Positions 1-64,000 of a stretch of DNA of 64,000 nucleotides are shown in pieces. Each line of letters begins with the position of its first letter. Within the stretch, counting starts at the first letter, position 1. The notes under the pieces are model-generated. The model had not been told where the DNA came from and did no database searches. It saw only the letters and a program-made list of their open reading frames with translations. Source of the DNA: an uncultured Acidobacteriota bacterium. GTDB lineage: Bacteria > Acidobacteriota > Terriglobia > UBA7540. The translations under genes and the position numbers were made by a program. Location: assembly GCA_963804995.1 (NCBI GenBank), contig CAWDSK010000003.1, forward strand, positions 1,632,001-1,696,000, in the 5' to 3' direction.

Positions 1-250
1 CTTTCTTTTCATAAACATCGGTAGAAAACAACCATAACTTACTTCTTTTCATCAACATCGTTAGACTTGCCAAGTTGTCGCTTTTGTTTTCCTTTGTTTT
101 CATACACATCGTTAGACTATCCTGATTGAAATTATTTGCGCTATTTTTCTTGCCGCAGTAAATGTAACTCATTGCATTTAAACTAGATAGGTTTTTGGTA
201 AAAAACCACTTTCCACGCCTAACAACCTTTATTATCAATAACATATTCAC
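1..250 (-). repeat. AT-rich five-box non-coding element, copy 1 (may be truncated by window start)
   Basis: Repeated TTTTCATnnACATCG-type boxes at 6-20, 46-60, 97-111 plus degenerate boxes near 165-190 and 219-250. Bases 1-19 are the exact reverse complement of 29907-29925. Confidence 0.75.
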
Positions 251-842
251 AAACAGCGAGCGCTTCCGGTCCTTCTGCGCATGACGGATGTGGTTTAACC
301 TTCACGAGCAAGTTCGTCAAGCCGGTAGCAGAGTGTGGTACTTTCACACTCTACGGCTCTTCTTCAAATGCACCCCGGCTCACCGAGATGATATTACAGT
401 GCATGTTTATCATATTAAGAACCGCAGATTGTGAAAGGACCACACGCTAACTGCCTGGACGCATCATGGCGCCACGCTTCCTCACCTCTATTGTGCTCTT
501 CATCGAGTGGGTTATGTCAATAGGATAAACACACTTTACGGCTACCGGTAGCCCAAAAACAAAATAGATCTGACAAACCGCCCGTTCGAGGCGGGCCTGA
601 CCAGTTTTTCCAGCCCCGGCTGCATCCGACCACTCACGTGGCCGTAACTGGCCGGGGAGCCCGAGGCGTGCCTCCCCCGTGCCGGAAAGCGCCGCCCCCA
701 CATCTAACAGAGGCGCCACCAGGTTGTTCGAGCCCTGCGGTCTTGTCGCATTCCAGGTTTATTGCTACACTGAGTAATTGCATTCAGGTTCCAATTCTGG
801 CAGCTTGCCGGGACCTTTCAGTCTGGGCTTACGAGGCACTTC

Positions 843-1283
843 ATGGCGGATGAGAAAAACGATCCCTCTGGATTCAAAGTCGTCGACAAGCGGGCCTTCA
901 CATCAGAAGGCTCACGGCGCGAGGACGATCCGATTGAGGTAAAGAAACCTGAAACTGCACCGGTGTCGCCCCAGGCGTCACAACCGCAAGTCGTCGCGGA
1001 GCCTGAGGAGGAGTTCCAGGAGGAAGCTTCCAGCTTCGAAACACTGGTTTCCTATCTCAGCACCACCGCCATGTTTCAGCTCGGCCTGATTGCCGGACCG
1101 GGCGGCGAGCGCATCCCTTCCGACATGGTGAACGCCCAGCGAACCATCGACCTGCTCGAGGTCTTGCAGGAGAAGACGCGCGGGAATCTGACGCCGCAAG
1201 AAGTACGCCTCCTCGACAACGTCATTTACGAACTGCGCATGACGTTTGTGGAATTGCAAAAGCGGCAGACGCGTAAAGGTTGA
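843..1283 (+). CDS. DUF1844 domain-containing protein
   Basis: 146 aa; FKVVDKRAF N-terminus and AQRTIDLLEVLQEKTRGNLT..E..LL..VIYELRM motif; GGAGG-like RBS region. Confidence 0.85.
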   Translation: MADEKNDPSGFKVVDKRAFTSEGSRREDDPIEVKKPETAPVSPQASQPQVVAEPEEEFQEEASSFETLVSYLSTTAMFQLGLIAGPGGERIPSDMVNAQRTIDLLEVLQEKTRGNLTPQEVRLLDNVIYELRMTFVELQKRQTRKG

Positions 1284-2041
1284 TGATACTCAAGTTTCTC
1301 GGGACTGGAACTTCGACCGGTGTGCCCACGCTGGCCTGCTCCTGCCGAGTCTGCAAATCCCCTGATCCCTGCGACAAACGAATGCGTCCGTCCATCCTGC
1401 TGGAGTACGACGGGCGCGTGGTGGTTGTGGATACCACCCCTGACTTTCGCACCCAGGCGTTGCGCGAGGGCCTGACGCGCCTGGATGCCGTCTTGTTTAC
1501 GCATGCCCACGCCGACCACATCCTGGGCCTCGACAACGTGCGGGTCTTTAATTTTCGCCAGCAGGGCCCGATTCCGATTTACGCCGAAGCGGGCTGCCTG
1601 ACCAGCATTCGCCGCACTTTCGCATACATTTTCGAGGGAAACTACCCCTATGGCGGTGTGGCCAAGCTCAACCCGCATTTGATCGACGGCCCGTTTGATC
1701 TGTGGGGTCTGGGCGTGACGCCGGTGCCGGTTTGGCATGGCAATTTGCCGATTTTGGGCTTTCGCTTTCGTGACACCGCCTATATCACAGACGTAAGCGA
1801 GATACCCGAAACCAGCTTTCCCCTGCTGGACGGACTCAACCTCCTCATTTTAGACGCCCTTCGTCACAAGCCCCACGCCACCCACCTCTCGCTCGCTCAG
1901 GCTCTGGCGATGGTCGAACGCATCAAGCCGCAGCGCGCCTACTTCACGCACATCGTGCACGAGCTTGGCCACGAGGAGACCAATGCCGCGCTGCCGGCGC
2001 ACGTGCGGCTGGCTCACGACGGATTGAAATTGCAGTTTTAG
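1283..2041 (+). CDS. MBL-fold metallo-hydrolase, PhnP/phosphodiesterase-like
   Basis: LGTGTSTGVP, C-x-C-xx-C, THAHADH metal motif, AHDG near the C-terminus; TGATG overlap with the upstream gene. Confidence 0.9.
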   Translation: MILKFLGTGTSTGVPTLACSCRVCKSPDPCDKRMRPSILLEYDGRVVVVDTTPDFRTQALREGLTRLDAVLFTHAHADHILGLDNVRVFNFRQQGPIPIYAEAGCLTSIRRTFAYIFEGNYPYGGVAKLNPHLIDGPFDLWGLGVTPVPVWHGNLPILGFRFRDTAYITDVSEIPETSFPLLDGLNLLILDALRHKPHATHLSLAQALAMVERIKPQRAYFTHIVHELGHEETNAALPAHVRLAHDGLKLQF

Positions 2042-2057
2042 GCGGGAATAGATTCGC

Positions 2058-3041
2058 ATGCGCATTATCAGCAGTCTCCAGGAACTCCGCGAGCCCCTTC
2101 CTCCCAGTGTGGTGACGATTGGGAACTTCGACGGGGTGCACTTGGCGCACCAGACACTTCTCCGTCGCGTCGTGGAAGTGGCGCGGTCACGGGGGGCCCT
2201 GGCCACGGCCATCACCTTCGAACCCCATCCCATCAAGGTTCTTTCGCCCGAGCACGCTCCCCGGCTGCTGACGCCGCTTTCGGTCAAAGCGCAATGCATC
2301 GAAGCCATGGGGATCGATTTACTCGTCGTGCTGCCTTTCACCCGCGAGCTGGCCCATTATTCCCCGCTGGAGTTCGTGCGCACCGTCCTCATGAACCCAC
2401 TGCGCGCCACTTCCGTACACGTGGGGCCGAACTTCCGATTCGGTTATCGCCAGTCCGGGGACACGGAAGTGCTGGAGGAATTGGGCCGCCAAGAAGGCTT
2501 CCAGGTTGAAGTTCTTCCCATGCTCCAGGTTCGCGGCGACCGCGTCTCCAGCACGCGCATTCGGGAACTGCTCACGGAGGGGCAGGTTCATAAGGCCAGC
2601 CGGCTCCTGGGGCGTCCCTTCTCCGTCCGAGGGCCGATCGTCGCCGGACTGGGCGTGGGGCGCAAGCACACCGTGCCGACACTCAATCTCGCGCCCATCG
2701 AAGAACAGTTGCCCAAAATCGGGGTCTACGTCACCCATACGCTACTCTCGGGTGTGTCCCACGATTCCGTGACGAACGTCGGGCACAAACCCACCTTCGG
2801 CGACCATCGCCTGACGGTCGAAACCTTCTTGCTGAATTTCACCGGTGAAGTCGCAGCGACCGATATGGAGATTGAGTTTCTCTACCGGCTTCGCGACGAG
2901 ATGAAGTTCCAGAATCCTGCCATCCTCAAAGTGCAAATTCAGGAAGATGCGCGCCGCTCCTTTAAATTCTTTCGCCTCCTCAAGCGTTGGCGGCAACTGC
3001 CTCAACCCTCACTACCCACACGCCTCCCGTCTTCAAATTAA
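2058..3041 (+). CDS. ribF: Bifunctional riboflavin kinase/FAD synthetase
   Basis: IGNFDGVHLAHQ, NFRFG, VSSTRIR, PTLNL, NVGHKPTF and LRDEMKF motifs. Confidence 0.95.
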   Translation: MRIISSLQELREPLPPSVVTIGNFDGVHLAHQTLLRRVVEVARSRGALATAITFEPHPIKVLSPEHAPRLLTPLSVKAQCIEAMGIDLLVVLPFTRELAHYSPLEFVRTVLMNPLRATSVHVGPNFRFGYRQSGDTEVLEELGRQEGFQVEVLPMLQVRGDRVSSTRIRELLTEGQVHKASRLLGRPFSVRGPIVAGLGVGRKHTVPTLNLAPIEEQLPKIGVYVTHTLLSGVSHDSVTNVGHKPTFGDHRLTVETFLLNFTGEVAATDMEIEFLYRLRDEMKFQNPAILKVQIQEDARRSFKFFRLLKRWRQLPQPSLPTRLPSSN

Positions 3042-3107
3042 GTCTGCGCTGACGAAGGATGGGCCGTGATTTTTTGCACCGGCGAGAAAGCGCGGGACGA
3101 GGGAGTG

Positions 3108-3140
3108 GGTAGCCACGGTCAGTGATTTTCTGACCGTGGG
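3108..3140. repeat. REP-like palindrome (GGTAGCCACGGTCAG family), left arm of a doublet interrupted by the ISKra4 element
   Basis: CCACGGTCAG...CTGACCGTGG hairpin, near-identical to 62331-62363 and 62554-62586. Confidence 0.8.
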
Positions 3141-3294
3141 GTTTTTTATGCACATTACGGCGATCATAGTTTTACGCACCGCCGCGGCAACAATCAACAG
3201 TTGGTCGAGGGTGCACGCCTGGGAAATGAAATTCTGGGAAAGTGGGGTTGAAATAAGTTCTCTCTTACGGCTATAATAGCCGTAAGGAGGAACC

Positions 3295-3696
3295 ATGGCT
3301 CAGTCTTTTGAAGTTCCTGGTCCGGTCCGTGAGCTTGCCGCTCGGTTGGGTCAGTCCCAGCCCATGCGGCGCGGCTCCCTATCGGAGCGTTATGTGAAAT
3401 GCGGCAAGCCGGGTTGTGGTTGCGCGGAGGATGCCAAGGCGCGGCACGGCCCTTATTACAGTCTGACGCAGGCGGTGGGAGGGCAGACCCGCTCCCGCTT
3501 CTTGAACCCCGAGGAAGCGCAGCGGGCGCGAGAGCAGATCGAGACGGGCCAGCAGTTTCGGCGTCAGGTGGAGGCTTACTGGGCTGCCTGTGAGCAATGG
3601 GCGGATGCCCAGCTGGAAGCCCGGGAGGAAGAAGGGCAAGCCGAGGTTAAAAAAAACCGCACTCGGCGAGGCTCTGGCGCACGACCTCACCGCTGA
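3295..3696 (+). CDS. IS accessory ORF (DUF6788-like, zinc-ribbon CGKPGCxC...HGPY)
   Basis: RGSLSERYVKCGKPGCGC...HGPYY motif; AGGAGG RBS; lies inside the IS. Confidence 0.8.
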   Translation: MAQSFEVPGPVRELAARLGQSQPMRRGSLSERYVKCGKPGCGCAEDAKARHGPYYSLTQAVGGQTRSRFLNPEEAQRAREQIETGQQFRRQVEAYWAACEQWADAQLEAREEEGQAEVKKNRTRRGSGARPHR

Positions 3697-5002
3697 GATT
3701 GAGCGCCTGGTGGGTCGGGAAGCCACGGCGGCTCTGGACTTCGAGGCGGTGGAAACGGCCGTACGCCGTCAGGCTTTGCGCTTCGCCGCGCGGGTGGTGG
3801 AGCAGCGGCTGAATGCCGACCACTCCGACTTTACCGGAGCCCGTCGGCCGTGTTCCTGCGGTCAGCCCGCGCGCTATGTAGACCGGCGGGCCAAGCCTTT
3901 CCAGACCGTGCTGGGCGAATTACGGCTGGAGCGCGCCTACTATTATTGTGCTGCCTGCCAGCGCGGGTTCTGTCCTCGTGACCAGCAGTGGGGAATGGAG
4001 GACACTTCTCTGTCCCCGGCGGTGACACGCATGGTGGGCACGGTGGGAGCCTTGGTGAGCTTTCAAGAAGGGCGTGAACTCCTCGGGGAATTGGCGGGCG
4101 TGGAAGTAAGTGCCAAGCAGGTGGAGCGTACGGCGGAGGCGCTGGGAGCGGAAGTCGCCGAGGATGAACGCCAACCGGTGGAGGCGGTGAGGGAAGGACC
4201 CTTGCCGCCCACCCTCTATCTCGGCCTGGATGGTACCGGCATTCCCATGCGCAAGGAGGAACTCACGGGGCGAGCGGGCAAGCAGCCGGATGGCTCCGCC
4301 CAAACCCGCGAGGTCAAGGTCTGCGCCATCTGGAGCGCGGAAGCGCGCGATGCCGAAGGCCGGCCCCGGCGTGATGCTGGCTCGGTCAGCTACTCGGCGG
4401 CCATCGAGACGGCGGCCTGCCGCGACACCGACTCCCAGATCGCAGCATTTACCCAGCGCGTCGAGCGTGAGGCGAAGCGTCGAGACTTCGGGCAAGCCTC
4501 TCGCCAAGTGGTGATCGGCGACGGGGCTCCCTGGATCTGGAACATCGCCGCGGAGGTGTTCCCGCAAGCCCTGCAAATCGTGGATCGTTACCACGTGAAG
4601 GAGCATTTGAGCCAAGTGGCCAAGGCCCTCTATGGGCAAGCGGAGGCATCCCATCGCTGGGCGCAACGTCGGCACCAAGAATTGGATGGCGGGCGTTGGC
4701 GGAGTCTGACAACGGCGCTGGCCCGCCATGCGGCCCGCTCACCGGAAGCCCGCAACTGCCTTCAGTACTTGCAGCGCAACCGGCACCGCATGCGCTACGC
4801 GGAATTTCATGCCCAGCACCTGTGTACTTCCTCAGGGGTTCTGGAGGCGGGTTGCAGGGTCGTCGTGGGGTCGCGCCTAAAACGTTCGGGCATGCATTGG
4901 ACCGTGCGCGGCTCCAATGCCATCATCGCTCTGCGGTGTTACAAACTCAGCGGTCGCTTCGAAGACTTCTGGGAACGCCGGGCGCACAGGGTGGGGGCGT
5001 GA
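3590..5002 (+). CDS. ISKra4-family DDE transposase (true start uncertain; possibly fused to the upstream ORF by slippage)
   Basis: RAYYYC..C..G..P.D, LDGTG, GDGAPWIW, DRYH, SSGVLEAGC, RLKRSGMHW motifs. Confidence 0.88.
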   Translation: MSNGRMPSWKPGRKKGKPRLKKTALGEALAHDLTAEIERLVGREATAALDFEAVETAVRRQALRFAARVVEQRLNADHSDFTGARRPCSCGQPARYVDRRAKPFQTVLGELRLERAYYYCAACQRGFCPRDQQWGMEDTSLSPAVTRMVGTVGALVSFQEGRELLGELAGVEVSAKQVERTAEALGAEVAEDERQPVEAVREGPLPPTLYLGLDGTGIPMRKEELTGRAGKQPDGSAQTREVKVCAIWSAEARDAEGRPRRDAGSVSYSAAIETAACRDTDSQIAAFTQRVEREAKRRDFGQASRQVVIGDGAPWIWNIAAEVFPQALQIVDRYHVKEHLSQVAKALYGQAEASHRWAQRRHQELDGGRWRSLTTALARHAARSPEARNCLQYLQRNRHRMRYAEFHAQHLCTSSGVLEAGCRVVVGSRLKRSGMHWTVRGSNAIIALRCYKLSGRFEDFWERRAHRVGA

Positions 5003-5040
5003 GCCCGCTCACTCCTTCGTCGTGCACCCGTTGGTCGACA

Positions 5041-5122
5041 TCGAAGGAAGAACCCACGGTCACAAAGGGTCGTCCACCATTAAGATTGGCGGACTTTCAG
5101 CCGCGGCGACACCGTGGCTACC
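5041..5122. repeat. REP-like right arm (ACCCACGGTCA...CCGTGGCTACC), degenerate
   Basis: TCGAAGGAAGAACCCACGGTCA matches the reverse complement of 62577-62598. Confidence 0.7.
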
Positions 5123-5158
5123 CGCTTGGCGTGGGGCAGCTAATCTTTTCACACCTTC

Positions 5159-5788
5159 TCAGGGGGCAGGCTTGCGGAAGACTACACAGTAAGCTTGGCG
5201 GGTTGAATCATCGGTGCGCCAGTCGTCGCGAGTGGTCACGACCTGGAAGCCGGCAGCCGTGAGTTCGTCGATCAGGATCTTCTGCGGCACACCGTGTCCA
5301 CCGCGGTTCTTGGGCACACCCGCTGGGATCGTGCTCCCCGATCGCGGTTCTTCGTCGATCACCGCCAACAGTCCCGAGGGTTTGAGCGCCCGGAAAAGGC
5401 TGGCGTCGATTTCGGCCGGCTTCGTGAAGTGATGATACACGAGTCGCATGAAGATGGAATCACAGCACTGGGGCGGAAGGTTCGTTTCGGTTTCGGCGGC
5501 TTGGAGTGCAGTGAGGTTCTTCTCCTTCGCGGCAAGTTCTTCCAGGTGCGCCAGTTTTTTCGGGTCGAGTTCCGTGGTGTAGACCCTCCCCGTCGCCCCC
5601 ACGCGTTTGGCGACAGCAAGGGTCATCTGCCCATCACCCGCGCCGATTTCCGCCACCACGCCTCCGGACTGCCAGTTCAACAATGCGGCAAGGCGGTCAG
5701 TTTCCTCTTGGTAAGTGTCCTGGCCTCGGATTGGCGCAGGCCCGAGTGTACAGAGGACCAGCGCGATGAGGAAAGGGCGTCGTAGCAT
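5159..5788 (-). CDS. Exported class I SAM-dependent methyltransferase
   Basis: VAEIGAGDG motif I, VYHH; signal-peptide-like MLRRPFLIALVLCTLG (start chosen at ATG 5788). Confidence 0.85.
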   Translation of the reverse strand: MLRRPFLIALVLCTLGPAPIRGQDTYQEETDRLAALLNWQSGGVVAEIGAGDGQMTLAVAKRVGATGRVYTTELDPKKLAHLEELAAKEKNLTALQAAETETNLPPQCCDSIFMRLVYHHFTKPAEIDASLFRALKPSGLLAVIDEEPRSGSTIPAGVPKNRGGHGVPQKILIDELTAAGFQVVTTRDDWRTDDSTRQAYCVVFRKPAP

Positions 5789-5908
5789 TTGAGAATGGAT
5801 GAGTGGAAATTGGTACCCGGCCTGGCGCATATCACAACCTGATTTGGGGCGAGTGGCCACTTTCATTGGCCCTACCCCAATTTGATGATTTACTGTCCAA
5901 ATCCGTGT

Positions 5909-5930
5909 CCGTGGGTTTCACCCACGGCTA
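5909..5930. repeat. REP-like hairpin CCGTGGGTTTCACCCACGG
   Basis: Inverted repeat downstream of ispG. Confidence 0.55.
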
Positions 5931-5979
5931 ATGATTTTGGACCTCTTCGAGGTCCGCAGATGACCGGACGGTTCCCTAA

Positions 5980-7155
5980 CTACTGCAAGGTGACGAGAGG
6001 TTTCTGGTTGGTAGATGGCTCAGGATTAATCTCAGGCGGTGCAGTATTCACACCCGCAGCCTTGTCGGCTACAAAGCGCTCAACCTCTTCCAGCAAGGCA
6101 GAAACGATCTCTTCTTCTTTCACGCGGCGGATAGCTTTGCCCTCCCGGTAAATCATGCCATTACCGCGCCCGGCGGCTACACCCAAGTCAGCCTCGCGCG
6201 CTTCCCCCGGACCGTTGACGGCGCATCCCATCACCGCCAGGCTGATGGGGGTTTTGATGTGGGCGGTAGCTTGCTCAATCTCTCCCGCAATCTTGAAGAG
6301 GTCAACTTCCAAGCGCCCGCAGGTTGGGCAGGCGATCACGACCGGCCCACGGCTGCGCAATTCGAGCGCTTTCAGCATCTCGTAGGCCACACGCACCTCC
6401 TCCACGGGGTCGGTGGCAAGGGAAACGCGAATCGTATCGCCAATGCCTTCCGCGAGGAGCATTCCCATGCCCACGCACGATTTCACCGTGCCGGAAAACT
6501 GGGTGCCGGCCTCGGTAATTCCCAAATGAAAAGGGTAGTCCACTTGCTTTGCGAGCAAGCGGTAGGCGGCGACGGTAAGCTTCACGTTGGAGGCCTTCAA
6601 GGAAATGATGGTGTCCTTGAACCCCAAATCCTCGAGGATCTGAATGTGATACAGGGCGCTCTCCGCCATCGCTTCCGGCGTGGGATAGCCGTATTTTTCG
6701 AGCAAGCGCCGCTCCAGCGACCCGGCGTTCACGCCGATGCGGATGGGCACCTTTTGTTCCTGGGCGCGCCGCACCACCATGCGGACTTTCTCCGCGTCTC
6801 CGATGTTGCCAGGATTGATGCGCAGCTTATCCATGCCTGCGTCCAGAGCCATGAGGGCAAACTTGTACTGGAAGTGAATATCCGAAACCAGAATGGAATC
6901 GGGGCAGCGCTTGCGGATTTCCGGGAGCGCTTGGGCGGCCTCCTGATCCGGAACTGCCAGGCGGACGATTTCGCAGCCGGCCGCCTCCATCTGCTGGATT
7001 TGCTCGACCGTCTTCTCCACCTCGCGCGTGTCGGTCTTGGTCATCGACTGCACGGTGATGGCAGAATCACCGCCCACCGTCAGACGACCGACCTTGACGG
7101 GACGAGTCTTCCGCCGGGGCGGGAAGAATTCCTTATCGCTGAAATTCACAGCCAC
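5980..7155 (-). CDS. ispG: (E)-4-hydroxy-3-methylbut-2-enyl-diphosphate synthase
   Basis: [56 protein letters not shown]. Confidence 0.97.
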
Positions 7156-7260
7156 TCCTCATGATGACAGTTCCCCCGGCAGAATATGCTGCGGGCCGAG
7201 TGACTTTCACTCCTTCCGGAGAAAGCCTGTTGTGAATTCTATTCATGCCCTGGGAAATTA

Positions 7261-8583
7261 TTATGGTCTGAGCGTCTTAACTAAATCATTATACATTACG
7301 AAGGCCGCAAGCAAAAGCAGGAACACAATCCCCACCTGGACGAAGCGTTCCTTCACTTCCATCCTCAGGTCGCGGCGCAAGACCCCTTCCACCAGAAGCA
7401 ACAGGATGACCCCGCCGTCCAAAACGGGGATGGGCAGCAGGTTGAGAATACCTAGTTGCAGGCTGATGAACGAAACGAACATGATGAGCTCAGGCATTCC
7501 CGCGCGGTAAGCTTCCCCGGAAGCTTGCGCAATACCGATGGGACCGGACAGGGTGCGCGCCGACATCCGCCGCGTCACGATTTTGCCCAAAATATCGAAC
7601 AGAACGCGGCAATTGCGCGCGTTGTCTTCCACGGAGGCCACCAGCGCCTGACGCCAGGGCAATTGACGCACTACCATCGGATTAGGGAACGAGATTCCGA
7701 TACGCCAGCGCTTCTCACCCATGACCTCGGAATAGACGGGTTGCACTTGGACATGGAATTCCTGGCCGGCGCGGAGAATGTCGAGGTCGGCCGGCTTGCC
7801 CTTATCCGTCTGCAGCCGATAGGCCACGCAGCTCGCGCAGTAAACCTTCCGCCCATCGATTCCCACAATCTCATCGCCCGGCTTCAGACCTGCCTGGCTG
7901 GCGGGGAATCCGGGTTCAGCCGACTCAATGATGGCGGGCGAGTAGGGATACCAGCCGGCATTCCCGACGTGATCGGGACCCGTCGGCTTCACGGTGATGG
8001 AGGATTTGAGGACCTCCCCCTGGCGCTCGATTTCCAGCGGAATCGCCTCATCCACCGTGGTGAAAGTCCGGAGCGCCACATCCTCCCACTTGGGGTTACG
8101 CATATTGCCAAAACGCAAGATCACATCACCCGGCTGAATTCCAGCCTGAGCCGCAGATGAACCCGCATCCACATCGCCAATGCGCGCCGGCCTCTCCAGG
8201 TAGGAGGGTCGCTGGAAATGGAATTTGTAAAGTCCCGTGAGCAGGAGAACGGCCAGCAACACGTTCATCGCCGGCCCCATAATCACAATCACAAAGCGGT
8301 GCCAGCGTGGTTGGGAAAGGAACTCTCCCAGATCGCCTTGCCGGACTTCGGCCGGATCATCCCCCGCCATCTTGACGTAGCCCCCAAAGGGCAGAGCGCT
8401 GATACGGTAATCGGTATCGCCGCGCTTGAAGTGCAGGAGAGTCTTCCCAAATCCCAGGGAGAAAACCATGACCCGAACCCCAAAGGACTTGGCCGCCATG
8501 AAATGGCCCGCCTCGTGGATGAAGATCATGAAACCCAAGACCACCACCACGACAATCGCATCGGTCATGAAGCTTCCGAGCAT
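7261..8583 (-). CDS. rseP: RIP metalloprotease RseP
   Basis: HEAGH, GGYVKM, two PDZ domains, NLLPIPVLDGG. Confidence 0.95.
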   Translation of the reverse strand: MLGSFMTDAIVVVVVLGFMIFIHEAGHFMAAKSFGVRVMVFSLGFGKTLLHFKRGDTDYRISALPFGGYVKMAGDDPAEVRQGDLGEFLSQPRWHRFVIVIMGPAMNVLLAVLLLTGLYKFHFQRPSYLERPARIGDVDAGSSAAQAGIQPGDVILRFGNMRNPKWEDVALRTFTTVDEAIPLEIERQGEVLKSSITVKPTGPDHVGNAGWYPYSPAIIESAEPGFPASQAGLKPGDEIVGIDGRKVYCASCVAYRLQTDKGKPADLDILRAGQEFHVQVQPVYSEVMGEKRWRIGISFPNPMVVRQLPWRQALVASVEDNARNCRVLFDILGKIVTRRMSARTLSGPIGIAQASGEAYRAGMPELIMFVSFISLQLGILNLLPIPVLDGGVILLLLVEGVLRRDLRMEVKERFVQVGIVFLLLLAAFVMYNDLVKTLRP

Positions 8584-8599
8584 AGCTGAGCACTTCTCC

Positions 8600-9784
8600 C
8601 TATCTAGACACGGCTTGCACCACTTCCGCAGCGCGGCGCCGGGCTTCCTTGTCGCCTTCCAAAACGTCTTCCAAAGAATGGGGCGGCTGACATGACGACA
8701 TTTGGCGCATAACCTCTTCGATCAACCGGGGAATCGCTGAAAATCTGAGCCGACGGTTCAGAAAGGCTTCCACCGCGACCTCGTCGGCAGCGTTCAGGAC
8801 GCATGGCATGATGCCCCCCCGCCGGAGCGCTTCGCGAGCCAAACCGAGGCTCGGGAACCGATCCGTGTCCGGCGGGCGAAAATTCAGCCGGCGCGCCGAG
8901 ATTAGATCTAGCCCTGCGCAGTCTCCACTCATGTCCAGCCGGTCGGGATACGTCAGCGCATATTGGATCGGGAGGCGCATATCCGGAACCGACATCTGGG
9001 CCATCACGGAGCCATCACGGAATTCTACCATGGAATGGATGATGGATTCCGGGTGGATCACTACCTCAATCTGTTCGGGCGCTACCCCAAAAAGCCAACG
9101 CGCCTCGATGACCTCTAGGCCTTTATTCATCAACGTCGCGGAGTCGATGGTGATTCGTCCGCCCATCCGCCACACGGGGTGCTTCAGCGCTTGGTCCGGC
9201 GTAATGGAATCAAAAAGCCTCCGCGGGGTCTTGAGGAAAGGTCCCCCAGAACCCGTCAAAACCACGCGCTTGATCTCCCGACGCTGTCCGGAGCGCAAAC
9301 ATTGATGCACGGCGCAATGCTCACTATCAATGGGAAGCACCTCTGTTCCCTGCTCTGCTGCGGCGCGCATCACCAGTTCGCCGGCCGCTACCAAGGTTTC
9401 CTTGTTGGCTAAGCCCAGGCGTTTGCCGGCCCGGACCGCCTGATACGTGGCTACCAACCCCGTCGTTCCGTGCGAGGCTGAGACGACGAAATTCACAGAA
9501 TCGTGCGTCGCGGCTTCTACCTGACCCTCGACACCAACAGTAATCTTTACCCGCCGGGTGTATCCACGCCGCTCCAGGCGATTGCGCAGGGGTTCCTTGA
9601 ATTCGGACTGGCTCACCGCGACGATTTTAGGATGATGCTCCACCACCTGCGCGGCGAGCACATCCAGATTTTTCCCCGCTGAGAGCGCCACCACGTGGAA
9701 GTGGTCGGGCAAACTTTCCACCACGCGCAGGCAGTTCTGCCCGATGGAACCGGTGGAGCCGAGAATACATAAACCCTGGGTCAT
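8600..9784 (-). CDS. dxr: 1-deoxy-D-xylulose-5-phosphate reductoisomerase
   Basis: LGSTGSIG, LANKE, PIDSEH, TIDSATLMNKGLEVIEA; ATGA overlap with cdsA. Confidence 0.97.
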   Translation of the reverse strand: MTQGLCILGSTGSIGQNCLRVVESLPDHFHVVALSAGKNLDVLAAQVVEHHPKIVAVSQSEFKEPLRNRLERRGYTRRVKITVGVEGQVEAATHDSVNFVVSASHGTTGLVATYQAVRAGKRLGLANKETLVAAGELVMRAAAEQGTEVLPIDSEHCAVHQCLRSGQRREIKRVVLTGSGGPFLKTPRRLFDSITPDQALKHPVWRMGGRITIDSATLMNKGLEVIEARWLFGVAPEQIEVVIHPESIIHSMVEFRDGSVMAQMSVPDMRLPIQYALTYPDRLDMSGDCAGLDLISARRLNFRPPDTDRFPSLGLAREALRRGGIMPCVLNAADEVAVEAFLNRRLRFSAIPRLIEEVMRQMSSCQPPHSLEDVLEGDKEARRRAAEVVQAVSR

Positions 9785-10656
9785 GAGAAACATCCTAGCA
9801 CTAACAAGGCGAGCCAAAGCGCCGGGGCCCCAAAGAGCAGACTATCAATGCGGTCGAGAAATCCCCCGTGGCCCGGCAGAAGGGTGCCGGAATCCTTTTG
9901 ATTCGCCCCCCGTTTGATGGCGGACTCCACCAAGTCTCCCACCTGGCCCGCCAACGCAATCCAGGCTGCAAGCAGAATAACCACTTTTACGTTGGCTGTC
10001 GCCAAGAACCAATGCGCAAATAACCAGGCGGCGAGAAGGCTACCGGCCAAACCCGCCAGCGCGCCCTCCCAGGTTTTGCGGGGAGAAATACGGGCGAAGA
10101 ACGGTGTGCGGCCCATCGAGCGGCCTATCAGATACGCACAGATGTCGCCTGCCCAAATCACCAGGAACAATAACATGACCAACACGGAGCCGAGGCTCAG
10201 CCCCATCATTTGGATCGGTTCCTTCGAAAGCATCCCGAGATTTCCGAATGAACTATACAAGGCAAAGCGGATTGGCACCAGGCACGAGAGAGCGAAACCG
10301 ATGTACAAAATCCCGAAAATGGTTACCGAAATAGCCGCGAGATAGTCTTTTAAGTCCATGCTCCGCCTCAGAGCCAAGCTGGGAATGAGCAGCAGGAACA
10401 CCCCGAGCATGGGTGCCACCCCAAAGTGGTTAACTTGCCACGGCAAAGCCTGCACCACGCACAGCGCTGCTCCTGCCCCATAGCCGATCCAGGGAAATAC
10501 CTTATAGCCCATGGCGCGGCACAACGCGAAGTACTCGCGCAGGGCGAGCAGTACGCCGGCTACGACTGCGAGCAGGAAGAGCCATTTCGGGGACCACCCA
10601 ATCAGGTATACGACGGGGGGAATCAGCAAAACAGCGGTTAGAGTGCGTTTCAGCAT
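9781..10656 (-). CDS. cdsA: Phosphatidate cytidylyltransferase
   Basis: ISPRKTWEG, GDLVESAIKR, KDSGTLLPGHGGFLDRIDS. Confidence 0.96.
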   Translation of the reverse strand: MLKRTLTAVLLIPPVVYLIGWSPKWLFLLAVVAGVLLALREYFALCRAMGYKVFPWIGYGAGAALCVVQALPWQVNHFGVAPMLGVFLLLIPSLALRRSMDLKDYLAAISVTIFGILYIGFALSCLVPIRFALYSSFGNLGMLSKEPIQMMGLSLGSVLVMLLFLVIWAGDICAYLIGRSMGRTPFFARISPRKTWEGALAGLAGSLLAAWLFAHWFLATANVKVVILLAAWIALAGQVGDLVESAIKRGANQKDSGTLLPGHGGFLDRIDSLLFGAPALWLALLVLGCFS

Positions 10657-10671
10657 GTGCAGAGAAGAGGG

Positions 10672-10825
10672 CGAAAATCGAAACTCGAAATTCGAAACTC
10701 GTCGCGATTTTGGGTTCGGGATTTCCTCATTCGGTGGTCAGGCGTTCGATGCGGTTGGTCACTGGGTGACGAAACTTGCAAATCGAATCTTTCCACGATT
10801 TTCGAGTTTCGAATTTCGAGTTTCG
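10672..10825. repeat. Inverted pair of heptamer tandem arrays (CGAAA[A/C/T]T-type)
   Basis: CGAAAAT CGAAACT CGAAATT CGAAACT at 10672-10699 and the complementary array at 10796-10825. Confidence 0.75.
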
Positions 10826-10835
10826 GCCTTTCCAG

Positions 10836-11585
10836 TCAGCTCATCCCCAACCCGCCGTAACGACGCTCCCGCTTTTGGTAATCGATGATGGCTTGAAACA
10901 AATCCATTTGGGTGAAGTCCGGCCAAAGGGTTTCCGTTACCCAGAGCTCAGCATAGGCGATTTGCCAGAGCAGAAAATTACTGAGGCGCAATTCCCCGCT
11001 GGTTCGAATCAAGAGATCCGGGTCGGGCAGATCACGCGTATAAAGATGCGCGTTCAGCATGGCTTCGCTGACCGTTATGGCTCCATTCCGCTGGGAGTCC
11101 GCCAACAACTCGCACACGGCATCCACCAGCTCGGCCCGCGCCCCGTAGTTCAACGCCAAGGTCAGGCGCATACCTTTATTCTGCCGGGTCCGATCCAGAG
11201 CGTTTTGCAAATCTTGCAAGACGGGCTTCGGCAATTCCTGGGTTCGGCCAATGACCCCCAGCCGGATGTTCTGCCGATTCAATTCACCGATTTCCTTCTT
11301 CAGGTATTCCCGCAGCAAACTCATCAAGAGCTTGATTTCCGTGTGCGGCCGCTTCCAATTCTCGACGGAGAAAGCATACAGGGTGAGATACGGGACACCC
11401 AGGCGCGCACACGCCTCGACGGCCTGCCGCACGGCGCTGATTCCGGCGCGGTGGCCGGCGATCCGGGGCAAACGTCGGCGCTTGGCCCACCGCCCGTTTC
11501 CATCCATAATCACCGCGATGTGCCGGGGCAAGCGGTCTAGGTCGACCTGCGCCAGGAGATCTGCTTCGGCAAGTTCCTTCTTCAC
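10836..11585 (-). CDS. uppS: Isoprenyl (undecaprenyl diphosphate) synthase; start approximate
   Basis: HIAVIMDGNGRWA, AFSVENWKR, LNYGAR, PDLLIRTSGELRLSNFLLWQIAYAEL. Confidence 0.95.
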   Translation of the reverse strand: MKKELAEADLLAQVDLDRLPRHIAVIMDGNGRWAKRRRLPRIAGHRAGISAVRQAVEACARLGVPYLTLYAFSVENWKRPHTEIKLLMSLLREYLKKEIGELNRQNIRLGVIGRTQELPKPVLQDLQNALDRTRQNKGMRLTLALNYGARAELVDAVCELLADSQRNGAITVSEAMLNAHLYTRDLPDPDLLIRTSGELRLSNFLLWQIAYAELWVTETLWPDFTQMDLFQAIIDYQKRERRYGGLGMS

Positions 11586-11703
11586 GCCCACGGGGACCTT
11601 TTGATTTCTCCAGTAAACAGAAAAGTTAACATACCGCTCTATTAACCGCAAGCAGGCTGCGGGTGTGGAGAATCTTGCCGTTCCGTTGCACAATCGCGCG
11701 GGT

Positions 11704-12975
11704 TCAGGATCCGGCCGGGAGCTGGCTGGGAAAGAAAGAGGTTACGACGAGCATCAAGGTGAGGACGATCATAACGATACAGGTTATCCAAGCGATGACA
11801 TTGAAAGCCCTGCTGTTGCGGTAATTCCCCATGATGTCTTCGCGGTTCGTCAACTGCAACATGAAGATCACCACGAAAGGCAGCAGGATACCGTTGGCCA
11901 CTTGCGAAAGAAGGATGATGGGAACTTGCTGCGCCTCACTGAGCAAGACTACCGCGAGCATGCCCATGAAAATCAAACTGGAATAGAGCCAGTAGAAGGC
12001 CGGCGCTTCTTTGTACCGCTTGTTGATTCCAGATTCCAGCCCCAACCCTTCGCACACGTAATAGGCCGTGGCTAGTGGCAGGATGCAGGCCGAGAATAAT
12101 GAAGCATTGCAAAGCCCCACAGCGAACAAAGCGCTGGCGGCGTGGCCGGCCAGGGGCCGCAAGGCCATGGCCGCATCGCCGGCATCTTTGATGTCCCGGT
12201 GTCCCGTCATGTAGATGGTGGCGGCGCAAGCAACAATAATGAAGAAGGCCACCACGTCCGTCATGATGCAGCCCACAATAACGTCCAGGCGGGAATAAAT
12301 GTAATCCCTAAGTTTCACACCTTTTTCCACCACCGCGGATTGCAAGTAAAACTGCATCCAGGGAGCAATGGTCGTACCCACCAACCCGATGACCATGTAG
12401 AGATAACCCGAGCTGAATTGGAAAGAGGGTTTCACCGTACTCACCAGCGCCCCCGTCCAGTCCGGACGAGCGAGAAAGCACGAGATGGGGTAAGCAAGGT
12501 AGATCACGCAGGCAGCCAGGAAGACTTTCTCCACATGGTGATAAGTTCCCTTGACCACCAGAAGCCAGACGAAGATCGCCCCCAAAGGCACGGCCACGAA
12601 ACGGCTCATGCCGAACACTGACATTCCGGAAGCCAAACCGGCAAACTCAGACACCGTATTCCCCAGGTCCGTGATGATCAGCAGGACCATCAGAATGAAA
12701 GTGGTCCGGAAGCCATATTCCTCCCGGATCAGGTCCGCCAGGCCTTTGCCGGTGACCACGCCCATGCGGCTCACCATCTCCTGCACGATGATCAGGGCCA
12801 CCGTGATCGGAATCAGCGTCCAGAGAAGCGAGAATCCGTATTTTGCGCCTGCGACCGAGTAGGTGTAGATGCCGCCCGCGTCGTTATCGACATTAGCCGT
12901 GATGATGCCGGGGCCGAGAACGGCAACGAAGATCAGCACGCGCGTCCAGAAATGACGAAAATTTTTGCGGTACAA
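11704..12975 (-). CDS. Nramp-family divalent metal transporter, likely the Nramp-related Mg2+ transporter subgroup
   Basis: GPGIIT.NVDNDAGG and GTTIAPW in place of canonical MntH DPGN/MPH; about 11 TM segments; downstream of an MgtE-N/CBS gene. Confidence 0.85.
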   Translation of the reverse strand: MYRKNFRHFWTRVLIFVAVLGPGIITANVDNDAGGIYTYSVAGAKYGFSLLWTLIPITVALIIVQEMVSRMGVVTGKGLADLIREEYGFRTTFILMVLLIITDLGNTVSEFAGLASGMSVFGMSRFVAVPLGAIFVWLLVVKGTYHHVEKVFLAACVIYLAYPISCFLARPDWTGALVSTVKPSFQFSSGYLYMVIGLVGTTIAPWMQFYLQSAVVEKGVKLRDYIYSRLDVIVGCIMTDVVAFFIIVACAATIYMTGHRDIKDAGDAAMALRPLAGHAASALFAVGLCNASLFSACILPLATAYYVCEGLGLESGINKRYKEAPAFYWLYSSLIFMGMLAVVLLSEAQQVPIILLSQVANGILLPFVVIFMLQLTNREDIMGNYRNSRAFNVIAWITCIVMIVLTLMLVVTSFFPSQLPAGS

Positions 12976-12997
12976 TGCGATAGACTCCCTGGCAGAG

Positions 12998-14243
12998 TTA
13001 CTTCTTTTTGTTGATCACCAGTTCCAGCACGTTGTCAGCCGTGACGATGCCCAGCAAGTGGCCCCCTTCATCCAAGACCGGGAGGGACATGAGGTTATAT
13101 TTGTGGAAGAGATCCACAACCGATCTTGCATCCGCTTGCGCCTGTACGGAGATGAGAGGATCAGCCGAAAGGTCTACGAGGGGCGAACTGGCCTCTGACA
13201 GGGCAATCCGCGCCACGGGCACCGCCCCCGTCAGGACCACGTCCTTGTTAATAAGATAGATAACGTGAACCGACTCGATCGGCCCCTCGAAATTTTTCAA
13301 GGCTTCAATGGCTCCGGCCACGGTGGCGGAATCATGCACCACCACATACTCAGTGGTCATGATGGCCCCCGCGGTATTTTCCTCGAATCCCAGCAGCTCC
13401 CGCACTTCCTTGGCTTCTTCCTTTTCCATATCGGCCAGCAGTTCTGCTGAGGTCTCCGGCGAAAGCTCGTTCAAGACGTTCCGCAGCTTCATCGGGTGGC
13501 ATCTCCTCCACAATGTCAGCCGCTTTGCCAGGCGCGATACTCTCCAGCAAATCCGCCTGCATTTTCGTGGGAATTTCAGAGAGCGCCTGGGCTGCGGTCT
13601 CGTCGTCCAAGGATTCAATTAACGCCTTCTGCTCGTTATGGCTCAAGTCTTCGAGAATGTCGGCGATATCGGCGGGGTGGAGTTCCGCCAACCGGTCATA
13701 GGAGATGCGCAGCTTCACCCGGCGCGCTGGATCAGATTCAATCAGGTTTACAAACTCCCAGAGGATTGTCCGGGTAGGCAGGTAATTGGTGACCAGCCGG
13801 ATGTTGTGCTTGGCCATGGTCCCCTGGAGCAGCCGCCGCACCGCCGCTGCCAGGCCCACATTGACGTTGATGATACGAAGTTCGGTGTGCCCGTCTGTGG
13901 GCTGGATGTCGAAGTCCACGTCATTCACCCGCACCACCTTACGATTGTTGACATCAATGATCTGCTGGTCCAGTACATCCTTCTTAATATGAATCATCCC
14001 CTCATCGGGCGCGTAACAACGCACCTCTTCGCGCGGCACACTGGTTTGTCCGGCGCGCACCGAGATGGATTGCATCTGCTCGTGCGTGATGCACTGGATC
14101 TTCTTCTTCGGTGTCCGGACCAGATACGCCGACACTCGCGTGGGGTTCTGGCTGGGGTCCACGCACATATCCTCCAGGTGCCCCAGAAACTCACCTTTCA
14201 CCCCGTACATGGGAAGATTCTGTAGTTCGGTGAAGTAGATCAT
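12998..14243 (-). CDS. Soluble MgtE-like protein (PRC-barrel + MgtE N-terminal + CBS pair); frameshifted by one extra base at 13479-13480
   Basis: DVLDQQIIDVNNRKVVRVND, LHPADIADILE, MPPDEAA then VLNEL...TAGAIMTTE and CBS domains in the next frame; removing one A restores AADVLNE. Confidence 0.85.
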
Positions 14244-14310
14244 CGCAATCCTCTTTGGCAACGAGTCTGCCCTATCCTTGGTTCAACCCTTAAGACGCCT
14301 GCAAGTCCTT

Positions 14311-14361
14311 GTAGCGCCGACCTTGAGGTCGGCACGTGTCCCGACAGGTCGGGACGCTACA
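14311..14361. repeat. REP-like element GTAGCGCCGACC...GACGCTACA
   Basis: GTAGCG/CGCTAC termini enclosing two hairpins. Confidence 0.6.
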
Positions 14362-14485
14362 ACCTCAGTCCCGGAAGCCATACACACCAAGGTTTGAGCC
14401 GTAATGCACTTGTGTCATGCACCCGTTGGCCCGTTCCCGGGTTTCCCCGCTTGGGTTTGCGTAGTACCCTCGCCTAACGAAGTAA
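14362..14485 (-). ncRNA. Candidate cis-regulatory structured RNA with M-box-like termini
   Basis: Begins CUUCGUUAGGCGAGG and ends GACUGAGG; nested helices can be drawn by hand; lies in the leader of the MgtE-N/Nramp operon. Confidence 0.5.
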
Positions 14486-14549
14486 ATTTTCCTAAATGTG
14501 CTCGTGCTGCTAGCTCTCAGGCTTAAACCACCATGAGCCCTTTCACTAC

Positions 14550-14577
14550 CTAATACGGCCTATTAATACCTTGTCAA
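14550..14577 (-). promoter_or_regulatory. Candidate sigma70 promoter for the MgtE-N/Nramp leader
   Basis: TTGACA at 14577-14572 with a weak -10 (TATTAG, 16-bp spacer). Confidence 0.45.
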
Positions 14578-14679
14578 GAAAAAACCGCATTCCATGCGCC
14601 AAAAACTGCCATGCGAGTTTTCCTCATTCTGTTCCAAACTTCCTGGGCCCTAAAACTCAAAGTGCACCCCCAGGGAACC

Positions 14680-16284
14680 TCAAAACTCGGTGTGCATCCG
14701 CAGGGCGAAGATATTGACCGGTCCGCGGGCGTGGTTATATGCCGGGTCTTGCGCGAATTGATAATCCGGCGTCAACTGGAAGTGTTTCGCGATTCTCCAG
14801 TTGTAATAAGCTTCGACGAGGCGCTCCGCACGGTAGTCGAGGGCTCCGTCGCCGACTAGAATTCCCAGACCACCCGCCGCAAGGTACTGCCGATGGACGG
14901 CGCTGATGCCGTTGACGACCACGCCGAGCCCTACCGTGTCCTGCGGGCGGCGCCACCGCGCCCCTTTCAGGCTCAGCCCCGCCGTGGCGGTGCGATCCAC
15001 GTCGGTAAATTCATACGTCTGGTTTTTGCCATCGCTCCAACCCAGGCGCGCGAAGACCCCCAGGTTCTTGCGAATTTCCTGCTCCAGATTGATACCAAAG
15101 CCATACTTGTATCGGTACGCCGCAGTGAACAGGATATACTCGCCCAGACTGGGATTATTGAGGGTGTCCTGGTAGCTTCCCATGTGCGCCCGCTGGTCGT
15201 AGGCGAGCAGGCGTATAGCCCCCGCATGTCCTTTCGGCGCAAATCGCCTTTCGACCTCCGCTACCGCGGACCAGGCATGGGCCAGGTTCCAGTCCAGTCG
15301 AATTCCGTTCGCGACCTTCGACACCTGAAAAATACCCAGCCGCCCGGTCCAGGCGCGGGTATTCAATTCGGCTGCGGCGCCATTCGTGAATCCCAGCGTG
15401 TCGGCCGGATAGTCCCATGTGACATTGGCCACCAAGGCCCAATTCATGAACTGGGATCGGCCGTCGTTGGCGTAAGCGTTGGTGTCAAAGATGTCTTTGG
15501 CGCTGAGGTGGCCCGCCGTAAACGTCAGGTTCCGAACGTCCTTTTTCCCGCCCAATTCGAACGGCGCGTCATCGGCAGCTTCCTTTTCCCCACCGAAGCC
15601 GATCCTCTCGCGAATAAAAGCGCGGCAGAGGTAGGCATCCGGATAAGTCTTCCCGACCCGATACGCCTCGCCATTCGGAAACCCCGCCAGGCCGAGCGTG
15701 TTGCTCAGGCCGTATCCTTGCCACATGAGGGCGTCCGCGAAAAATTCTCCCCCGCGCCACAACCGTACGCCACCTGTCACATCCACGGACACAGTGTCTC
15801 TAATCTGAGCACCAGGGGTAAGACTGTTCGTGCCAGTATATTCAGCAGGGAATGAAGGGTGGCCTTGACCGACCACCGTGGACTGGAAGTGAATGTTCCA
15901 AGGCTGCGGATCCGACGGCGTGTTCGGGTCGGCGTCCTGACCATACAAACCTCGGCAGGATATACCGAGAGCCAAGAGAACCGCCCACCCGAGCCTCCGA
16001 TGTTGAAGCCTTGCGCTCAGACTTCCGAATCCCATCATTGCTTGTCGCAAAAGTGACAAAGTGAGATCAAAAACGCGGCGTGCCCCAAGATCAATCGGCT
16101 TGAGAACGGCGAGCACGCCCATCAGGATATCACGGCGCCCACCGGGTGGTCCTCCTGGACGGCACGGTGGGAGGGCAATATCCTCCGACCGCGGCAGGCA
16201 AACTATGTGAGGCACGCCGGAGGACGTTCTCCAGTTTGCTACGAGCCGGTTTTCGCGATCAACAATCCATTTCATTTCTAGCAT
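14680..16284 (-). CDS. OprB-family outer-membrane porin, similar in type to high-affinity Mn2+ porins; alternative start at 16038
   Basis: GFPNGEAYRVG, DIFDTNAYAND.RSQFMNW, WDYPAD..GFT, LGILVGDG.L.Y, C-terminal HTEF; GGAGGAG RBS before ATG 16284. Confidence 0.85.
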   Translation of the reverse strand: MLEMKWIVDRENRLVANWRTSSGVPHIVCLPRSEDIALPPCRPGGPPGGRRDILMGVLAVLKPIDLGARRVFDLTLSLLRQAMMGFGSLSARLQHRRLGWAVLLALGISCRGLYGQDADPNTPSDPQPWNIHFQSTVVGQGHPSFPAEYTGTNSLTPGAQIRDTVSVDVTGGVRLWRGGEFFADALMWQGYGLSNTLGLAGFPNGEAYRVGKTYPDAYLCRAFIRERIGFGGEKEAADDAPFELGGKKDVRNLTFTAGHLSAKDIFDTNAYANDGRSQFMNWALVANVTWDYPADTLGFTNGAAAELNTRAWTGRLGIFQVSKVANGIRLDWNLAHAWSAVAEVERRFAPKGHAGAIRLLAYDQRAHMGSYQDTLNNPSLGEYILFTAAYRYKYGFGINLEQEIRKNLGVFARLGWSDGKNQTYEFTDVDRTATAGLSLKGARWRRPQDTVGLGVVVNGISAVHRQYLAAGGLGILVGDGALDYRAERLVEAYYNWRIAKHFQLTPDYQFAQDPAYNHARGPVNIFALRMHTEF

Positions 16285-16459
16285 TTTCTCCTCCGCGTGC
16301 GTTGATTTTGTTTCGCTCATGTTAAGCGCTGGTAATATGCGGTGTTCCCAATCACGACCCACTTTCCCTTGACAGACAATTAAACCCACCCCAACCCCGG
16401 GGTCGATCTAAAACGTCGCTCATCAACCTTTCTGGAGGAAGGCCTGCGGCTCAGGAGGG

Positions 16460-16493
16460 AACAAATATGCCCTCCCCGCAAACAAGGAAGGGC
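16460..16493 (-). terminator. Candidate terminator in the M-box expression platform
   Basis: GCCCUUCCU/GGGGAGGGC stem followed by AUAUUUGUU. Confidence 0.4.
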
Positions 16494-16544
16494 TAGATCC
16501 GAGGCCGACTACGACAACCGCAAAACGGACGCCGTGAACCGGAA

Positions 16545-16716
16545 TTCCTCACTCGCCCAAGCTTTAGCACCGCGCGCCGTGAGAGGTCTTTCGGCCTCAG
16601 CCACGTTAGGCAAACCCTTAATCCGAGAGTGCCTGTTGTACCCGACTTCAGAGCCTCTTTCGATGCTCTTGGGCAGTGGCCTGTGTGCCGCGCGGGAGCC
16701 TCGCCTACCGAGGATC
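16545..16716 (-). ncRNA. M-box (ykoK leader) Mg2+ riboswitch
   Basis: CUCGGUAGGCGAGGCUCC...CACAGGCCACUGCCC...GAAAG...GGGUACAACAGG...UAAGG...UAACGUGGCUG...GGUGCUAAAGCU...GAGUGAGG follows the ykoK consensus order; upstream of metal-uptake genes. Confidence 0.92.
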
Positions 16717-16775
16717 CGTTTAAATTCTGACTGCACAGCCTGCTGCTTTCACCAAGGCTGCACAGCCCGATTGGC

Positions 16776-16805
16776 AAGTTACACCGCGTGAAAAAGAACT
16801 GTCAA
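16776..16805 (-). promoter_or_regulatory. Candidate sigma70 promoter for the M-box/porin transcript
   Basis: TTGACA-N18-TAACTT. Confidence 0.5.
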
Positions 16806-16971
16806 GAAGAAAAGCCGTCTCTTTCGGTTTTTTTCGAAATTTTCATCCAGGTTAGGCAGCGGAAGGATCCAAACACTTTGTGGAGTTCCTATTCCTATCC
16901 GGCTGGCGAACCCTGATGGGTGGCTATTGAACCTTCATCACCCGGATTCATCTGACCCCTGTCCATAAAGG

Positions 16972-17523
16972 TCAGGCTCGCGCCGATTGCTGGGCCCCGG
17001 CATGGGTCTTAAGCGCCTGCACGATTCCCCGGCAAAACGCCGGCAAATCCCCGGGCACGCGCGAGGTAATCAGGTTGCCGTCCACTACCACCTCTTCATC
17101 TACGTAGTTGGCCCCGGCGTGAATCATGTCGTCCTTTATCGCGCGGAAGCACGTGGCCTTGCGACCTCGCAGGATGTCCGCCGAGCACAGCACCCACCCG
17201 GCGTGGCAGATGGCAGCGACGATCTTGCCGGCCTTGTCCATGTCGCGAACGAAGTTCAGCATGCGCTCGTCCTGCCGCAGGGTGTCCGGCGCCCATCCGC
17301 CCGGAATGACAACGGCGTCGAAATCCCGCGCGCTAACCTCGGCAATCGACTTATCGGAGACCACGGGGTAACCCTTCTTGCTGATATAAGTCTTCCCTGC
17401 CTCAGCGCCGACGGTCACGGTCGTAGCTCCGTCTTCCTGAAACCGCAGAAGCGGATACCAAACCTCCATCTCCTGATATTGGTCAGCCGCCAAGACGGCG
17501 ATTCGTTTTCCTTGTAAATCCAT
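16972..17523 (-). CDS. PfpI/DJ-1 family protein (type 1 glutamine amidotransferase-like)
   Basis: YQEME, IPGGWAPD.LR, AICHAG, VVVDGNLITSR.P.DLPAF. Confidence 0.92.
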   Translation of the reverse strand: MDLQGKRIAVLAADQYQEMEVWYPLLRFQEDGATTVTVGAEAGKTYISKKGYPVVSDKSIAEVSARDFDAVVIPGGWAPDTLRQDERMLNFVRDMDKAGKIVAAICHAGWVLCSADILRGRKATCFRAIKDDMIHAGANYVDEEVVVDGNLITSRVPGDLPAFCRGIVQALKTHAGAQQSARA

Positions 17524-17585
17524 CGCCCCCTCCTCTCAGGCCATCTATGTTATCACGTACGCTTCCTCCACTCACCGGCCTGGGG

Positions 17586-18410
17586 CTACTCCAACAAATT
17601 CTCCACCGGCGTGCTGATTGCCGTGTAGGCCTCCGGCTTGCGGTCGCGGAAAAGCGGAAAGTTGCGCCGGGCGGTAAACACCTCTTCGCGTTCGATGTCG
17701 AAGGAAATGATCTCCTCTTCCGTGCCACTGGCCTGGACGGCGATTTTGCCGCGCGGCGTAATGATCATGCTCTTACCTGACATGCGCCATTCACCTTCCC
17801 GGCCCACGTGGTTGCACGCCGCCAAAAATGCACCATTTTCAAGCGCCCGGGTGGTCAGGAAGTTTTCCCACGGATCATCGATGGGAGTGGCATAAGGCGC
17901 AATGATGAACTCCGCCCCGCGAATCGCCAGGCAGCGGCACGATTCCGGAAATAGGTTGTCATAGCAAGTCGAAATGCCCACGGTCCAATCGCCGACTTTG
18001 AAAACCGGGAAGGAAGAGCCACCGCGAAAATAGATCTTCTCCAGACTGAGCAGCGCCGCGGGATGAACCTTGCGGTACTTGCCCGCGATCTCGCCCTGGG
18101 GATTGATCAGCATCGCGGTGTCGTAATAAAGCCCCGCGCGTTCCACCTCGAAAATCGTGGAGACAATCCAGACTTTTAGCTCTTTCGCGCAAGCGCGCAT
18201 CCGCTCGGTGGTGGGCCCGGTGTCCGGCTCCGCGTAGTCCATGTAATGGTAATCGCGGAACTGCGGGAAGTACTCGCAGTTGAAAAACTCGGGGAGGACG
18301 ATAAAGTTGGCGCCCTCCGCGGCGGCGCGCAAAACAAACTGGCTGGCCCGCTCCACGTTTTCATCGCGGGCGGCGGCCCGGCTGTTCATCTGGATCAATG
18401 AGAGTCGCAT
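17586..18410 (-). CDS. Carbon-nitrogen hydrolase (nitrilase superfamily amidase)
   Basis: LPEFF, YRKVH, CYD Glu-Lys-Cys triad; RALENG. Confidence 0.92.
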   Translation of the reverse strand: MRLSLIQMNSRAAARDENVERASQFVLRAAAEGANFIVLPEFFNCEYFPQFRDYHYMDYAEPDTGPTTERMRACAKELKVWIVSTIFEVERAGLYYDTAMLINPQGEIAGKYRKVHPAALLSLEKIYFRGGSSFPVFKVGDWTVGISTCYDNLFPESCRCLAIRGAEFIIAPYATPIDDPWENFLTTRALENGAFLAACNHVGREGEWRMSGKSMIITPRGKIAVQASGTEEEIISFDIEREEVFTARRNFPLFRDRKPEAYTAISTPVENLLE

Positions 18411-18554
18411 AGGGGTTCTGGATGGGTCCTTCGGCCCGTTAGAGTTTTTGGCTCATCTTAGAAAGCATGATCAATAACTTGCAATGCGCAACAATCCACA
18501 TAACCTGGTTTTTCGGCACCCTCCCTGGGAAAGGGATAACAATCAAACCCATAG

Positions 18555-18688
18555 CCCTCTCCTGTGGGGAGAGGGTGGACCGCTGCCGGCGTTTTCATCA
18601 GCCGGAGCGGGACGGGCTTACGCCCACCGAAGGGGCACTTGGGAGCCGTGAACGACTTCGGCTTCGGCCCGCAGGCGGGTGAGGGGTC
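18555..18688 (+). repeat. REP-like CCCTCTCC...GGAGAGGG...GGGTGAGGGG element with a ~63-bp internal insertion
   Basis: Similar to 26034-26103 (reverse), 32305-32379 and 62442-62516. Confidence 0.8.
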
Positions 18689-18719
18689 TCTTCCTGACTG
18701 AACTAACCGCCCCGCGCAC

Positions 18720-20201
18720 CTAATCCTTCGCCGGCTTTAACCCCAAACTCGCCCAGAGGCTATCGACTTTCTTTTTAACTTCCGGGTCCATGACGATTTC
18801 ATCCGGCCAGGGGCGGGTAAAACCTTCGGATGCCCACTTCCGTGTGGCGTCAATTCCCATCTTGGAGCCGAAGTTGGGCAGGCGCGAGGCGTGTTCGAGT
18901 TGGTCGACAGGCCCCAGCGTGAACTGAATATCGCGCTCGGGGTCGATATGGTTCAGGGCTTTCCAGGCGACCTCGCCCGAATCCTGCACATTCACATCGT
19001 GGTCCACCACCACAATACACTTGGTGAACATGGCGCCGGGCAAACCCCAGATGGCGTGCATCACCTTTCGAGCGTGACCTGGGTAGCTCTTACGAATTGC
19101 CACAATCAGCAGGTTATGGAACACGCCCTCGGCAGGCATATGCATGTCCACGACTTCCGGCATCTGTTTGCGCATCAGGGGCAGGAACAGGCGCTCAACA
19201 GCATAGCCCATCCAATAATCTTCCATGGGCGGACGGCCGACGACGGTGGAAACGTAGATGGGATCGCGCCGCCGGGTGATGCAGGTGACGTGAAACGCCG
19301 GGAATTTATCCTCGAGAGAATAGTACCCGGTATGATCGCCAAACGGCCCTTCGGTGCGAATGTCGTCGAGATCCACGTAGCCTTCCAGGACGATTTCGGC
19401 GTGGGCGGGAACCTCCAGGTCAACCGTCTCGCACTTTACCAACTCCACCGGCTGTTGGCGCAGGAAGCCGGCGAAGAGGAATTCGTCCAAGTCCTGGGGC
19501 AAGGGCAGGACGCCGGAAAGCATCGTGACCGGGTCCGCGCCGAGGGCAACCGCCACATCCATGCGTCGGCCCTTTCCCTGCCGCTCCAGCCAGCGGAAGT
19601 GTTCCGCGCCGCCCTTGTGAACCTGCCAGTGCATCCCGGTGGTGCGCTCGTCGAACACCTGCATACGGTAACAACCCACGTTGCGCCGGCCGTTTTTGGG
19701 GCTGCGCGTTACCACCATGGGAAACGTGATGAAGCGGCCCCCATCCTGCGGCCAGCACTTCATGATCGGCAGGCGCGCGAGCGAAAAGTTCTCCCGCTCG
19801 ATCACTTCCTTCACCGGGCCGCTGCGCACATTCTTGGGAAAGAATGAGCCGAGCTCGGAAAGCTTGGGGAGTAGCTTCACCTTATCCAGGAAGCCTGCCG
19901 GCGGCTTCATGTCCAGCAGGTCCTCGATGCGGCGCGCCACTTCTTCGAGCGAGCCGACTTCGAGCGCCAGCTCCAGCCGTCGCCGCGTCCCGAGCGTATT
20001 GATGAGTAGGGGCAGCGAATAGCCGACTCCTTCGCGCCCCGACCGGGGTTTTTCAAAGAGCAGCGCCGGCCCACCCGTCTTCGAAACGCGGTCAGTAATT
20101 TCGGTAATTTCGAGATCGACGTCCGCTTCGGCGGCGATACGCTTCAGCTCGCCCTCTTGTTCCAGGCGGGCAATAAATTCACGCAGGTCTTGGTAGGCCA
20201 C
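18720..20201 (-). CDS. UbiD-family decarboxylase (menaquinone biosynthesis-associated type)
   Basis: GGPALLFE, WPQDGGRFIT, NVGCYRMQ, EGPFGDHTGYY, GSKMGIDAT. Confidence 0.92.
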   Translation of the reverse strand: MAYQDLREFIARLEQEGELKRIAAEADVDLEITEITDRVSKTGGPALLFEKPRSGREGVGYSLPLLINTLGTRRRLELALEVGSLEEVARRIEDLLDMKPPAGFLDKVKLLPKLSELGSFFPKNVRSGPVKEVIERENFSLARLPIMKCWPQDGGRFITFPMVVTRSPKNGRRNVGCYRMQVFDERTTGMHWQVHKGGAEHFRWLERQGKGRRMDVAVALGADPVTMLSGVLPLPQDLDEFLFAGFLRQQPVELVKCETVDLEVPAHAEIVLEGYVDLDDIRTEGPFGDHTGYYSLEDKFPAFHVTCITRRRDPIYVSTVVGRPPMEDYWMGYAVERLFLPLMRKQMPEVVDMHMPAEGVFHNLLIVAIRKSYPGHARKVMHAIWGLPGAMFTKCIVVVDHDVNVQDSGEVAWKALNHIDPERDIQFTLGPVDQLEHASRLPNFGSKMGIDATRKWASEGFTRPWPDEIVMDPEVKKKVDSLWASLGLKPAKD

Positions 20202-20230
20202 GATGGGACCTCGGAAAAAGGGCTTTAGGA

Positions 20231-20410
20231 GCTATCAGCTGTCGCTGGAAGCTCTCAGCTGTCAGCATTCAGCTCTCGGCTGTCTGTTGTCCGTAGTCTG
20301 TGGTCCGTGGCGATGACCCTGTCCCTCAGTCGTTGAATCAATCTGCCACGGCTCAAACCATTTGGGGACCGAAACACCGCACTGCCACAGGCGACGGACA
20401 ACGGACAACT
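20231..20410. repeat. Degenerate heptamer tandem arrays (GCTnTCA / GTCCGTn) with inverted partner ACGGACA
   Basis: gctatca, gctctca, gctgtca, gcattca; gttgtccgt versus acggacaacggacaac. Confidence 0.6.
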
Positions 20411-20593
20411 TCCTTTGCAGCATTACAGATTGGCCCGTTCAAATCAAGCCTAGTCCATTCTTGTGCTTGACTTTGACCCTTCTGGGCCGGAAACTAAGTT
20501 GAGGACCCGGCAAGCATCGAGTCAGATTTCGAGCGCTTCCCGCGTGTCGCGAGATGAAAGGTGTCGGGACTCGGTTAGAACGAGACTAGGCAT

Positions 20594-22372
20594 ATGGTAC
20601 GCACGCCTACCATCGTAGGTCGACCGGGATTCCGTTTGTCCTCCCGGCTGCTGGCCATCCTCATGGCAGCCGTCGCGGCTGTAATTCCCTACCCCGCCAA
20701 CGCGCAAACCGAAACTGCCAAGGAAATTTCCACGCGGGACGTGGAACCCACCTTCAAGCTCCAGGTGGAGCGCAACCTCGTAGTGGTTCGCGTGGTGGTG
20801 CGGAACAAGAACGGCGAGACAGTTGACAATCTTCACAAAGAAGACTTTCAGCTTTTCGATCACGGCAAGCTTCAGGCCATCTCGCACTTTTCGGTGGAAA
20901 AAACCACCCTGAAGGCCGCGGTGAAAACTCCCGAAAAGAAACCTGCTGCCGCCGAAGAGGAACCTACGGACGAAAGCGCGATTTCACCCTCCGCCGCCCG
21001 GCGATTCCTGGGCATTTATTTCGACGATGTAAGCACCTCTTACGAAGACTTGATCCGCACCCGTGACGCGACGAACCATTATCTATCAACTTCCCTCCAA
21101 GCCGGTGACCGCGTCGGACTGTTTACTGCTTCGGGCCAGAACCAGGTTGACTTCACGGATGACGTTGCCAAAGTGCACCAAGCGCTCCTCAACCTGCGTC
21201 CGCGTCCGGTAATCGGGCAGGACACCTCTTGTGGAGCCATCCCGCCTTACGAGGCGTTCCTCATTTTTACTCAACACGACCCCCAGGCGCTCGATGTGGC
21301 CACCAACGAGATCTTGAATTGCCGTTACAACGGTGACACCACGCGCCTCCAACAAGCGCAAAACGATGCGGAGGCTGAGGCGACCCACGCCGCCAGCTTA
21401 AACGAGACCGAGGCGCGCGCCTCCCTGCGGGGAATTGAGTTGCTGGTGCGCTCCATGGCGGCCCTTCCCGGCCAGCGCAGTGTGGTAATCGTTTCCGCGG
21501 GGTTTTTAACCGAGAATCTCCACTTCGAACTCGACACGATCGTCGACCGCGCCCTGCGTTCCAATGTCATCGTCAGCGCCCTGGACGCCCGCGGGCTGTA
21601 CACCGACGCCACCCTGGACCCCAGCGTGCGTAGCATCGCCAATTCGTCGCGCGCCGACGTTGCGGGAAAGAAGAGCCAGTACTTGATCGATAGCGCCCGC
21701 CGGCAATCGGACGGCATAAAAACCATCGCCCTCGACACTGGCGGCATCTTCTTCAGCAACAGCAACGACCTCGAAGGTGGTTTCCGCCAGGCGGCCGCGC
21801 TCCCCCAGGCCTATTACGTACTGGCTTTCTCCCCCCAGAACCTGAAACTCGATGGGGCCTTCCATCCCATCCGGCTCAAGCTGGTCCCCCAATTGGATTA
21901 CAACTTACAGGCCCGGCGCGGCTATTATGCTCCCCGAAAGCCTGAGGACCCGACCGTGCAAGAGAAGGAAGAGATTGAGGAGGCCCTCTTCTCTCAGGAC
22001 GAGACGCATGAGCTGCCCATGGAAGTTCACACCCAATTCTTCATGAAGACCGAAACCGACGCGCAACTTGCCGTTCTTACGCGTCTGGATTTACGCCAGT
22101 TGCACTTCCGCAAGCAAGAGGATCGCAATCTTGACAACCTGACCTTCGTGACCGCTGTGTTTGATCGCGATGGCCACCTGGTGAGCGGCCAGGAGAAGCT
22201 CCTTACGCTCAAGCTGCGGGACGATAGCCTGGCCCGATATCTACAGACCGGCATCACCCTGAAATTAAACTTTGACGTCAAACCGGGCACGTACCTGGTG
22301 CGCGCCGTAGTGCGCGATTCCGAAAGCGGCCAAATCTCGGGATTGAACCGCACCGTCGAAATTCCTTATTAG
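20594..22372 (+). CDS. Exported VWA-domain protein (Acidobacterial VWFA-related type)
   Basis: Signal peptide, NLVVVRVVVR, DFQLFDHGK.Q.I, LDARGL, TGG, YYVLAFSP, ARRGYYA. Confidence 0.9.
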   Translation: MVRTPTIVGRPGFRLSSRLLAILMAAVAAVIPYPANAQTETAKEISTRDVEPTFKLQVERNLVVVRVVVRNKNGETVDNLHKEDFQLFDHGKLQAISHFSVEKTTLKAAVKTPEKKPAAAEEEPTDESAISPSAARRFLGIYFDDVSTSYEDLIRTRDATNHYLSTSLQAGDRVGLFTASGQNQVDFTDDVAKVHQALLNLRPRPVIGQDTSCGAIPPYEAFLIFTQHDPQALDVATNEILNCRYNGDTTRLQQAQNDAEAEATHAASLNETEARASLRGIELLVRSMAALPGQRSVVIVSAGFLTENLHFELDTIVDRALRSNVIVSALDARGLYTDATLDPSVRSIANSSRADVAGKKSQYLIDSARRQSDGIKTIALDTGGIFFSNSNDLEGGFRQAAALPQAYYVLAFSPQNLKLDGAFHPIRLKLVPQLDYNLQARRGYYAPRKPEDPTVQEKEEIEEALFSQDETHELPMEVHTQFFMKTETDAQLAVLTRLDLRQLHFRKQEDRNLDNLTFVTAVFDRDGHLVSGQEKLLTLKLRDDSLARYLQTGITLKLNFDVKPGTYLVRAVVRDSESGQISGLNRTVEIPY

Positions 22373-22383
22373 GAGAGGGGCCC

Positions 22384-24821
22384 ATGTCTCGATACCGTTT
22401 GATTCTGGCTCTGGGTTTATTTGCTACCTTAGGCTGGCTAGGCTGGGAGTCTCGGTTGGCCCCTGCCGCCGCGCAGGGATCTTCCCCGCAGGCCGTGGCC
22501 AACCCGTCGACGGTGATCAAGACGGAATCCAACCTGGTTCTGGTCGATGTGATCGTGACCGACAAGAAGGGCAACTACATCCACGACATGGACCAGAAGG
22601 AATTCCACGTCTTTGAAGACGACCGGGAACAAACGGTTACCAGCTTTTCGCGCGCCAGTGACATCCAGCCCAATGCTCCCCAACAAAAACGCTATATGGT
22701 CCTGTACTTTGACGACTCCACCATGCTGCCCAGCGATCAGATGCGGGCCCGTGACGCCGCGGCGAAATTCGTGGAGAGCACGGCTGCCCCGAATTGTCTG
22801 GTAGCCGTGGCGGAATTTAGTACAGACCTGCGCGTGACTCAGAACTTCACGGCGGACGGAGATCGCTTGAAGCGGGCCGTGAGCAGCGTCCGGGTGGGAG
22901 GAATGAATCCCAATGTGCCCGGCCAGACAGTGGAACTCGCCGCCTTGGGCGCACCGTCTCTGGGCGTAACCAGGTCTGACTTCGCCGCGCGCAGCATGCT
23001 GCTGTCAATTCGCGAGATGGCAAAGTCGCTTCGCACCGTTCCAGGCCGCAAGACGTTGATTCTCTTTTCCAGCGGGTTTGCCCTCACGGCGGAGCGCCAG
23101 GCTGAACTGACGGCCACCATTGACGCACTGAACAAGGCCAACATCGCCGTCTATCCCGTGGACGTGCGGGGCCTCGCCGTCTCCCCCAACCCGGGGATGG
23201 ATGTCACCCGTCCTGGAGGCAGCCTTCCGGGATTCCCTCCCGGAGCCCTCCTGCGGGAAATGGATTCACCTTTCGCTCACCTGCCGGGTCTTCTGGCGGC
23301 GTTGACCATGCCGGCTGATCCCGATCCACAACACGGTGGAGCAGGCGGTGGTGGCGTGGGCGGTGGTGGCGTAGGGGGCGGCGGCGCGGGTGGAGCAGGC
23401 GGGGCGGGGGCAGGAGCAGGAGCGGGCGGAGCGGGCCGGGGAGGCGCAGGTGCGGGTGGCAGTCCCGGTGCGGGGGGCAACGCCGGAGCCGGCCGTGGGG
23501 GTGGCAATACCGGCGCGACGGGAAACCCTGGCGCCGGCCGTGGGGGCGGCAATCCCAATAACAATCCTAACAATCCCAACAACCCTTACAGTAACAACCC
23601 CAGCCTGAATCCCAACCTCTGTAACGGTCCCATGGCTTACCAATATCCTAGCTGTGGCACTCGAGTGGGATTATTCCCACCATGCCGGATACCGTCGCCA
23701 CCAACCAGCAGGTCCTTTATGCGCTGGCTTCGGGCACCGGCGGATTTACCATTTTCAACACCAACGATTTCCTGGAAGGTCTGCGGAAGGTCGCGAAAGA
23801 GATGAATGAGTACTACGTGCTGGGCTATGTCCCGCCCGATCAGGCGCACGATGGCGGCTTTCACAAAATCAAAGTGAAGGTTGACCGCCAGGGCGTGGAA
23901 GTGCGTTCACGCAGCGGCTACTTCGACGTGAAAAGTCCTGACTTGCTGGCGGGAAAGCCGGAAGGCAAGGCGCTGGAGGATCGGGTTGCCGCCCCCGCGC
24001 AGCCGGGTGACATTCCAGTCTCGCTCACGGCGCCTTATTTCTACGCCAGCCCGGGTGTCGCCCGCGTGAATTTGTCCCTCTCCATTCCCGCATCCGCCAT
24101 CGACTTTGAGAAGGAGAAATCAAACGTCCATTCGCAGGTGAATGTTCTGGGAATCGCCTATCGCGAGAACGGCTCCGTGGCGGCGCGCTTCAGCGACATG
24201 GTAAAGCTGGAATTCGAAAAAAAGGAGCTGAAGGAATTCTCCAAAACCGCCTTCGATTACCAGAACAGCTTCAACATCGCGCCGGGAAAGTACACGCTGA
24301 AGCTTGTGCTGAGCGCCGGTGGCCAGAAATTCGGCAAATATGAAATGCCTCTCGTGGTGGACCCGTTTACCGGCAAGGAGTTGATGGTGGGTGGACCCGC
24401 GCTGAGCAGCAAGGTCATCCCTGTCTCCCAGCTCACCGTCAATATGGATGAAGCTCTGCTCGAAGAACGCACGCCCCTGGTGTTTGGCGGCATGCAGGTC
24501 ATTCCCTCCCCCAACAACCGGTTTGAAAAAAGCGCGCAGCCGGTTTGCTATGTGGAAGTGTTCGAACCTCTGTTGCCACACGACGTGCCGCGAGTGGGGA
24601 TCCTGTTCGACATCGTGAACCGGAAAACCAACCAGCAGGTCTTCAACTCCAACACGATCCTGATCAACGATTTTATACGGCCGGGTAATCCCGTGGTCCC
24701 CGCGGGCTTCAAATTGCCCATCGACCAACTCCAGGCAGGCGATTACCGGCTGGAAGTCCGAGGGCGCGATTCGGCCGGTAACGCTTCCACCGTGCGCACC
24801 GCGGATTTTTCAGTTGAGTAA
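22384..24821 (+). CDS. Second exported VWA-domain protein with a Gly/Asn-rich insertion; frameshifted (one base missing near 23665)
   Basis: NLVLVDVIVTDKKG, PGRKTLILFSSG, YPVDVRGL in the first frame; LASGTGG, YYVLGYVP, RSRSGY in the ORF starting 23682. Confidence 0.85.
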
Positions 24822-24826
24822 GCCGC

Positions 24827-25969
24827 GTGCCACGAAAGATTCCAACCCCACCCCGAGGCCGGAGGCGAAATCCTCCGGCCTCTCCTCATGCCAGGATTCG
24901 TCGCGCGCTGCTGGCTTGGTTTCGTGCCCACCGGCGTGCACTCCCCTGGCGTGAGACTCGCAACCCCTACGCCATTTGGGTCTCGGAGGTCATGCTCCAG
25001 CAGACCCAGATTGCGACTGTCATCCCTTACTACCAGCACTTTCTTGAAGCCTTTCCCACGGTGGCAGATCTTGCCCAGGCGACCCTGGAGCGCGTGCTGG
25101 AATTGTGGTCGGGCCTGGGCTACTACCGCCGCGCCCGCCACCTGCACCAGGCTGCGCAGGCTGTCATGGTGCATTTCGCGGGGCGATTTCCGCAGGACTA
25201 CGCGAGCCTCCGCACCCTGCCCGGTATCGGCGATTACACCGCCAAGGCCGTCTTGAGTATCGGCTTCAATCAACCCTACGCCGTGCTGGATGGAAACGTG
25301 GCCCGCGTGGTGGCCCGCCTGTTTGCTCTGCGTGGCAATTTGCACCAGCCGAAGTTCCGGCGCCGGGTCGAAAAAGAACTGGCGGCGCTGCTCGCACCCC
25401 GCTCGCCAGGCGATTTCAATGAGGCGCTGATGGAACTGGGACAAACTCTTTGTTTGCCCCACGGCGCCCTATGCGGCTCTTGTCCCACCAGAAAATGGTG
25501 TCAGGGCCTCCGCTCCGCCGATCCGGAAAACTTTCCCGTTCCCCGGCCTCGCCGCGCTGCCGAAACGCGTTACCTTGCGGCTGCTCTCCTGCAACAGGGA
25601 AAGCGCGTGGGCATGTTGCGGGGATTGGATGAGGGGTTACTCGGTGACCTGTGGAATTTTCCCGCGGCTTTTGGCAGTACCCCCGCGGAAGCCTTGGAAT
25701 CTTTGCGGAAAAAGCTTGCTGGACTAATACGCGCCCCCTTCGCAGCCGTCGCGGCACGCCATGGTGTGCCCCTACTCACCGTGGGAGAGCCCGTGGCGGA
25801 ATTTCGCCACGGCATTACCTATCGTGCTATTCAGGCGCAGATTTATCCAGTCACCACCAACGGCAAATTCGCGCGAGGCGGGGTTCATTGGTTCGAACTC
25901 ACGCGCCTGCCAAATGCCGCCATCTCCCAAGTGGCCCGCAAGATCCTGCATAAGGTTTCTCACGAATAA
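24827..25969 (+). CDS. mutY: A/G-specific adenine glycosylase
   Basis: LPWR, WVSEVMLQQT, WSGLGYYRRA, LPGIGDYTA, DGNVARV, C-x6-C-x2-C-x5-C Fe-S motif. Confidence 0.95.
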   Translation: MPRKIPTPPRGRRRNPPASPHARIRRALLAWFRAHRRALPWRETRNPYAIWVSEVMLQQTQIATVIPYYQHFLEAFPTVADLAQATLERVLELWSGLGYYRRARHLHQAAQAVMVHFAGRFPQDYASLRTLPGIGDYTAKAVLSIGFNQPYAVLDGNVARVVARLFALRGNLHQPKFRRRVEKELAALLAPRSPGDFNEALMELGQTLCLPHGALCGSCPTRKWCQGLRSADPENFPVPRPRRAAETRYLAAALLQQGKRVGMLRGLDEGLLGDLWNFPAAFGSTPAEALESLRKKLAGLIRAPFAAVAARHGVPLLTVGEPVAEFRHGITYRAIQAQIYPVTTNGKFARGGVHWFELTRLPNAAISQVARKILHKVSHE

Positions 25970-26033
25970 GGGGAAGGGCGGTGCTTATGGTTTTTGAATT
26001 CCTAGAATCCTCGAACGCCCTGAACCCCCAGGT

Positions 26034-26103
26034 GACCCCTCACCCGTCCCGCCCCGGCTGATGAAAACGCCGGCTGCGGTCCACCCTCTCCCCTCGGAGA
26101 GGG
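26034..26103 (-). repeat. REP-like element (CCCTCTCC/GGAGAGGG family)
   Basis: Reverse complement of the 62442-62516 type. Confidence 0.8.
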
Positions 26104-26228
26104 CGGTTATTCATGGTGGAGTGTTCCATCGGCATACGCAGAGAATGGGTCTCCAATTCGGCCAGCGGGCGCTTCGATATAACCTTCCCGTGGCCGGAAC
26201 TACCCTGAGATCATAGCCTTCTCCCCAG

Positions 26229-27933
26229 GAGCTTGTGACTTTTTTGGTCACCAGTAAGGGGGGATGGGTGGGGGGAGGAGGCAGAAAATCGGGAGCGGAG
26301 GTACGGAGAGAGAAAAAAGCTGGCGGTTGGGTCGGTACTTGTATTAATATAAATGTTATGGACAACGTTTTACATTCAGATGATTTTAAATTAGGAATGG
26401 AACCGGCGGTAGGTCAGGAAGCGGAAGGAAAGGAAGAGAAGGGCGCGAAGGGGGCAGCAGAGCGGCGCGGGGCGGTGCGTTTGCGCCGGCCGGAGCGCCA
26501 GCAGATGGCCTGGGTGGCGCAATGTCCGGACGATCTGGTGGGGCCGGGGCACGGGGTGCGGCGGGTGGCGGCGGTGGTGGAGCGCTTGGACTTAGCGGCG
26601 TTCCGCCTGCCGATCAAGGCGCGGGAAGGAGGGGCTGGACGGGACGCGACCGATCCCCAGCTTTTAGTGTCGCTGTGGTTATACGCCTGTGTGCGGGGCA
26701 TCGGTGCGGCGCGCGAACTGGCGCGGCAGTGCCAGGAGCATGCGGCCTTTCGCTGGCTGTGCGGAGGGGTGACGGTGAACCACCGTTTGCTGTCGGACTT
26801 TCGCACCGATCACGCCGAGGCCTTGGACACCCTGTTCACGCAAGTGATCGCTGCTCTGGTGGATAAAGGAGTGGTGAAGGTCAGCCGCATCAGCCAGGAC
26901 GGAATGCGGGTGCGGGTGGGGGCGGGGAAGAAGAGTTTTCGGCGGGAAAGGCGGCTGGAGGAACTGCTGGGGGAAGCGGAACGGCACGTGGCGGAGTTGA
27001 GACGGCAACTGGAGTCGCCGGAAGGAGCGGGGCTGAGCGCGCGGCAAGCGGCGGCGCGGAAGCGGGCGGCGCAGGAGCGGCAGAAACGCCTGCAGGAGGC
27101 GATTGCGCAACTGCCGGAGCTGCAACGCCGGCACACCGCAAGGGTAAAGCGGACGGGGGGAAAACGGGGCCAGGAGATTGCGGCGCAGCCTCCGCGGGTG
27201 AGCACGACGGATGCGGAAGCGCGCATCATGAAGATGCCCAACGGGGGCTACGACCCGGCGGTGAATGTGCAGTTGGCGGCGGACCCGGAGAGCCGCGCCA
27301 TTGTGGGGGTGGAGGTGAGCGCGGAAGGTTCGGACTCGGGAGGACTGAGCGCGCCGCTGCGGGAACAGGTGGAACAGCGCACGGGCGGGAAGGTGGAAGA
27401 GCACTTGTTGGACGGCGGGTACCTGCGCAAGGAAGACTTGGAAGCGGCACACGCGCAGGGCGTGGCGCTGTTCATCCCGCCGCACACGGCGCAAAATCGT
27501 CAGAAGCGGGGGAAGGAACTGGAGCCCCAGAAGGGCGACAGCGAGGCCGTACGAGAGTGGAAGCAACGCATGAAAAGTGAGGAGGGAAAGAAAATCTATC
27601 AGCAGAGAGCGGCGACGAGTGAAACCGTCAACGCCGACTTGCGCACCTATCGCGGTTTGGGCCGCATCCTGGTGCGCGGGCTGGCCAAGGCACGCTGCGT
27701 GGCACTGTGGTGCGCCCTGGCTTACAACGTGATGCACTTCGCGCCCCTGTTGCTGGGCTAACCAAGCCCTGCCCAGCCGTACCGGGCACGGGTGTAGGGC
27801 GGATTCCCCCGGTACTCCTTGCCGCGCGGCACCGCTCCACCGGCCAAGGGGAGCCCTCTCGCGCACTTCCCAAGCTGCCCACTACCTGACCCGCCCCACC
27901 GCGTAACGGTGGCTTCGAAAAAGTCACAAGCTC
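26229..27933 (+). mobile_element. IS1182-family insertion sequence, ~1.7 kb
   Basis: Terminal inverted repeats GAGCTTGTGACTTTTT / AAAAAGTCACAAGCTC; flanked by CAG (or CCAGG) duplication. Confidence 0.9.
26358..27761 (+). CDS. IS1182-family transposase (start approximate)
   Basis: GRDATDPQLLVSLWLYA, FRWLCGG, LSDFR, DGMRV, STTDAEARIMK, DGGY, YQQR...ETVNA, LAYN. Confidence 0.92.
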   Translation: MDNVLHSDDFKLGMEPAVGQEAEGKEEKGAKGAAERRGAVRLRRPERQQMAWVAQCPDDLVGPGHGVRRVAAVVERLDLAAFRLPIKAREGGAGRDATDPQLLVSLWLYACVRGIGAARELARQCQEHAAFRWLCGGVTVNHRLLSDFRTDHAEALDTLFTQVIAALVDKGVVKVSRISQDGMRVRVGAGKKSFRRERRLEELLGEAERHVAELRRQLESPEGAGLSARQAAARKRAAQERQKRLQEAIAQLPELQRRHTARVKRTGGKRGQEIAAQPPRVSTTDAEARIMKMPNGGYDPAVNVQLAADPESRAIVGVEVSAEGSDSGGLSAPLREQVEQRTGGKVEEHLLDGGYLRKEDLEAAHAQGVALFIPPHTAQNRQKRGKELEPQKGDSEAVREWKQRMKSEEGKKIYQQRAATSETVNADLRTYRGLGRILVRGLAKARCVALWCALAYNVMHFAPLLLG

Positions 27934-28075
27934 CAGGGGAGAAGGTGGCTGACGTAGGAGGCCGGATGAGGGGTTACTTACACACGCAGGGCGTCGGAAC
28001 AAGCCAAGTTTTTGATCCTGTGACGGCGCCCAGAAGGTCGCCGGTACAAAAAGCAGCCGCAACCCAAGAATCAGC

Positions 28076-29200
28076 CTACAACTTCAGCGTATAATCCCGG
28101 TAGGCCGGCCAGCCTTCAATCGAAGTGGCAGCCTTGATGGCGCGGACGATGGCCTCTGCAGCCACCTCACCCGCCAGGGCCCCGACCGTCGAGATCGGAA
28201 CCTCCGCCTTCAGCTTGTTTGTCGAGAGAGCGTAAAGCTGGTCGCCATCTCCCGTGGTGTGATAGGGCACAATGGCCCGCGCCGCCCCGCAATTGGCCAT
28301 CATGGCGATCTTGGTCATCTCCGTTTTGTTAAAGCTAACGTTGGTCGCCACCACCACCAGATTCGTACTGTTAAAGGGCGGATCGTTTAGGGCCAGCGAC
28401 GCCTGGGGTTTACCCGCGGCGAGTTCCGATTTCATGATCTCCATGGTATTCGCGAAACCTTTTCCATCCGGGCGGCGCGCTCCGGCGATGATCTTCCCGG
28501 TGCGCCAGTCCAGGATATCTCCTACCGCATTGATTACCACCAGCGCCGCAATGACCACTTCTCCCAAGCGCAGGCTCGCAGTGCCCAGCCCACCCTTCAT
28601 TCCGTGGTAGGCGCGGAGCATCTTCCCGACCGTGGCTCCAGCGCCTGCGCCCACGTTACCCTCCGCCACAGGACCCGTGGACGCTGCCTGGCACGCTTTG
28701 TAGGCGGCCTCGGGATCGGGCCGGATTCTTGCATCACCGATACCCACATCTGAAATCACCGCGCCCACCACTATGGGAATAGTCACGGGCATGTCCGGCG
28801 GCCCCCAACGGAACCCGATGTTGCGATCTTGCAGGTATTGGACGGCGCCCGCCACGGCTGCCAAGGCCGGCACTCCGCCGCCCGTCAGCAGCAATCCATG
28901 GATCGTCTGCACGGAGCTTGCGGGCTGAAGCATGACGGCCATCTGCTCACCGGGGGCGGAGCCGTCCCAATCCACCGCCGCCGTCGCCTCAGGGTCAAAA
29001 AGAATCGCCGTGCAACCCGTGGGACGGCGCGTGTCGGTCCAGTGCCCCACCTTGATCCCAGGGACATCCGTAAGTCCGCCCCCACCCGCTGCATCGGCGT
29101 TAACATCGGGCGCAACGGCCTTCGCCAATCCAGGGAGAAAACTGATACCGCTCGATACCGCCAGGGTTTTGCTGAATTGCCTTCGACTGAGTTTTGACAC
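28076..29200 (-). CDS. Tat-exported P1/S58 (DmpA/OAT-like) peptidase family protein
   Basis: SRRQF Tat motif, LTDVPGIKVGH, EGNVGAGAGATVGK, KGGLGTAS, NAVGD, HTTGDGD. Confidence 0.88.
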   Translation of the reverse strand: MSKLSRRQFSKTLAVSSGISFLPGLAKAVAPDVNADAAGGGGLTDVPGIKVGHWTDTRRPTGCTAILFDPEATAAVDWDGSAPGEQMAVMLQPASSVQTIHGLLLTGGGVPALAAVAGAVQYLQDRNIGFRWGPPDMPVTIPIVVGAVISDVGIGDARIRPDPEAAYKACQAASTGPVAEGNVGAGAGATVGKMLRAYHGMKGGLGTASLRLGEVVIAALVVINAVGDILDWRTGKIIAGARRPDGKGFANTMEIMKSELAAGKPQASLALNDPPFNSTNLVVVATNVSFNKTEMTKIAMMANCGAARAIVPYHTTGDGDQLYALSTNKLKAEVPISTVGALAGEVAAEAIVRAIKAATSIEGWPAYRDYTLKL

Positions 29201-29322
29201 GGCGCCTCACCTCCCAATCTAAATTCGTAGAAATCGCTGCGTGCTGCGACCAAGACTAAGTCGGATTGCGGTGCGGGTCAATCGTAGGATGCAGCGTAAC
29301 GTCCGGCGAGCCGGGGAAAGAA

Positions 29323-29399
29323 TCACCGCAGAGGCGCGGAGGAGCGGAGATATTAAAACCAACGGCCATTTTCTCTGCGCCTCTGCGCCTCTGCGGTGA
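29323..29399. repeat. REP-like inverted repeat TCACCGCAGAGGCGC...CTCTGCGGTGA
   Basis: Long imperfect palindrome with internal CTCTGCG repeats. Confidence 0.7.
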
Positions 29400-29661
29400 A
29401 CTTGGCAATTCCTTCGCAAAGACCTGCTGCCCCCGCTGCAAATTTGCGCGCAAGAACCATTTCGGATAATTTGTCTCTCTTACTTTAGGATTTGGGCCAC
29501 CGGCAGACCAGTGCACATATTTTACTTTCAATAACACCTACTTAAAATGTTACTATTAATATTAAGTACCCGACGCCGGGGACGCTGTGTTAAGGGCTGG
29601 GGACTGGTGAGAAGCGGTAGTCAGTAAGCAGTAGGCGGAAGGCAGCGAATGAAGAGGACGT

Positions 29662-29933
29662 GCTAACCCATGATGTACCAGAAAACAAAGGTACTTAGGG
29701 GTAAAATGGCAGAAATGTCCAAACGCCTATGTATTTGAAGTTAAATAACTTAGTTCGATCCGACGGCGTGGGCGCGGTGAAACAGGGGGAATTAAAAATG
29801 AAGGTTCATCCCATGATGTTGTTGAAAACACATGTAGAAAAAATGTCAGTTTAAGGCTAACCCACTATGTTTATGAAAATTAAGCTAGTTATAGTCGCTA
29901 ACCCATGATGTTTATGAAAAGAAAGGGAGTTAG
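29662..29933 (+). repeat. AT-rich five-box non-coding element, copy 2
   Basis: Boxes GCTAACCCATGATGT..GAAAA.AAAG...TTAG with ATGT cores at 29673, 29729, 29816, 29867, 29908. Confidence 0.8.
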
Positions 29934-30010
29934 AGAAAAATGCTAGAGATGGAATTCGTGGTTCGGATTTTCTGGATTACAATAGAACCCTGATAAGGCT
30001 CTCCAGACCG

Positions 30011-32215
30011 ATGAGCAAGAAACCTCAAGCCGTAATTGCTGACCAGCCCCCCAGGCAGGTGAACATCAGTGTCCAGCGTTATTTTGAGATTTCCCTTTTG
30101 CTGATGCTGACCACCGGCTTTTTTACGATCGCCACCACTGGCAAGCTTGATGTCATTTCCATCATCGGGATGTCCAGTGCGTTGATCGTCAAGCTGTGGA
30201 GCTATGTGCGCGGCGACGAGCTCTCCCTCACGCCCAAGACGGTCACGCGCATTTCCATCTTTTACATCTTCTTTTACGGCCTCGATTTCCTGATCTTTTC
30301 TTCCGGCCCCAGCCCCATTGACCGCATGCTCTCCGCCACGGTGCACATGGTTCTGTTCACGGCGGTCATGAAGATTTTTTCAGCGCGGACCTACCGTGAC
30401 TACGGTTATCTGGCGACGCTCTCATTCCTGATGATGCTGGCGAGCGCCGTCCTGACGGTGGGCACGACCTTCCTGGTCTTCTTCACGCTGTACGTGCTCT
30501 GTGCCATTTCGACCTTCATCAGTTACGAAATCAAGCGGGGAGTGGAAGCGGCGCGGCGGGCGCCCGAAGGGCCTTTCCGGATTCCCGAGCAAAACCGCCG
30601 GGCCATCGAGAAAGCTCTGATGACGGCGGCGGTATGCCTGGCGATGGGAATCTTCCTGCTGGCCGGGGTCCTTTTCTTCGTCATCCCGCGGTACCGGAGC
30701 GGATACCTCACCGCTCTTTCCATGCAGACGCAGAACATTACGGGCTTTTCCGAATCCGTCAACCTGGGAGATATCCGCAAAATCCTGCGTTCACCCCTGG
30801 TGGTGATGCGCATCATGCCGGAGGGCAACCCCCGCGAGTATGTGAGCGTGAAATGGCGCGGGGTCAGCCTGAACAGCTTTGACGGTAAGCATTGGTTCAA
30901 TGACAACACGGAACAATTCCCGCTCCAGCCCGCTTCCTATCAGCGCTTCCTGATTCCGCCTCCGGACGGTTGGGAGCGCCGTCCGCACCGTCCCTTGCGC
31001 TACCGCGTCCTGCGCGCCGCCCTTTCCACCGACGTGCTCTTCGCCGCCGCGGAACCGCGTGAGCTCAGTGCGCAAATCCGGCTGTTAAGCCTGGACCAGA
31101 CCGGCTCGCTGCACAATCCGCAGAACGCCAACCTGCCTTTTGCTTACTCCGTGGTCTCTGAGACCGGCCTTCCCCCGGTGGCGGATCTGCGGAAAGCTCC
31201 GGCCCAGTCCTCCGACGAGATTCGGATGATCTATCTCCGCCTGCCCCAGATGGATCCGCGGGTGGGCGAACTGGCCCGCACCGTGACGGGGTCCGCGACC
31301 AACAATTACGATCGCGCCTTCGCCATCCAGTCTTACCTGCGCAACAACTTCCGGTACACGCTTGACCCTCCCTCGATTGAGCCGGCCGATCCCATCGGCA
31401 GCTTCCTGTTCAAATCCAAGTCAGGGTATTGCGAGTATTTTGCCGCCGCCATGGCGGTGATGCTGCGCACGCTGGGTGTCCCCGCCCGGCTGGTGAACGG
31501 GTTTCAGACGGGCGCCTACAACCGCATCGGCAAGGATTTTGTGGTGCGCGCTCGCGACGCTCATAGCTGGGTGGAAGCTTACTTCCCCGGCTACGGCTGG
31601 ATCCCTTTCGACCCCACCCCGGCGGACCCCAATCCTGTCGTTCCCAGCGAATGGGATGATTACGTCGATGCGGCGGCGCTCTTCTGGAATGAGTGGATCA
31701 TCAACTACGACTTCGGCCACCAGGTGCAATTGGCGCGGGAACTTGAGCAGGATTCCCATAACTTCCAACAGGACTTTCGCCGGCGCACTCTGAGACTTAA
31801 GCGCCAGGGAATTCGCGCCGCGTTTCGCATCGAGGGCTGGCTGATCTCGCACAAGTTCCTGGTGCTGGCCATCATGCTCTCCATCCTGGCAGGACTAATT
31901 CTGACCGACAAGAGTGGCAGACTGGCCGAGATGCGCTTCCTGCTGGCATGGAAATTTGCCCGGCAAAATGCGGCACTCAGCCCGCGCGAAGCCACGCTCA
32001 CCTATCAGCGCCTTCTCCAGGCCCTGCGCAAGAAAGGGTATCGCAAGACGCCTTCCCAAACGCCCCAGGAATTCGCCTTCTCCTTCCTCGGCACCCCCTG
32101 GGGACCGGGCGTGATGGAGTTCACGAAACTGTATAACCGGCTGCGCTTCGGACGAGCCACCGTTTCGATCGCCCGCCTGCGGCAGATTCTGGAGGACCTG
32201 GCGAGGGGTAAATAG
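30011..32215 (+). CDS. DUF3488/transglutaminase-like (TgpA-type) membrane protein
   Basis: N-terminal TM bundle, GYCEYFA, LRTLGVPARLVNGF, AHSWVE.YFPG.GWIPFDPTP. Confidence 0.92.
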   Translation: MSKKPQAVIADQPPRQVNISVQRYFEISLLLMLTTGFFTIATTGKLDVISIIGMSSALIVKLWSYVRGDELSLTPKTVTRISIFYIFFYGLDFLIFSSGPSPIDRMLSATVHMVLFTAVMKIFSARTYRDYGYLATLSFLMMLASAVLTVGTTFLVFFTLYVLCAISTFISYEIKRGVEAARRAPEGPFRIPEQNRRAIEKALMTAAVCLAMGIFLLAGVLFFVIPRYRSGYLTALSMQTQNITGFSESVNLGDIRKILRSPLVVMRIMPEGNPREYVSVKWRGVSLNSFDGKHWFNDNTEQFPLQPASYQRFLIPPPDGWERRPHRPLRYRVLRAALSTDVLFAAAEPRELSAQIRLLSLDQTGSLHNPQNANLPFAYSVVSETGLPPVADLRKAPAQSSDEIRMIYLRLPQMDPRVGELARTVTGSATNNYDRAFAIQSYLRNNFRYTLDPPSIEPADPIGSFLFKSKSGYCEYFAAAMAVMLRTLGVPARLVNGFQTGAYNRIGKDFVVRARDAHSWVEAYFPGYGWIPFDPTPADPNPVVPSEWDDYVDAAALFWNEWIINYDFGHQVQLARELEQDSHNFQQDFRRRTLRLKRQGIRAAFRIEGWLISHKFLVLAIMLSILAGLILTDKSGRLAEMRFLLAWKFARQNAALSPREATLTYQRLLQALRKKGYRKTPSQTPQEFAFSFLGTPWGPGVMEFTKLYNRLRFGRATVSIARLRQILEDLARGK

Positions 32216-32304
32216 AACTCCGACCCCTCTGTCGCCGCGGCGACCGAGGGGGGATTAATTCGAACCTACTTGAATGAGAGAGGGAGGTTGATTTGAATTA
32301 ATAA

Positions 32305-32379
32305 CCCTCGCCCCTTTGGGGGAGAGGGTGGCCCGCAACCGGCGCTGTCACCAGCCGGGGCGGGACGGGTGAGGGGGTC
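32305..32379 (+). repeat. REP-like element (CCCTC/GAGGG family)
   Basis: Near-identical to 62442-62516; lies between convergent genes. Confidence 0.8.
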
Positions 32380-32500
32380 ACCGAGGGACGAATCGAGATG
32401 TCATTCCCTAAAATCCATTAGGTGAATTTTGATCCTACAGCCTCACCCCCGGCGAGCGGCAGAGAAGCTGAGCGCTGATAGCTGATGGCTGAAAGCTGCT

Positions 32501-33244
32501 TTACGGAATCGACTTCCCGCCATCCACGGAGAACACCTGCCCGGTGATGAACTCGCTGTGGGTGGCAAGAAAGAGAACCATTTGCGCAATGTCGTCGGCC
32601 TCGCCGGCTTTCTGCAGGGGTGTAGTGCGGATGATCTTCTTGATGGTTGCAGTGCGCTCTTCATCCGGAAACAGGATGGTCCCCGGCGCCACACTGTTGA
32701 CGCGGATCGTCGGGGCCAGAGTTTTCGCCAGCGAGCGCGTCAGGGAGATGAGCCCCGCCTTGGACGCGCAGTAATGCATGTAGCTCGGCCAGGCCTGCAA
32801 GCCACCCAGCGAGGAGATGTTGATGATATTTCCGCGGCCCTGCCGCAGCATGATTCGCGCCGCCGCCTGCGCGCAAAAGAACGGCCCCTTGAGATTGATT
32901 CCCAGAAGCCGGTCCCAATCTTTTTCCGTAAGCTTATCCCAGCTCACGGCAAAAAACGCGCCGGCGTTGTTGACCAGAATATCCAGGCGGCCGAAGCGCT
33001 TTTCGATGTTGCGGAACATGGCCGTGACCTGTTTCGGCCGTGCCACGTCCGCGCGGAGGGCCAGCGCGCGCACTCCCAGCGCGGCTATCTCACGCACCGC
33101 GGACTGCGCCCCGTCGCGTGATTGATGGTAGTTTACGATGACGTCCGCGCCGGCGCGGGCAAGGGTCAAAGCAATGGCCCGCCCCATGCGCTTTCCGCCG
33201 CCGGTCACTAACGCCACCTGATTCTGAAGAGGTTGTTTTGTCAT
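32501..33244 (-). CDS. SDR family oxidoreductase (pteridine reductase/FabG-like)
   Basis: TGGGKRMG, NNAG, YCASK, RVNSVAPG, FITGQ..VDGG. Confidence 0.9.
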   Translation of the reverse strand: MTKQPLQNQVALVTGGGKRMGRAIALTLARAGADVIVNYHQSRDGAQSAVREIAALGVRALALRADVARPKQVTAMFRNIEKRFGRLDILVNNAGAFFAVSWDKLTEKDWDRLLGINLKGPFFCAQAAARIMLRQGRGNIINISSLGGLQAWPSYMHYCASKAGLISLTRSLAKTLAPTIRVNSVAPGTILFPDEERTATIKKIIRTTPLQKAGEADDIAQMVLFLATHSEFITGQVFSVDGGKSIP

Positions 33245-33390
33245 GGTGCCTAGATTGAAAACATCCTGCGAGCGATTGTCAAGGGGGGAGTGCACAAGTT
33301 AATTCTTGTTCCCGCGCAGAATCCGGCGTGAGGCCGTTGTCCGGCCTTGACGCTCCTCCGCCCTTCCCCATAGAATCCGGAGAGAGGCAG

Positions 33391-33663
33391 ATGATTGAAG
33401 TTGTACTCTACACCAAGCCCGGGTGCTGTCTGTGCGACACGGTGAAAGCGCAGCTCCACAGGCTCAAAGCTGCTCAGCCTTTCGAGCTTCGGGAAGTTAA
33501 TATCCTCGAAGACCACGCTGCGTACGAAAAATTTCAAGAGGAGATTCCGGTGGTTTTCATCGACGGCCGCAAGGCATTCAAGTATCACCTGGACGAGAAA
33601 GACTTCTTGCGGCGGCTCGAATCGCGACGGGGACAAGGGAGCGTATCGAACCATGGAAGTTGA
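33391..33663 (+). CDS. Glutaredoxin-like protein (DUF836 type)
   Basis: YTKPGCCLC, IPVVFIDG; overlaps the bshB1 start. Confidence 0.85.
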   Translation: MIEVVLYTKPGCCLCDTVKAQLHRLKAAQPFELREVNILEDHAAYEKFQEEIPVVFIDGRKAFKYHLDEKDFLRRLESRRGQGSVSNHGS

Positions 33664-34366
33664 TATCCTGGCCATTGCCGCGCATCCGGACGACATCGAA
33701 ATCACCTGCGGGGGCACCGTCATCAAGATGGTGGAAGCGGGCTACCGGGTGGGTATTCTGGACCTCACCGCGGGCGAAACCGGCACCCGCGGCGATGCGG
33801 CCCGGCGCGAGAAAGAAGCGCGCCGTGCGGCCAAAACGCTGGGAGTGGTCCACCGGGAGAATCTCAACATTCCCGATGCCGGAGTGGAGAATAATCGCGA
33901 AAACAAACTAAGGGTCGCGCAGAAGATTCGCGACTTGAAACCCCACACGGTGATTCTGCCCTATTGGAAAGGCCGCCATCCCGACCACTACACCACCGGA
34001 CTCCTTGGTTACGAGGCGTGCTTCCTCGCCGGACTCGCCAAGTTGCCGCTCAAAGGCAAGCCACACCGCCCTTTCAAGATCATCTACGCCTCACAGTACG
34101 TGCCAACCGTGCGCCCCACCTTCGTGGTTGATATTACCGGGCAGTTCGAGAAGAAACTCAAAGCCATATTCTGTTTTTCCTCGCAGTTTTCGCCACCCAA
34201 GGAATTGCAGAACCTCTTCCCTTCCCGGGCCGACATCAACGCGCGCATGGGGTCGGAAGCCCGCCACTTCGGGCATATGATCGGCGTGCGTTACGGCGAG
34301 CCCTTCGTAACCCGTGAAATCTCAAGCGTGGAAGACATCGTGAACCTGCCGGTGAAATCCATATAA
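33653..34366 (+). CDS. bshB1: Bacillithiol biosynthesis deacetylase (PIG-L family)
   Basis: AHPDDIE, DLTAGETGTRG, RHPDH, IGVRYGEPF. Confidence 0.85.
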   Translation: MEVDILAIAAHPDDIEITCGGTVIKMVEAGYRVGILDLTAGETGTRGDAARREKEARRAAKTLGVVHRENLNIPDAGVENNRENKLRVAQKIRDLKPHTVILPYWKGRHPDHYTTGLLGYEACFLAGLAKLPLKGKPHRPFKIIYASQYVPTVRPTFVVDITGQFEKKLKAIFCFSSQFSPPKELQNLFPSRADINARMGSEARHFGHMIGVRYGEPFVTREISSVEDIVNLPVKSI

Positions 34367-34420
34367 GCACCGTGCGGGGAGGGCGCATCTTCCGATCACA
34401 TCAGCGTCCGGACCCGGTCA

Positions 34421-34449
34421 TTGCTAAAGGCACAGGAAAGCTGTACATT
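34421..34449 (+). promoter_or_regulatory. yefM-yoeB promoter with TGTACA operator core
   Basis: TTGCTA-N17-TACATT; TGTACA palindrome at 34442-34447 is the known YefM operator core. Confidence 0.6.
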
Positions 34450-34466
34450 AAGGATGGAGGTGTCTA

Positions 34467-34754
34467 TTGCCCGTCGAGACTACTTACACGAGTTTGCGGC
34501 AAAGGCTCGCCTCGGTGTTGAAGCAGGTAGCTGAGGATCAGGAAGTTGTCATCGTGCGCCGCAGGAGGGCCAAGGATGTCGCTCTGGTTCCCGCCGAGGA
34601 ACTGGCGGGCCTGATGGAGACGGCTTTTCTGCTGCGCTCCCCGAAAAACGCCCGACGGCTGCTGACTGCCTTGCGGCGGGCTAAAGACCGAACCGGCCGC
34701 CCTGAATCCGTCGAGAAGCTGCGCCAGGAGATGGGACTTGCCCCCAGGCGCTGA
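34467..34754 (+). CDS. yefM: Phd/YefM-family antitoxin
   Basis: TYTSLRQRL, LMETAFLLRSPKNARRL. Confidence 0.88.
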   Translation: MPVETTYTSLRQRLASVLKQVAEDQEVVIVRRRRAKDVALVPAEELAGLMETAFLLRSPKNARRLLTALRRAKDRTGRPESVEKLRQEMGLAPRR

Positions 34755-35010
34755 CCGCGAAGCAGTTTTTCACCCCGAGTTCCGTCAAGACTTGCGGCAC
34801 TGGATCGAGACCGACCGCAAGATTGCTTTCCGCATCCTGGAACTTGTCGAAGCCGTGCTCAGCGATCCCTTTACGGGCATCGGCAAACCCGAGCCGCTTA
34901 AATACGTGCTGGCGGGATGCTGGTCGCGCAGAATCACGCAGGAACATCGGCTGGTTTACAAGGTAACCGCACACCGAATTGACTTCCTGCAAGCGCGCTA
35001 TCACTACTGA
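34738..35010 (+). CDS. yoeB: Txe/YoeB-family toxin
   Basis: PFTGIGKPEPLK, WSRRITQEHRLVY, ARYHY. Confidence 0.93.
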   Translation: MPPGADREAVFHPEFRQDLRHWIETDRKIAFRILELVEAVLSDPFTGIGKPEPLKYVLAGCWSRRITQEHRLVYKVTAHRIDFLQARYHY

Positions 35011-35082
35011 GCACAGCGTCGCGAGTCTTTCTGGAAAAAACGTTGGTAAGAGTTTACGGACTCATTAAATTCATCGTCAGGC

Positions 35083-35706
35083 TTACGCAACCCGCAGGCG
35101 ATTCTTCCAGCGATTATGGATAAACCAGACGGCAGCAACAACGATGAAGACTCCCAGGACCGCATCGAAGCGATGGAAGTATTCGCGGAGGGTCATCCAA
35201 CGCTCGCCGAGTTTCAATCCGGCATAGGCCAGCGCCAGGCACCAGGGCAGGGATCCCAGAAAGGTATAGAGGTGGAAGCGCGCCACGTTCATGCGCGAGA
35301 CGCCGGCGGGGAACGCAATGAAGGTGCGGATCACGGGCAGGAGACGCGCGATGAACACGGCCCAATCGCCGTAGCGGGCAAAGAAGCGGTCGGCCATTTC
35401 GAGGTCGTGGTGAGTAACCAGCAGCCAACGCCCGTATTTTTCCACCAGCGGCCGGCCTCCCGCTGATCCGACGTAATAGGCCACGAGCGACCCCAAATTG
35501 CATCCCAGGGCGCCCGCAAGCGCCACCCAGGCCAATCGAAAACGGCCCGTAAAGACCAGAAACCCTGAAAAGGGCATGATGACTTCCGAGGGCAGAGGGA
35601 TGCAGGCAGATTCGACCGCCATGAGCAGGACGATTCCCAGGTAGCCTGTCTGGGAGATTACCGCGATGATAAAGCCCGCAAGGAATTCGAGGATGGCAGA
35701 GACCAT
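35083..35706 (-). CDS. DedA family membrane protein
   Basis: ESACIPLPSEVIMPFSG, RLLPVIRTFIAFPAG. Confidence 0.92.
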   Translation of the reverse strand: MVSAILEFLAGFIIAVISQTGYLGIVLLMAVESACIPLPSEVIMPFSGFLVFTGRFRLAWVALAGALGCNLGSLVAYYVGSAGGRPLVEKYGRWLLVTHHDLEMADRFFARYGDWAVFIARLLPVIRTFIAFPAGVSRMNVARFHLYTFLGSLPWCLALAYAGLKLGERWMTLREYFHRFDAVLGVFIVVAAVWFIHNRWKNRLRVA

Positions 35707-35785
35707 AGGAGATTTTTTCTGGAAAGTGAGGAACGTACACTCGCGCGAGCCGCGCTTTGGGGAGTCCTCGCGAGGCGGGGAGCCG

Positions 35786-36007
35786 CTAAAAAGCCTCCGA
35801 CTCTTGCGTGAAGACATAACCGGGGAGGGTTACGCCCTCCGCTGTCTTCTCGACCTTTACCCGGCGAACATCCGTATCCGTCCCGCCCACTTTTCTCAAG
35901 ACAGCGTAAGAGGCAAATACCTCCGAGTAGATTTTGGTGACCAGCCAGTTTTCGCTCGTCCCGACAAATTGCCAGATTTGACCCAGTTGAATCGAGGAAA
36001 CAGCCAC
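35786..36007 (-). CDS. Small hypothetical protein (73 aa)
   Basis: AGGAG RBS, protein-like composition, co-oriented with dedA. Confidence 0.7.
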   Translation of the reverse strand: MAVSSIQLGQIWQFVGTSENWLVTKIYSEVFASYAVLRKVGGTDTDVRRVKVEKTAEGVTLPGYVFTQESEAF

Positions 36008-36534
36008 GCTCTAATACTCCTCTACAGGGGGACGGCATCCTGTGACAGGAAATTGGATCTAAACCCTCGGTTGAAGACCGATTTTACTAATCTAACTGCC
36101 CGAAGATGCAGAGTCAATAGCCATCCTGCCTGGCGACGAAAGAAGTCGTTCACTTCCCTCCCCCCCGTTAGACGGTATGGGCAATTTCAGCAATGCGTTG
36201 ATAAGATAAAGGTTAGGCAGGGGTTCCCCCTCGGAGAAGCCAATCCAGGGTCTCACTCACCTACCTCCACGACTCCCTCGGCTGTCCTTTGCCGATCTGG
36301 ATTGCCCCCCTTCCCCGTCTCGGTCCATTTTCCTATCTGCACCCGAAAGGCATGCAACCTCTGTGCGGTCAATCTAATCCAACAGACGGGAGAATCCGGA
36401 AGAAGCCTTAGCAGGCCGAAGCGGAATGACACGAAGTGGAAGCCGATGGCAGTAGCTGAGACACCCGCACTGGAAAAAGTAAACAGCGATCAAGCCTGCG
36501 CAAGGTGGTACAATCAGTGGTGAGGAGTAAAGCC

Positions 36535-37530
36535 ATGAGGAAGCCGCGTTTTACGGCGCTATTGCTGGTGGGCATGCTGTGCCTAGCCTCGCTTCCCGGT
36601 CGCGGCGAGAATAAAAAGGAAGACGTTGACGATATCGGCAATCGCAAGGTCGCCCACTGGAGCATCATCTCTCAGGAGAAAGAGATTGCCATCGGCAAGC
36701 AATACGCAACGGAGATTGAGCGCTCCGCGAAAATCCTCAAAGATCCGGTGGTCAACGAGTACGTGAACCGCGTGTCTCAGAACCTGGCGCGCAACTCTGA
36801 CCTGAACATCCCTCTGACGGTTAAAGTGATTGACGATCCCTCCATCAATGCCTTCACCTTGCCGGGCGGATTTATCTACGTGAACACCGGAACCCTGCTC
36901 GCTACCGACGAGGAGGACCAACTGGCTGGAGTTATCGCGCATGAAATAGGCCACGCGGCGGCGCGTCACTGGGCCAGCACAATGACCAAGGCCACCCTCC
37001 TGCAGTATGGGATGATCCCCTTGATGTTCATCCCCATGTCCGCGGCGGTCTACTACGGCGTGATGGAAGCTTACTTGAACGGTGTGCCGATCGCCTTCCT
37101 GAAATTCAGCCGCAAGGATGAGGAGGAGGCCGATTTTCTGGGCTTGCAGTATATGTTCAAGGCAGGTTACGACCCGAACGCCTTCGTCGGCTTCTTCGGC
37201 AAAGTCATGGATGAAGAGCGGCGAAGTCCCGGGAGCATGTCCTCCGTCTTCGCCACCCACCCTCCCACCGGCGATCGCATCATCAAGTCCGAGGAGGAAA
37301 TCCAGAAGATCCTGCCGAAGCGTGACCAGTATCTGGTGTCCAATTCGGAATTCGATGATGTCAAAGCCCGCTTGCAAACTGTGATCAGTCAGCGTAAGAA
37401 ACAGAAGGGCGAATCCGGGCCCACGTTGCGCAAACGCGAGCCCACTGACCAGACGACGACTCAAACCGGACAGCCGAAACCCTCGGATCAAGGCGATGAC
37501 CAGCCGCCCGTGCTGAAGCGTCGCGACTAA
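36535..37530 (+). CDS. Exported M48-family zinc metalloprotease
   Basis: Signal peptide, INAFTLPGG, HEIGH, FSR..E.EAD, THP. Confidence 0.92.
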   Translation: MRKPRFTALLLVGMLCLASLPGRGENKKEDVDDIGNRKVAHWSIISQEKEIAIGKQYATEIERSAKILKDPVVNEYVNRVSQNLARNSDLNIPLTVKVIDDPSINAFTLPGGFIYVNTGTLLATDEEDQLAGVIAHEIGHAAARHWASTMTKATLLQYGMIPLMFIPMSAAVYYGVMEAYLNGVPIAFLKFSRKDEEEADFLGLQYMFKAGYDPNAFVGFFGKVMDEERRSPGSMSSVFATHPPTGDRIIKSEEEIQKILPKRDQYLVSNSEFDDVKARLQTVISQRKKQKGESGPTLRKREPTDQTTTQTGQPKPSDQGDDQPPVLKRRD

Positions 37531-37622
37531 CAATTTCAAGAAATCTGGGATAGCTCAAGGCGTCCGAACCCGTGGGCGCCTTTCCTGTTTTCTGGGCAAC
37601 TCTGCTTGGGTAAGAATTCCGG

Positions 37623-37922
37623 TTAGAGATTTTTGGGGGAATGAAAGGCGATACCCAGCTTACGTAACTCGTCGTTGTAATACTTCCGGTAAAGGATTTC
37701 CCACTCTCCCCCACCTTCGGGAATAGTGCGTTTCTGGGAAGCAATGCGGGCCTTGACGATTTCGTCGATTTTCTCTTCCTCATGCATGAGGTCGGTGAGG
37801 ATCTTCACGGCTTCCTGGCGGATGGTGTTGAGCTCCTCGAAGATTTCCACCTCATCCAGCTCTCCAACCGCGTCCATGATCCGGTGCGATACCTGGATGA
37901 TTTTTTCGTGACTCATTTTCAT
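37623..37922 (-). CDS. DUF507 family protein
   Basis: EEKIDEIVK..I.SQKR.IPEGG.EWEILYRKYY. Confidence 0.8.
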   Translation of the reverse strand: MKMSHEKIIQVSHRIMDAVGELDEVEIFEELNTIRQEAVKILTDLMHEEEKIDEIVKARIASQKRTIPEGGGEWEILYRKYYNDELRKLGIAFHSPKNL

Positions 37923-37942
37923 CAGTTCAGCACACCATCCTG

Positions 37943-38221
37943 TCAGAGAATGACTTTTCGTTCCCGCACCAGCTGTTTCTTAATAGCTTTGAAAGCGTCT
38001 TCGTAAGTTGCTCCCAGTTGCTTCATCTCGTTGCCGTGTTGTTCCAGGATCTGTCGGACTTCATCATTAATGCGATCCTCGACACTCAACTCATCAAGCA
38101 TCACCTGGGTCATAACCTCGGTCACGTACTCGGGCTGGTCGTATTGGATCAAACCCGCCGTGGTGAGGCGTTTGAGAACCTGTTTGGCCATGTAGGCCAC
38201 GTATTCGCGTGGAAATTGCAT
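37943..38221 (-). CDS. DUF507 family protein
   Basis: ELSVEDRINDEVRQIL...FKAIKKQLVRERKVIL. Confidence 0.8.
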   Translation of the reverse strand: MQFPREYVAYMAKQVLKRLTTAGLIQYDQPEYVTEVMTQVMLDELSVEDRINDEVRQILEQHGNEMKQLGATYEDAFKAIKKQLVRERKVIL

Positions 38222-38240
38222 AGTTGGGTGAGCGTGTTCC

Positions 38241-38289
38241 TTGACGCTCAGAGAGGGCTAGTGTATATTTCATGGATTGGAACTGTCAA
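38241..38289. promoter_or_regulatory. Overlapping divergent sigma70 promoters (tRNA operon and DUF507 operon)
   Basis: Plus strand TTGACG-N17-TATATT (38241-38269); minus strand TTGACA-N18-TACACT (38289-38260). Confidence 0.65.
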
Positions 38290-38345
38290 GGTTCGTGTGC
38301 TGAGCCGGCTCGGCACCCAAGCTCTGCTCCGGCGGTAGAGGAGCC

Positions 38346-38422
38346 GGGCGGTTAGCTCAGTTGGTTAGAGCGTCTGCCTTACAAGCAGAAGGTCATCCGT
38401 TCGAGCCGGATACCGCCCACCA
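38346..38422 (+). tRNA. tRNA-Val (TAC)
   Basis: Cloverleaf GGGCGGT...ACCGCCCACCA, anticodon loop CTTACAA, TTCGA T-loop, encoded CCA. Confidence 0.97.
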
Positions 38423-38526
38423 GTAATAAAGTGTAGAGTGTATGGAGACAAGCTAGCTCTCTTACCTGGCTGAAATAGAAGCTCATAGCCTGTCACTCTT
38501 CACGTGCCAGTTGTCAATGGTTTTTC

Positions 38527-38603
38527 GGGGACGTAGTTCAGCTGGTTAGAACGCATGCCTGTCACGCATGAGGTCGCGGGTTCGAGTCCCGTCGTCCCCG
38601 CCA
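38527..38603 (+). tRNA. tRNA-Asp (GTC)
   Basis: Cloverleaf GGGGACG...CGTCCCCGCCA, anticodon loop CTGTCAC. Confidence 0.97.
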
Positions 38604-38767
38604 GCTAATCCCTTGGCTCACATTCCCGCCCTGTTCGGCCCAGCCGTCTGAAAAACTGAGGGTCTGGCTACCAACTAGGGTTATTGCACCGCCGACCATT
38701 AGCCCCCGGGCTGAGCGGGACGAAGGGTCGGGATTGTTGTTATGGCCATCAGGTGCTGACCTGAAGA

Positions 38768-40753
38768 TCAGCTCTGGATGTCTTTCTCCAGTAAAGAAAT
38801 TATCTTGTCGGTGTCGTAGACGCAGCCTCCCCACACGCCTCCGCTGGCCTGAACCAAAGCTGCCCATAGACGCGTGTCTTCAGGAAGCGAGGGATGCGGA
38901 CGCAAATCAGGGCGTGGCTCCCGCTGCGCCAGGCGGCGCGAGCCTTCCTCGGCGCCGAACAGTTTCGTGCACGTCGCCCACGAGATGAAGAGAGCCGGTC
39001 AGGCGTTTGCGGTCGATCACAATTTCGATCCGGTCGCCCTCCTGAACCTTTCCAATCGCTCCGCCGGCCAGCGCCTCCGGCGAGATATGACCGATGCAAG
39101 CTCCGGTTGAGACGCCGCTGAAGCGCGCGTCGGTAAGAACGGCTACATGCTTGCAATGTGGGAGTTGTTTTAGCGCGGAGGTGATCTGATAAATCTCCTG
39201 CATGCCCGCGCCGGCCGGACCGCCGCAGATAAGCACGATCACGTCGCCCTGCGCGACCTCTCCGTTCTTGATGGCCTGAATCGCGGAGGCTTCCGTCGTA
39301 AAAACTCTGGCCGGACCGACATGCCGATAGACGTCGTTCTCATCGATAAGCGAAGGATCGATGGCGGTGCTCTTGATGACGGAACCCTCCGGCGCCAGAT
39401 TGCCCACGGGAAAACAGACGGTCGAGCCGATTCCTTTCCGACCGCGCTTGATCGGGCGTCATAATCACGTCGTCCGGATCGATGCCGTCCTGCTCTCGCA
39501 GGCAGCGGCGTAATTCCTGGCGGCGAGGGCTCGCCTGCCACCAGTCCAGGCAGGTCGCAAGCGTTTCTCCGGAGACGGTCTTGACGCTGGTATCAAGAAG
39601 TCCGGCCCGCCGCAGATGCAGCATCACTTCCGGTACGCCGCCGGCGAGGAAGACCTGGACGGTGGCAAAATTGCGCGGTCCATTCGGCAGGGCATCCACC
39701 AGGCGCGGCACCTGGCGATTCACCTCCGCCCAGTCGGAAGCGACAGGCCGCCGCAATTTCGCTGCAAACGCGATGGCCGGAACATGCAGCAAAAGGTTGG
39801 TGGAACCACCGAAAGCCGCGTGGACCACCATGGCGTTCTGGATCGCGGCCTGCGTCAATACATCGGAGGCGCCGATTTGTAACTGATGCAGGCGCAAAAT
39901 AGCCCGGGCTGAGCGGCGAGCGGCGTCGAGCCAAATGGGCTGGCCGGAGGGCGCGAGCGCGGTGTGGGGCAGCGCGAGTCCCAGCGCCTCGCCGACCACC
40001 TGCGAGGTTGCCGCGGTACCGAGAAACTGGCATCCGCCCCCGGGAGTGGCGCAGGCGCGGCAGCCAACCTCTGGCGGCGTACTCCAGGCTGATCTGGTCC
40101 TGAGCAAAGCGCGCGCCCAGGGTTTGCACCTTGGCCGTGTCCTCTCCGGATTCCGGCAGAAGCGTAACCCCGCCGGGGACGAGAATGGCTGGGAGTTTTT
40201 CCCGAGGATGCCAGCGCCATCATCATGGCGGGCAGGCCCTTATCGCAGGTGGCAATGCCGATGACACCTTTGCCGGTGGGCAGAGAGCGCATGAGGCGAC
40301 GCAGCACGATGGCGGCATCGTTGCGAAACGGCAGCGAGTCCAGCATGCCGGTGGTGCCCTGAGTGCGTCCGTCGCAAGGGTCCGTGCAGGCGCCGGCAAA
40401 GGGAATCGGCGCGCATCGCCTTCAATTCCCGCGCCGCTTCGGCCACCAGGAGTCCCACTTCCCAATGCCCCGTGTGCAGGCCGAGAGCGATGGCCTCTCC
40501 GTTGTCGGCGCGCAGGCCGCCATGCGTGCTGAGAATGAGGAATTCGGGATCAAGGAGCCTTGCCGGGTCCCAACCCATGCCGGCGCTCTGGGTCAAGCCG
40601 AAGAGATTTCCCGAAGGCTCAGTGAGCAGCATCTCTGCGGATAGCGGCAGGAGTCCGGCAGGGCCCGGCGCATGGGTGGCCACGCGGCAGAGGCTGTGGT
40701 CGGCGTGTTTCCAAAACGGAGGTGAGTGAGATCGTTGCGATCGGAAAACTCAC
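38768..40753 (-). pseudogene. YjhG/YagF-family D-xylonate dehydratase (IlvD/Edd family) broken by at least six frameshifts
   Basis: Consecutive fragments in changing frames: [72 protein letters not shown]. Confidence 0.8.
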
Positions 40754-40780
40754 TTTCAATCAAGTTAGGGATACAGCGCA

Positions 40781-42034
40781 CTAGGCGTCCGCGTAAACTT
40801 CCCCCGCGAGCAGCGCTTTCATCTGCCCAAGCCCCTTAGATCCCGCCGCCAGCATGCAGAAGGCAGCGAGAGCCGGGCACACGCCGGCCACGATAATCGC
40901 CGGCCCGAAATGCTTTAGCGGCCCGAGGATGAGTCCGGTTACAACGGGCGCCGCGGCACCCGCCATCTGGGAGAGCGTGTTCAGGTAGCCGATGGTCCGC
41001 CCTACCATGTTCTTTGGCGGCACGTGTTGCGAAATCGCCCAGAAGCACGTATTGCCGATTCCGGTCGCGCACATCGAAAACGTGAGGATGGGCAGCGCCC
41101 AGGACCGATCCGGCGTCACCAGCAGCAGCATAATTGCCGCCGTCCCGATATATCCCACCACTGCAAACCACACGCGTGCCCGGAACACTCCGATGCGGGC
41201 CGCCAATCTATCCACCGCTGAGCCCGCCAAGACATTCACGACGGCCATCGTAATCAGCGCCGTTGAAACCACCCTTCCCATTCCAAGATTTGAAAACCCT
41301 CGGGAGAGAATCAAATAACTCGGCACCCAGGTCAACACGAAATACCAATAATAGGATGACAGCAGGATGGCCAACGACATAGCCCAAAAGGTTGGATTGG
41401 TCAGGAGCATGCGCCAAGTCCAGCGCCGGGGCGCAGCGAGATCATCAGCCGCCTTTTCCGCCTGACGCACGGCGCGGGTTTGGTCGGGCGGCGTGGCAAG
41501 CAGCCAGCCTGGCAGCCAGATCAGCGCCCCTAATCCGGTAATGGCGAACATCATGCGCCATCCAAATCTGTCCAACAGAATGGCTCCCACCAGCGCGCCC
41601 AGTGCGGGTCCGATATTCTGGCCGGCAATATAGATGGAGGTGGGCAACCCCTGATCCTTTCCCGCAAAATTACTTCGGATGAAAGACAAGCTGGCCAGCG
41701 GAGCGATGGATTCAGCGAGGCCCAGCGCCATACGCAAGCCGATGATGTCCGCTGTCCCACGGCTGAGAGCGATAGCCGCTGAGGCTAGCGACCAGACGAG
41801 GAAACCACCCGCGTAAGCCCGGCGAATGCCGAAGCGGTCCACGAGGGCGCCGGCGGGAATCTGAAAAGCGGCATAAGTCCAAAAGAAGGCGGAGAGCAGC
41901 ACCCCCATGGTGGCGGGCGTGATGCGGAAATCCCGCATGATCGAGGGCGCGGCGATGCTCAGGTTGCCGCGATCGATGTAGCAGATCACGATACCGAAAA
42001 AGACGAGCGCGAGGACAATCCACCGGCGGTTCAT
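40781..42034 (-). CDS. MFS transporter (ACS family, sugar-acid type)
   Basis: YIDRGNLSIAAP, SAFFWTYA.FQIPAG.LVDRFG, about 12 TM segments. Confidence 0.9.
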   Translation of the reverse strand: MNRRWIVLALVFFGIVICYIDRGNLSIAAPSIMRDFRITPATMGVLLSAFFWTYAAFQIPAGALVDRFGIRRAYAGGFLVWSLASAAIALSRGTADIIGLRMALGLAESIAPLASLSFIRSNFAGKDQGLPTSIYIAGQNIGPALGALVGAILLDRFGWRMMFAITGLGALIWLPGWLLATPPDQTRAVRQAEKAADDLAAPRRWTWRMLLTNPTFWAMSLAILLSSYYWYFVLTWVPSYLILSRGFSNLGMGRVVSTALITMAVVNVLAGSAVDRLAARIGVFRARVWFAVVGYIGTAAIMLLLVTPDRSWALPILTFSMCATGIGNTCFWAISQHVPPKNMVGRTIGYLNTLSQMAGAAAPVVTGLILGPLKHFGPAIIVAGVCPALAAFCMLAAGSKGLGQMKALLAGEVYADA

Positions 42035-42043
42035 GATGCCTGG

Positions 42044-43207
42044 TCACTCTTTTGCAAAAGCGGCCTTGGCCGCTTGCATGAACGCGTCCCGGCTTTTGGC
42101 GCCGTCGCCGGGGAAGCTCGCGTGCTGGACCATCCAGATAAAGACCAGGCCATGCTGGGGATCGATGGTCATGTTCGTGGCATATGCGCCGCCGTGGCCG
42201 AAATCTCCTTTGCCTACACTCCAGCCGAAACCGTAACTTGTGGTGAGCGCCTCCGGAGTTTGCCGGCTGGTCATTTGCTTGATGGCCGCCTCCGAGAGGT
42301 AGCGCTTCCCATCCAACGTGCCGCCATTGAGGATCATTTGACAAAACCGGGCAACGTCCGAAGCGGTTGAAAAAAGGCCTCCGGCGGGCATCGGCTGGCG
42401 GGTCCGGTCGGTAAGCGGGTAGCGGAGTTGCGTCACCGTGGTCTCCTCGAGACCGTTTTTGGCCGCGTTCGCTTTGTAAGATTTCGCGAGGTGCCGGACT
42501 TGCTTGGAGTTGGGCCAGAAGGTTGTGTCCTTCATCCCCAGCGGTCCGAACAGGCGCTGCTCCATGAACTGTTCGTACGGCATCCCGCTTACCACCTCGA
42601 TGATACGGCCGGCGGTATTGATCCCCTCGTTGGAATAGGCGTACTTGCTGTCCGGTTCGAACTCGAGCGCTTGCATGGCGTAGCTGCGAACGCGCGCGGC
42701 GAGGGGCAGCAGGTCAAGGGTCGGCTCCTCAAGCGGTGAGCTGAAGGGCAGTCCGCTGGTGTGGCTCAGCACATTCTTGACGGTAATGGGGTGGGCAGGC
42801 CGCTTCAACAATACGTGTTCCTTGTCTTCCTCCACCTTCAACCACTGGCCTTTGAACTCCGGCAGATACTTCTCCACGGGATCGTCCACGTTGACCTTGC
42901 CCTCGTCCACCAGCATCATGAAAGCGGTGGCGGTCATGGGTTTGGACTGCGACGCGATCCAGAACAGCGCGTCCGTCCGCATCGGTTTCTGCGTGGCCAT
43001 ATCCATGTAGCCGACGGCCTCCAAGCTAAGCACCCGGTCACGCGACGCCACCAACGTCACGGCGCCCGCCAAAGTGTGGTTGTCGAGGTACGGCTGCAAG
43101 GCGGCGGCAATCGTCTGCGGCGATTGAGCGGCCGAATGACGGGCCGGCGCCGCCCAGGCAATGGCAACGAACACCGCCAGCAGCAGACCCATGGAGCGGC
43201 GAATCAT
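42044..43207 (-). CDS. Exported serine hydrolase (beta-lactamase/penicillin-binding family)
   Basis: SQSK (SxxK), LSHTSG, YSN, GLFST, HGG; signal peptide. Confidence 0.9.
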   Translation of the reverse strand: MIRRSMGLLLAVFVAIAWAAPARHSAAQSPQTIAAALQPYLDNHTLAGAVTLVASRDRVLSLEAVGYMDMATQKPMRTDALFWIASQSKPMTATAFMMLVDEGKVNVDDPVEKYLPEFKGQWLKVEEDKEHVLLKRPAHPITVKNVLSHTSGLPFSSPLEEPTLDLLPLAARVRSYAMQALEFEPDSKYAYSNEGINTAGRIIEVVSGMPYEQFMEQRLFGPLGMKDTTFWPNSKQVRHLAKSYKANAAKNGLEETTVTQLRYPLTDRTRQPMPAGGLFSTASDVARFCQMILNGGTLDGKRYLSEAAIKQMTSRQTPEALTTSYGFGWSVGKGDFGHGGAYATNMTIDPQHGLVFIWMVQHASFPGDGAKSRDAFMQAAKAAFAKE

Positions 43208-43337
43208 GGTTGACCCTCCTCCGGCAATTTTCGAGCGCACCGTCCAATAAATCCCAGCACGGTTCATCATCAGCCCCCTCAAAGAATAGCGACCGCAGCA
43301 CACACTATACGGACAGGCTCCTCATTTTCAACGGATT

Positions 43338-43637
43338 TTAGCGAGTCTTCTCGAATGCCAGCTTCTGCCCCTGAGCGCCATGGAAGATGTGCAGAATTTC
43401 CGTTACTCGCCGCGTATGGCGGTAGTAGATCAGGTATTTCCCGGCCGGAAAGCATCTCACCCCGGCGGCGATGTCCTCCGCGGCCCTACCGGCGTGGGGG
43501 TGTTCGCCCAGCAGCCAGAAACGCTCCGTGATGCTGTCCATCAGCCGGTCTGCTACTTTCAGCCCTGCCCGCTGTGCCCAATATAGGAAAATCTCGTCGA
43601 GATCCCGCTCCGCGTTCCTGCTGACACGAAAGCGCAT
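43338..43637 (-). CDS. RelE/ParE-family toxin
   Basis: AERDLDEI..Y, P..GR, YLIYYR, ILHIFHG. Confidence 0.88.
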   Translation of the reverse strand: MRFRVSRNAERDLDEIFLYWAQRAGLKVADRLMDSITERFWLLGEHPHAGRAAEDIAAGVRCFPAGKYLIYYRHTRRVTEILHIFHGAQGQKLAFEKTR

Positions 43638-43981
43638 TATGGGGTTTCCCGGGCAAGAAGCTTACGCCCCCTCGCCTTCGCCCCGTCTGCCAGTTTCTTC
43701 AGCCCTTCGCGCCCCTCATATTCCCTGTATTCCCCTGCCTCGATTGACGCGATGCTGGCCCGGACACGTTGCCGAATGCCAGCGAGCTGTTCCGCGGTCA
43801 GGTCAGATACAAGATCCTCAGCGCTAGGGCTTGCCAGGCGCAGGGTTCGGGCGTCCTCCTCTTCCATCCTCCGCAAGGCATCCCGAACCACCTCGCTCGC
43901 ATTGTTGTACCGCCCGCTCTTCACCTTTTTGCGAACATATCCGGCGAGACGATCGGTGATCGACACATTCATCTGATCCAT
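43637..43981 (-). CDS. ParD-family (RHH, CC2985-like) antitoxin
   Basis: MNVSIT...VKSGRYNNASEVVRDALR; TAATG coupling to the toxin. Confidence 0.9.
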   Translation of the reverse strand: MDQMNVSITDRLAGYVRKKVKSGRYNNASEVVRDALRRMEEEDARTLRLASPSAEDLVSDLTAEQLAGIRQRVRASIASIEAGEYREYEGREGLKKLADGAKARGRKLLARETP

Positions 43982-44023
43982 CCGTTACCCCCCGACCGTT
44001 GCCTTGACCGGTTCCACGTCTCC

Positions 44024-44062
44024 AACTTACCGGAAGATCGAAGCCATGTCAAACTTTGACAT
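44024..44062 (-). promoter_or_regulatory. parDE promoter with overlapping palindromic operator
   Basis: TTGACA-N17-TAAGTT; perfect inverted repeat ATGTCAAA-C-TTTGACAT at 44046-44062. Confidence 0.65.
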
Positions 44063-44067
44063 TCGGA

Positions 44068-44177
44068 GGTAGTGGGTCAATTTGATGTAGAGGCGGCGGC
44101 ATTCATCCCGATCTGATCGGGACGCCGCCATTTGGCGAGGTAAACTCGCCGCTACGCCATCAAATTAACCCACTACT
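44068..44177. mobile_element. Candidate 110-bp MITE
   Basis: Terminal inverted repeats GGTAGTGGGTCAATTTGA / TCAAATTAACCCACTACT; 8-bp direct repeat CATTCGGA at 44060-44067 and 44178-44185. Confidence 0.7.
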
Positions 44178-44231
44178 CATTCGGAAATACCATTCCGCCC
44201 AAAACTCAAGCGCATCGTTATCCTGCCTCTG

Positions 44232-44310
44232 CAATTTTAGATTTGCGATTCTCGATTTTGGATTGGTGGGGCAGCACGGCAATTTTGGATTCTCGATTTT
44301 GGATTTTAGG
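44232..44310. repeat. Heptamer tandem arrays (GATTTTG/GATTCTC type)
   Basis: Two runs of imperfect 7-mers. Confidence 0.6.
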
Positions 44311-44363
44311 GCGCGAAAAACCGTGGGCCCACAAAACAGGTCCGCGCTACGCTTGCTCCTCCG

Positions 44364-44591
44364 TCATTTGCCAATTGCTTCCAGAAATTCTTCCACGGTC
44401 AACCCCGCTTTAGCGATCAGTGCACGCAGCGTTCCGCGCGCAACTTCAGGATGATTGGGAATAGATAGAGTGGCGATGTGGCCAGTTCTGGTGAGAATGA
44501 TATGGCTGCCCCGTTGGCGCGCTACTTCCCAGCCTAGCTTTTGGAATACCCCTATGACCTCCCGAGGGCGAAGCAGCGGAACGGGCGGCAT
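44364..44591 (-). CDS. hicA: HicA-family toxin
   Basis: GW...RQRGSHIIL, IPNH.E...GTL...I..AG. Confidence 0.9.
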   Translation of the reverse strand: MPPVPLLRPREVIGVFQKLGWEVARQRGSHIILTRTGHIATLSIPNHPEVARGTLRALIAKAGLTVEEFLEAIGK

Positions 44592-44797
44592 CAGCTTACA
44601 ACTTCCACTTCGCGCGTTGTGACCGTCAGGGGCAGGCCCTTCTCAGCCCGAACCTCGAGGCATTCCCTGATGGCCGCTCGGATGTTTTTCTCCGCTTCAT
44701 CTTCCGTTCTTCCCTGACTTACGCAGCCGGGGATGGACGGACATTCAGCTATGAAAACGCCGTCTTCGTCCGGGTAAATGGTGATCAGCAGTTTCAT
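44591..44797 (-). CDS. hicB: Short HicB-family antitoxin
   Basis: DEDGVFIAECPSIPGCVSQG.T..EA..NI..AI. Confidence 0.9.
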   Translation of the reverse strand: MKLLITIYPDEDGVFIAECPSIPGCVSQGRTEDEAEKNIRAAIRECLEVRAEKGLPLTVTTREVEVVS

Positions 44798-44982
44798 CTC
44801 AACTCCTGGCTCCAATTATCGCACAATTTGTTCCCCAAAGTTCTCTCCCCGCCAATCGCGGACGGGCGCAGACGGTCGCTTTAAGGCAGCAAGTGTAGCG
44901 ACCTGATTTGGAGGTCCGTGGCTTTTTCTGGTCAATCCCGGACGAACCGCTGACCTCCAAATCAGGTCCGCGCTCGCCCCCT

Positions 44983-47556
44983 TCACCAAGAAAAGAGCAA
45001 ATCACCTGTAATGTCGTGGACCACCAGGCGCCTTCCTGACTCCTCGGTTGCATACTCGAGGCGCTTCGCGGTTTCAAAGAAGCTAGCGTGCGCCTGACCG
45101 CTTTCCATTCGGACGGGTGGGCCGGCGGGCCGAATCTCGGGACAAAAATGCACGGTCGCGTTCTTCAGGCCCGTCAACATCATGCGCCGCCGGACGCCGA
45201 TCTCCTCGGAGATTCTCTCCACACAGGAGATTTCCCCGTCGTCGGCTTGTTCGACGAAGCAGCGGCACTCGCGGTGCCAGGCGCGCGGCATGCTGTAAGT
45301 CGAATGCCCGTTCTCGAGCCAGGTTTCATATCCATGCAGCATGGGAGCGCCGTGCGGGAACTTCAGACGCAGGGTCACCGCAGTCGAAGGGCTGTAGCCG
45401 GAAAAGAAAAACCCGTTGTTACTCCGGGCCACAAGCACCAGCGGGTTCCGGCTGTCGACCGTGGGTCTCTCCACCCGCAGCTCGTACCCGAACTTCGCCA
45501 GCATCGCGCGCATCAGGTACTCCGCCTGAAAATGTTGTTTGGGATCGTCGGGTTGGGGCAAGTATGCGTGGGTAATGGTGGACGAGAGGCTGCCGCGCAC
45601 CCACGCCAGGCGCCCGCTGCCGACCGTGCGTGTAACGGCAAAGATACGCTCATTCGATCCGTCTGAAACCGTAGCGCAGGACTCGAACCCCGCCACCTCA
45701 GGCTTCTTTAGGACCGTGTCAATGCCGCCGTCCGATAGGATGTCGCGATGAAGCATGCGGGTGGCCAGATTGCCGTGTTTGACCGTGTCTCCAGCCAGGA
45801 AAGACCGCACCTCAAGTTCGCCGCTGAGGGGTGATGCCAACTTTAAATTCAGCAAATCGAGAAGCGCCTGGCCTGCGCTCGCGACCGACCCGTAAAGGAA
45901 AACATCGTGCCCACGGTGCAGGTGCTCAAGCAAAGCGCCCTCCCGTGGGCTGCCCTCGCCAGGAACGGGCGTCAGCAGAATAGTGTTCTCATAGACCTCA
46001 GGATTCACGGCGCGCGAGGCCAGGAAGTTATCGGTCGAGACGACGGTGTTCACGGGCAGCCCTGCGCTCACGGCGTTGCGCATGAACCAGTCGCTGAAGA
46101 ACACTCCCCCGGGCTGGGGTGAGTTTCCGAACACCTTTTCATGGAATTCCTGGAACGGATAAACCCAAGTGAGCAGGCCGGGCTGGTCGGAGAAGTGATC
46201 CATGGCCAGAAGCAGGTGCGGCGTCACCTCGTTCGGACACTGGTCAGGCAGCTCGCCGTAAGTGCTATCAATCGTCAGGAACTCCAGGAACGACGGTCGC
46301 GTGACCTTGCCTTCCCGGTTCAGGCGCGCCAGCGCCAGCGGCAGGTAGATGTCGTGGGGCTCATGCCCATAGCGATCAAACCAGGGACTATTCAGCCACC
46401 AGGGGTCATGCGTATAGAAGCGGAAAGGGAATACGTCGCCCGGGGGCAGATGCGCGATGTGCGAAAGATATCCGCTGACCTCCAGGCCAAAGTCGCCGTC
46501 AATGGCGGCCCAGGGTGAGTTGGGCGGGGCGACCATGTTGAATCCCCCGTCGTAGATGTCGCGAATCGGCGAGGCGCTCGCGCTCAGGTCCGCACCGGTG
46601 GAAAGATTGCTGCCGCGGCATTCCACGCGATAGGACGGGCACTCCTTCCGAAAGGCTTTCCAGAAGCCAATCACCTTCTCGCGAATGTCCGCCGCCTTTT
46701 CAGGGTGGAAGGCCTCACCATCGAAGAGCGGACCCTTCACACTCCACGCGGTGGCGGAGAAACCGAAACCGTTCGAGAACCAGATGTAATCAAATCCCAG
46801 GTCAGCAAGGAAATGCTGCACCTGGCGGCCGAAAAACGTGCCGAAGGGTGTGCCGGCGGGAATACCCTGCGGGAAGGCGGCGTAGGTAACTGAGTCCCCG
46901 TTGAGAGAAGAAGTGCAGTCAACCCATTGCCCCTTCAGAATCTCTTTATGCCGGTCGTACTTGAACGGGGAGCGCGCGAACTCCGGGCCGGGGTCGAAGG
47001 TGGCGCCTACCACGACCGGCTTGCCCGTCATCGTTTGTCCGACGCTCTTGAAGGTCTGGACAATCTGTTTCAGTGTGCCGTAGGTAATCTTCGGCGGGTT
47101 CTCCATGTAGAGCCGGGCCTGCTCATGGATATTAATCTTGGAGGGATCGGCCTGGGGGGGAGGCTCGACAGGGTTTGCAATTCCGATGTAGCGGGCCCAC
47201 TCGATCTCACCGCTCATTTGCCCGCGGTAGTCGAGGATTTCGGTCCCGTCCGCGGTCCAAAGCATCACCGCGGTCCCGTCCGCGCGCCGAAGCAGCGCCG
47301 CCCACTGCCGGAACACATGCTCGCAAACCCGCCGGATAGCTTGCGGTTCGATGCTGCGAAAGGGCTTCAGGCTCAACTCCAGCGTCACACGCTTGAACAC
47401 GCTGGGTTCAGTCCATAACGCGTGCGGGCTCGCGGGCAACGGCTGCACCTCGTAGTGACCCTGGCCGAAGAGAGGAAGCACCGCAGCGCCGCCCGCCGTC
47501 AACTTCAACCAGTCCCTCCGGGAAATCATCTCGTGGTCAGATTTCATTTCTGCCAT
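44983..47556 (-). CDS. Large Tat-exported hypothetical protein (857 aa), possibly carbohydrate-active
   Basis: SRRDWLK Tat motif, AGGAGGGTGG RBS region, long aromatic-rich ORF; no family recognised. Confidence 0.8.
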   Translation of the reverse strand: MAEMKSDHEMISRRDWLKLTAGGAAVLPLFGQGHYEVQPLPASPHALWTEPSVFKRVTLELSLKPFRSIEPQAIRRVCEHVFRQWAALLRRADGTAVMLWTADGTEILDYRGQMSGEIEWARYIGIANPVEPPPQADPSKINIHEQARLYMENPPKITYGTLKQIVQTFKSVGQTMTGKPVVVGATFDPGPEFARSPFKYDRHKEILKGQWVDCTSSLNGDSVTYAAFPQGIPAGTPFGTFFGRQVQHFLADLGFDYIWFSNGFGFSATAWSVKGPLFDGEAFHPEKAADIREKVIGFWKAFRKECPSYRVECRGSNLSTGADLSASASPIRDIYDGGFNMVAPPNSPWAAIDGDFGLEVSGYLSHIAHLPPGDVFPFRFYTHDPWWLNSPWFDRYGHEPHDIYLPLALARLNREGKVTRPSFLEFLTIDSTYGELPDQCPNEVTPHLLLAMDHFSDQPGLLTWVYPFQEFHEKVFGNSPQPGGVFFSDWFMRNAVSAGLPVNTVVSTDNFLASRAVNPEVYENTILLTPVPGEGSPREGALLEHLHRGHDVFLYGSVASAGQALLDLLNLKLASPLSGELEVRSFLAGDTVKHGNLATRMLHRDILSDGGIDTVLKKPEVAGFESCATVSDGSNERIFAVTRTVGSGRLAWVRGSLSSTITHAYLPQPDDPKQHFQAEYLMRAMLAKFGYELRVERPTVDSRNPLVLVARSNNGFFFSGYSPSTAVTLRLKFPHGAPMLHGYETWLENGHSTYSMPRAWHRECRCFVEQADDGEISCVERISEEIGVRRRMMLTGLKNATVHFCPEIRPAGPPVRMESGQAHASFFETAKRLEYATEESGRRLVVHDITGDLLFSW

Positions 47557-47642
47557 ATCCCACCCTCCTCACACCCGGCATCGGGCCAATCTCTCACACT
47601 GACCGTACGAATCCATTTTTCATCCCCAATTGTAACCGGTGC

Positions 47643-47782
47643 GTAGCGCAGACCTCCGCTGTTGAGGTCTGCGTCTCTTCTTGGGAAAAACCGTAAATCT
47701 CAACACCTGGGATTTACCCACGGGATCGGGAGCGCGAGTGTAACGAAGAACCGCAGACCCCAACGCCGGGGGTCTGCGCTAC
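47643..47782. repeat. REP-like doublet GTAGCGCAGACC...GGTCTGCGCTAC
   Basis: Two inverted hairpin arms. Confidence 0.75.
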
Positions 47783-47847
47783 GATTGCCTTTGCTCGTGA
47801 TTTCTTTCGCCCCATGCGGGGCTCAGGAGGTTGTTCGCCTTTCGCGG

Positions 47848-49347
47848 TTACGCCTTGACGATGACTGATTCGATCCCCAAGGCATCGCCGACCCGCTTCA
47901 GCATCTCCGCGTGGTGACCGATCCCCAGGGCGAAGTGATGCGTGGGACCTTCCGCTACCCAGGCTTTGAAGAACGTGCGCGCATCGGGTTTGAAATAGCC
48001 GCGCGTGTTGGTGTTGCCCGTGGGCGGAATGGGACCACGTCCCGATTCCCCTTCCGCAATCACGAATTTGAATTTTCCATCGAACTTCTGGGTCACACCC
48101 AACATGGTGATGGGGCCTTCCCGAATCTTGAATTCGACAGACACCCCGGAACCCGGCTTGCCGTGATACTTCAAGAGGCTGCGCAGGAGCGGCCGGCCCT
48201 CCGCGATGTTGAGGTGGTGGGGACCGTCGTGCCCGACCAGGATAAAGTCTTCTTCGAAATCCATGGGATGGAACTCAGCAAACGATCCTCCGATTTCCAG
48301 CCGGTCCATGATGAGCATGCCCACGCAGGTCTTCAGATCAGCCTCACCGCACATGGGGAATCCCGCCGCGGTCAGCAGAGAATTTCCCACGATCAGGTTC
48401 GTGGCTAGTTCCCTGGCCTCCGAGCCCGGGCGGGCGGCATAGTAGTAGGCGAGCCCGTCCAGCGCGTAGCGGTCGACGAACTTATCCAGCGCCAGGGCCG
48501 CACGGGCAGCCGGATATAAATCTTCGTCTGTGACCTTGCGGGTAATCGGATCACTCTCGGGATCAGGAAGTTCGAAGAAGGCGAGGATCTCCTGTTTCTT
48601 CTGTTCGATCTCCTCCGGTTGGAGGGTGCTTTGCTGTTCCAAGAGATCGTCAATCTCCGTCTGCACCACATGGATGCCGAACTGGGCGGTGAGCGCCGTC
48701 TGGTCCGCATGCATGTCCAGCATCGCCTCAATGGGATGGCCGAAGTGCCCAATCCGCGCCCTCCTGACGCCGTTGAAGACCTTCGCGATCTGGCACCACT
48801 CGCCCAGTTCGCGATCAGCCCGCGCATCCCCGTACAGGTGGCCGATCACCATCTCGGGCGGCTTCCTGCCCATACGAATCGTGGCATTCACAAACTCCGG
48901 AATGGCACAGATGTTGTCGTTCGCGAGCTGCATGTAAGTCGACGCCTTATCGTAGGGCATCGCCTTCAAGGGCTGCAAGGCCAGGAGGACGATGGGCGCC
49001 TTCAGTTCGCGAGCATTGATGCCGAAGGTCGAGCTGCTGGCATAGGTGGCCATGTTAACGAAGATCAGGTCCGCATCGCAGGCCAGGATTTCCTTGACCT
49101 TCTGGTAAGCCGTGGCCGCGTCATCCACCATCCCGAAGTCGGCAACCGTGACGCCGTGGGACTCAATTCTCCGCACCAACTCCTGGTGGTGGCCCATCAG
49201 CTCCGTGAGCAGGCCCTCGAATTGGGCCCAGTAGTCCTTGTGGCCGACCGCAAACAGCCCAACCTTTGCGGTCAAAGGCTTGCGCCGCTTGATGCGTACC
49301 GGCTCAGCGCTTTTATCGTGATTCAGGGATTCATGGTTTTGGGTCAT
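47848..49347 (-). CDS. L-fucose/L-arabinose isomerase family protein
   Basis: GEADLKT, GSFAEFH, GHDGPHH, GPTHHFALGIGH. Confidence 0.88.
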   Translation of the reverse strand: MTQNHESLNHDKSAEPVRIKRRKPLTAKVGLFAVGHKDYWAQFEGLLTELMGHHQELVRRIESHGVTVADFGMVDDAATAYQKVKEILACDADLIFVNMATYASSSTFGINARELKAPIVLLALQPLKAMPYDKASTYMQLANDNICAIPEFVNATIRMGRKPPEMVIGHLYGDARADRELGEWCQIAKVFNGVRRARIGHFGHPIEAMLDMHADQTALTAQFGIHVVQTEIDDLLEQQSTLQPEEIEQKKQEILAFFELPDPESDPITRKVTDEDLYPAARAALALDKFVDRYALDGLAYYYAARPGSEARELATNLIVGNSLLTAAGFPMCGEADLKTCVGMLIMDRLEIGGSFAEFHPMDFEEDFILVGHDGPHHLNIAEGRPLLRSLLKYHGKPGSGVSVEFKIREGPITMLGVTQKFDGKFKFVIAEGESGRGPIPPTGNTNTRGYFKPDARTFFKAWVAEGPTHHFALGIGHHAEMLKRVGDALGIESVIVKA

Positions 49348-49560
49348 AGGGAAACTCTTTGGTTATCCGGCATGCTAAGGGATGGCAGGTCCAGGAGCTT
49401 GATTTCCTTAATAGTGCGAAGCAAGATGATAACACAAAGCGGATAAGTGACGCCGGCGGCAAATAAGGAATTTTCGTCACGCTCGGATTTTTCAGCGGCG
49501 CCTGAGGAACGCGGGGTGAGAGGTGCTCTCCGACTCCAACTGACCTAACCAAAACTCCCT

Positions 49561-50823
49561 TCACAGGAATAGCGGCAGCAACCCGAACAGCGCTAACCCC
49601 GTGAGGAGCGCAAGTCCCTGCATGCCGGTGCGGCGGTCTGAGAAACTGTAAGCATAAACTCCCTTGACCAGGTTATTGCTGGCAGCGGCGATGACGATCG
49701 CGCCCCCGGCGAGCGCAACCGGCGTCAGCGCCGCACTCGGCGCCGCCAGGCTCAGGATGAAGGGATCGACATCGCTGACGCCCATTACTGCGGCCAGCGC
49801 AAAGAGTCCGGCGCGACCTAAGTAGAGCATAGCAAAATGCGTAATGAACAGCATGCCTACAAACAGTCCTGCAAATAGGAACGCCGCGCCCAGCTCCAGC
49901 GGATTTTTCGGCTGGAAGGTTTGCTCTGCTTCTTGCCCGCCGGGATCCGGCCTGCGCATCCAAAGCCCACCGCCGAGAAGTGCGGTAGCGGCCAGGAGCA
50001 GGAACGGCAATCCCAGCCGGTCGAGCAGTTGGCGATTGAAAATGGCGAGCAGCGCCAGCAGGCGCAAGTACATGACACCGGAGGCAACCAGCATGGCGCC
50101 TGAGTATAGATGCGGGCGCGATTGCTCGCGAGCGCGCTTGGCGAGCACCACGGTGGTAAGCGTGGAGGAATACGCTCCACCCAGCAAGGCCGCAAGCAGA
50201 ATGCCGCCCCGCCCTTTGGTCCACACCCGCAGGAGGTAGCTGCCGTAAGATATGGCGCTTACCGCGACCACCACCAACCACACTTTAAAGGGATTAAAGC
50301 CAAACGAACCAAACACCCGGTTCGGTACGATGGGCAGGATGACGGCCGTCAGCAGCAGAAACTTCGTGAACGTCAGGATTTCATCGCCCGGCACTCGTTT
50401 GGTGAGACTCTCGAGCGCCGTCTTCAGTTCCAGCAATGCCACGCCGAGCACCGTCAGCGTGGTCGCCACCCAATACAATTCGTGCGCCACGAGCGCTCCG
50501 ATAACGTAGACCACCAGGCCGGAAATCTCCGTGGTCATCCCGGCCAGCGCCACTCCCTCCAGCTTGTGCCGATAGGATTGCCACAGGAACGCTCCGACCA
50601 CAGCCAGGCCGACGGCGGGCAGCAGGAGAGTTCCTTCGGAGATCAGGCAGAGGGCGTAGGCAAGCAGGCCCAACAGCGGGAAGGTGCGAACTCCGCCGAA
50701 TCGGTACTGGTCCGACATCACCTTTTGCTCTTCCCGCTCCAGACCAATCAGAAAGGAAAGGAAGAGCACCAGCAGGATTTCTGCGCCTTGCTTGGGAATC
50801 AATTGGATGAGGGTATCGCCCAT
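49561..50823 (-). CDS. MgtC/SapB + DUF4010 membrane protein
   Basis: LIGLERE, GGVRTFPL, GMTTE, LGGAYSST.TT, GVSDVD, NNLVKG. Confidence 0.9.
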   Translation of the reverse strand: MGDTLIQLIPKQGAEILLVLFLSFLIGLEREEQKVMSDQYRFGGVRTFPLLGLLAYALCLISEGTLLLPAVGLAVVGAFLWQSYRHKLEGVALAGMTTEISGLVVYVIGALVAHELYWVATTLTVLGVALLELKTALESLTKRVPGDEILTFTKFLLLTAVILPIVPNRVFGSFGFNPFKVWLVVVAVSAISYGSYLLRVWTKGRGGILLAALLGGAYSSTLTTVVLAKRAREQSRPHLYSGAMLVASGVMYLRLLALLAIFNRQLLDRLGLPFLLLAATALLGGGLWMRRPDPGGQEAEQTFQPKNPLELGAAFLFAGLFVGMLFITHFAMLYLGRAGLFALAAVMGVSDVDPFILSLAAPSAALTPVALAGGAIVIAAASNNLVKGVYAYSFSDRRTGMQGLALLTGLALFGLLPLFL

Positions 50824-50887
50824 ATCGTTACCGAACCGGCACGATTCTCGCTCTTCTTTAGCGCTAAAACAAGCGCCATCGCTGACG

Positions 50888-51377
50888 ATGAAAATGCCCT
50901 GCGTAACTCCCCTCCTGATTTAGGAGGGGTGGCACCGGAGGCGACGGGGTGGTTACTCGGGCGCCGAAGGTGACGGGGTGGTTACGCGGGTGCCGGAGGT
51001 GACGGGGTGGTTACGCGGGCACCTCGGGTGGTTATTTCATCCGCAGGGTGGCTTGCCGCCACGATCAGGACCACACCTTTATCTTATCAGCACCACCCCG
51101 GCGCTCGGCCCCGATGATCAATTTGGAAAGAACGCGCTATCGGGGCACGGCGCGCCACCCCTCCTCATCTGAGGAGGGGAGTGTTTTCATGACAGACGCC
51201 TCTATTCCTGCGGCGCACCACTGGCGATGAAAATGCGCGCAGCGCTTTGGAGTGCGGTCGCAGCAGCTACCGCCTTCTGCCTAGGGTTCATAGGGGAAGA
51301 GTGCGAGCGCCAGAACAAGTCAAAGCGGTAGCTGCTGCTACCGCACTCCAAAGCGCCTTCGGCACACCTATTTTCAT
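50888..51377. repeat. Composite repeat region: 3 x 29-bp tandem repeat and several REP-like palindromes
   Basis: Units at 50931-50959, 50960-50988, 50989-51017; hairpins CCCCTCCT..AGGAGGGG; TTTGGAGTGCGG...CCGCACTCCAAA. Confidence 0.75.
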
Positions 51378-51447
51378 AACGGCACACGGCGAACCCGCTA
51401 GGGTCGCTCGCTAATCTGGACTGCCGCCAGGCAAAAATCGCCAGCCT

Positions 51448-51653
51448 TTCTGGCGCGGGCTAGGTTTGCATTCTAATAACCCTTACTTTAGTACCTCTTG
51501 ACATATGACAATTCCAGTAGCAGAATTACCCCAAGAGGATTGAACTTTTAACCTGGGAGGGAAGCGCTCCTGTGGGCATTCACCCAGGGGTAGAGTTCGC
51601 ATGCACCTGCGTTAGTTCAACGGGAAAAAGGGCCCCAATGACTATGGGCGAAC
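51448..51653 (+). promoter_or_regulatory. Pilin-cassette promoter/leader, copy 1
   Basis: TTGACA(51498)-N17-CAGAAT; CCTGGG...CCCAGG hairpin; near-identical to 57721-57925. Confidence 0.85.
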
Positions 51654-51845
51654 CGAACCAAAGCGGATTCAGTTTCCCGGGACTTCCTGTAGCCTAGGGG
51701 CGGGATGGGAACACTCCAGCAGAGGCCACGGGGTGGGTGCTGCCTGCTGGCGGGGTAGGCAAACTGGAAATCCCGGTCAGGCAGAGTGGAGTGATTAATA
51801 CTGGGTTTAGGGGGCGGGTGCTCCTCAACCTGACAAGAGGGTATC

Positions 51846-52586
51846 GTGAAAATAGCAGGGAGGAGTGGCTGGGTGTGGGGAGAACCTGTGGTTCCGGGTT
51901 CAGCGTCAGTATTGGAGTCCGTGCAGTCCCATGAAAGGAATGTGGTAGGGAAAACCGCCCGCGCTTGCTCGGACCGAGGATTTTCGATGGCGGAAGCCTT
52001 GATGGTGATTACCATCATCGGGATTATATCCGCCATAGCGATTGTCGCTTTTACCAATGAGTTACCGACGATCCGCGCCGATTCTGCTATGCAGCTCCTG
52101 GAAGCTCAACTCCGCCAGGCCCGCGAGACTGCGGTGGACCAGAGGCGGAACATTCTCGTCACGTTCCAAGGCACGGCCGAAATGGTGACCGTGCTCCAGA
52201 ATCTGGATGTTACCACGACTCCCCCTACGGTCATCTCAACCACGACCTTGAGCGACTATAAGCTCGATCCCAATCAGATGACATTCATGCTTTTTGCCGG
52301 TGCTCCGGACACACCCGACGGCTTTGGCAATTCCCTGGCGATCAGTTTTACAGATCAAACTACCCGTGTACAGCAATGTCCGACTTTACCCTGCACCATC
52401 ACTTTCCAGGGTGACGGCACGTTGGTGGACAACGCCGGAAACTACCTCAACGGTACGATATTCATGGGCAACCTGGGAAACCCCGTAACCGCGCGCGCGG
52501 TCACGATCCTCGGGTCGACGGGGCGCATCAAGGGTTACCGGTACAAAGTAGTGGCGAGTCCCAGCCCCACAAAGTCCTGGTTCTAG
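51846..52586 (+). CDS. FimT/FimU (GspH)-like minor pilin, cassette 1 (start uncertain)
   Basis: G/FSMAEALMVITIIGII class III signal, LRQARETAV, ITFQGDG, ARAVTILGSTGRIK. Confidence 0.85.
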   Translation: MKIAGRSGWVWGEPVVPGSASVLESVQSHERNVVGKTARACSDRGFSMAEALMVITIIGIISAIAIVAFTNELPTIRADSAMQLLEAQLRQARETAVDQRRNILVTFQGTAEMVTVLQNLDVTTTPPTVISTTTLSDYKLDPNQMTFMLFAGAPDTPDGFGNSLAISFTDQTTRVQQCPTLPCTITFQGDGTLVDNAGNYLNGTIFMGNLGNPVTARAVTILGSTGRIKGYRYKVVASPSPTKSWF

Positions 52587-52596
52587 AGGGTGGTTT

Positions 52597-53193
52597 ATGG
52601 ACCGAGTCGTGCCACGTCATGAGCAGGACGAGAGCGGCTTCACCTTGGTGGAGGTGATGATCGCCTCCGTCATTTTGGTGACGGGCCTCCTCTCTCTGGC
52701 TTATGCCTTTGGGCTGGGTTTAGGCGTTCTTGGGACCGCCCAGGAGGATAGCATCGCCCGCCAGATGGCCCGGCAAGCCCTGGAAGATGTATTTACCGCT
52801 CGCGACACGGGAGGCATCACCTTCTACCAGATTTGCAACATTGGCTCCGGGGCATCCTGCATCTTTATAAACGGCTTCGAACCCTTGTACACCGCGGGAC
52901 CCGACGGAATTGTGAACACCGCCGACGATGGCACGGGCACCCCCCTCCCCACGGGGTGTAGCGCCGCGCCTTGCATCGAGACGGTTGACACACCCGGGCC
53001 GGACGGGATCCTGGGAACTGCGGACGACGTTTTTGTTCCTCTGATTGGGTTCCAGCGGAAAATTCAAATCACGCCGGTCTCCAACCCCAACGTCAGCAAC
53101 CTGAGTCAAATCACGGTCACCATTAAGTACACCACTTCAAAGGGGATCACCCGTGCCGTCACGCTCGTGGCGCTCATCGGGCCTTATGTCTAA
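52597..53193 (+). CDS. PilV-like minor pilin, cassette 1
   Basis: G/FTLVEVMIASVILVTGLL; F.RKIQIT and ITVTIKY C-terminal strands. Confidence 0.88.
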   Translation: MDRVVPRHEQDESGFTLVEVMIASVILVTGLLSLAYAFGLGLGVLGTAQEDSIARQMARQALEDVFTARDTGGITFYQICNIGSGASCIFINGFEPLYTAGPDGIVNTADDGTGTPLPTGCSAAPCIETVDTPGPDGILGTADDVFVPLIGFQRKIQITPVSNPNVSNLSQITVTIKYTTSKGITRAVTLVALIGPYV

Positions 53194-54382
53194 CTCCTTT
53201 CCCAAATCGTCCCCGGTCCGCCCACCCCAGGGATTCACCCTGGTCGAGTTGCTGGTGGCCATGTCGCTGTCCCTGATATTGCTGGGGGTTGCTTTCGACC
53301 TCTTCAATGGCCTCAATAACGCCGCCGACCTGGCGGGCACCATGGCCGATGTCAACGAAAACCTTCGCGCTGGTACGAACATGATTGCCCGCGACCTGAG
53401 CACGGCCGGGGCGGACATCCCCCTGGGGGGCATTCCTCTCCCCAGCGGGGGTACTCCTTGCCGACCCATTCCAATTCCGTTGCCGTCTTGGCTCCCGGTG
53501 CAGTATTTTAACCCCTCCTGCAGCGGCAACATGAACGTCATCAATCCGGGGTCAGGATATGGGCCGACGACCGGGAGCGGCGGCACTGCCATCCCTACCG
53601 ACGCGATCACTCTGATCACGGTGAATCCCACTTCAGAATTGAACCAGTATCAACTGGTCAGCATCAGTCCCGTCACTACTTCCGGCGCTTACTGCTGCTT
53701 CCCCGGTGGCACAACCAGTGTCACCATTACCGTAAATCCGGGTACCAACGGCGGTGACCTCACCGCCCCCGGGGCATCCCAGGTCCTTCCCAGCCAGTTG
53801 ATCATGTTGAGCAACACCAATAGCTCCGCCTTGCTTGCCGTCAGTTCAGTTACGGCTGACACTATTACCTTTACCAGCGGAGACGCGACGAATGACGTAC
53901 TGGGCCTCAATCAATTCCCCACCACGGCCAGCAGCCCGACGAGCGGAACCATCGGCCAGCTTCAAACACTGGGAACGGCACCCGCCGCGAATTTCTACCC
54001 TCCGACCTACGCGTACCAGATCACCATGACTACTTATTATCTGGACAACCATTCGAGGACGCCCACCTGGATGCTGATGAAACAGGTGGGCACAGGGGCT
54101 CCGCTGACAGGATCGCCTCCCACCGTTTCCTCGAACCCGCCCCAGCCGGTGGCCATGGGGATCAACGTCTTACAGTTCTCATATAGCCTTTCGCCGGCGG
54201 CGGAGCCGACGGACCCGACGCGGACGTTCGTAAGTCCTTATACTCCCAATACCATACGCAAGGTGAACTTGTGGTTGATCGCCCAAGCGGATCACCGCAA
54301 TCGAAAAAGCGGTTTGTATTATACGAATTCGATCGCCACGTCGGTGACGGCTCAGAACTTGGCTTATTACAACAAATACTGA
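53186..54382 (+). CDS. PilW-like minor pilin, cassette 1
   Basis: G/FTLVELLVAM, NLRAG.NMIARDL..AG, I..LQFSY, IRKVNL. Confidence 0.88.
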   Translation: MSNSFPKSSPVRPPQGFTLVELLVAMSLSLILLGVAFDLFNGLNNAADLAGTMADVNENLRAGTNMIARDLSTAGADIPLGGIPLPSGGTPCRPIPIPLPSWLPVQYFNPSCSGNMNVINPGSGYGPTTGSGGTAIPTDAITLITVNPTSELNQYQLVSISPVTTSGAYCCFPGGTTSVTITVNPGTNGGDLTAPGASQVLPSQLIMLSNTNSSALLAVSSVTADTITFTSGDATNDVLGLNQFPTTASSPTSGTIGQLQTLGTAPAANFYPPTYAYQITMTTYYLDNHSRTPTWMLMKQVGTGAPLTGSPPTVSSNPPQPVAMGINVLQFSYSLSPAAEPTDPTRTFVSPYTPNTIRKVNLWLIAQADHRNRKSGLYYTNSIATSVTAQNLAYYNKY

Positions 54383-54430
54383 GGTGGTGGCGCGGGGCAA
54401 GCGGCAGCGGCCGCCAGAAAAGGGCAGAGT

Positions 54431-57400
54431 ATGAAAAACCGCGAAACCAACGATTCGGGCATAGCTCTCATCGTGGTTCTGTTGCTCATGCTGGTCTTTA
54501 CCATCATGATGCTGGGATTCTATTTCCAGACAACGGGGGAGCAGCAGGTCGCGGCGAGCGACCGTGACAACACGGTGACTTTTTACGCTGCGCAGGGCGG
54601 ACTTGAAAATATGAGTTCTGCGCTGGCGGACTTATTCACCACCACTGCCTCTCCCACCCCCGCCCAGATTACCGCTCGGGCTGGCGCCGCCTACCAGGTC
54701 AGCATCCCGGTTTATAACGGCGTCGGCTCTTTAGCCAGCCAGCAAATCAGTTTTCCCGTCTACTCCATCACCAACCTTCCAATTGCGGCCAGCATCAACC
54801 CGCCGATCTCCGCCTGCACCCCGAGTACCACCGTCTTATGCTCGACTCCCGGCATCATTCCCGGCAATGGGCCGTTGGCGGGACTGGAAGGCATTCTTAC
54901 TCCCTTTATGCTCACGGTGGTTGCCGCGGGCCCCAACAACACGGAAGTCAAGATGCAGCGCCAAGTGCAGGAAGTTGCGGTGCCCGTCTTCCAGTATGGA
55001 ATCTTTTCGCAGAGCGACCTCTCCTTCTTTGCCGGCCCGAATTTCGGCTTCGGTGGCCGTACGGCCACGAACGGAAACCTGTTTCTCGCGGAAGGCGGGG
55101 GCACGCTGACTCTTAACGATAAGGTCACCGCCTTTCTGAGCGTCATCCGATCTCAGCTTTCGAACGGCCTCGCGACTGCCACCACCAGTTACAACACACC
55201 GGTCGATGTGACGATTGGCTCCGCAGGAGGTTGTCCTATGCCGACATGCCCGTCTTGTCCTACCACCACCTGCCGGGCAATGGGGTTGACGGACGGCAGC
55301 GTAACGGGCGGGCCAGGGAGCGGCGCAAACTCCAACTGGCAAACGCTTTCCATGAATACCTATAAAGGGTACATTCGGAGTGGGAGTACGGGAGTCAAGC
55401 AGTTGAATCTGGCCTTGGCGTTGGCGAACCAGCCACCCATCGACATGATTGAACGCCCCCCCGTGGGGGAGAGCGTCACGTCGGTGGTCGGCCAGCAGCG
55501 CTTTTTCAACCAGGCCAGCGTGCGCATTCTGCTTTCCGACACCCCTAGCCAGATCACGAGCTTGCCCGGTGTTACGAGCAGTGCGCCTTATCCCCTCGCG
55601 GAGGGTGCGAACTCAGGGATGAGCAATGTGATCCAGCGCACCAGCTCAACCAGTGCTTACTATCTTCCGACGCCCGATAGCTGCCATCCGCCTATGGCGG
55701 AATCCCCGGGGTGGACAGCGGACAACGACTACATGCTGAAACCCGGGACCACGCTGCTCGGCGGCTACATCAAGATTGAGATCCAACTCAACTCGAATCC
55801 CGGGACATGGCAGGATGTGACCCAGGAAGTCCTGAGTACGGGAATCTCCCGCGACGTACAGACCTCAGGGACCGGCGCGTGCACCAAAAACATATCGATC
55901 CTGCACTTGGAAGAAGCCAGACCGTACCCGCCGATGGGAGCGCCGACGGTGAGCTCGCCGACGTTCTGGCGGGTCATTAACTGCAAGTAAAACCTACTAC
56001 TACGTGGTCACCGCCCTGGGGACTTGGGGTGAAATCCCGGGTACGGAGCAGAAAGCAAGTACGGCAACCACGAGCAGCAAGGACACGATAACGGTCACCT
56101 GGACAGCCTACCCGGGCGCGACCGGCTACAACATCTATCACGGAACGAGTTCGGGGGGAGAAAACCAGTACGTTACGGTGGGTGCAGTGACATCCTATAC
56201 TGATAGGGGGACAGGATTCACAGCCGGTACACCTCCCACCACGTTAGTGATGAACACGACGACCGCTGCCACGACGGCCACGAATTTCGTTCCCATCAAT
56301 ATCTACGACCCGAGGGAAGGGGAGGTGCGGGATAGTAACAGCTATACAACGGTGTCCATAAACGGCATCATGAACCTTCTGGAAGTAGACGTGGGGAACC
56401 TCCAGCAGTGGCTTAACGGTACGCTCTGCACGGCCTCCACCGTCCCGACCTCCTGCACGAGTGGCACGCTGGCCCTGAACAACTCGGGCTATATCCTTTA
56501 TGTTTCCGACCGGCGGGGCAACTGCAACCAAGCAGCAAGCGCGACCGCTGGTGGGCCCTGCACAGCCAATGACACCGGTGAATATGGGTACGAGGACACC
56601 ATTAACCCCTCGTCCGGAACCGGCGCCCCCAACGGTACCCTCGATACCGGTGAGGACGTCGACGGGGATGGCGTTTTGGAGACTTACGGGGGGATTGCAC
56701 ACCCGATCAACGCCTCGAACGTAGATACGAGCGGTAGCACCAAATACCCCACGGGTGCGACGACTACCTTGGCGACGTTTATGGCCAGTCTCACCAACCC
56801 CTCCACTCCCGACGCCGCCCCACTTACCCGCATCACGTCCTCCCAGGCTGGGTGGGGATATTACGAGGCACAGAAGAACCCCGTGCTCTTCTTCCGCCGC
56901 GCGGTGCGCCTGGTGAATGGTACGCTGGGCAATTTACCCCCTTACTCCGCGGCACATATGGCAACTTGCCCCAACGCGCAGTCCCCCGCCGCGTTCCCCG
57001 CGCAGGGCGGATTCAGCGTGGCGGCGGAGAATCCTGTCTATATCCAGGGTGATTACAATGCCAGCAATTCGGTGGGGGCGTTTAGTCCCGACCCGTCAAA
57101 CAAATGCCACGTGCCGGCGGCGGTGTATGCCGACGCCGTCACGCTGCTCTCAAATGCCTGGACAGACTCCGAGACCTTCACCAGCCCGACGAACGTTGGC
57201 AGCCGCCCCGGCACCTCGAACACTTGGTTCAGGGTGGCGGTCATCGCGGGTAAGAACATTTCCTTCCCGCTGCCCAACTTTACTATCCCCGCTGCCCCGC
57301 CGCAGGACTTCGGGACCGACGGAGGGACTCACAACTTCCTTCGCTATATCGAAAACTGGGGCTCCACGCTGAATTATCTCGGCTCCATGGTAAGCTTCTA

Positions 57401-57578
57401 TTACGCCCAACAGGCGACGGGTGTTTACAAGTGCTGTAATACGGTCTACAGTCCCCCCACGCGAAATTATGCTTACGATTCGGACTTTACGAAGATTACC
57501 TCGATGCCGCCCGGTACGCCCCGCTTTACGGACGTGAACGCGCTGTCTTATCAACAGTCGGTTCTGTCCACTCAGTAG
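54431..57578 (+). CDS. Very large PilX-like protein (~1048 aa if one extra T at 55964-55965 is removed)
   Basis: G/IALIVVLLLM (no Glu5, PilX type), FYAAQGGLE, PVFQYGIF; second frame ends DGGTHNFLRYIENW...YSPPTRNYAYD...PPGTP. Confidence 0.8.
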
Positions 57579-57720
57579 CTGCTGGGTCTCAGGCGGGCGT
57601 CGACCGGGGCGGGTGGATTACCTTCGCAAGCACACAACAACTCCGCGCGACCTCCCTTCGGGAATCGGGCGTTGCCCTGGCTCGCTCATTTGGATAGCCG
57701 CGGTCAAGAACTACCGGCCA

Positions 57721-57925
57721 TTCTGACGCGGGCTAGGTTTGCATTCTAATAACCCTTACTTTAGTACCTCTTGACATGAGACAATTCCAGTAGCAGAATT
57801 ACCCCAAGAGTATGAACTTTTAACCTGGGAGGGAAGCGCTTCTGTGGGCATTCACCCAGGGGCAAATTTCGCACACACCTACGTTGGGTCAACGGGAAAA
57901 AGGGCGCCAATGACTATGGGCGAAC
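57721..57925 (+). promoter_or_regulatory. Pilin-cassette promoter/leader, copy 2
   Basis: TTGACA(57771)-N17-CAGAAT; near-identical to 51448-51653. Confidence 0.85.
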
Positions 57926-57970
57926 GGAGACAAGATTAACTTGGAACGGCATTTGCTGGGGGCTCCCATC

Positions 57971-58642
57971 GTGAACCGCAAATCGAGATCGGGTTTTCGC
58001 CTGACGGAGGGATCGAGATCAATACCGATTTCAAGCAGGAACTGCCCCACGCCAGCGGGTGGCGAAGCTAATCCCCGGTCACGAGCACATTCTTACGGTT
58101 TCTCGTTGATTGAATCCATCATCGTCGTGTCGATTGTGATCGTCCTTAGCGCGATAGCCCTCCCGATAGTACTGAACGCCGTCTATTTGATCAGGCTGCG
58201 AAATGCCGCTAACGATCTGTCGGGACTGGTCCAGTTGGCAAGGATAACGGCAGAAAAGACGAATTCGGTCCTTCCCGTCTTTGTGGGTACCGTCGAAACG
58301 ATCAGTACAGGGGGGTTCATTGGCGCTGCTAGCAGTACCTGCAGCAGTACAAATTCCTGGGCGTCCGGAGAGTCCGATGTGCCTTTCGCCAACGGGGTTA
58401 CTGCCGGCACGGCGGCAAGTGCTCCCACCGGCTTAAGCCCGGGGTTTACCCCGGAGACCGCCGGCACCGTTCTTTATTTCAGCTCTCGCGGGTTTCCCGT
58501 GAAGTCTAATAGCGGCGCCTGCAAGTCCTCCGCCGGAGTCGTCTTCTATCTTCAGGACACTCACGGCAACTGGGGCGCCGTTTCCGTGTCGGGAGCGGGA
58601 AGAAGCAAGCCGTGGGTATACGACGGAGCCAGTTGGCACTAA
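57971..58642 (+). CDS. FimT/FimU-like minor pilin, cassette 2 (start uncertain)
   Basis: G/FSLIESIIVVSIVIVL, L..AANDLSGLVQLARI.A, FSSRG.P, AVSVSGAGR. Confidence 0.85.
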   Translation: MNRKSRSGFRLTEGSRSIPISSRNCPTPAGGEANPRSRAHSYGFSLIESIIVVSIVIVLSAIALPIVLNAVYLIRLRNAANDLSGLVQLARITAEKTNSVLPVFVGTVETISTGGFIGAASSTCSSTNSWASGESDVPFANGVTAGTAASAPTGLSPGFTPETAGTVLYFSSRGFPVKSNSGACKSSAGVVFYLQDTHGNWGAVSVSGAGRSKPWVYDGASWH

Positions 58643-58689
58643 GTCGCCACGAACCAGGCAGAGGCAGGCGGTTCGAACAAGGATTCAAG

Positions 58690-59244
58690 ATGCACCAAAC
58701 TCGCAAATTCACGCACCGGGAACGGGGCTCCTCGTTGATCGAAATGATGATCGCGATTGCGGTCTTGACGGTCGGTCTGATGGGGACAGTCGCCCTGATT
58801 GGCGTGTCGATCGGCACCAATGTGCGGAGCAAGAGAGGCAGCACCAGCGTCGTGCTGGCGGAAATGGTTATCGGTCAGATCTCTTCCGTCCCGGTGGGCG
58901 GGAGTACCACCAGTGTGACGATCACCGATTGCGCTGGGAATAGCCATACCATCAGCACGTCAGGCACGACTGGGGGAAGTGGCGCCAATCTTAGCGGCGG
59001 CAACATCGACTTTACCCAGACCTTCAGCTCCACCGCGGGTTACATGATGCAATACACCGTGTGCGGTGTGAATACCGGGGAGCAGACGGTCTATGACGTG
59101 CGGTGGAATATACAAACGCTCGCGTCAACCAAGGCGGAATTCGTAGTGGTGGGAGCCCAATACAACTCCATTACTTACGGAAATGTAAAGTTCACATCCC
59201 CGGCGGTCAACCTGCGTACCGTCGTGGGGAACGATGGGACCTAA
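58690..59244 (+). CDS. PilV-like minor pilin, cassette 2
   Basis: RG/SSLIEMMIAIAVLTVGL, YDVRWNI. Confidence 0.88.
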   Translation: MHQTRKFTHRERGSSLIEMMIAIAVLTVGLMGTVALIGVSIGTNVRSKRGSTSVVLAEMVIGQISSVPVGGSTTSVTITDCAGNSHTISTSGTTGGSGANLSGGNIDFTQTFSSTAGYMMQYTVCGVNTGEQTVYDVRWNIQTLASTKAEFVVVGAQYNSITYGNVKFTSPAVNLRTVVGNDGT

Positions 59245-59245
59245 T

Positions 59246-60016
59246 ATGAAGTCTCCAGGCATTCAACAATCCGGACGATCTTCTCGCGGCTTTTCGCTGA
59301 TCGAGCTGATGCTGGTCCTGGTGATCATCTCCGTGGTTATGGGGGCGGTCCTCACCCAGGTTCAGGTGGTACAGCAGAGAGCGGTGGCCGAACAGGGCAA
59401 GGTTGATAACCTCCAGCAAGCCCGCGACTTTGCCGATCAGGTATATCGCGATGCGCGCCAGATGGGATATCCCAATGTTCGCAACTTCGATACGACGGTG
59501 GGCACTTGGCAATCGCCTTTGACCAAGGATAGCAGGCTGGCCGTGGGACTGGTCAAACTCACCTCTACGCAATTGGAATTCCAGGGCGATGTCGATGGCA
59601 GCGGCACCGTCTCGGTGGTCAGCTACGCGCTTAACGGAGACGGTACTTGTTCCACCTGTTTCCAGCGTGCACAGGTTCCGAAGATCAATGGCGATGCCCT
59701 GACCGGCCAAACCAGTCTTACCAGCCCGGACCAATACAGCGTCCAAGTTCAGAATGTCTACAACTCTACGATTTTCACCGCCTACGACATATCGGGGAAC
59801 TCCATCACGCTTCCTATTGACATTACCAACAATGCCGCGAGTGTGGCCCAAGTCAGAGTGATTCAGTTCCAACTTAGCCTTGCAAATCAGAATGCAATTG
59901 ATCCTTTGACACAACTGAAGCTCGAAGCCGATATTACAGGCAGAGTGCAGGTGGTGAACTGCTCCATGGCCACCACCGGTTTAACCGCTAACGGAATTAA
60001 TTTAACCTGCCAGTAA
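59246..60016 (+). CDS. PilW-like minor pilin, cassette 2
   Basis: RG/FSLIELMLVLVII, RDARQMGYP, FQGDVDGSG...VSY. Confidence 0.88.
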   Translation: MKSPGIQQSGRSSRGFSLIELMLVLVIISVVMGAVLTQVQVVQQRAVAEQGKVDNLQQARDFADQVYRDARQMGYPNVRNFDTTVGTWQSPLTKDSRLAVGLVKLTSTQLEFQGDVDGSGTVSVVSYALNGDGTCSTCFQRAQVPKINGDALTGQTSLTSPDQYSVQVQNVYNSTIFTAYDISGNSITLPIDITNNAASVAQVRVIQFQLSLANQNAIDPLTQLKLEADITGRVQVVNCSMATTGLTANGINLTCQ

Positions 60017-60041
60017 TTCCGTTAGACCGAGGAGGTACCCG

Positions 60042-61621
60042 ATGAAAAGTCTCAAAGCCGGTCAGGACCGTGGGGTCGCCTTGTTCCTGGTTATTGTGGC
60101 GCTTCTAATCGTAACGGCTGTCGCGGGAGGAATGATCATCCTGTCAGTACCGAAACTAATGTCGATTACACCTACCGGGACGAACAGGCATCGCTCTATG
60201 CTGCCAAGGCGGGGCTGGAGGAAGTGCGCGACCGCATGCTCAGTGGGAACGCCAATCCCCTAACCTTACCGACTGTATTGCCGGGTGGGGCAGGGGCCTA
60301 CTGCCTCTACGTCTATACTACGGGCGCTTCTCCTTGGTTAGCTGCGGGCCCCTATGAGGACACCGAGTACATGAGCGAGATGGGCCTGAGCAGCCCTCCC
60401 TCCGGAACTACCTGGTACACCGCTTCGACATCGCAGACCAGCTACAACGGCCCTTCGACAAATCCGTTGCCCTACCGGTGGGTACGCCTCAACTTGAAAA
60501 TTGACCGGTCGGCTTACACCAGTAATACGCCGTATTACGTGGATGGGACCGCGGGCAACGCCAGTAAGCAGGTTTGCTACGACACAGTGAATCTCCATGA
60601 GACGGTGATTTCCGCCGCCAGTTGCTCGGCGGCGAGTGCGAACTATCAACCGGTGTATGTCATCACCTCGTATGCGCAGTCCTCCTATGGCACCCACCGC
60701 ATGCTGCAAGCGGAAGCGACAAAAGAGGTGGTCAACCTCGCTTTGCCTGGGGCGGTGACCTTCGACGGGCCCATTCCGTCAACTGCCTGTGGAAACACCA
60801 ATTCGGTCTTCCCGGGCGGCTCCACATGCAATTCCAGTGGGGATTACATCAACGGTAACAACCCTACAGGCACAGATGCTAACATTCCAGCCTGCGCGGG
60901 TGGGAGCAGCGCCCCGGCATTTGCCGTCCCCGATGCCACCTCCGTCACCAACATTTCAACGTTGGTTAATGCCAACAAATCTCAAATCGTTGGCAGTCCC
61001 GCTGGCCCTCCTTCGGTGGGCAACGCTTCCGCCGCCCTCACCAATCTCACTACCCCTGCGCAGATCGAGGCTCTGGTTTCGCAGATGAAGGGTTTGGCAG
61101 GCTCCAACGTCGGCTGCGATGCCACCAAACTCAATCTCGGAACCGCCGCCAACCCCACCATTACCGTCGTCACCAACGATGGTGTCTCTGGTACGGGTAG
61201 TGGCTGTCCTTCTTCTTCTGCCATGCAACTGAACAGTGGCACGACCGGCTTCGGCATTCTCGTGGTTACCGGCGAACTCAACTATGTCAATATTAACTCC
61301 TATGAAGGGGTCATCCTCATGCTGGGCACGGCGCAATTCATCGAGACTTCTTCCAAGGACACCACCTTTACCGGCGCTTTGTTCATGGCCAAAGACCGCT
61401 GCGATGCGAGCGGGGATTCGGCGCCGGCCGGGGTCACTTGCACTAAGACCGGCCAGGCGTATACGGGCAACACCCTGGGCACCCCGAGCTTCAACTACCA
61501 CCATGGCAACGCCTCGGCCTCCAACGTCTCGATCCAATACGATTCGTGCATCATCAGTCAGGCCGAAACTGGTGCTGTATCCAGCTACCGGGTTCTTTCG
61601 CAACGCGAGCTAATGTTCTGA
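60042..61621 (+). CDS. PilX-like protein, cassette 2 (~526 aa; one base missing near 60145)
   Basis: RG/VALFLVIVALLIV; second frame gives STETNVD...YAAKAGLEEVRDR, G.GILVVTG, IQYDSC.I; GAGGAGG RBS. Confidence 0.82.
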
Positions 61622-61700
61622 GAGAAGTGAGTGTTACCCTGGCGGCTGCTTACTACGCAGTCTCAGCTCGAAGTTTGAGTTCGTTTTAAGGAGGGAAACC

Positions 61701-62293
61701 TTGACAAGAGCTCGCTTTTTCGGGGTCGCCGCGCTCTTATCGCTGAGCTTTGCGGGCGGCATCTTAGCCCAGTCTCAACCTCAACCCACTCAATCCCCAG
61801 CCGAACCCGTTACAAAAGAAGCGGCGGTAACGGCGTCCGAAGGCAAAGCCAAGCCCAAGAAAGTCTGGACAAACGATGACTTTGACAGTCCCCGAACCCC
61901 TGAAGATATTCAGCAGGATCGGGAAGCTGCGGCGAAAGTGCAGAGCAGCGAAGCCACAGCCAAATCGGAGGTAACCCACCCCGGTTCCGCCAACGTTACC
62001 GCCGGCCCAACCCCCACCTTGTCGGACAGCTCCCCCTGCCCACGACGGTCGAAGAGGCGGAGCGTAAAATAAGCGAAGCCCAGGACGATATCGTGCATTT
62101 TCAGTCGAGGCTGGAGGAGACGAGAGACGGCTACGCCAAGGCTACAAATGACGACCAGAGCGCCAAGCTGCTATTTACTATCGGTTCGATAAGGGATGAC
62201 TTGCAAGAGCGGCAGGGCGATCTGAAGCTGCTTCAGGATCGGCTGAAAGCGTTGAAGAATGCGCCAGTGGAGCCGCCCGTCCACCAGGACTAG
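61701..62293 (+). CDS. Exported hypothetical protein with KKVWTNDD motif and C-terminal coiled coil; frameshift near 62015
   Basis: AAGGAGG RBS and signal peptide; continues in the frame of ORF 62093-62293. Confidence 0.65.
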
Positions 62294-62330
62294 CCACACG
62301 CCTCTTTCGAACCCTCGATACAAGAACGGT

Positions 62331-62638
62331 GGTAGCCACGGTCAGTGCCTTTCTGACCGTGGGCTTTTCCCTCCATGACGAACCCACGGTCAGCAAACGT
62401 CGTCCGCGGGGACTGAGGGGAGATGTAATTTGAAATTACAACCCTCGCCCCTTTGGGGGAGAGGGTGGACCGCAACCGGCGTTTTCATCAGCCGGGGCGG
62501 GCCGGGTGAGGGGGTCGTTTCAAGACAAATCAAAATGCAAAGCTGTGAACGGTGGTAGCCACGGTCAGTGCCTTTCTGACCGTGGGTTCTTCCTTCGATC
62601 ACAAACCCACGGTCAGAAAGGCACTGACCGTGGCTACC
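62331..62638. repeat. Cluster of REP-like elements between convergent genes
   Basis: GGTAGCCACGGTCAG elements at 62331-62393 and 62554-62638 flank a CCCTC/GAGGG element at 62442-62516. Confidence 0.85.
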
Positions 62639-62640
62639 GT

Positions 62641-63315
62641 CTACAGCACTCCATACTTCTCGTAAGTCTCCCGCAAACTTTTTCCATTCAGCATGTCCTG
62701 GCGCGCCAGGTTCTCCTTACCGACCTTTTCGAGCGCCAGCTCCAGGACTTTCTGCTCGACCTCCTGGGGAATGACCACAATGCCGTCGAAATCCGCAAAG
62801 ATGAGCTGGCCCGGCTTGACCAGCACATCCCCACAGCGGATAGGCACGTCGTAAGCTTTCAGAACGCCCCGCCCCATGGAATCGATGGGCCTGAAACCCA
62901 CACAGTAAACCGGAAAACCCATTTCGATAATCCTCACCGTGTCGCGGATGCAACCGTCACAGATGCATCCCACGGCGCCATTCCGCCGGGCCACGGTGGT
63001 CATCAGCTCTCCCCAGGGAGCGTTGGTTTGGGCAATATCAGTGGAGTGCACGGCCACATCTCCCGGCCGCAAGGAGTCGATGGCGTCAAGCTCGAGGCCG
63101 TAAGGGTCCTGCGGGTCGATGTAGTCAACGTCCATCCAGCGCAAAGTGCGCGCCCTCCCCGCTAGGCCGCAATTCTTCTTGTCGGGCAGAATGGGCCGCA
63201 GCCGCGAGTGCATCGTCTGGTTGCGGTATCCCAGGGAATCCAGAACGTCGCTCACCACCGCAACGTAAAGTTTCTCCTTCAGGAATTTGAAAATTTCTTG
63301 ATCGGTTTGAATCAT
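62641..63315 (-). CDS. RraA/HMG-aldolase family protein
   Basis: VSDVLD, GRART, WGELM, DGCIRD, V.PG..I.AD.DGIVVIP. Confidence 0.9.
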   Translation of the reverse strand: MIQTDQEIFKFLKEKLYVAVVSDVLDSLGYRNQTMHSRLRPILPDKKNCGLAGRARTLRWMDVDYIDPQDPYGLELDAIDSLRPGDVAVHSTDIAQTNAPWGELMTTVARRNGAVGCICDGCIRDTVRIIEMGFPVYCVGFRPIDSMGRGVLKAYDVPIRCGDVLVKPGQLIFADFDGIVVIPQEVEQKVLELALEKVGKENLARQDMLNGKSLRETYEKYGVL

Positions 63316-63521
63316 GATTGTCTCCTGTGACTCCCGGACTGACCGCCGCGATTTATTGTGCCCGATTTCTCAAAGTGGGACATGTCCCACATGTTACGCT
63401 GCGGGGGGTATAGCGCGCGAGGTCCCACTTAATCCCCCGGCTTCATGCGCTTTTTTCCCCTCTGATTTGTCATTTTTCGGATTAGTCACTCTGCGCCATT
63501 CCCTCCCGCCCCCAACCTTCA

Positions 63522-64000
63522 TCACAACAACTCGCGCGTCGGCCAATTCAGCAACATCTGCCGCTCATCACGGTCAGGATCGTTCACCGCCTCGCTCTTC
63601 GGAACATCGAAAATCATGGTGGCTCTCTCAGTGGTGGAATAGGCGGGCCATTCCGGCAGCCCCTTCCGATTGGGACTGCCGCTTCCCGCAAATGCCACCC
63701 ACGCGCCGCTAATCTGCTTCGATAACTGCTCCGATTCCGGATAGCGGACAATCCGCATTGACAGCGGATGCTCGGCCGTATGGAAAGCCTTGTACTTGCC
63801 GCCCGCCATGGGAGGCGCCCACGCGAAGCAATACAAATAGGCCTTCGCCCTGCCCTGCGCGATCTTGAGTTCCGCCTGCCGCACACCATTCCAGCGCGCT
63901 CCGCGGTCAGTCGAGATGCGGAAGTAGATATCGCTCGGCGTGTCCTGCGGGTGATCGCGGTGATAGGCAGCGAGCAGAGAATCGACTACGGACGCGGGGA
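63522..64000 (-). CDS. Type-B carboxylesterase, 3' part (truncated by window end)
   Basis: AYLYCFAW, AFHTAE, W.AFA.SG.PN, WPAY...RATMIFD, DPDRDER. Confidence 0.85.
   Translation of the reverse strand, partial: PASVVDSLLAAYHRDHPQDTPSDIYFRISTDRGARWNGVRQAELKIAQGRAKAYLYCFAWAPPMAGGKYKAFHTAEHPLSMRIVRYPESEQLSKQISGAWVAFAGSGSPNRKGLPEWPAYSTTERATMIFDVPKSEAVNDPDRDERQMLLNWPTRELL

Follow-up and report, generated by a model that had tools for sequence, protein, structure and literature searches.

Tn7 and Mu carry at their ends arrays of sites for their transposases, TnsB and MuA. In Rep-iteron and small terminase-pac systems, a non-catalytic reader recognises repeats in or beside its own gene and an enzyme is recruited in trans; the Rep-iteron logic is one of phased repeats and co-evolving specificity. 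REP sequences are GC-rich hairpin units whose RAYT partner is an HUH (Y1) protein. In the sections of PMC3184786 that describe them, MITEs are defined as gene-less relatives of parent insertion sequences, and REP and BIME sequences are dispersed intergenic repeats targeted by other mobile elements. The element described in this study works like a transposon with its MITEs or like a Rep-iteron pair, yet it fails the defining tests of each. As with MITEs and their parents, many short gene-less copies keep both ends of a longer, gene-bearing parent (38/46), lie between genes and contain a promoter-like site; unlike them, the element has no terminal inverted repeats, target duplication or long stem-loop, and its parent gene encodes no known transposase (no DDE, HUH, Tyr, Ser or DEDD family). 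Like the ends bound by TnsB and MuA, it has several phased direct-repeat sites that its own protein is predicted to read, but the array stands at one end only, there is no DDE domain, and the ends are ragged. Its putative non-catalytic reader co-evolves with repeats at its own gene and diversifies in specificity, as in Rep-iteron and small terminase-pac systems; in contrast to those, it has no family or fold match, is chromosomal and dispersed, has gene-less derivatives, and is absent from catalogued phages and plasmids. With REP/REPIN-RAYT and BIME sequences it shares a dispersed, intergenic distribution, targeting by other mobile elements and a CTAC-NN-GTAG palindrome (here at the left end), while it differs from REP/REPIN-RAYT in having AT-rich direct repeats instead of GC-rich hairpins and a partner that is not an HUH (Y1) nuclease, no Y1 domain being found in the element protein by Pfam.

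The window, a 64,000-nt stretch of the 7.55-Mb genome of a soil bacterium, contains two copies of a five-box array, copy A on the plus strand and copy B, inverted, at the window start. Each box consists of an 8-bp variable address followed by a constant A-rich core, ATGTTnnTGAAAAnAAA. The original prediction placed the box cores of copy A at 29673, 29729, 29816, 29867 and 29908 (+), with gaps of 56, 87, 51 and 41 bp, and both positions and gaps were confirmed. The minus-strand cores of copy B also exist, although the positions given for them (241, 185, 106, 55 and 15) are the lower ends of the 4-mers, the 5' bases being at 244, 188, 109, 58 and 18; its second box, listed as an ATGT core, reads ATCT, and its fifth extends beyond the window start. 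The last boxes of the two copies are identical over 19 bp, as had been stated. The linkers between boxes have indeed diverged, but they are homologous rather than unrelated: copies A and B align end to end (175/286 columns, score 197 compared to a shuffled maximum of 108) and, because they can be aligned over their whole length, are diverged homologues. The spacing conserved across diverged linkers, which had been read as a sign of function, reflects mostly common descent as far as these two copies are concerned. The parts of both copies are as follows.

29463..29473, plus strand: left-end motif of copy A, of the CGGACAAT type with one change
29494..29509, plus strand: degenerate left-end palindrome of copy A, three changes from the genome-wide GGGCTACCGGTAGCCC
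29527..29556, plus strand: promoter-like stretch of copy A, function putative, aligned to its equivalent in a full-length copy
29665..29697, plus strand: box 1 of copy A, address AACCCATG and core
29721..29754, plus strand: box 2 of copy A, of a different, degenerate type without the common address
29808..29835, plus strand: box 3 of copy A, address ATCCCATG and core, preceded by AAAAATGAAGG
29859..29892, plus strand: box 4 of copy A, address AACCCACT and core
29900..29933, plus strand: box 5 of copy A, address AACCCATG and core
574..584, minus strand: left-end motif of copy B, a variant
540..553, minus strand: left-end palindrome of copy B, GGCTACCGGTAGCC
490..520, minus strand: promoter-like TTGACA-19 nt-CACAAT of copy B, uncalled by a sigma-70 consensus scan
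225..320, minus strand: remnant of the 3' end of the element gene in copy B, which continues into box 1; residues 351-382 by tblastn (66% identity, E 4e-5)
1..252, minus strand: boxes 1-5 of copy B, box 5 and a 3' extension running past the window start; addresses of boxes 3-5 GTCTAACG, GTCTAACG and TTCTACCG

The five boxes are the right end of a dispersed element, and both window copies are internal deletions that keep both ends. Copy A has lost the whole element gene and retains a degenerate left end (29463-29556); the ORF that follows the promoter-like stretch in full copies is absent, with no tblastn match there. Copy B retains its left end (584-490) and the last 32 codons of the gene. Homology among copies ends at box 5 of copy A, 77 bp before a transglutaminase-like (TgpA) gene. 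Elsewhere in the window, a DDE transposase (DUF772, DDE_Tnp_1; 26235-27761, +), which has a 98% copy on C5, and an S58 peptidase (28076-29200) separate tgpA from its usual neighbour in relatives. Immediately left of copy A, at 29326-29401, is a small repeat with hairpin ends (CACCGCAGAGGCGC... / ...GCGCCTCTGCGGTG), one of numerous short repeats found between genes of this genome, and a 32-nt inverted repeat pair lies within copy B at 330-448, in a stretch absent from other copies of its subfamily. An M-box magnesium riboswitch (Rfam RF00380; 16541-16719, -) and two tRNAs (38346-38419 and 38527-38600) were also observed.

A matrix built from the 10 boxes matched the genome 262 times at ≥15 bits, some matches being counted twice in a 3-bp-shifted register, compared to 2 matches in a locally shuffled genome. 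The spacing recurs as well, with the last three boxes 51 and 40/41 bp apart at 46 loci, which fall into seven sequence clusters (the largest with 19 and 18 members); approximately 74 loci hold a left end or boxes. Copy A DNA has matches in 22/24 genomes of the same genus and in 0/16 more distant genomes. From left to right, the full element consists of a left-end palindrome, a promoter-like site, a gene of ~380 codons and up to six direct-repeat boxes, of which the left end (GACAAT motif, palindrome and promoter-like site) and the gene are absent from the earlier reading. The left end begins with CGGACAAT, followed after ~22 bp by the palindrome GGCTACCGGTAGCC, then TTGACA and, 19 bp on, a -10-like hexamer; the sigma-70 consensus scan did not call this promoter-like site. 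The palindrome GGCTACCGGTAGCC has 69 genome matches with ≤1 mismatch compared to ~3 expected, and a left end lies ≤3.3 kb upstream of 38/46 arrays compared to 65/2000 random positions. In other genomes the palindrome is usually TTTCCTACCGGTAGGAAA, a relaxed core of it lies upstream in 37/79 loci (6 of the 37 from the source genome) compared to 8/82 mid-gene controls, and its form tracks the genome rather than the protein variant (by eye). A role of the palindrome as operator of a host stress regulon was considered and rejected, since in 11 cases checked a palindrome lacking boxes stood before an unrelated gene or a gene remnant. Four tandem left-end palindromes without boxes were observed at G000 C5:300718-301095.

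It had also been stated that no cognate gene accompanies the boxes. This does not hold for full-length copies, where the element gene lies directly upstream of the boxes and its stop codon falls within box 1; the gene has been deleted from both window copies. Among 76 loci fetched from other genomes, at least two boxes lie downstream of the gene in 54/62 loci with enough flank and upstream in 0/52, and a metagenome scan gave one locus. Full copies often stand beside small toxin-antitoxin-like genes (HicB, Phd, PIN, ParE and HEPN by eye; AbiEii by Pfam), for example at G000 C2:501438, C2:130794, C5:735293 and C6:1747677 and at L115, a raw observation made without a background comparison. At E≤1 the element protein matches neither a Pfam nor an NCBIfam family, and its PHROG matches are only weak; 12 distant members matched no NCBIfam family. 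The model of the element protein is all-helical (pLDDT 79.9, pTM 0.60), with a small putative reading helix and a long helical stalk. Foldseek gave no match at E≤0.001, viral models included, and profile searches of solved structures gave weak unrelated matches only. The best VIA score (Z 10.2, rmsd 2.8, 107 aligned) was to a designed four-helix bundle and that of the N-terminal model was Z 5.8, both within the range of common helical arrangements, and the comparison barely covers residues 1-48.

In annotations, close homologues of the gene appear as hypothetical proteins of Terriglobia, and the protein profile matches 13,770 clusters (50% identity) at E≤0.001. Within the genus it matches 28/29 genomes; outside, the distribution is patchy (6/16 genomes, and 4/121 in a search scoring few candidates), and one complete genome of another family has 38 distant paralogues. 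Clusters from Planctomycetota and Myxococcota are among the structural look-alikes of a distant member. Purifying selection acts on the gene (median dN/dS 0.39 over 1196 pairs), and 45/60 ORFs are intact. On three viral contigs (L145:997-3522, L146:994-3642 and L147:928-3260) a distant homologue comes after the recombination genes YqaJ and ERF-DUF968 and has a AAACGAACC/AAACAAAGCC motif just 5' of its start codon. In G040, which belongs to another family, the gene itself contains the motif, on its opposite strand (loci L117-L143), at a fixed place in 17/24 loci, where it spells a GGFVF peptide and has an IHF-like TCAA-N4-TTA site upstream (by eye).

The addresses of boxes 3-5 resemble each other within one element (identity 0.67 compared to 0.38 when permuted, with a maximum of 0.44 in 2000 permutations; 45 dereplicated), while flanking control windows gave 0.25 compared to 0.22 and 0.35 compared to 0.35. 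Box 1 and an extra upstream box also carry the element's address; box 2 does not. Address similarity tracks residues 1-30 of the protein, encoded ~1.1 kb away (rho 0.62, permutation 95th percentile 0.12; 33 proteins), with rho of -0.22 to -0.03 for residues 121-330 of the same proteins; the C-terminal 40 residues, whose codons touch box 1, correlate with the address too (0.37-0.46). Given this tracking over 1.1 kb, the reader of the boxes is most likely encoded by the element itself. The same pattern is seen in natural swaps: L019 and L024 have the same middle region with a different N-terminus and address, and L046 and L024 the reverse. From 162 loci, 151 with the N-terminus and 108 with at least two boxes, 81 unique gene-array pairs were obtained, in which the address covaries with residues 4, 7, 13, 17, 21 and 24. 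The top corrected residue/base pairs are ordered along the helix and its arm (21/-8, 24/-6, 17/-4, 13/-3, and 4 and 7/-1), and a predicted helix spanning residues 11-21 contains residues 13, 17 and 21. Within the 81 pairs, position -4 is C with Asn17 (55/55), T with Ser17 (10/11) and G with Arg/His17 (6/7), and a purine accompanies Ile/Val/Leu17 in 8/8. Gly/Ala21 occurs with A at -8 in 41/45 and Gln21 with T or C in 28/29, and Arg4 with GA at -2/-1 in 10/10. L085, L074 and L121 are exceptions to this code.

The nearest neighbour by four residues recovers 6.2 of the 8 address bases, compared to 4.1 for the nearest by the middle region and 3.4 for a random choice (69 ORFs). On a tree of the middle region, independent pairs agree 10:0, 7:0, 10:0, 7.7:0 and 7.8:0, and for Arg/His17 one of 4 pairs agrees and 3 are uninformative; trees of the N-terminal region or the right-end DNA leave only 1-5 supported pairs for each trait, of which none goes against the pairing and none reaches significance by itself. 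The pairing is also seen by eye in homologues of 25-35% identity, and Asn17/Ala21 proteins of four viral contigs and other families adjoin AACCCAA or AAGCCA sites (by eye). It is very likely that this covariation reflects direct recognition of the address by the N-terminal helix, and since this first helix changes in step with the address, the protein probably singles out copies of its own element and probably aids their spread, with no cutting enzyme recognisable. Copy B belongs to the largest address class (18/46) and copy A to the next (16/46), and these two classes match the two gene variants for which recent duplicates exist (98.2% and 97.8%). The code would assign to copy B the intact Leu17/Arg21 protein, found on C4 and C6. 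To copy A it would assign the Asn17/Gly21 proteins of two loci on C2, whose reading frames are shifted near residue 317 but whose N-termini are kept. For copies A and B the binder would act in trans, as originally proposed.

Recurring phased spacing also argues for the proposed protein-binding scaffold with helical phasing. Of 66 loci from other genomes, 54 have a last gap of 40 or 41 bp and 12 have none at the threshold used; among the 54, the gap before it is 50-51 bp at 37 loci and 60-62 bp at 12, one helical turn apart. The exclusion of CRISPR arrays and REP sequences stood. The variable part is equal in all boxes of one element, which differs from CRISPR and TIGR arrays, no reverse-complement partner of the address was found within -330..+120, and no Cas or Nop-domain Pfam domain was found. 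The alternative of a modular RNA found no folding support (z -1.0 and +1.9), and the array has no Rfam covariance-model match or stable fold. The suggested strand bias relative to replication was not seen against local GC skew (25 compared to 21 of 46, the skew being weak). The downstream gene is co-oriented with 33/46 copies compared to ~56% expected from a crude gene call. The genome contains three IHF/HU genes, and the consensus for IHF is WATCAANNNNTTR; against this consensus, which may not be that of the host, boxes 3-5 match no better than shuffles and box 2 slightly better. Boxes as coding micro-ORFs were rejected, their reading frames differing between subfamilies (by eye).

Presence and absence at orthologous sites make mobility probable. 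Three genomes, namely the source genome, G008 and G018, have a full element between gyrB and gyrA (the gene pair being recognised by eye), and none was found at this locus in G043, G013 or G020; in G043, the closest by gyrA identity, these neighbours are only 22 bp apart. The gyrB-gyrA copy appears old and vertically kept in three species, which fits a host function too. Upstream of tgpA, among the best 20 loci of a search, arrays occur in 3/18 relatives at other distances, a single box in one and none in 14. No inverted pair joins the ends of copies A, B or a full copy, and the longest common word across the ends of 38 elements averages 5.37 compared to 5.42 for mismatched pairs, which gives no sign of a target duplication, although one may have been lost from old copies. 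The flanks that related copies have in common vary in length on either side, and the ends are imprecise; recent near-identical pairs start and stop at common motifs, as gene conversion between existing copies would give, and copies are mosaics. No fresh insertion was caught at base resolution: the source genome and the fetched loci gave one weak, unusable empty-site candidate, two further synteny searches gave no clear empty site, and the contigs of four DNA runs, whose coverage is uninformative on this point, held the element in short pieces with no end-to-end joint. Given the lack of terminal inverted repeats, target duplications and a catalytic domain, how the element moves is something that we infer.

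Two element pairs are fused in opposite orientation near a box (G000 C5:473478-473708 and C6:1401225-1401975), suggesting recombination between copies, and a ~2.0-kb repeated insertion, 99.95% identical, lies in or beside elements at G000 C5:267243 (+64 to +2079) and C6:1395250-1397265. The element is also preyed upon by an IS6-like insertion sequence (1.94 kb, DDE_Tnp_IS240-like transposase, GGTT...AACC ends, ~8-bp duplication), with copies at G000 C3:400324-401778 (L149) and six other places and at loci L164-L179 of G003. It lies 14 bp before the extra upstream box in 5/7 copies, a sixth being at the same site and split by another insertion, and in G003 a box lies at an identical distance from it in 7/9 copies. 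Its position indicates that something fixed, a structure or a bound protein, is present there. Because it is present in only 3/29 genus genomes with the query used, it was rejected as the general mover. Among the literature matches listed, with subscription journals outside their coverage, no description of the element was found. Many short repeats are reported in Solibacter (PMC3174227); the passages of that paper on them, which leave the repeats themselves to its supplements, do not mention this family.

The best explanation, to which we give about an even chance, is a selfish element whose gene product reads the address with one helix and whose array is the handle for a borrowed host enzyme that copies the element to new sites. 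The N-terminal helix would likely read the 8-bp address in each box, the protein would coat its own phased boxes, whose A-rich cores may bend, and the complex of protein and array would likely be the handle that recruits a host recombination enzyme, which would copy the element elsewhere. The protein would act in cis on the boxes of its own gene, and deleted copies, among them the two non-autonomous derivatives in the window, would be served in trans. Whether the mover is indeed a borrowed host enzyme is, on its own, evenly poised; against the explanation, no catalytic domain or partner enzyme was found, so that movement by the element's own agency is likewise a matter of what we infer. A recombinase activity of the protein itself, of a new catalytic type, would give the one-gene anatomy and deletion derivatives that autonomous transposons and MITEs have, and His43, Glu59, Arg98 and Arg101 are near-invariant; it is very unlikely, as the all-helical model has no nuclease-like core, no Tyr, Ser or DDE set is invariant across distant members, and the ends are not sharp. 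Still further down, it is highly improbable that the boxes are a passive repeat homogenised by slippage or conversion, with the protein-address link arising from co-inheritance of flanks around a converted middle. Copies are mosaic and flank-based trees leave few independent pairs, as such a process would predict, but the homogenisation is limited to 8 bp in boxes with unrelated linkers, and the residue-base pairs are position-specific, ordered along one helix face and found in the 25-35% identical homologues as well (by eye).

There are other potential explanations in which the protein still reads its boxes. It is possible, though unlikely, that the element is a portable regulator or chromosome organiser kept for the host. 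In that case the protein would belong to a new family of transcription factors or DNA-bridging proteins, and its operators or anchors, the arrays, would have been moved around passively by rearrangements and by other mobile elements. The co-oriented downstream gene in 33/46, the orthologous copy before gyrA in three species, the purifying selection and the small reading helix with its long stalk would all suit such a role; several address classes within one genome, sites that vary among congeners, deleted copies that retain the left end too, downstream genes without obvious common function (by eye) and the patchiness beyond the genus (6/16; 4/121 in the search scoring few candidates) do not. 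Somewhat less likely is a packaging parasite, in which a protein like a small terminase on pac-like boxes recruits the large terminase of a phage or gene-transfer agent, and the element with variable flanks is transduced and fixed by homologous recombination. Own-site recognition near its own gene, a helical hairpin, variable flanks, no target duplication and the placement of homologues after YqaJ and ERF genes in 3/4 viral contigs, with the motif just before the start codon, are in keeping with this, as is an N-terminal motif that may resemble HGGxSTG/terminase proteins. One of 93 family members weakly matches a terminase small subunit PHROG (E 0.0037), while the other 92 do not; there is no TerS fold among the listed matches, viral models gave no fold match, tblastn against 50,697 phage records matched nothing, no large terminase was seen among the neighbours scanned, and transduction alone leaves new sites unexplained. 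Less likely again is a selfish mini-origin, with an initiator protein on iteron-like boxes and local over-replication giving ragged-ended extra copies that recombine in elsewhere. It is consistent with phased direct repeats that have A-rich cores, with co-evolving specificity and with the capture of variable flanks to the left and right, but no Rep or winged-helix family or fold match was found, 72,556 plasmids gave no match, and dozens of active origins should be costly.

Under the preferred reading of a selfish element moved by a borrowed enzyme, the findings could be generalised, with slightly less than an even chance, to a new mobile-element class that carries no enzyme: a reader with a simple, natural one-helix code and a matching address array. 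Such an element would diversify its address to escape its gene-less parasites and would belong, as a single branch, to a superfamily of about 13,800 protein clusters that lacks annotation and includes Planctomycetota, Myxococcota and phage-like elements. For this very large superfamily, the results give a first predicted function, sequence-specific DNA reading, together with its likely sites. They also provide a residue-to-base table, drawn from natural variants, that single substitutions can test; few new DNA-binding folds offer this. Should the element spread without a catalytic enzyme of its own, it would represent mobile DNA that is invisible to transposase-based annotation, at approximately 74 loci in this genome.
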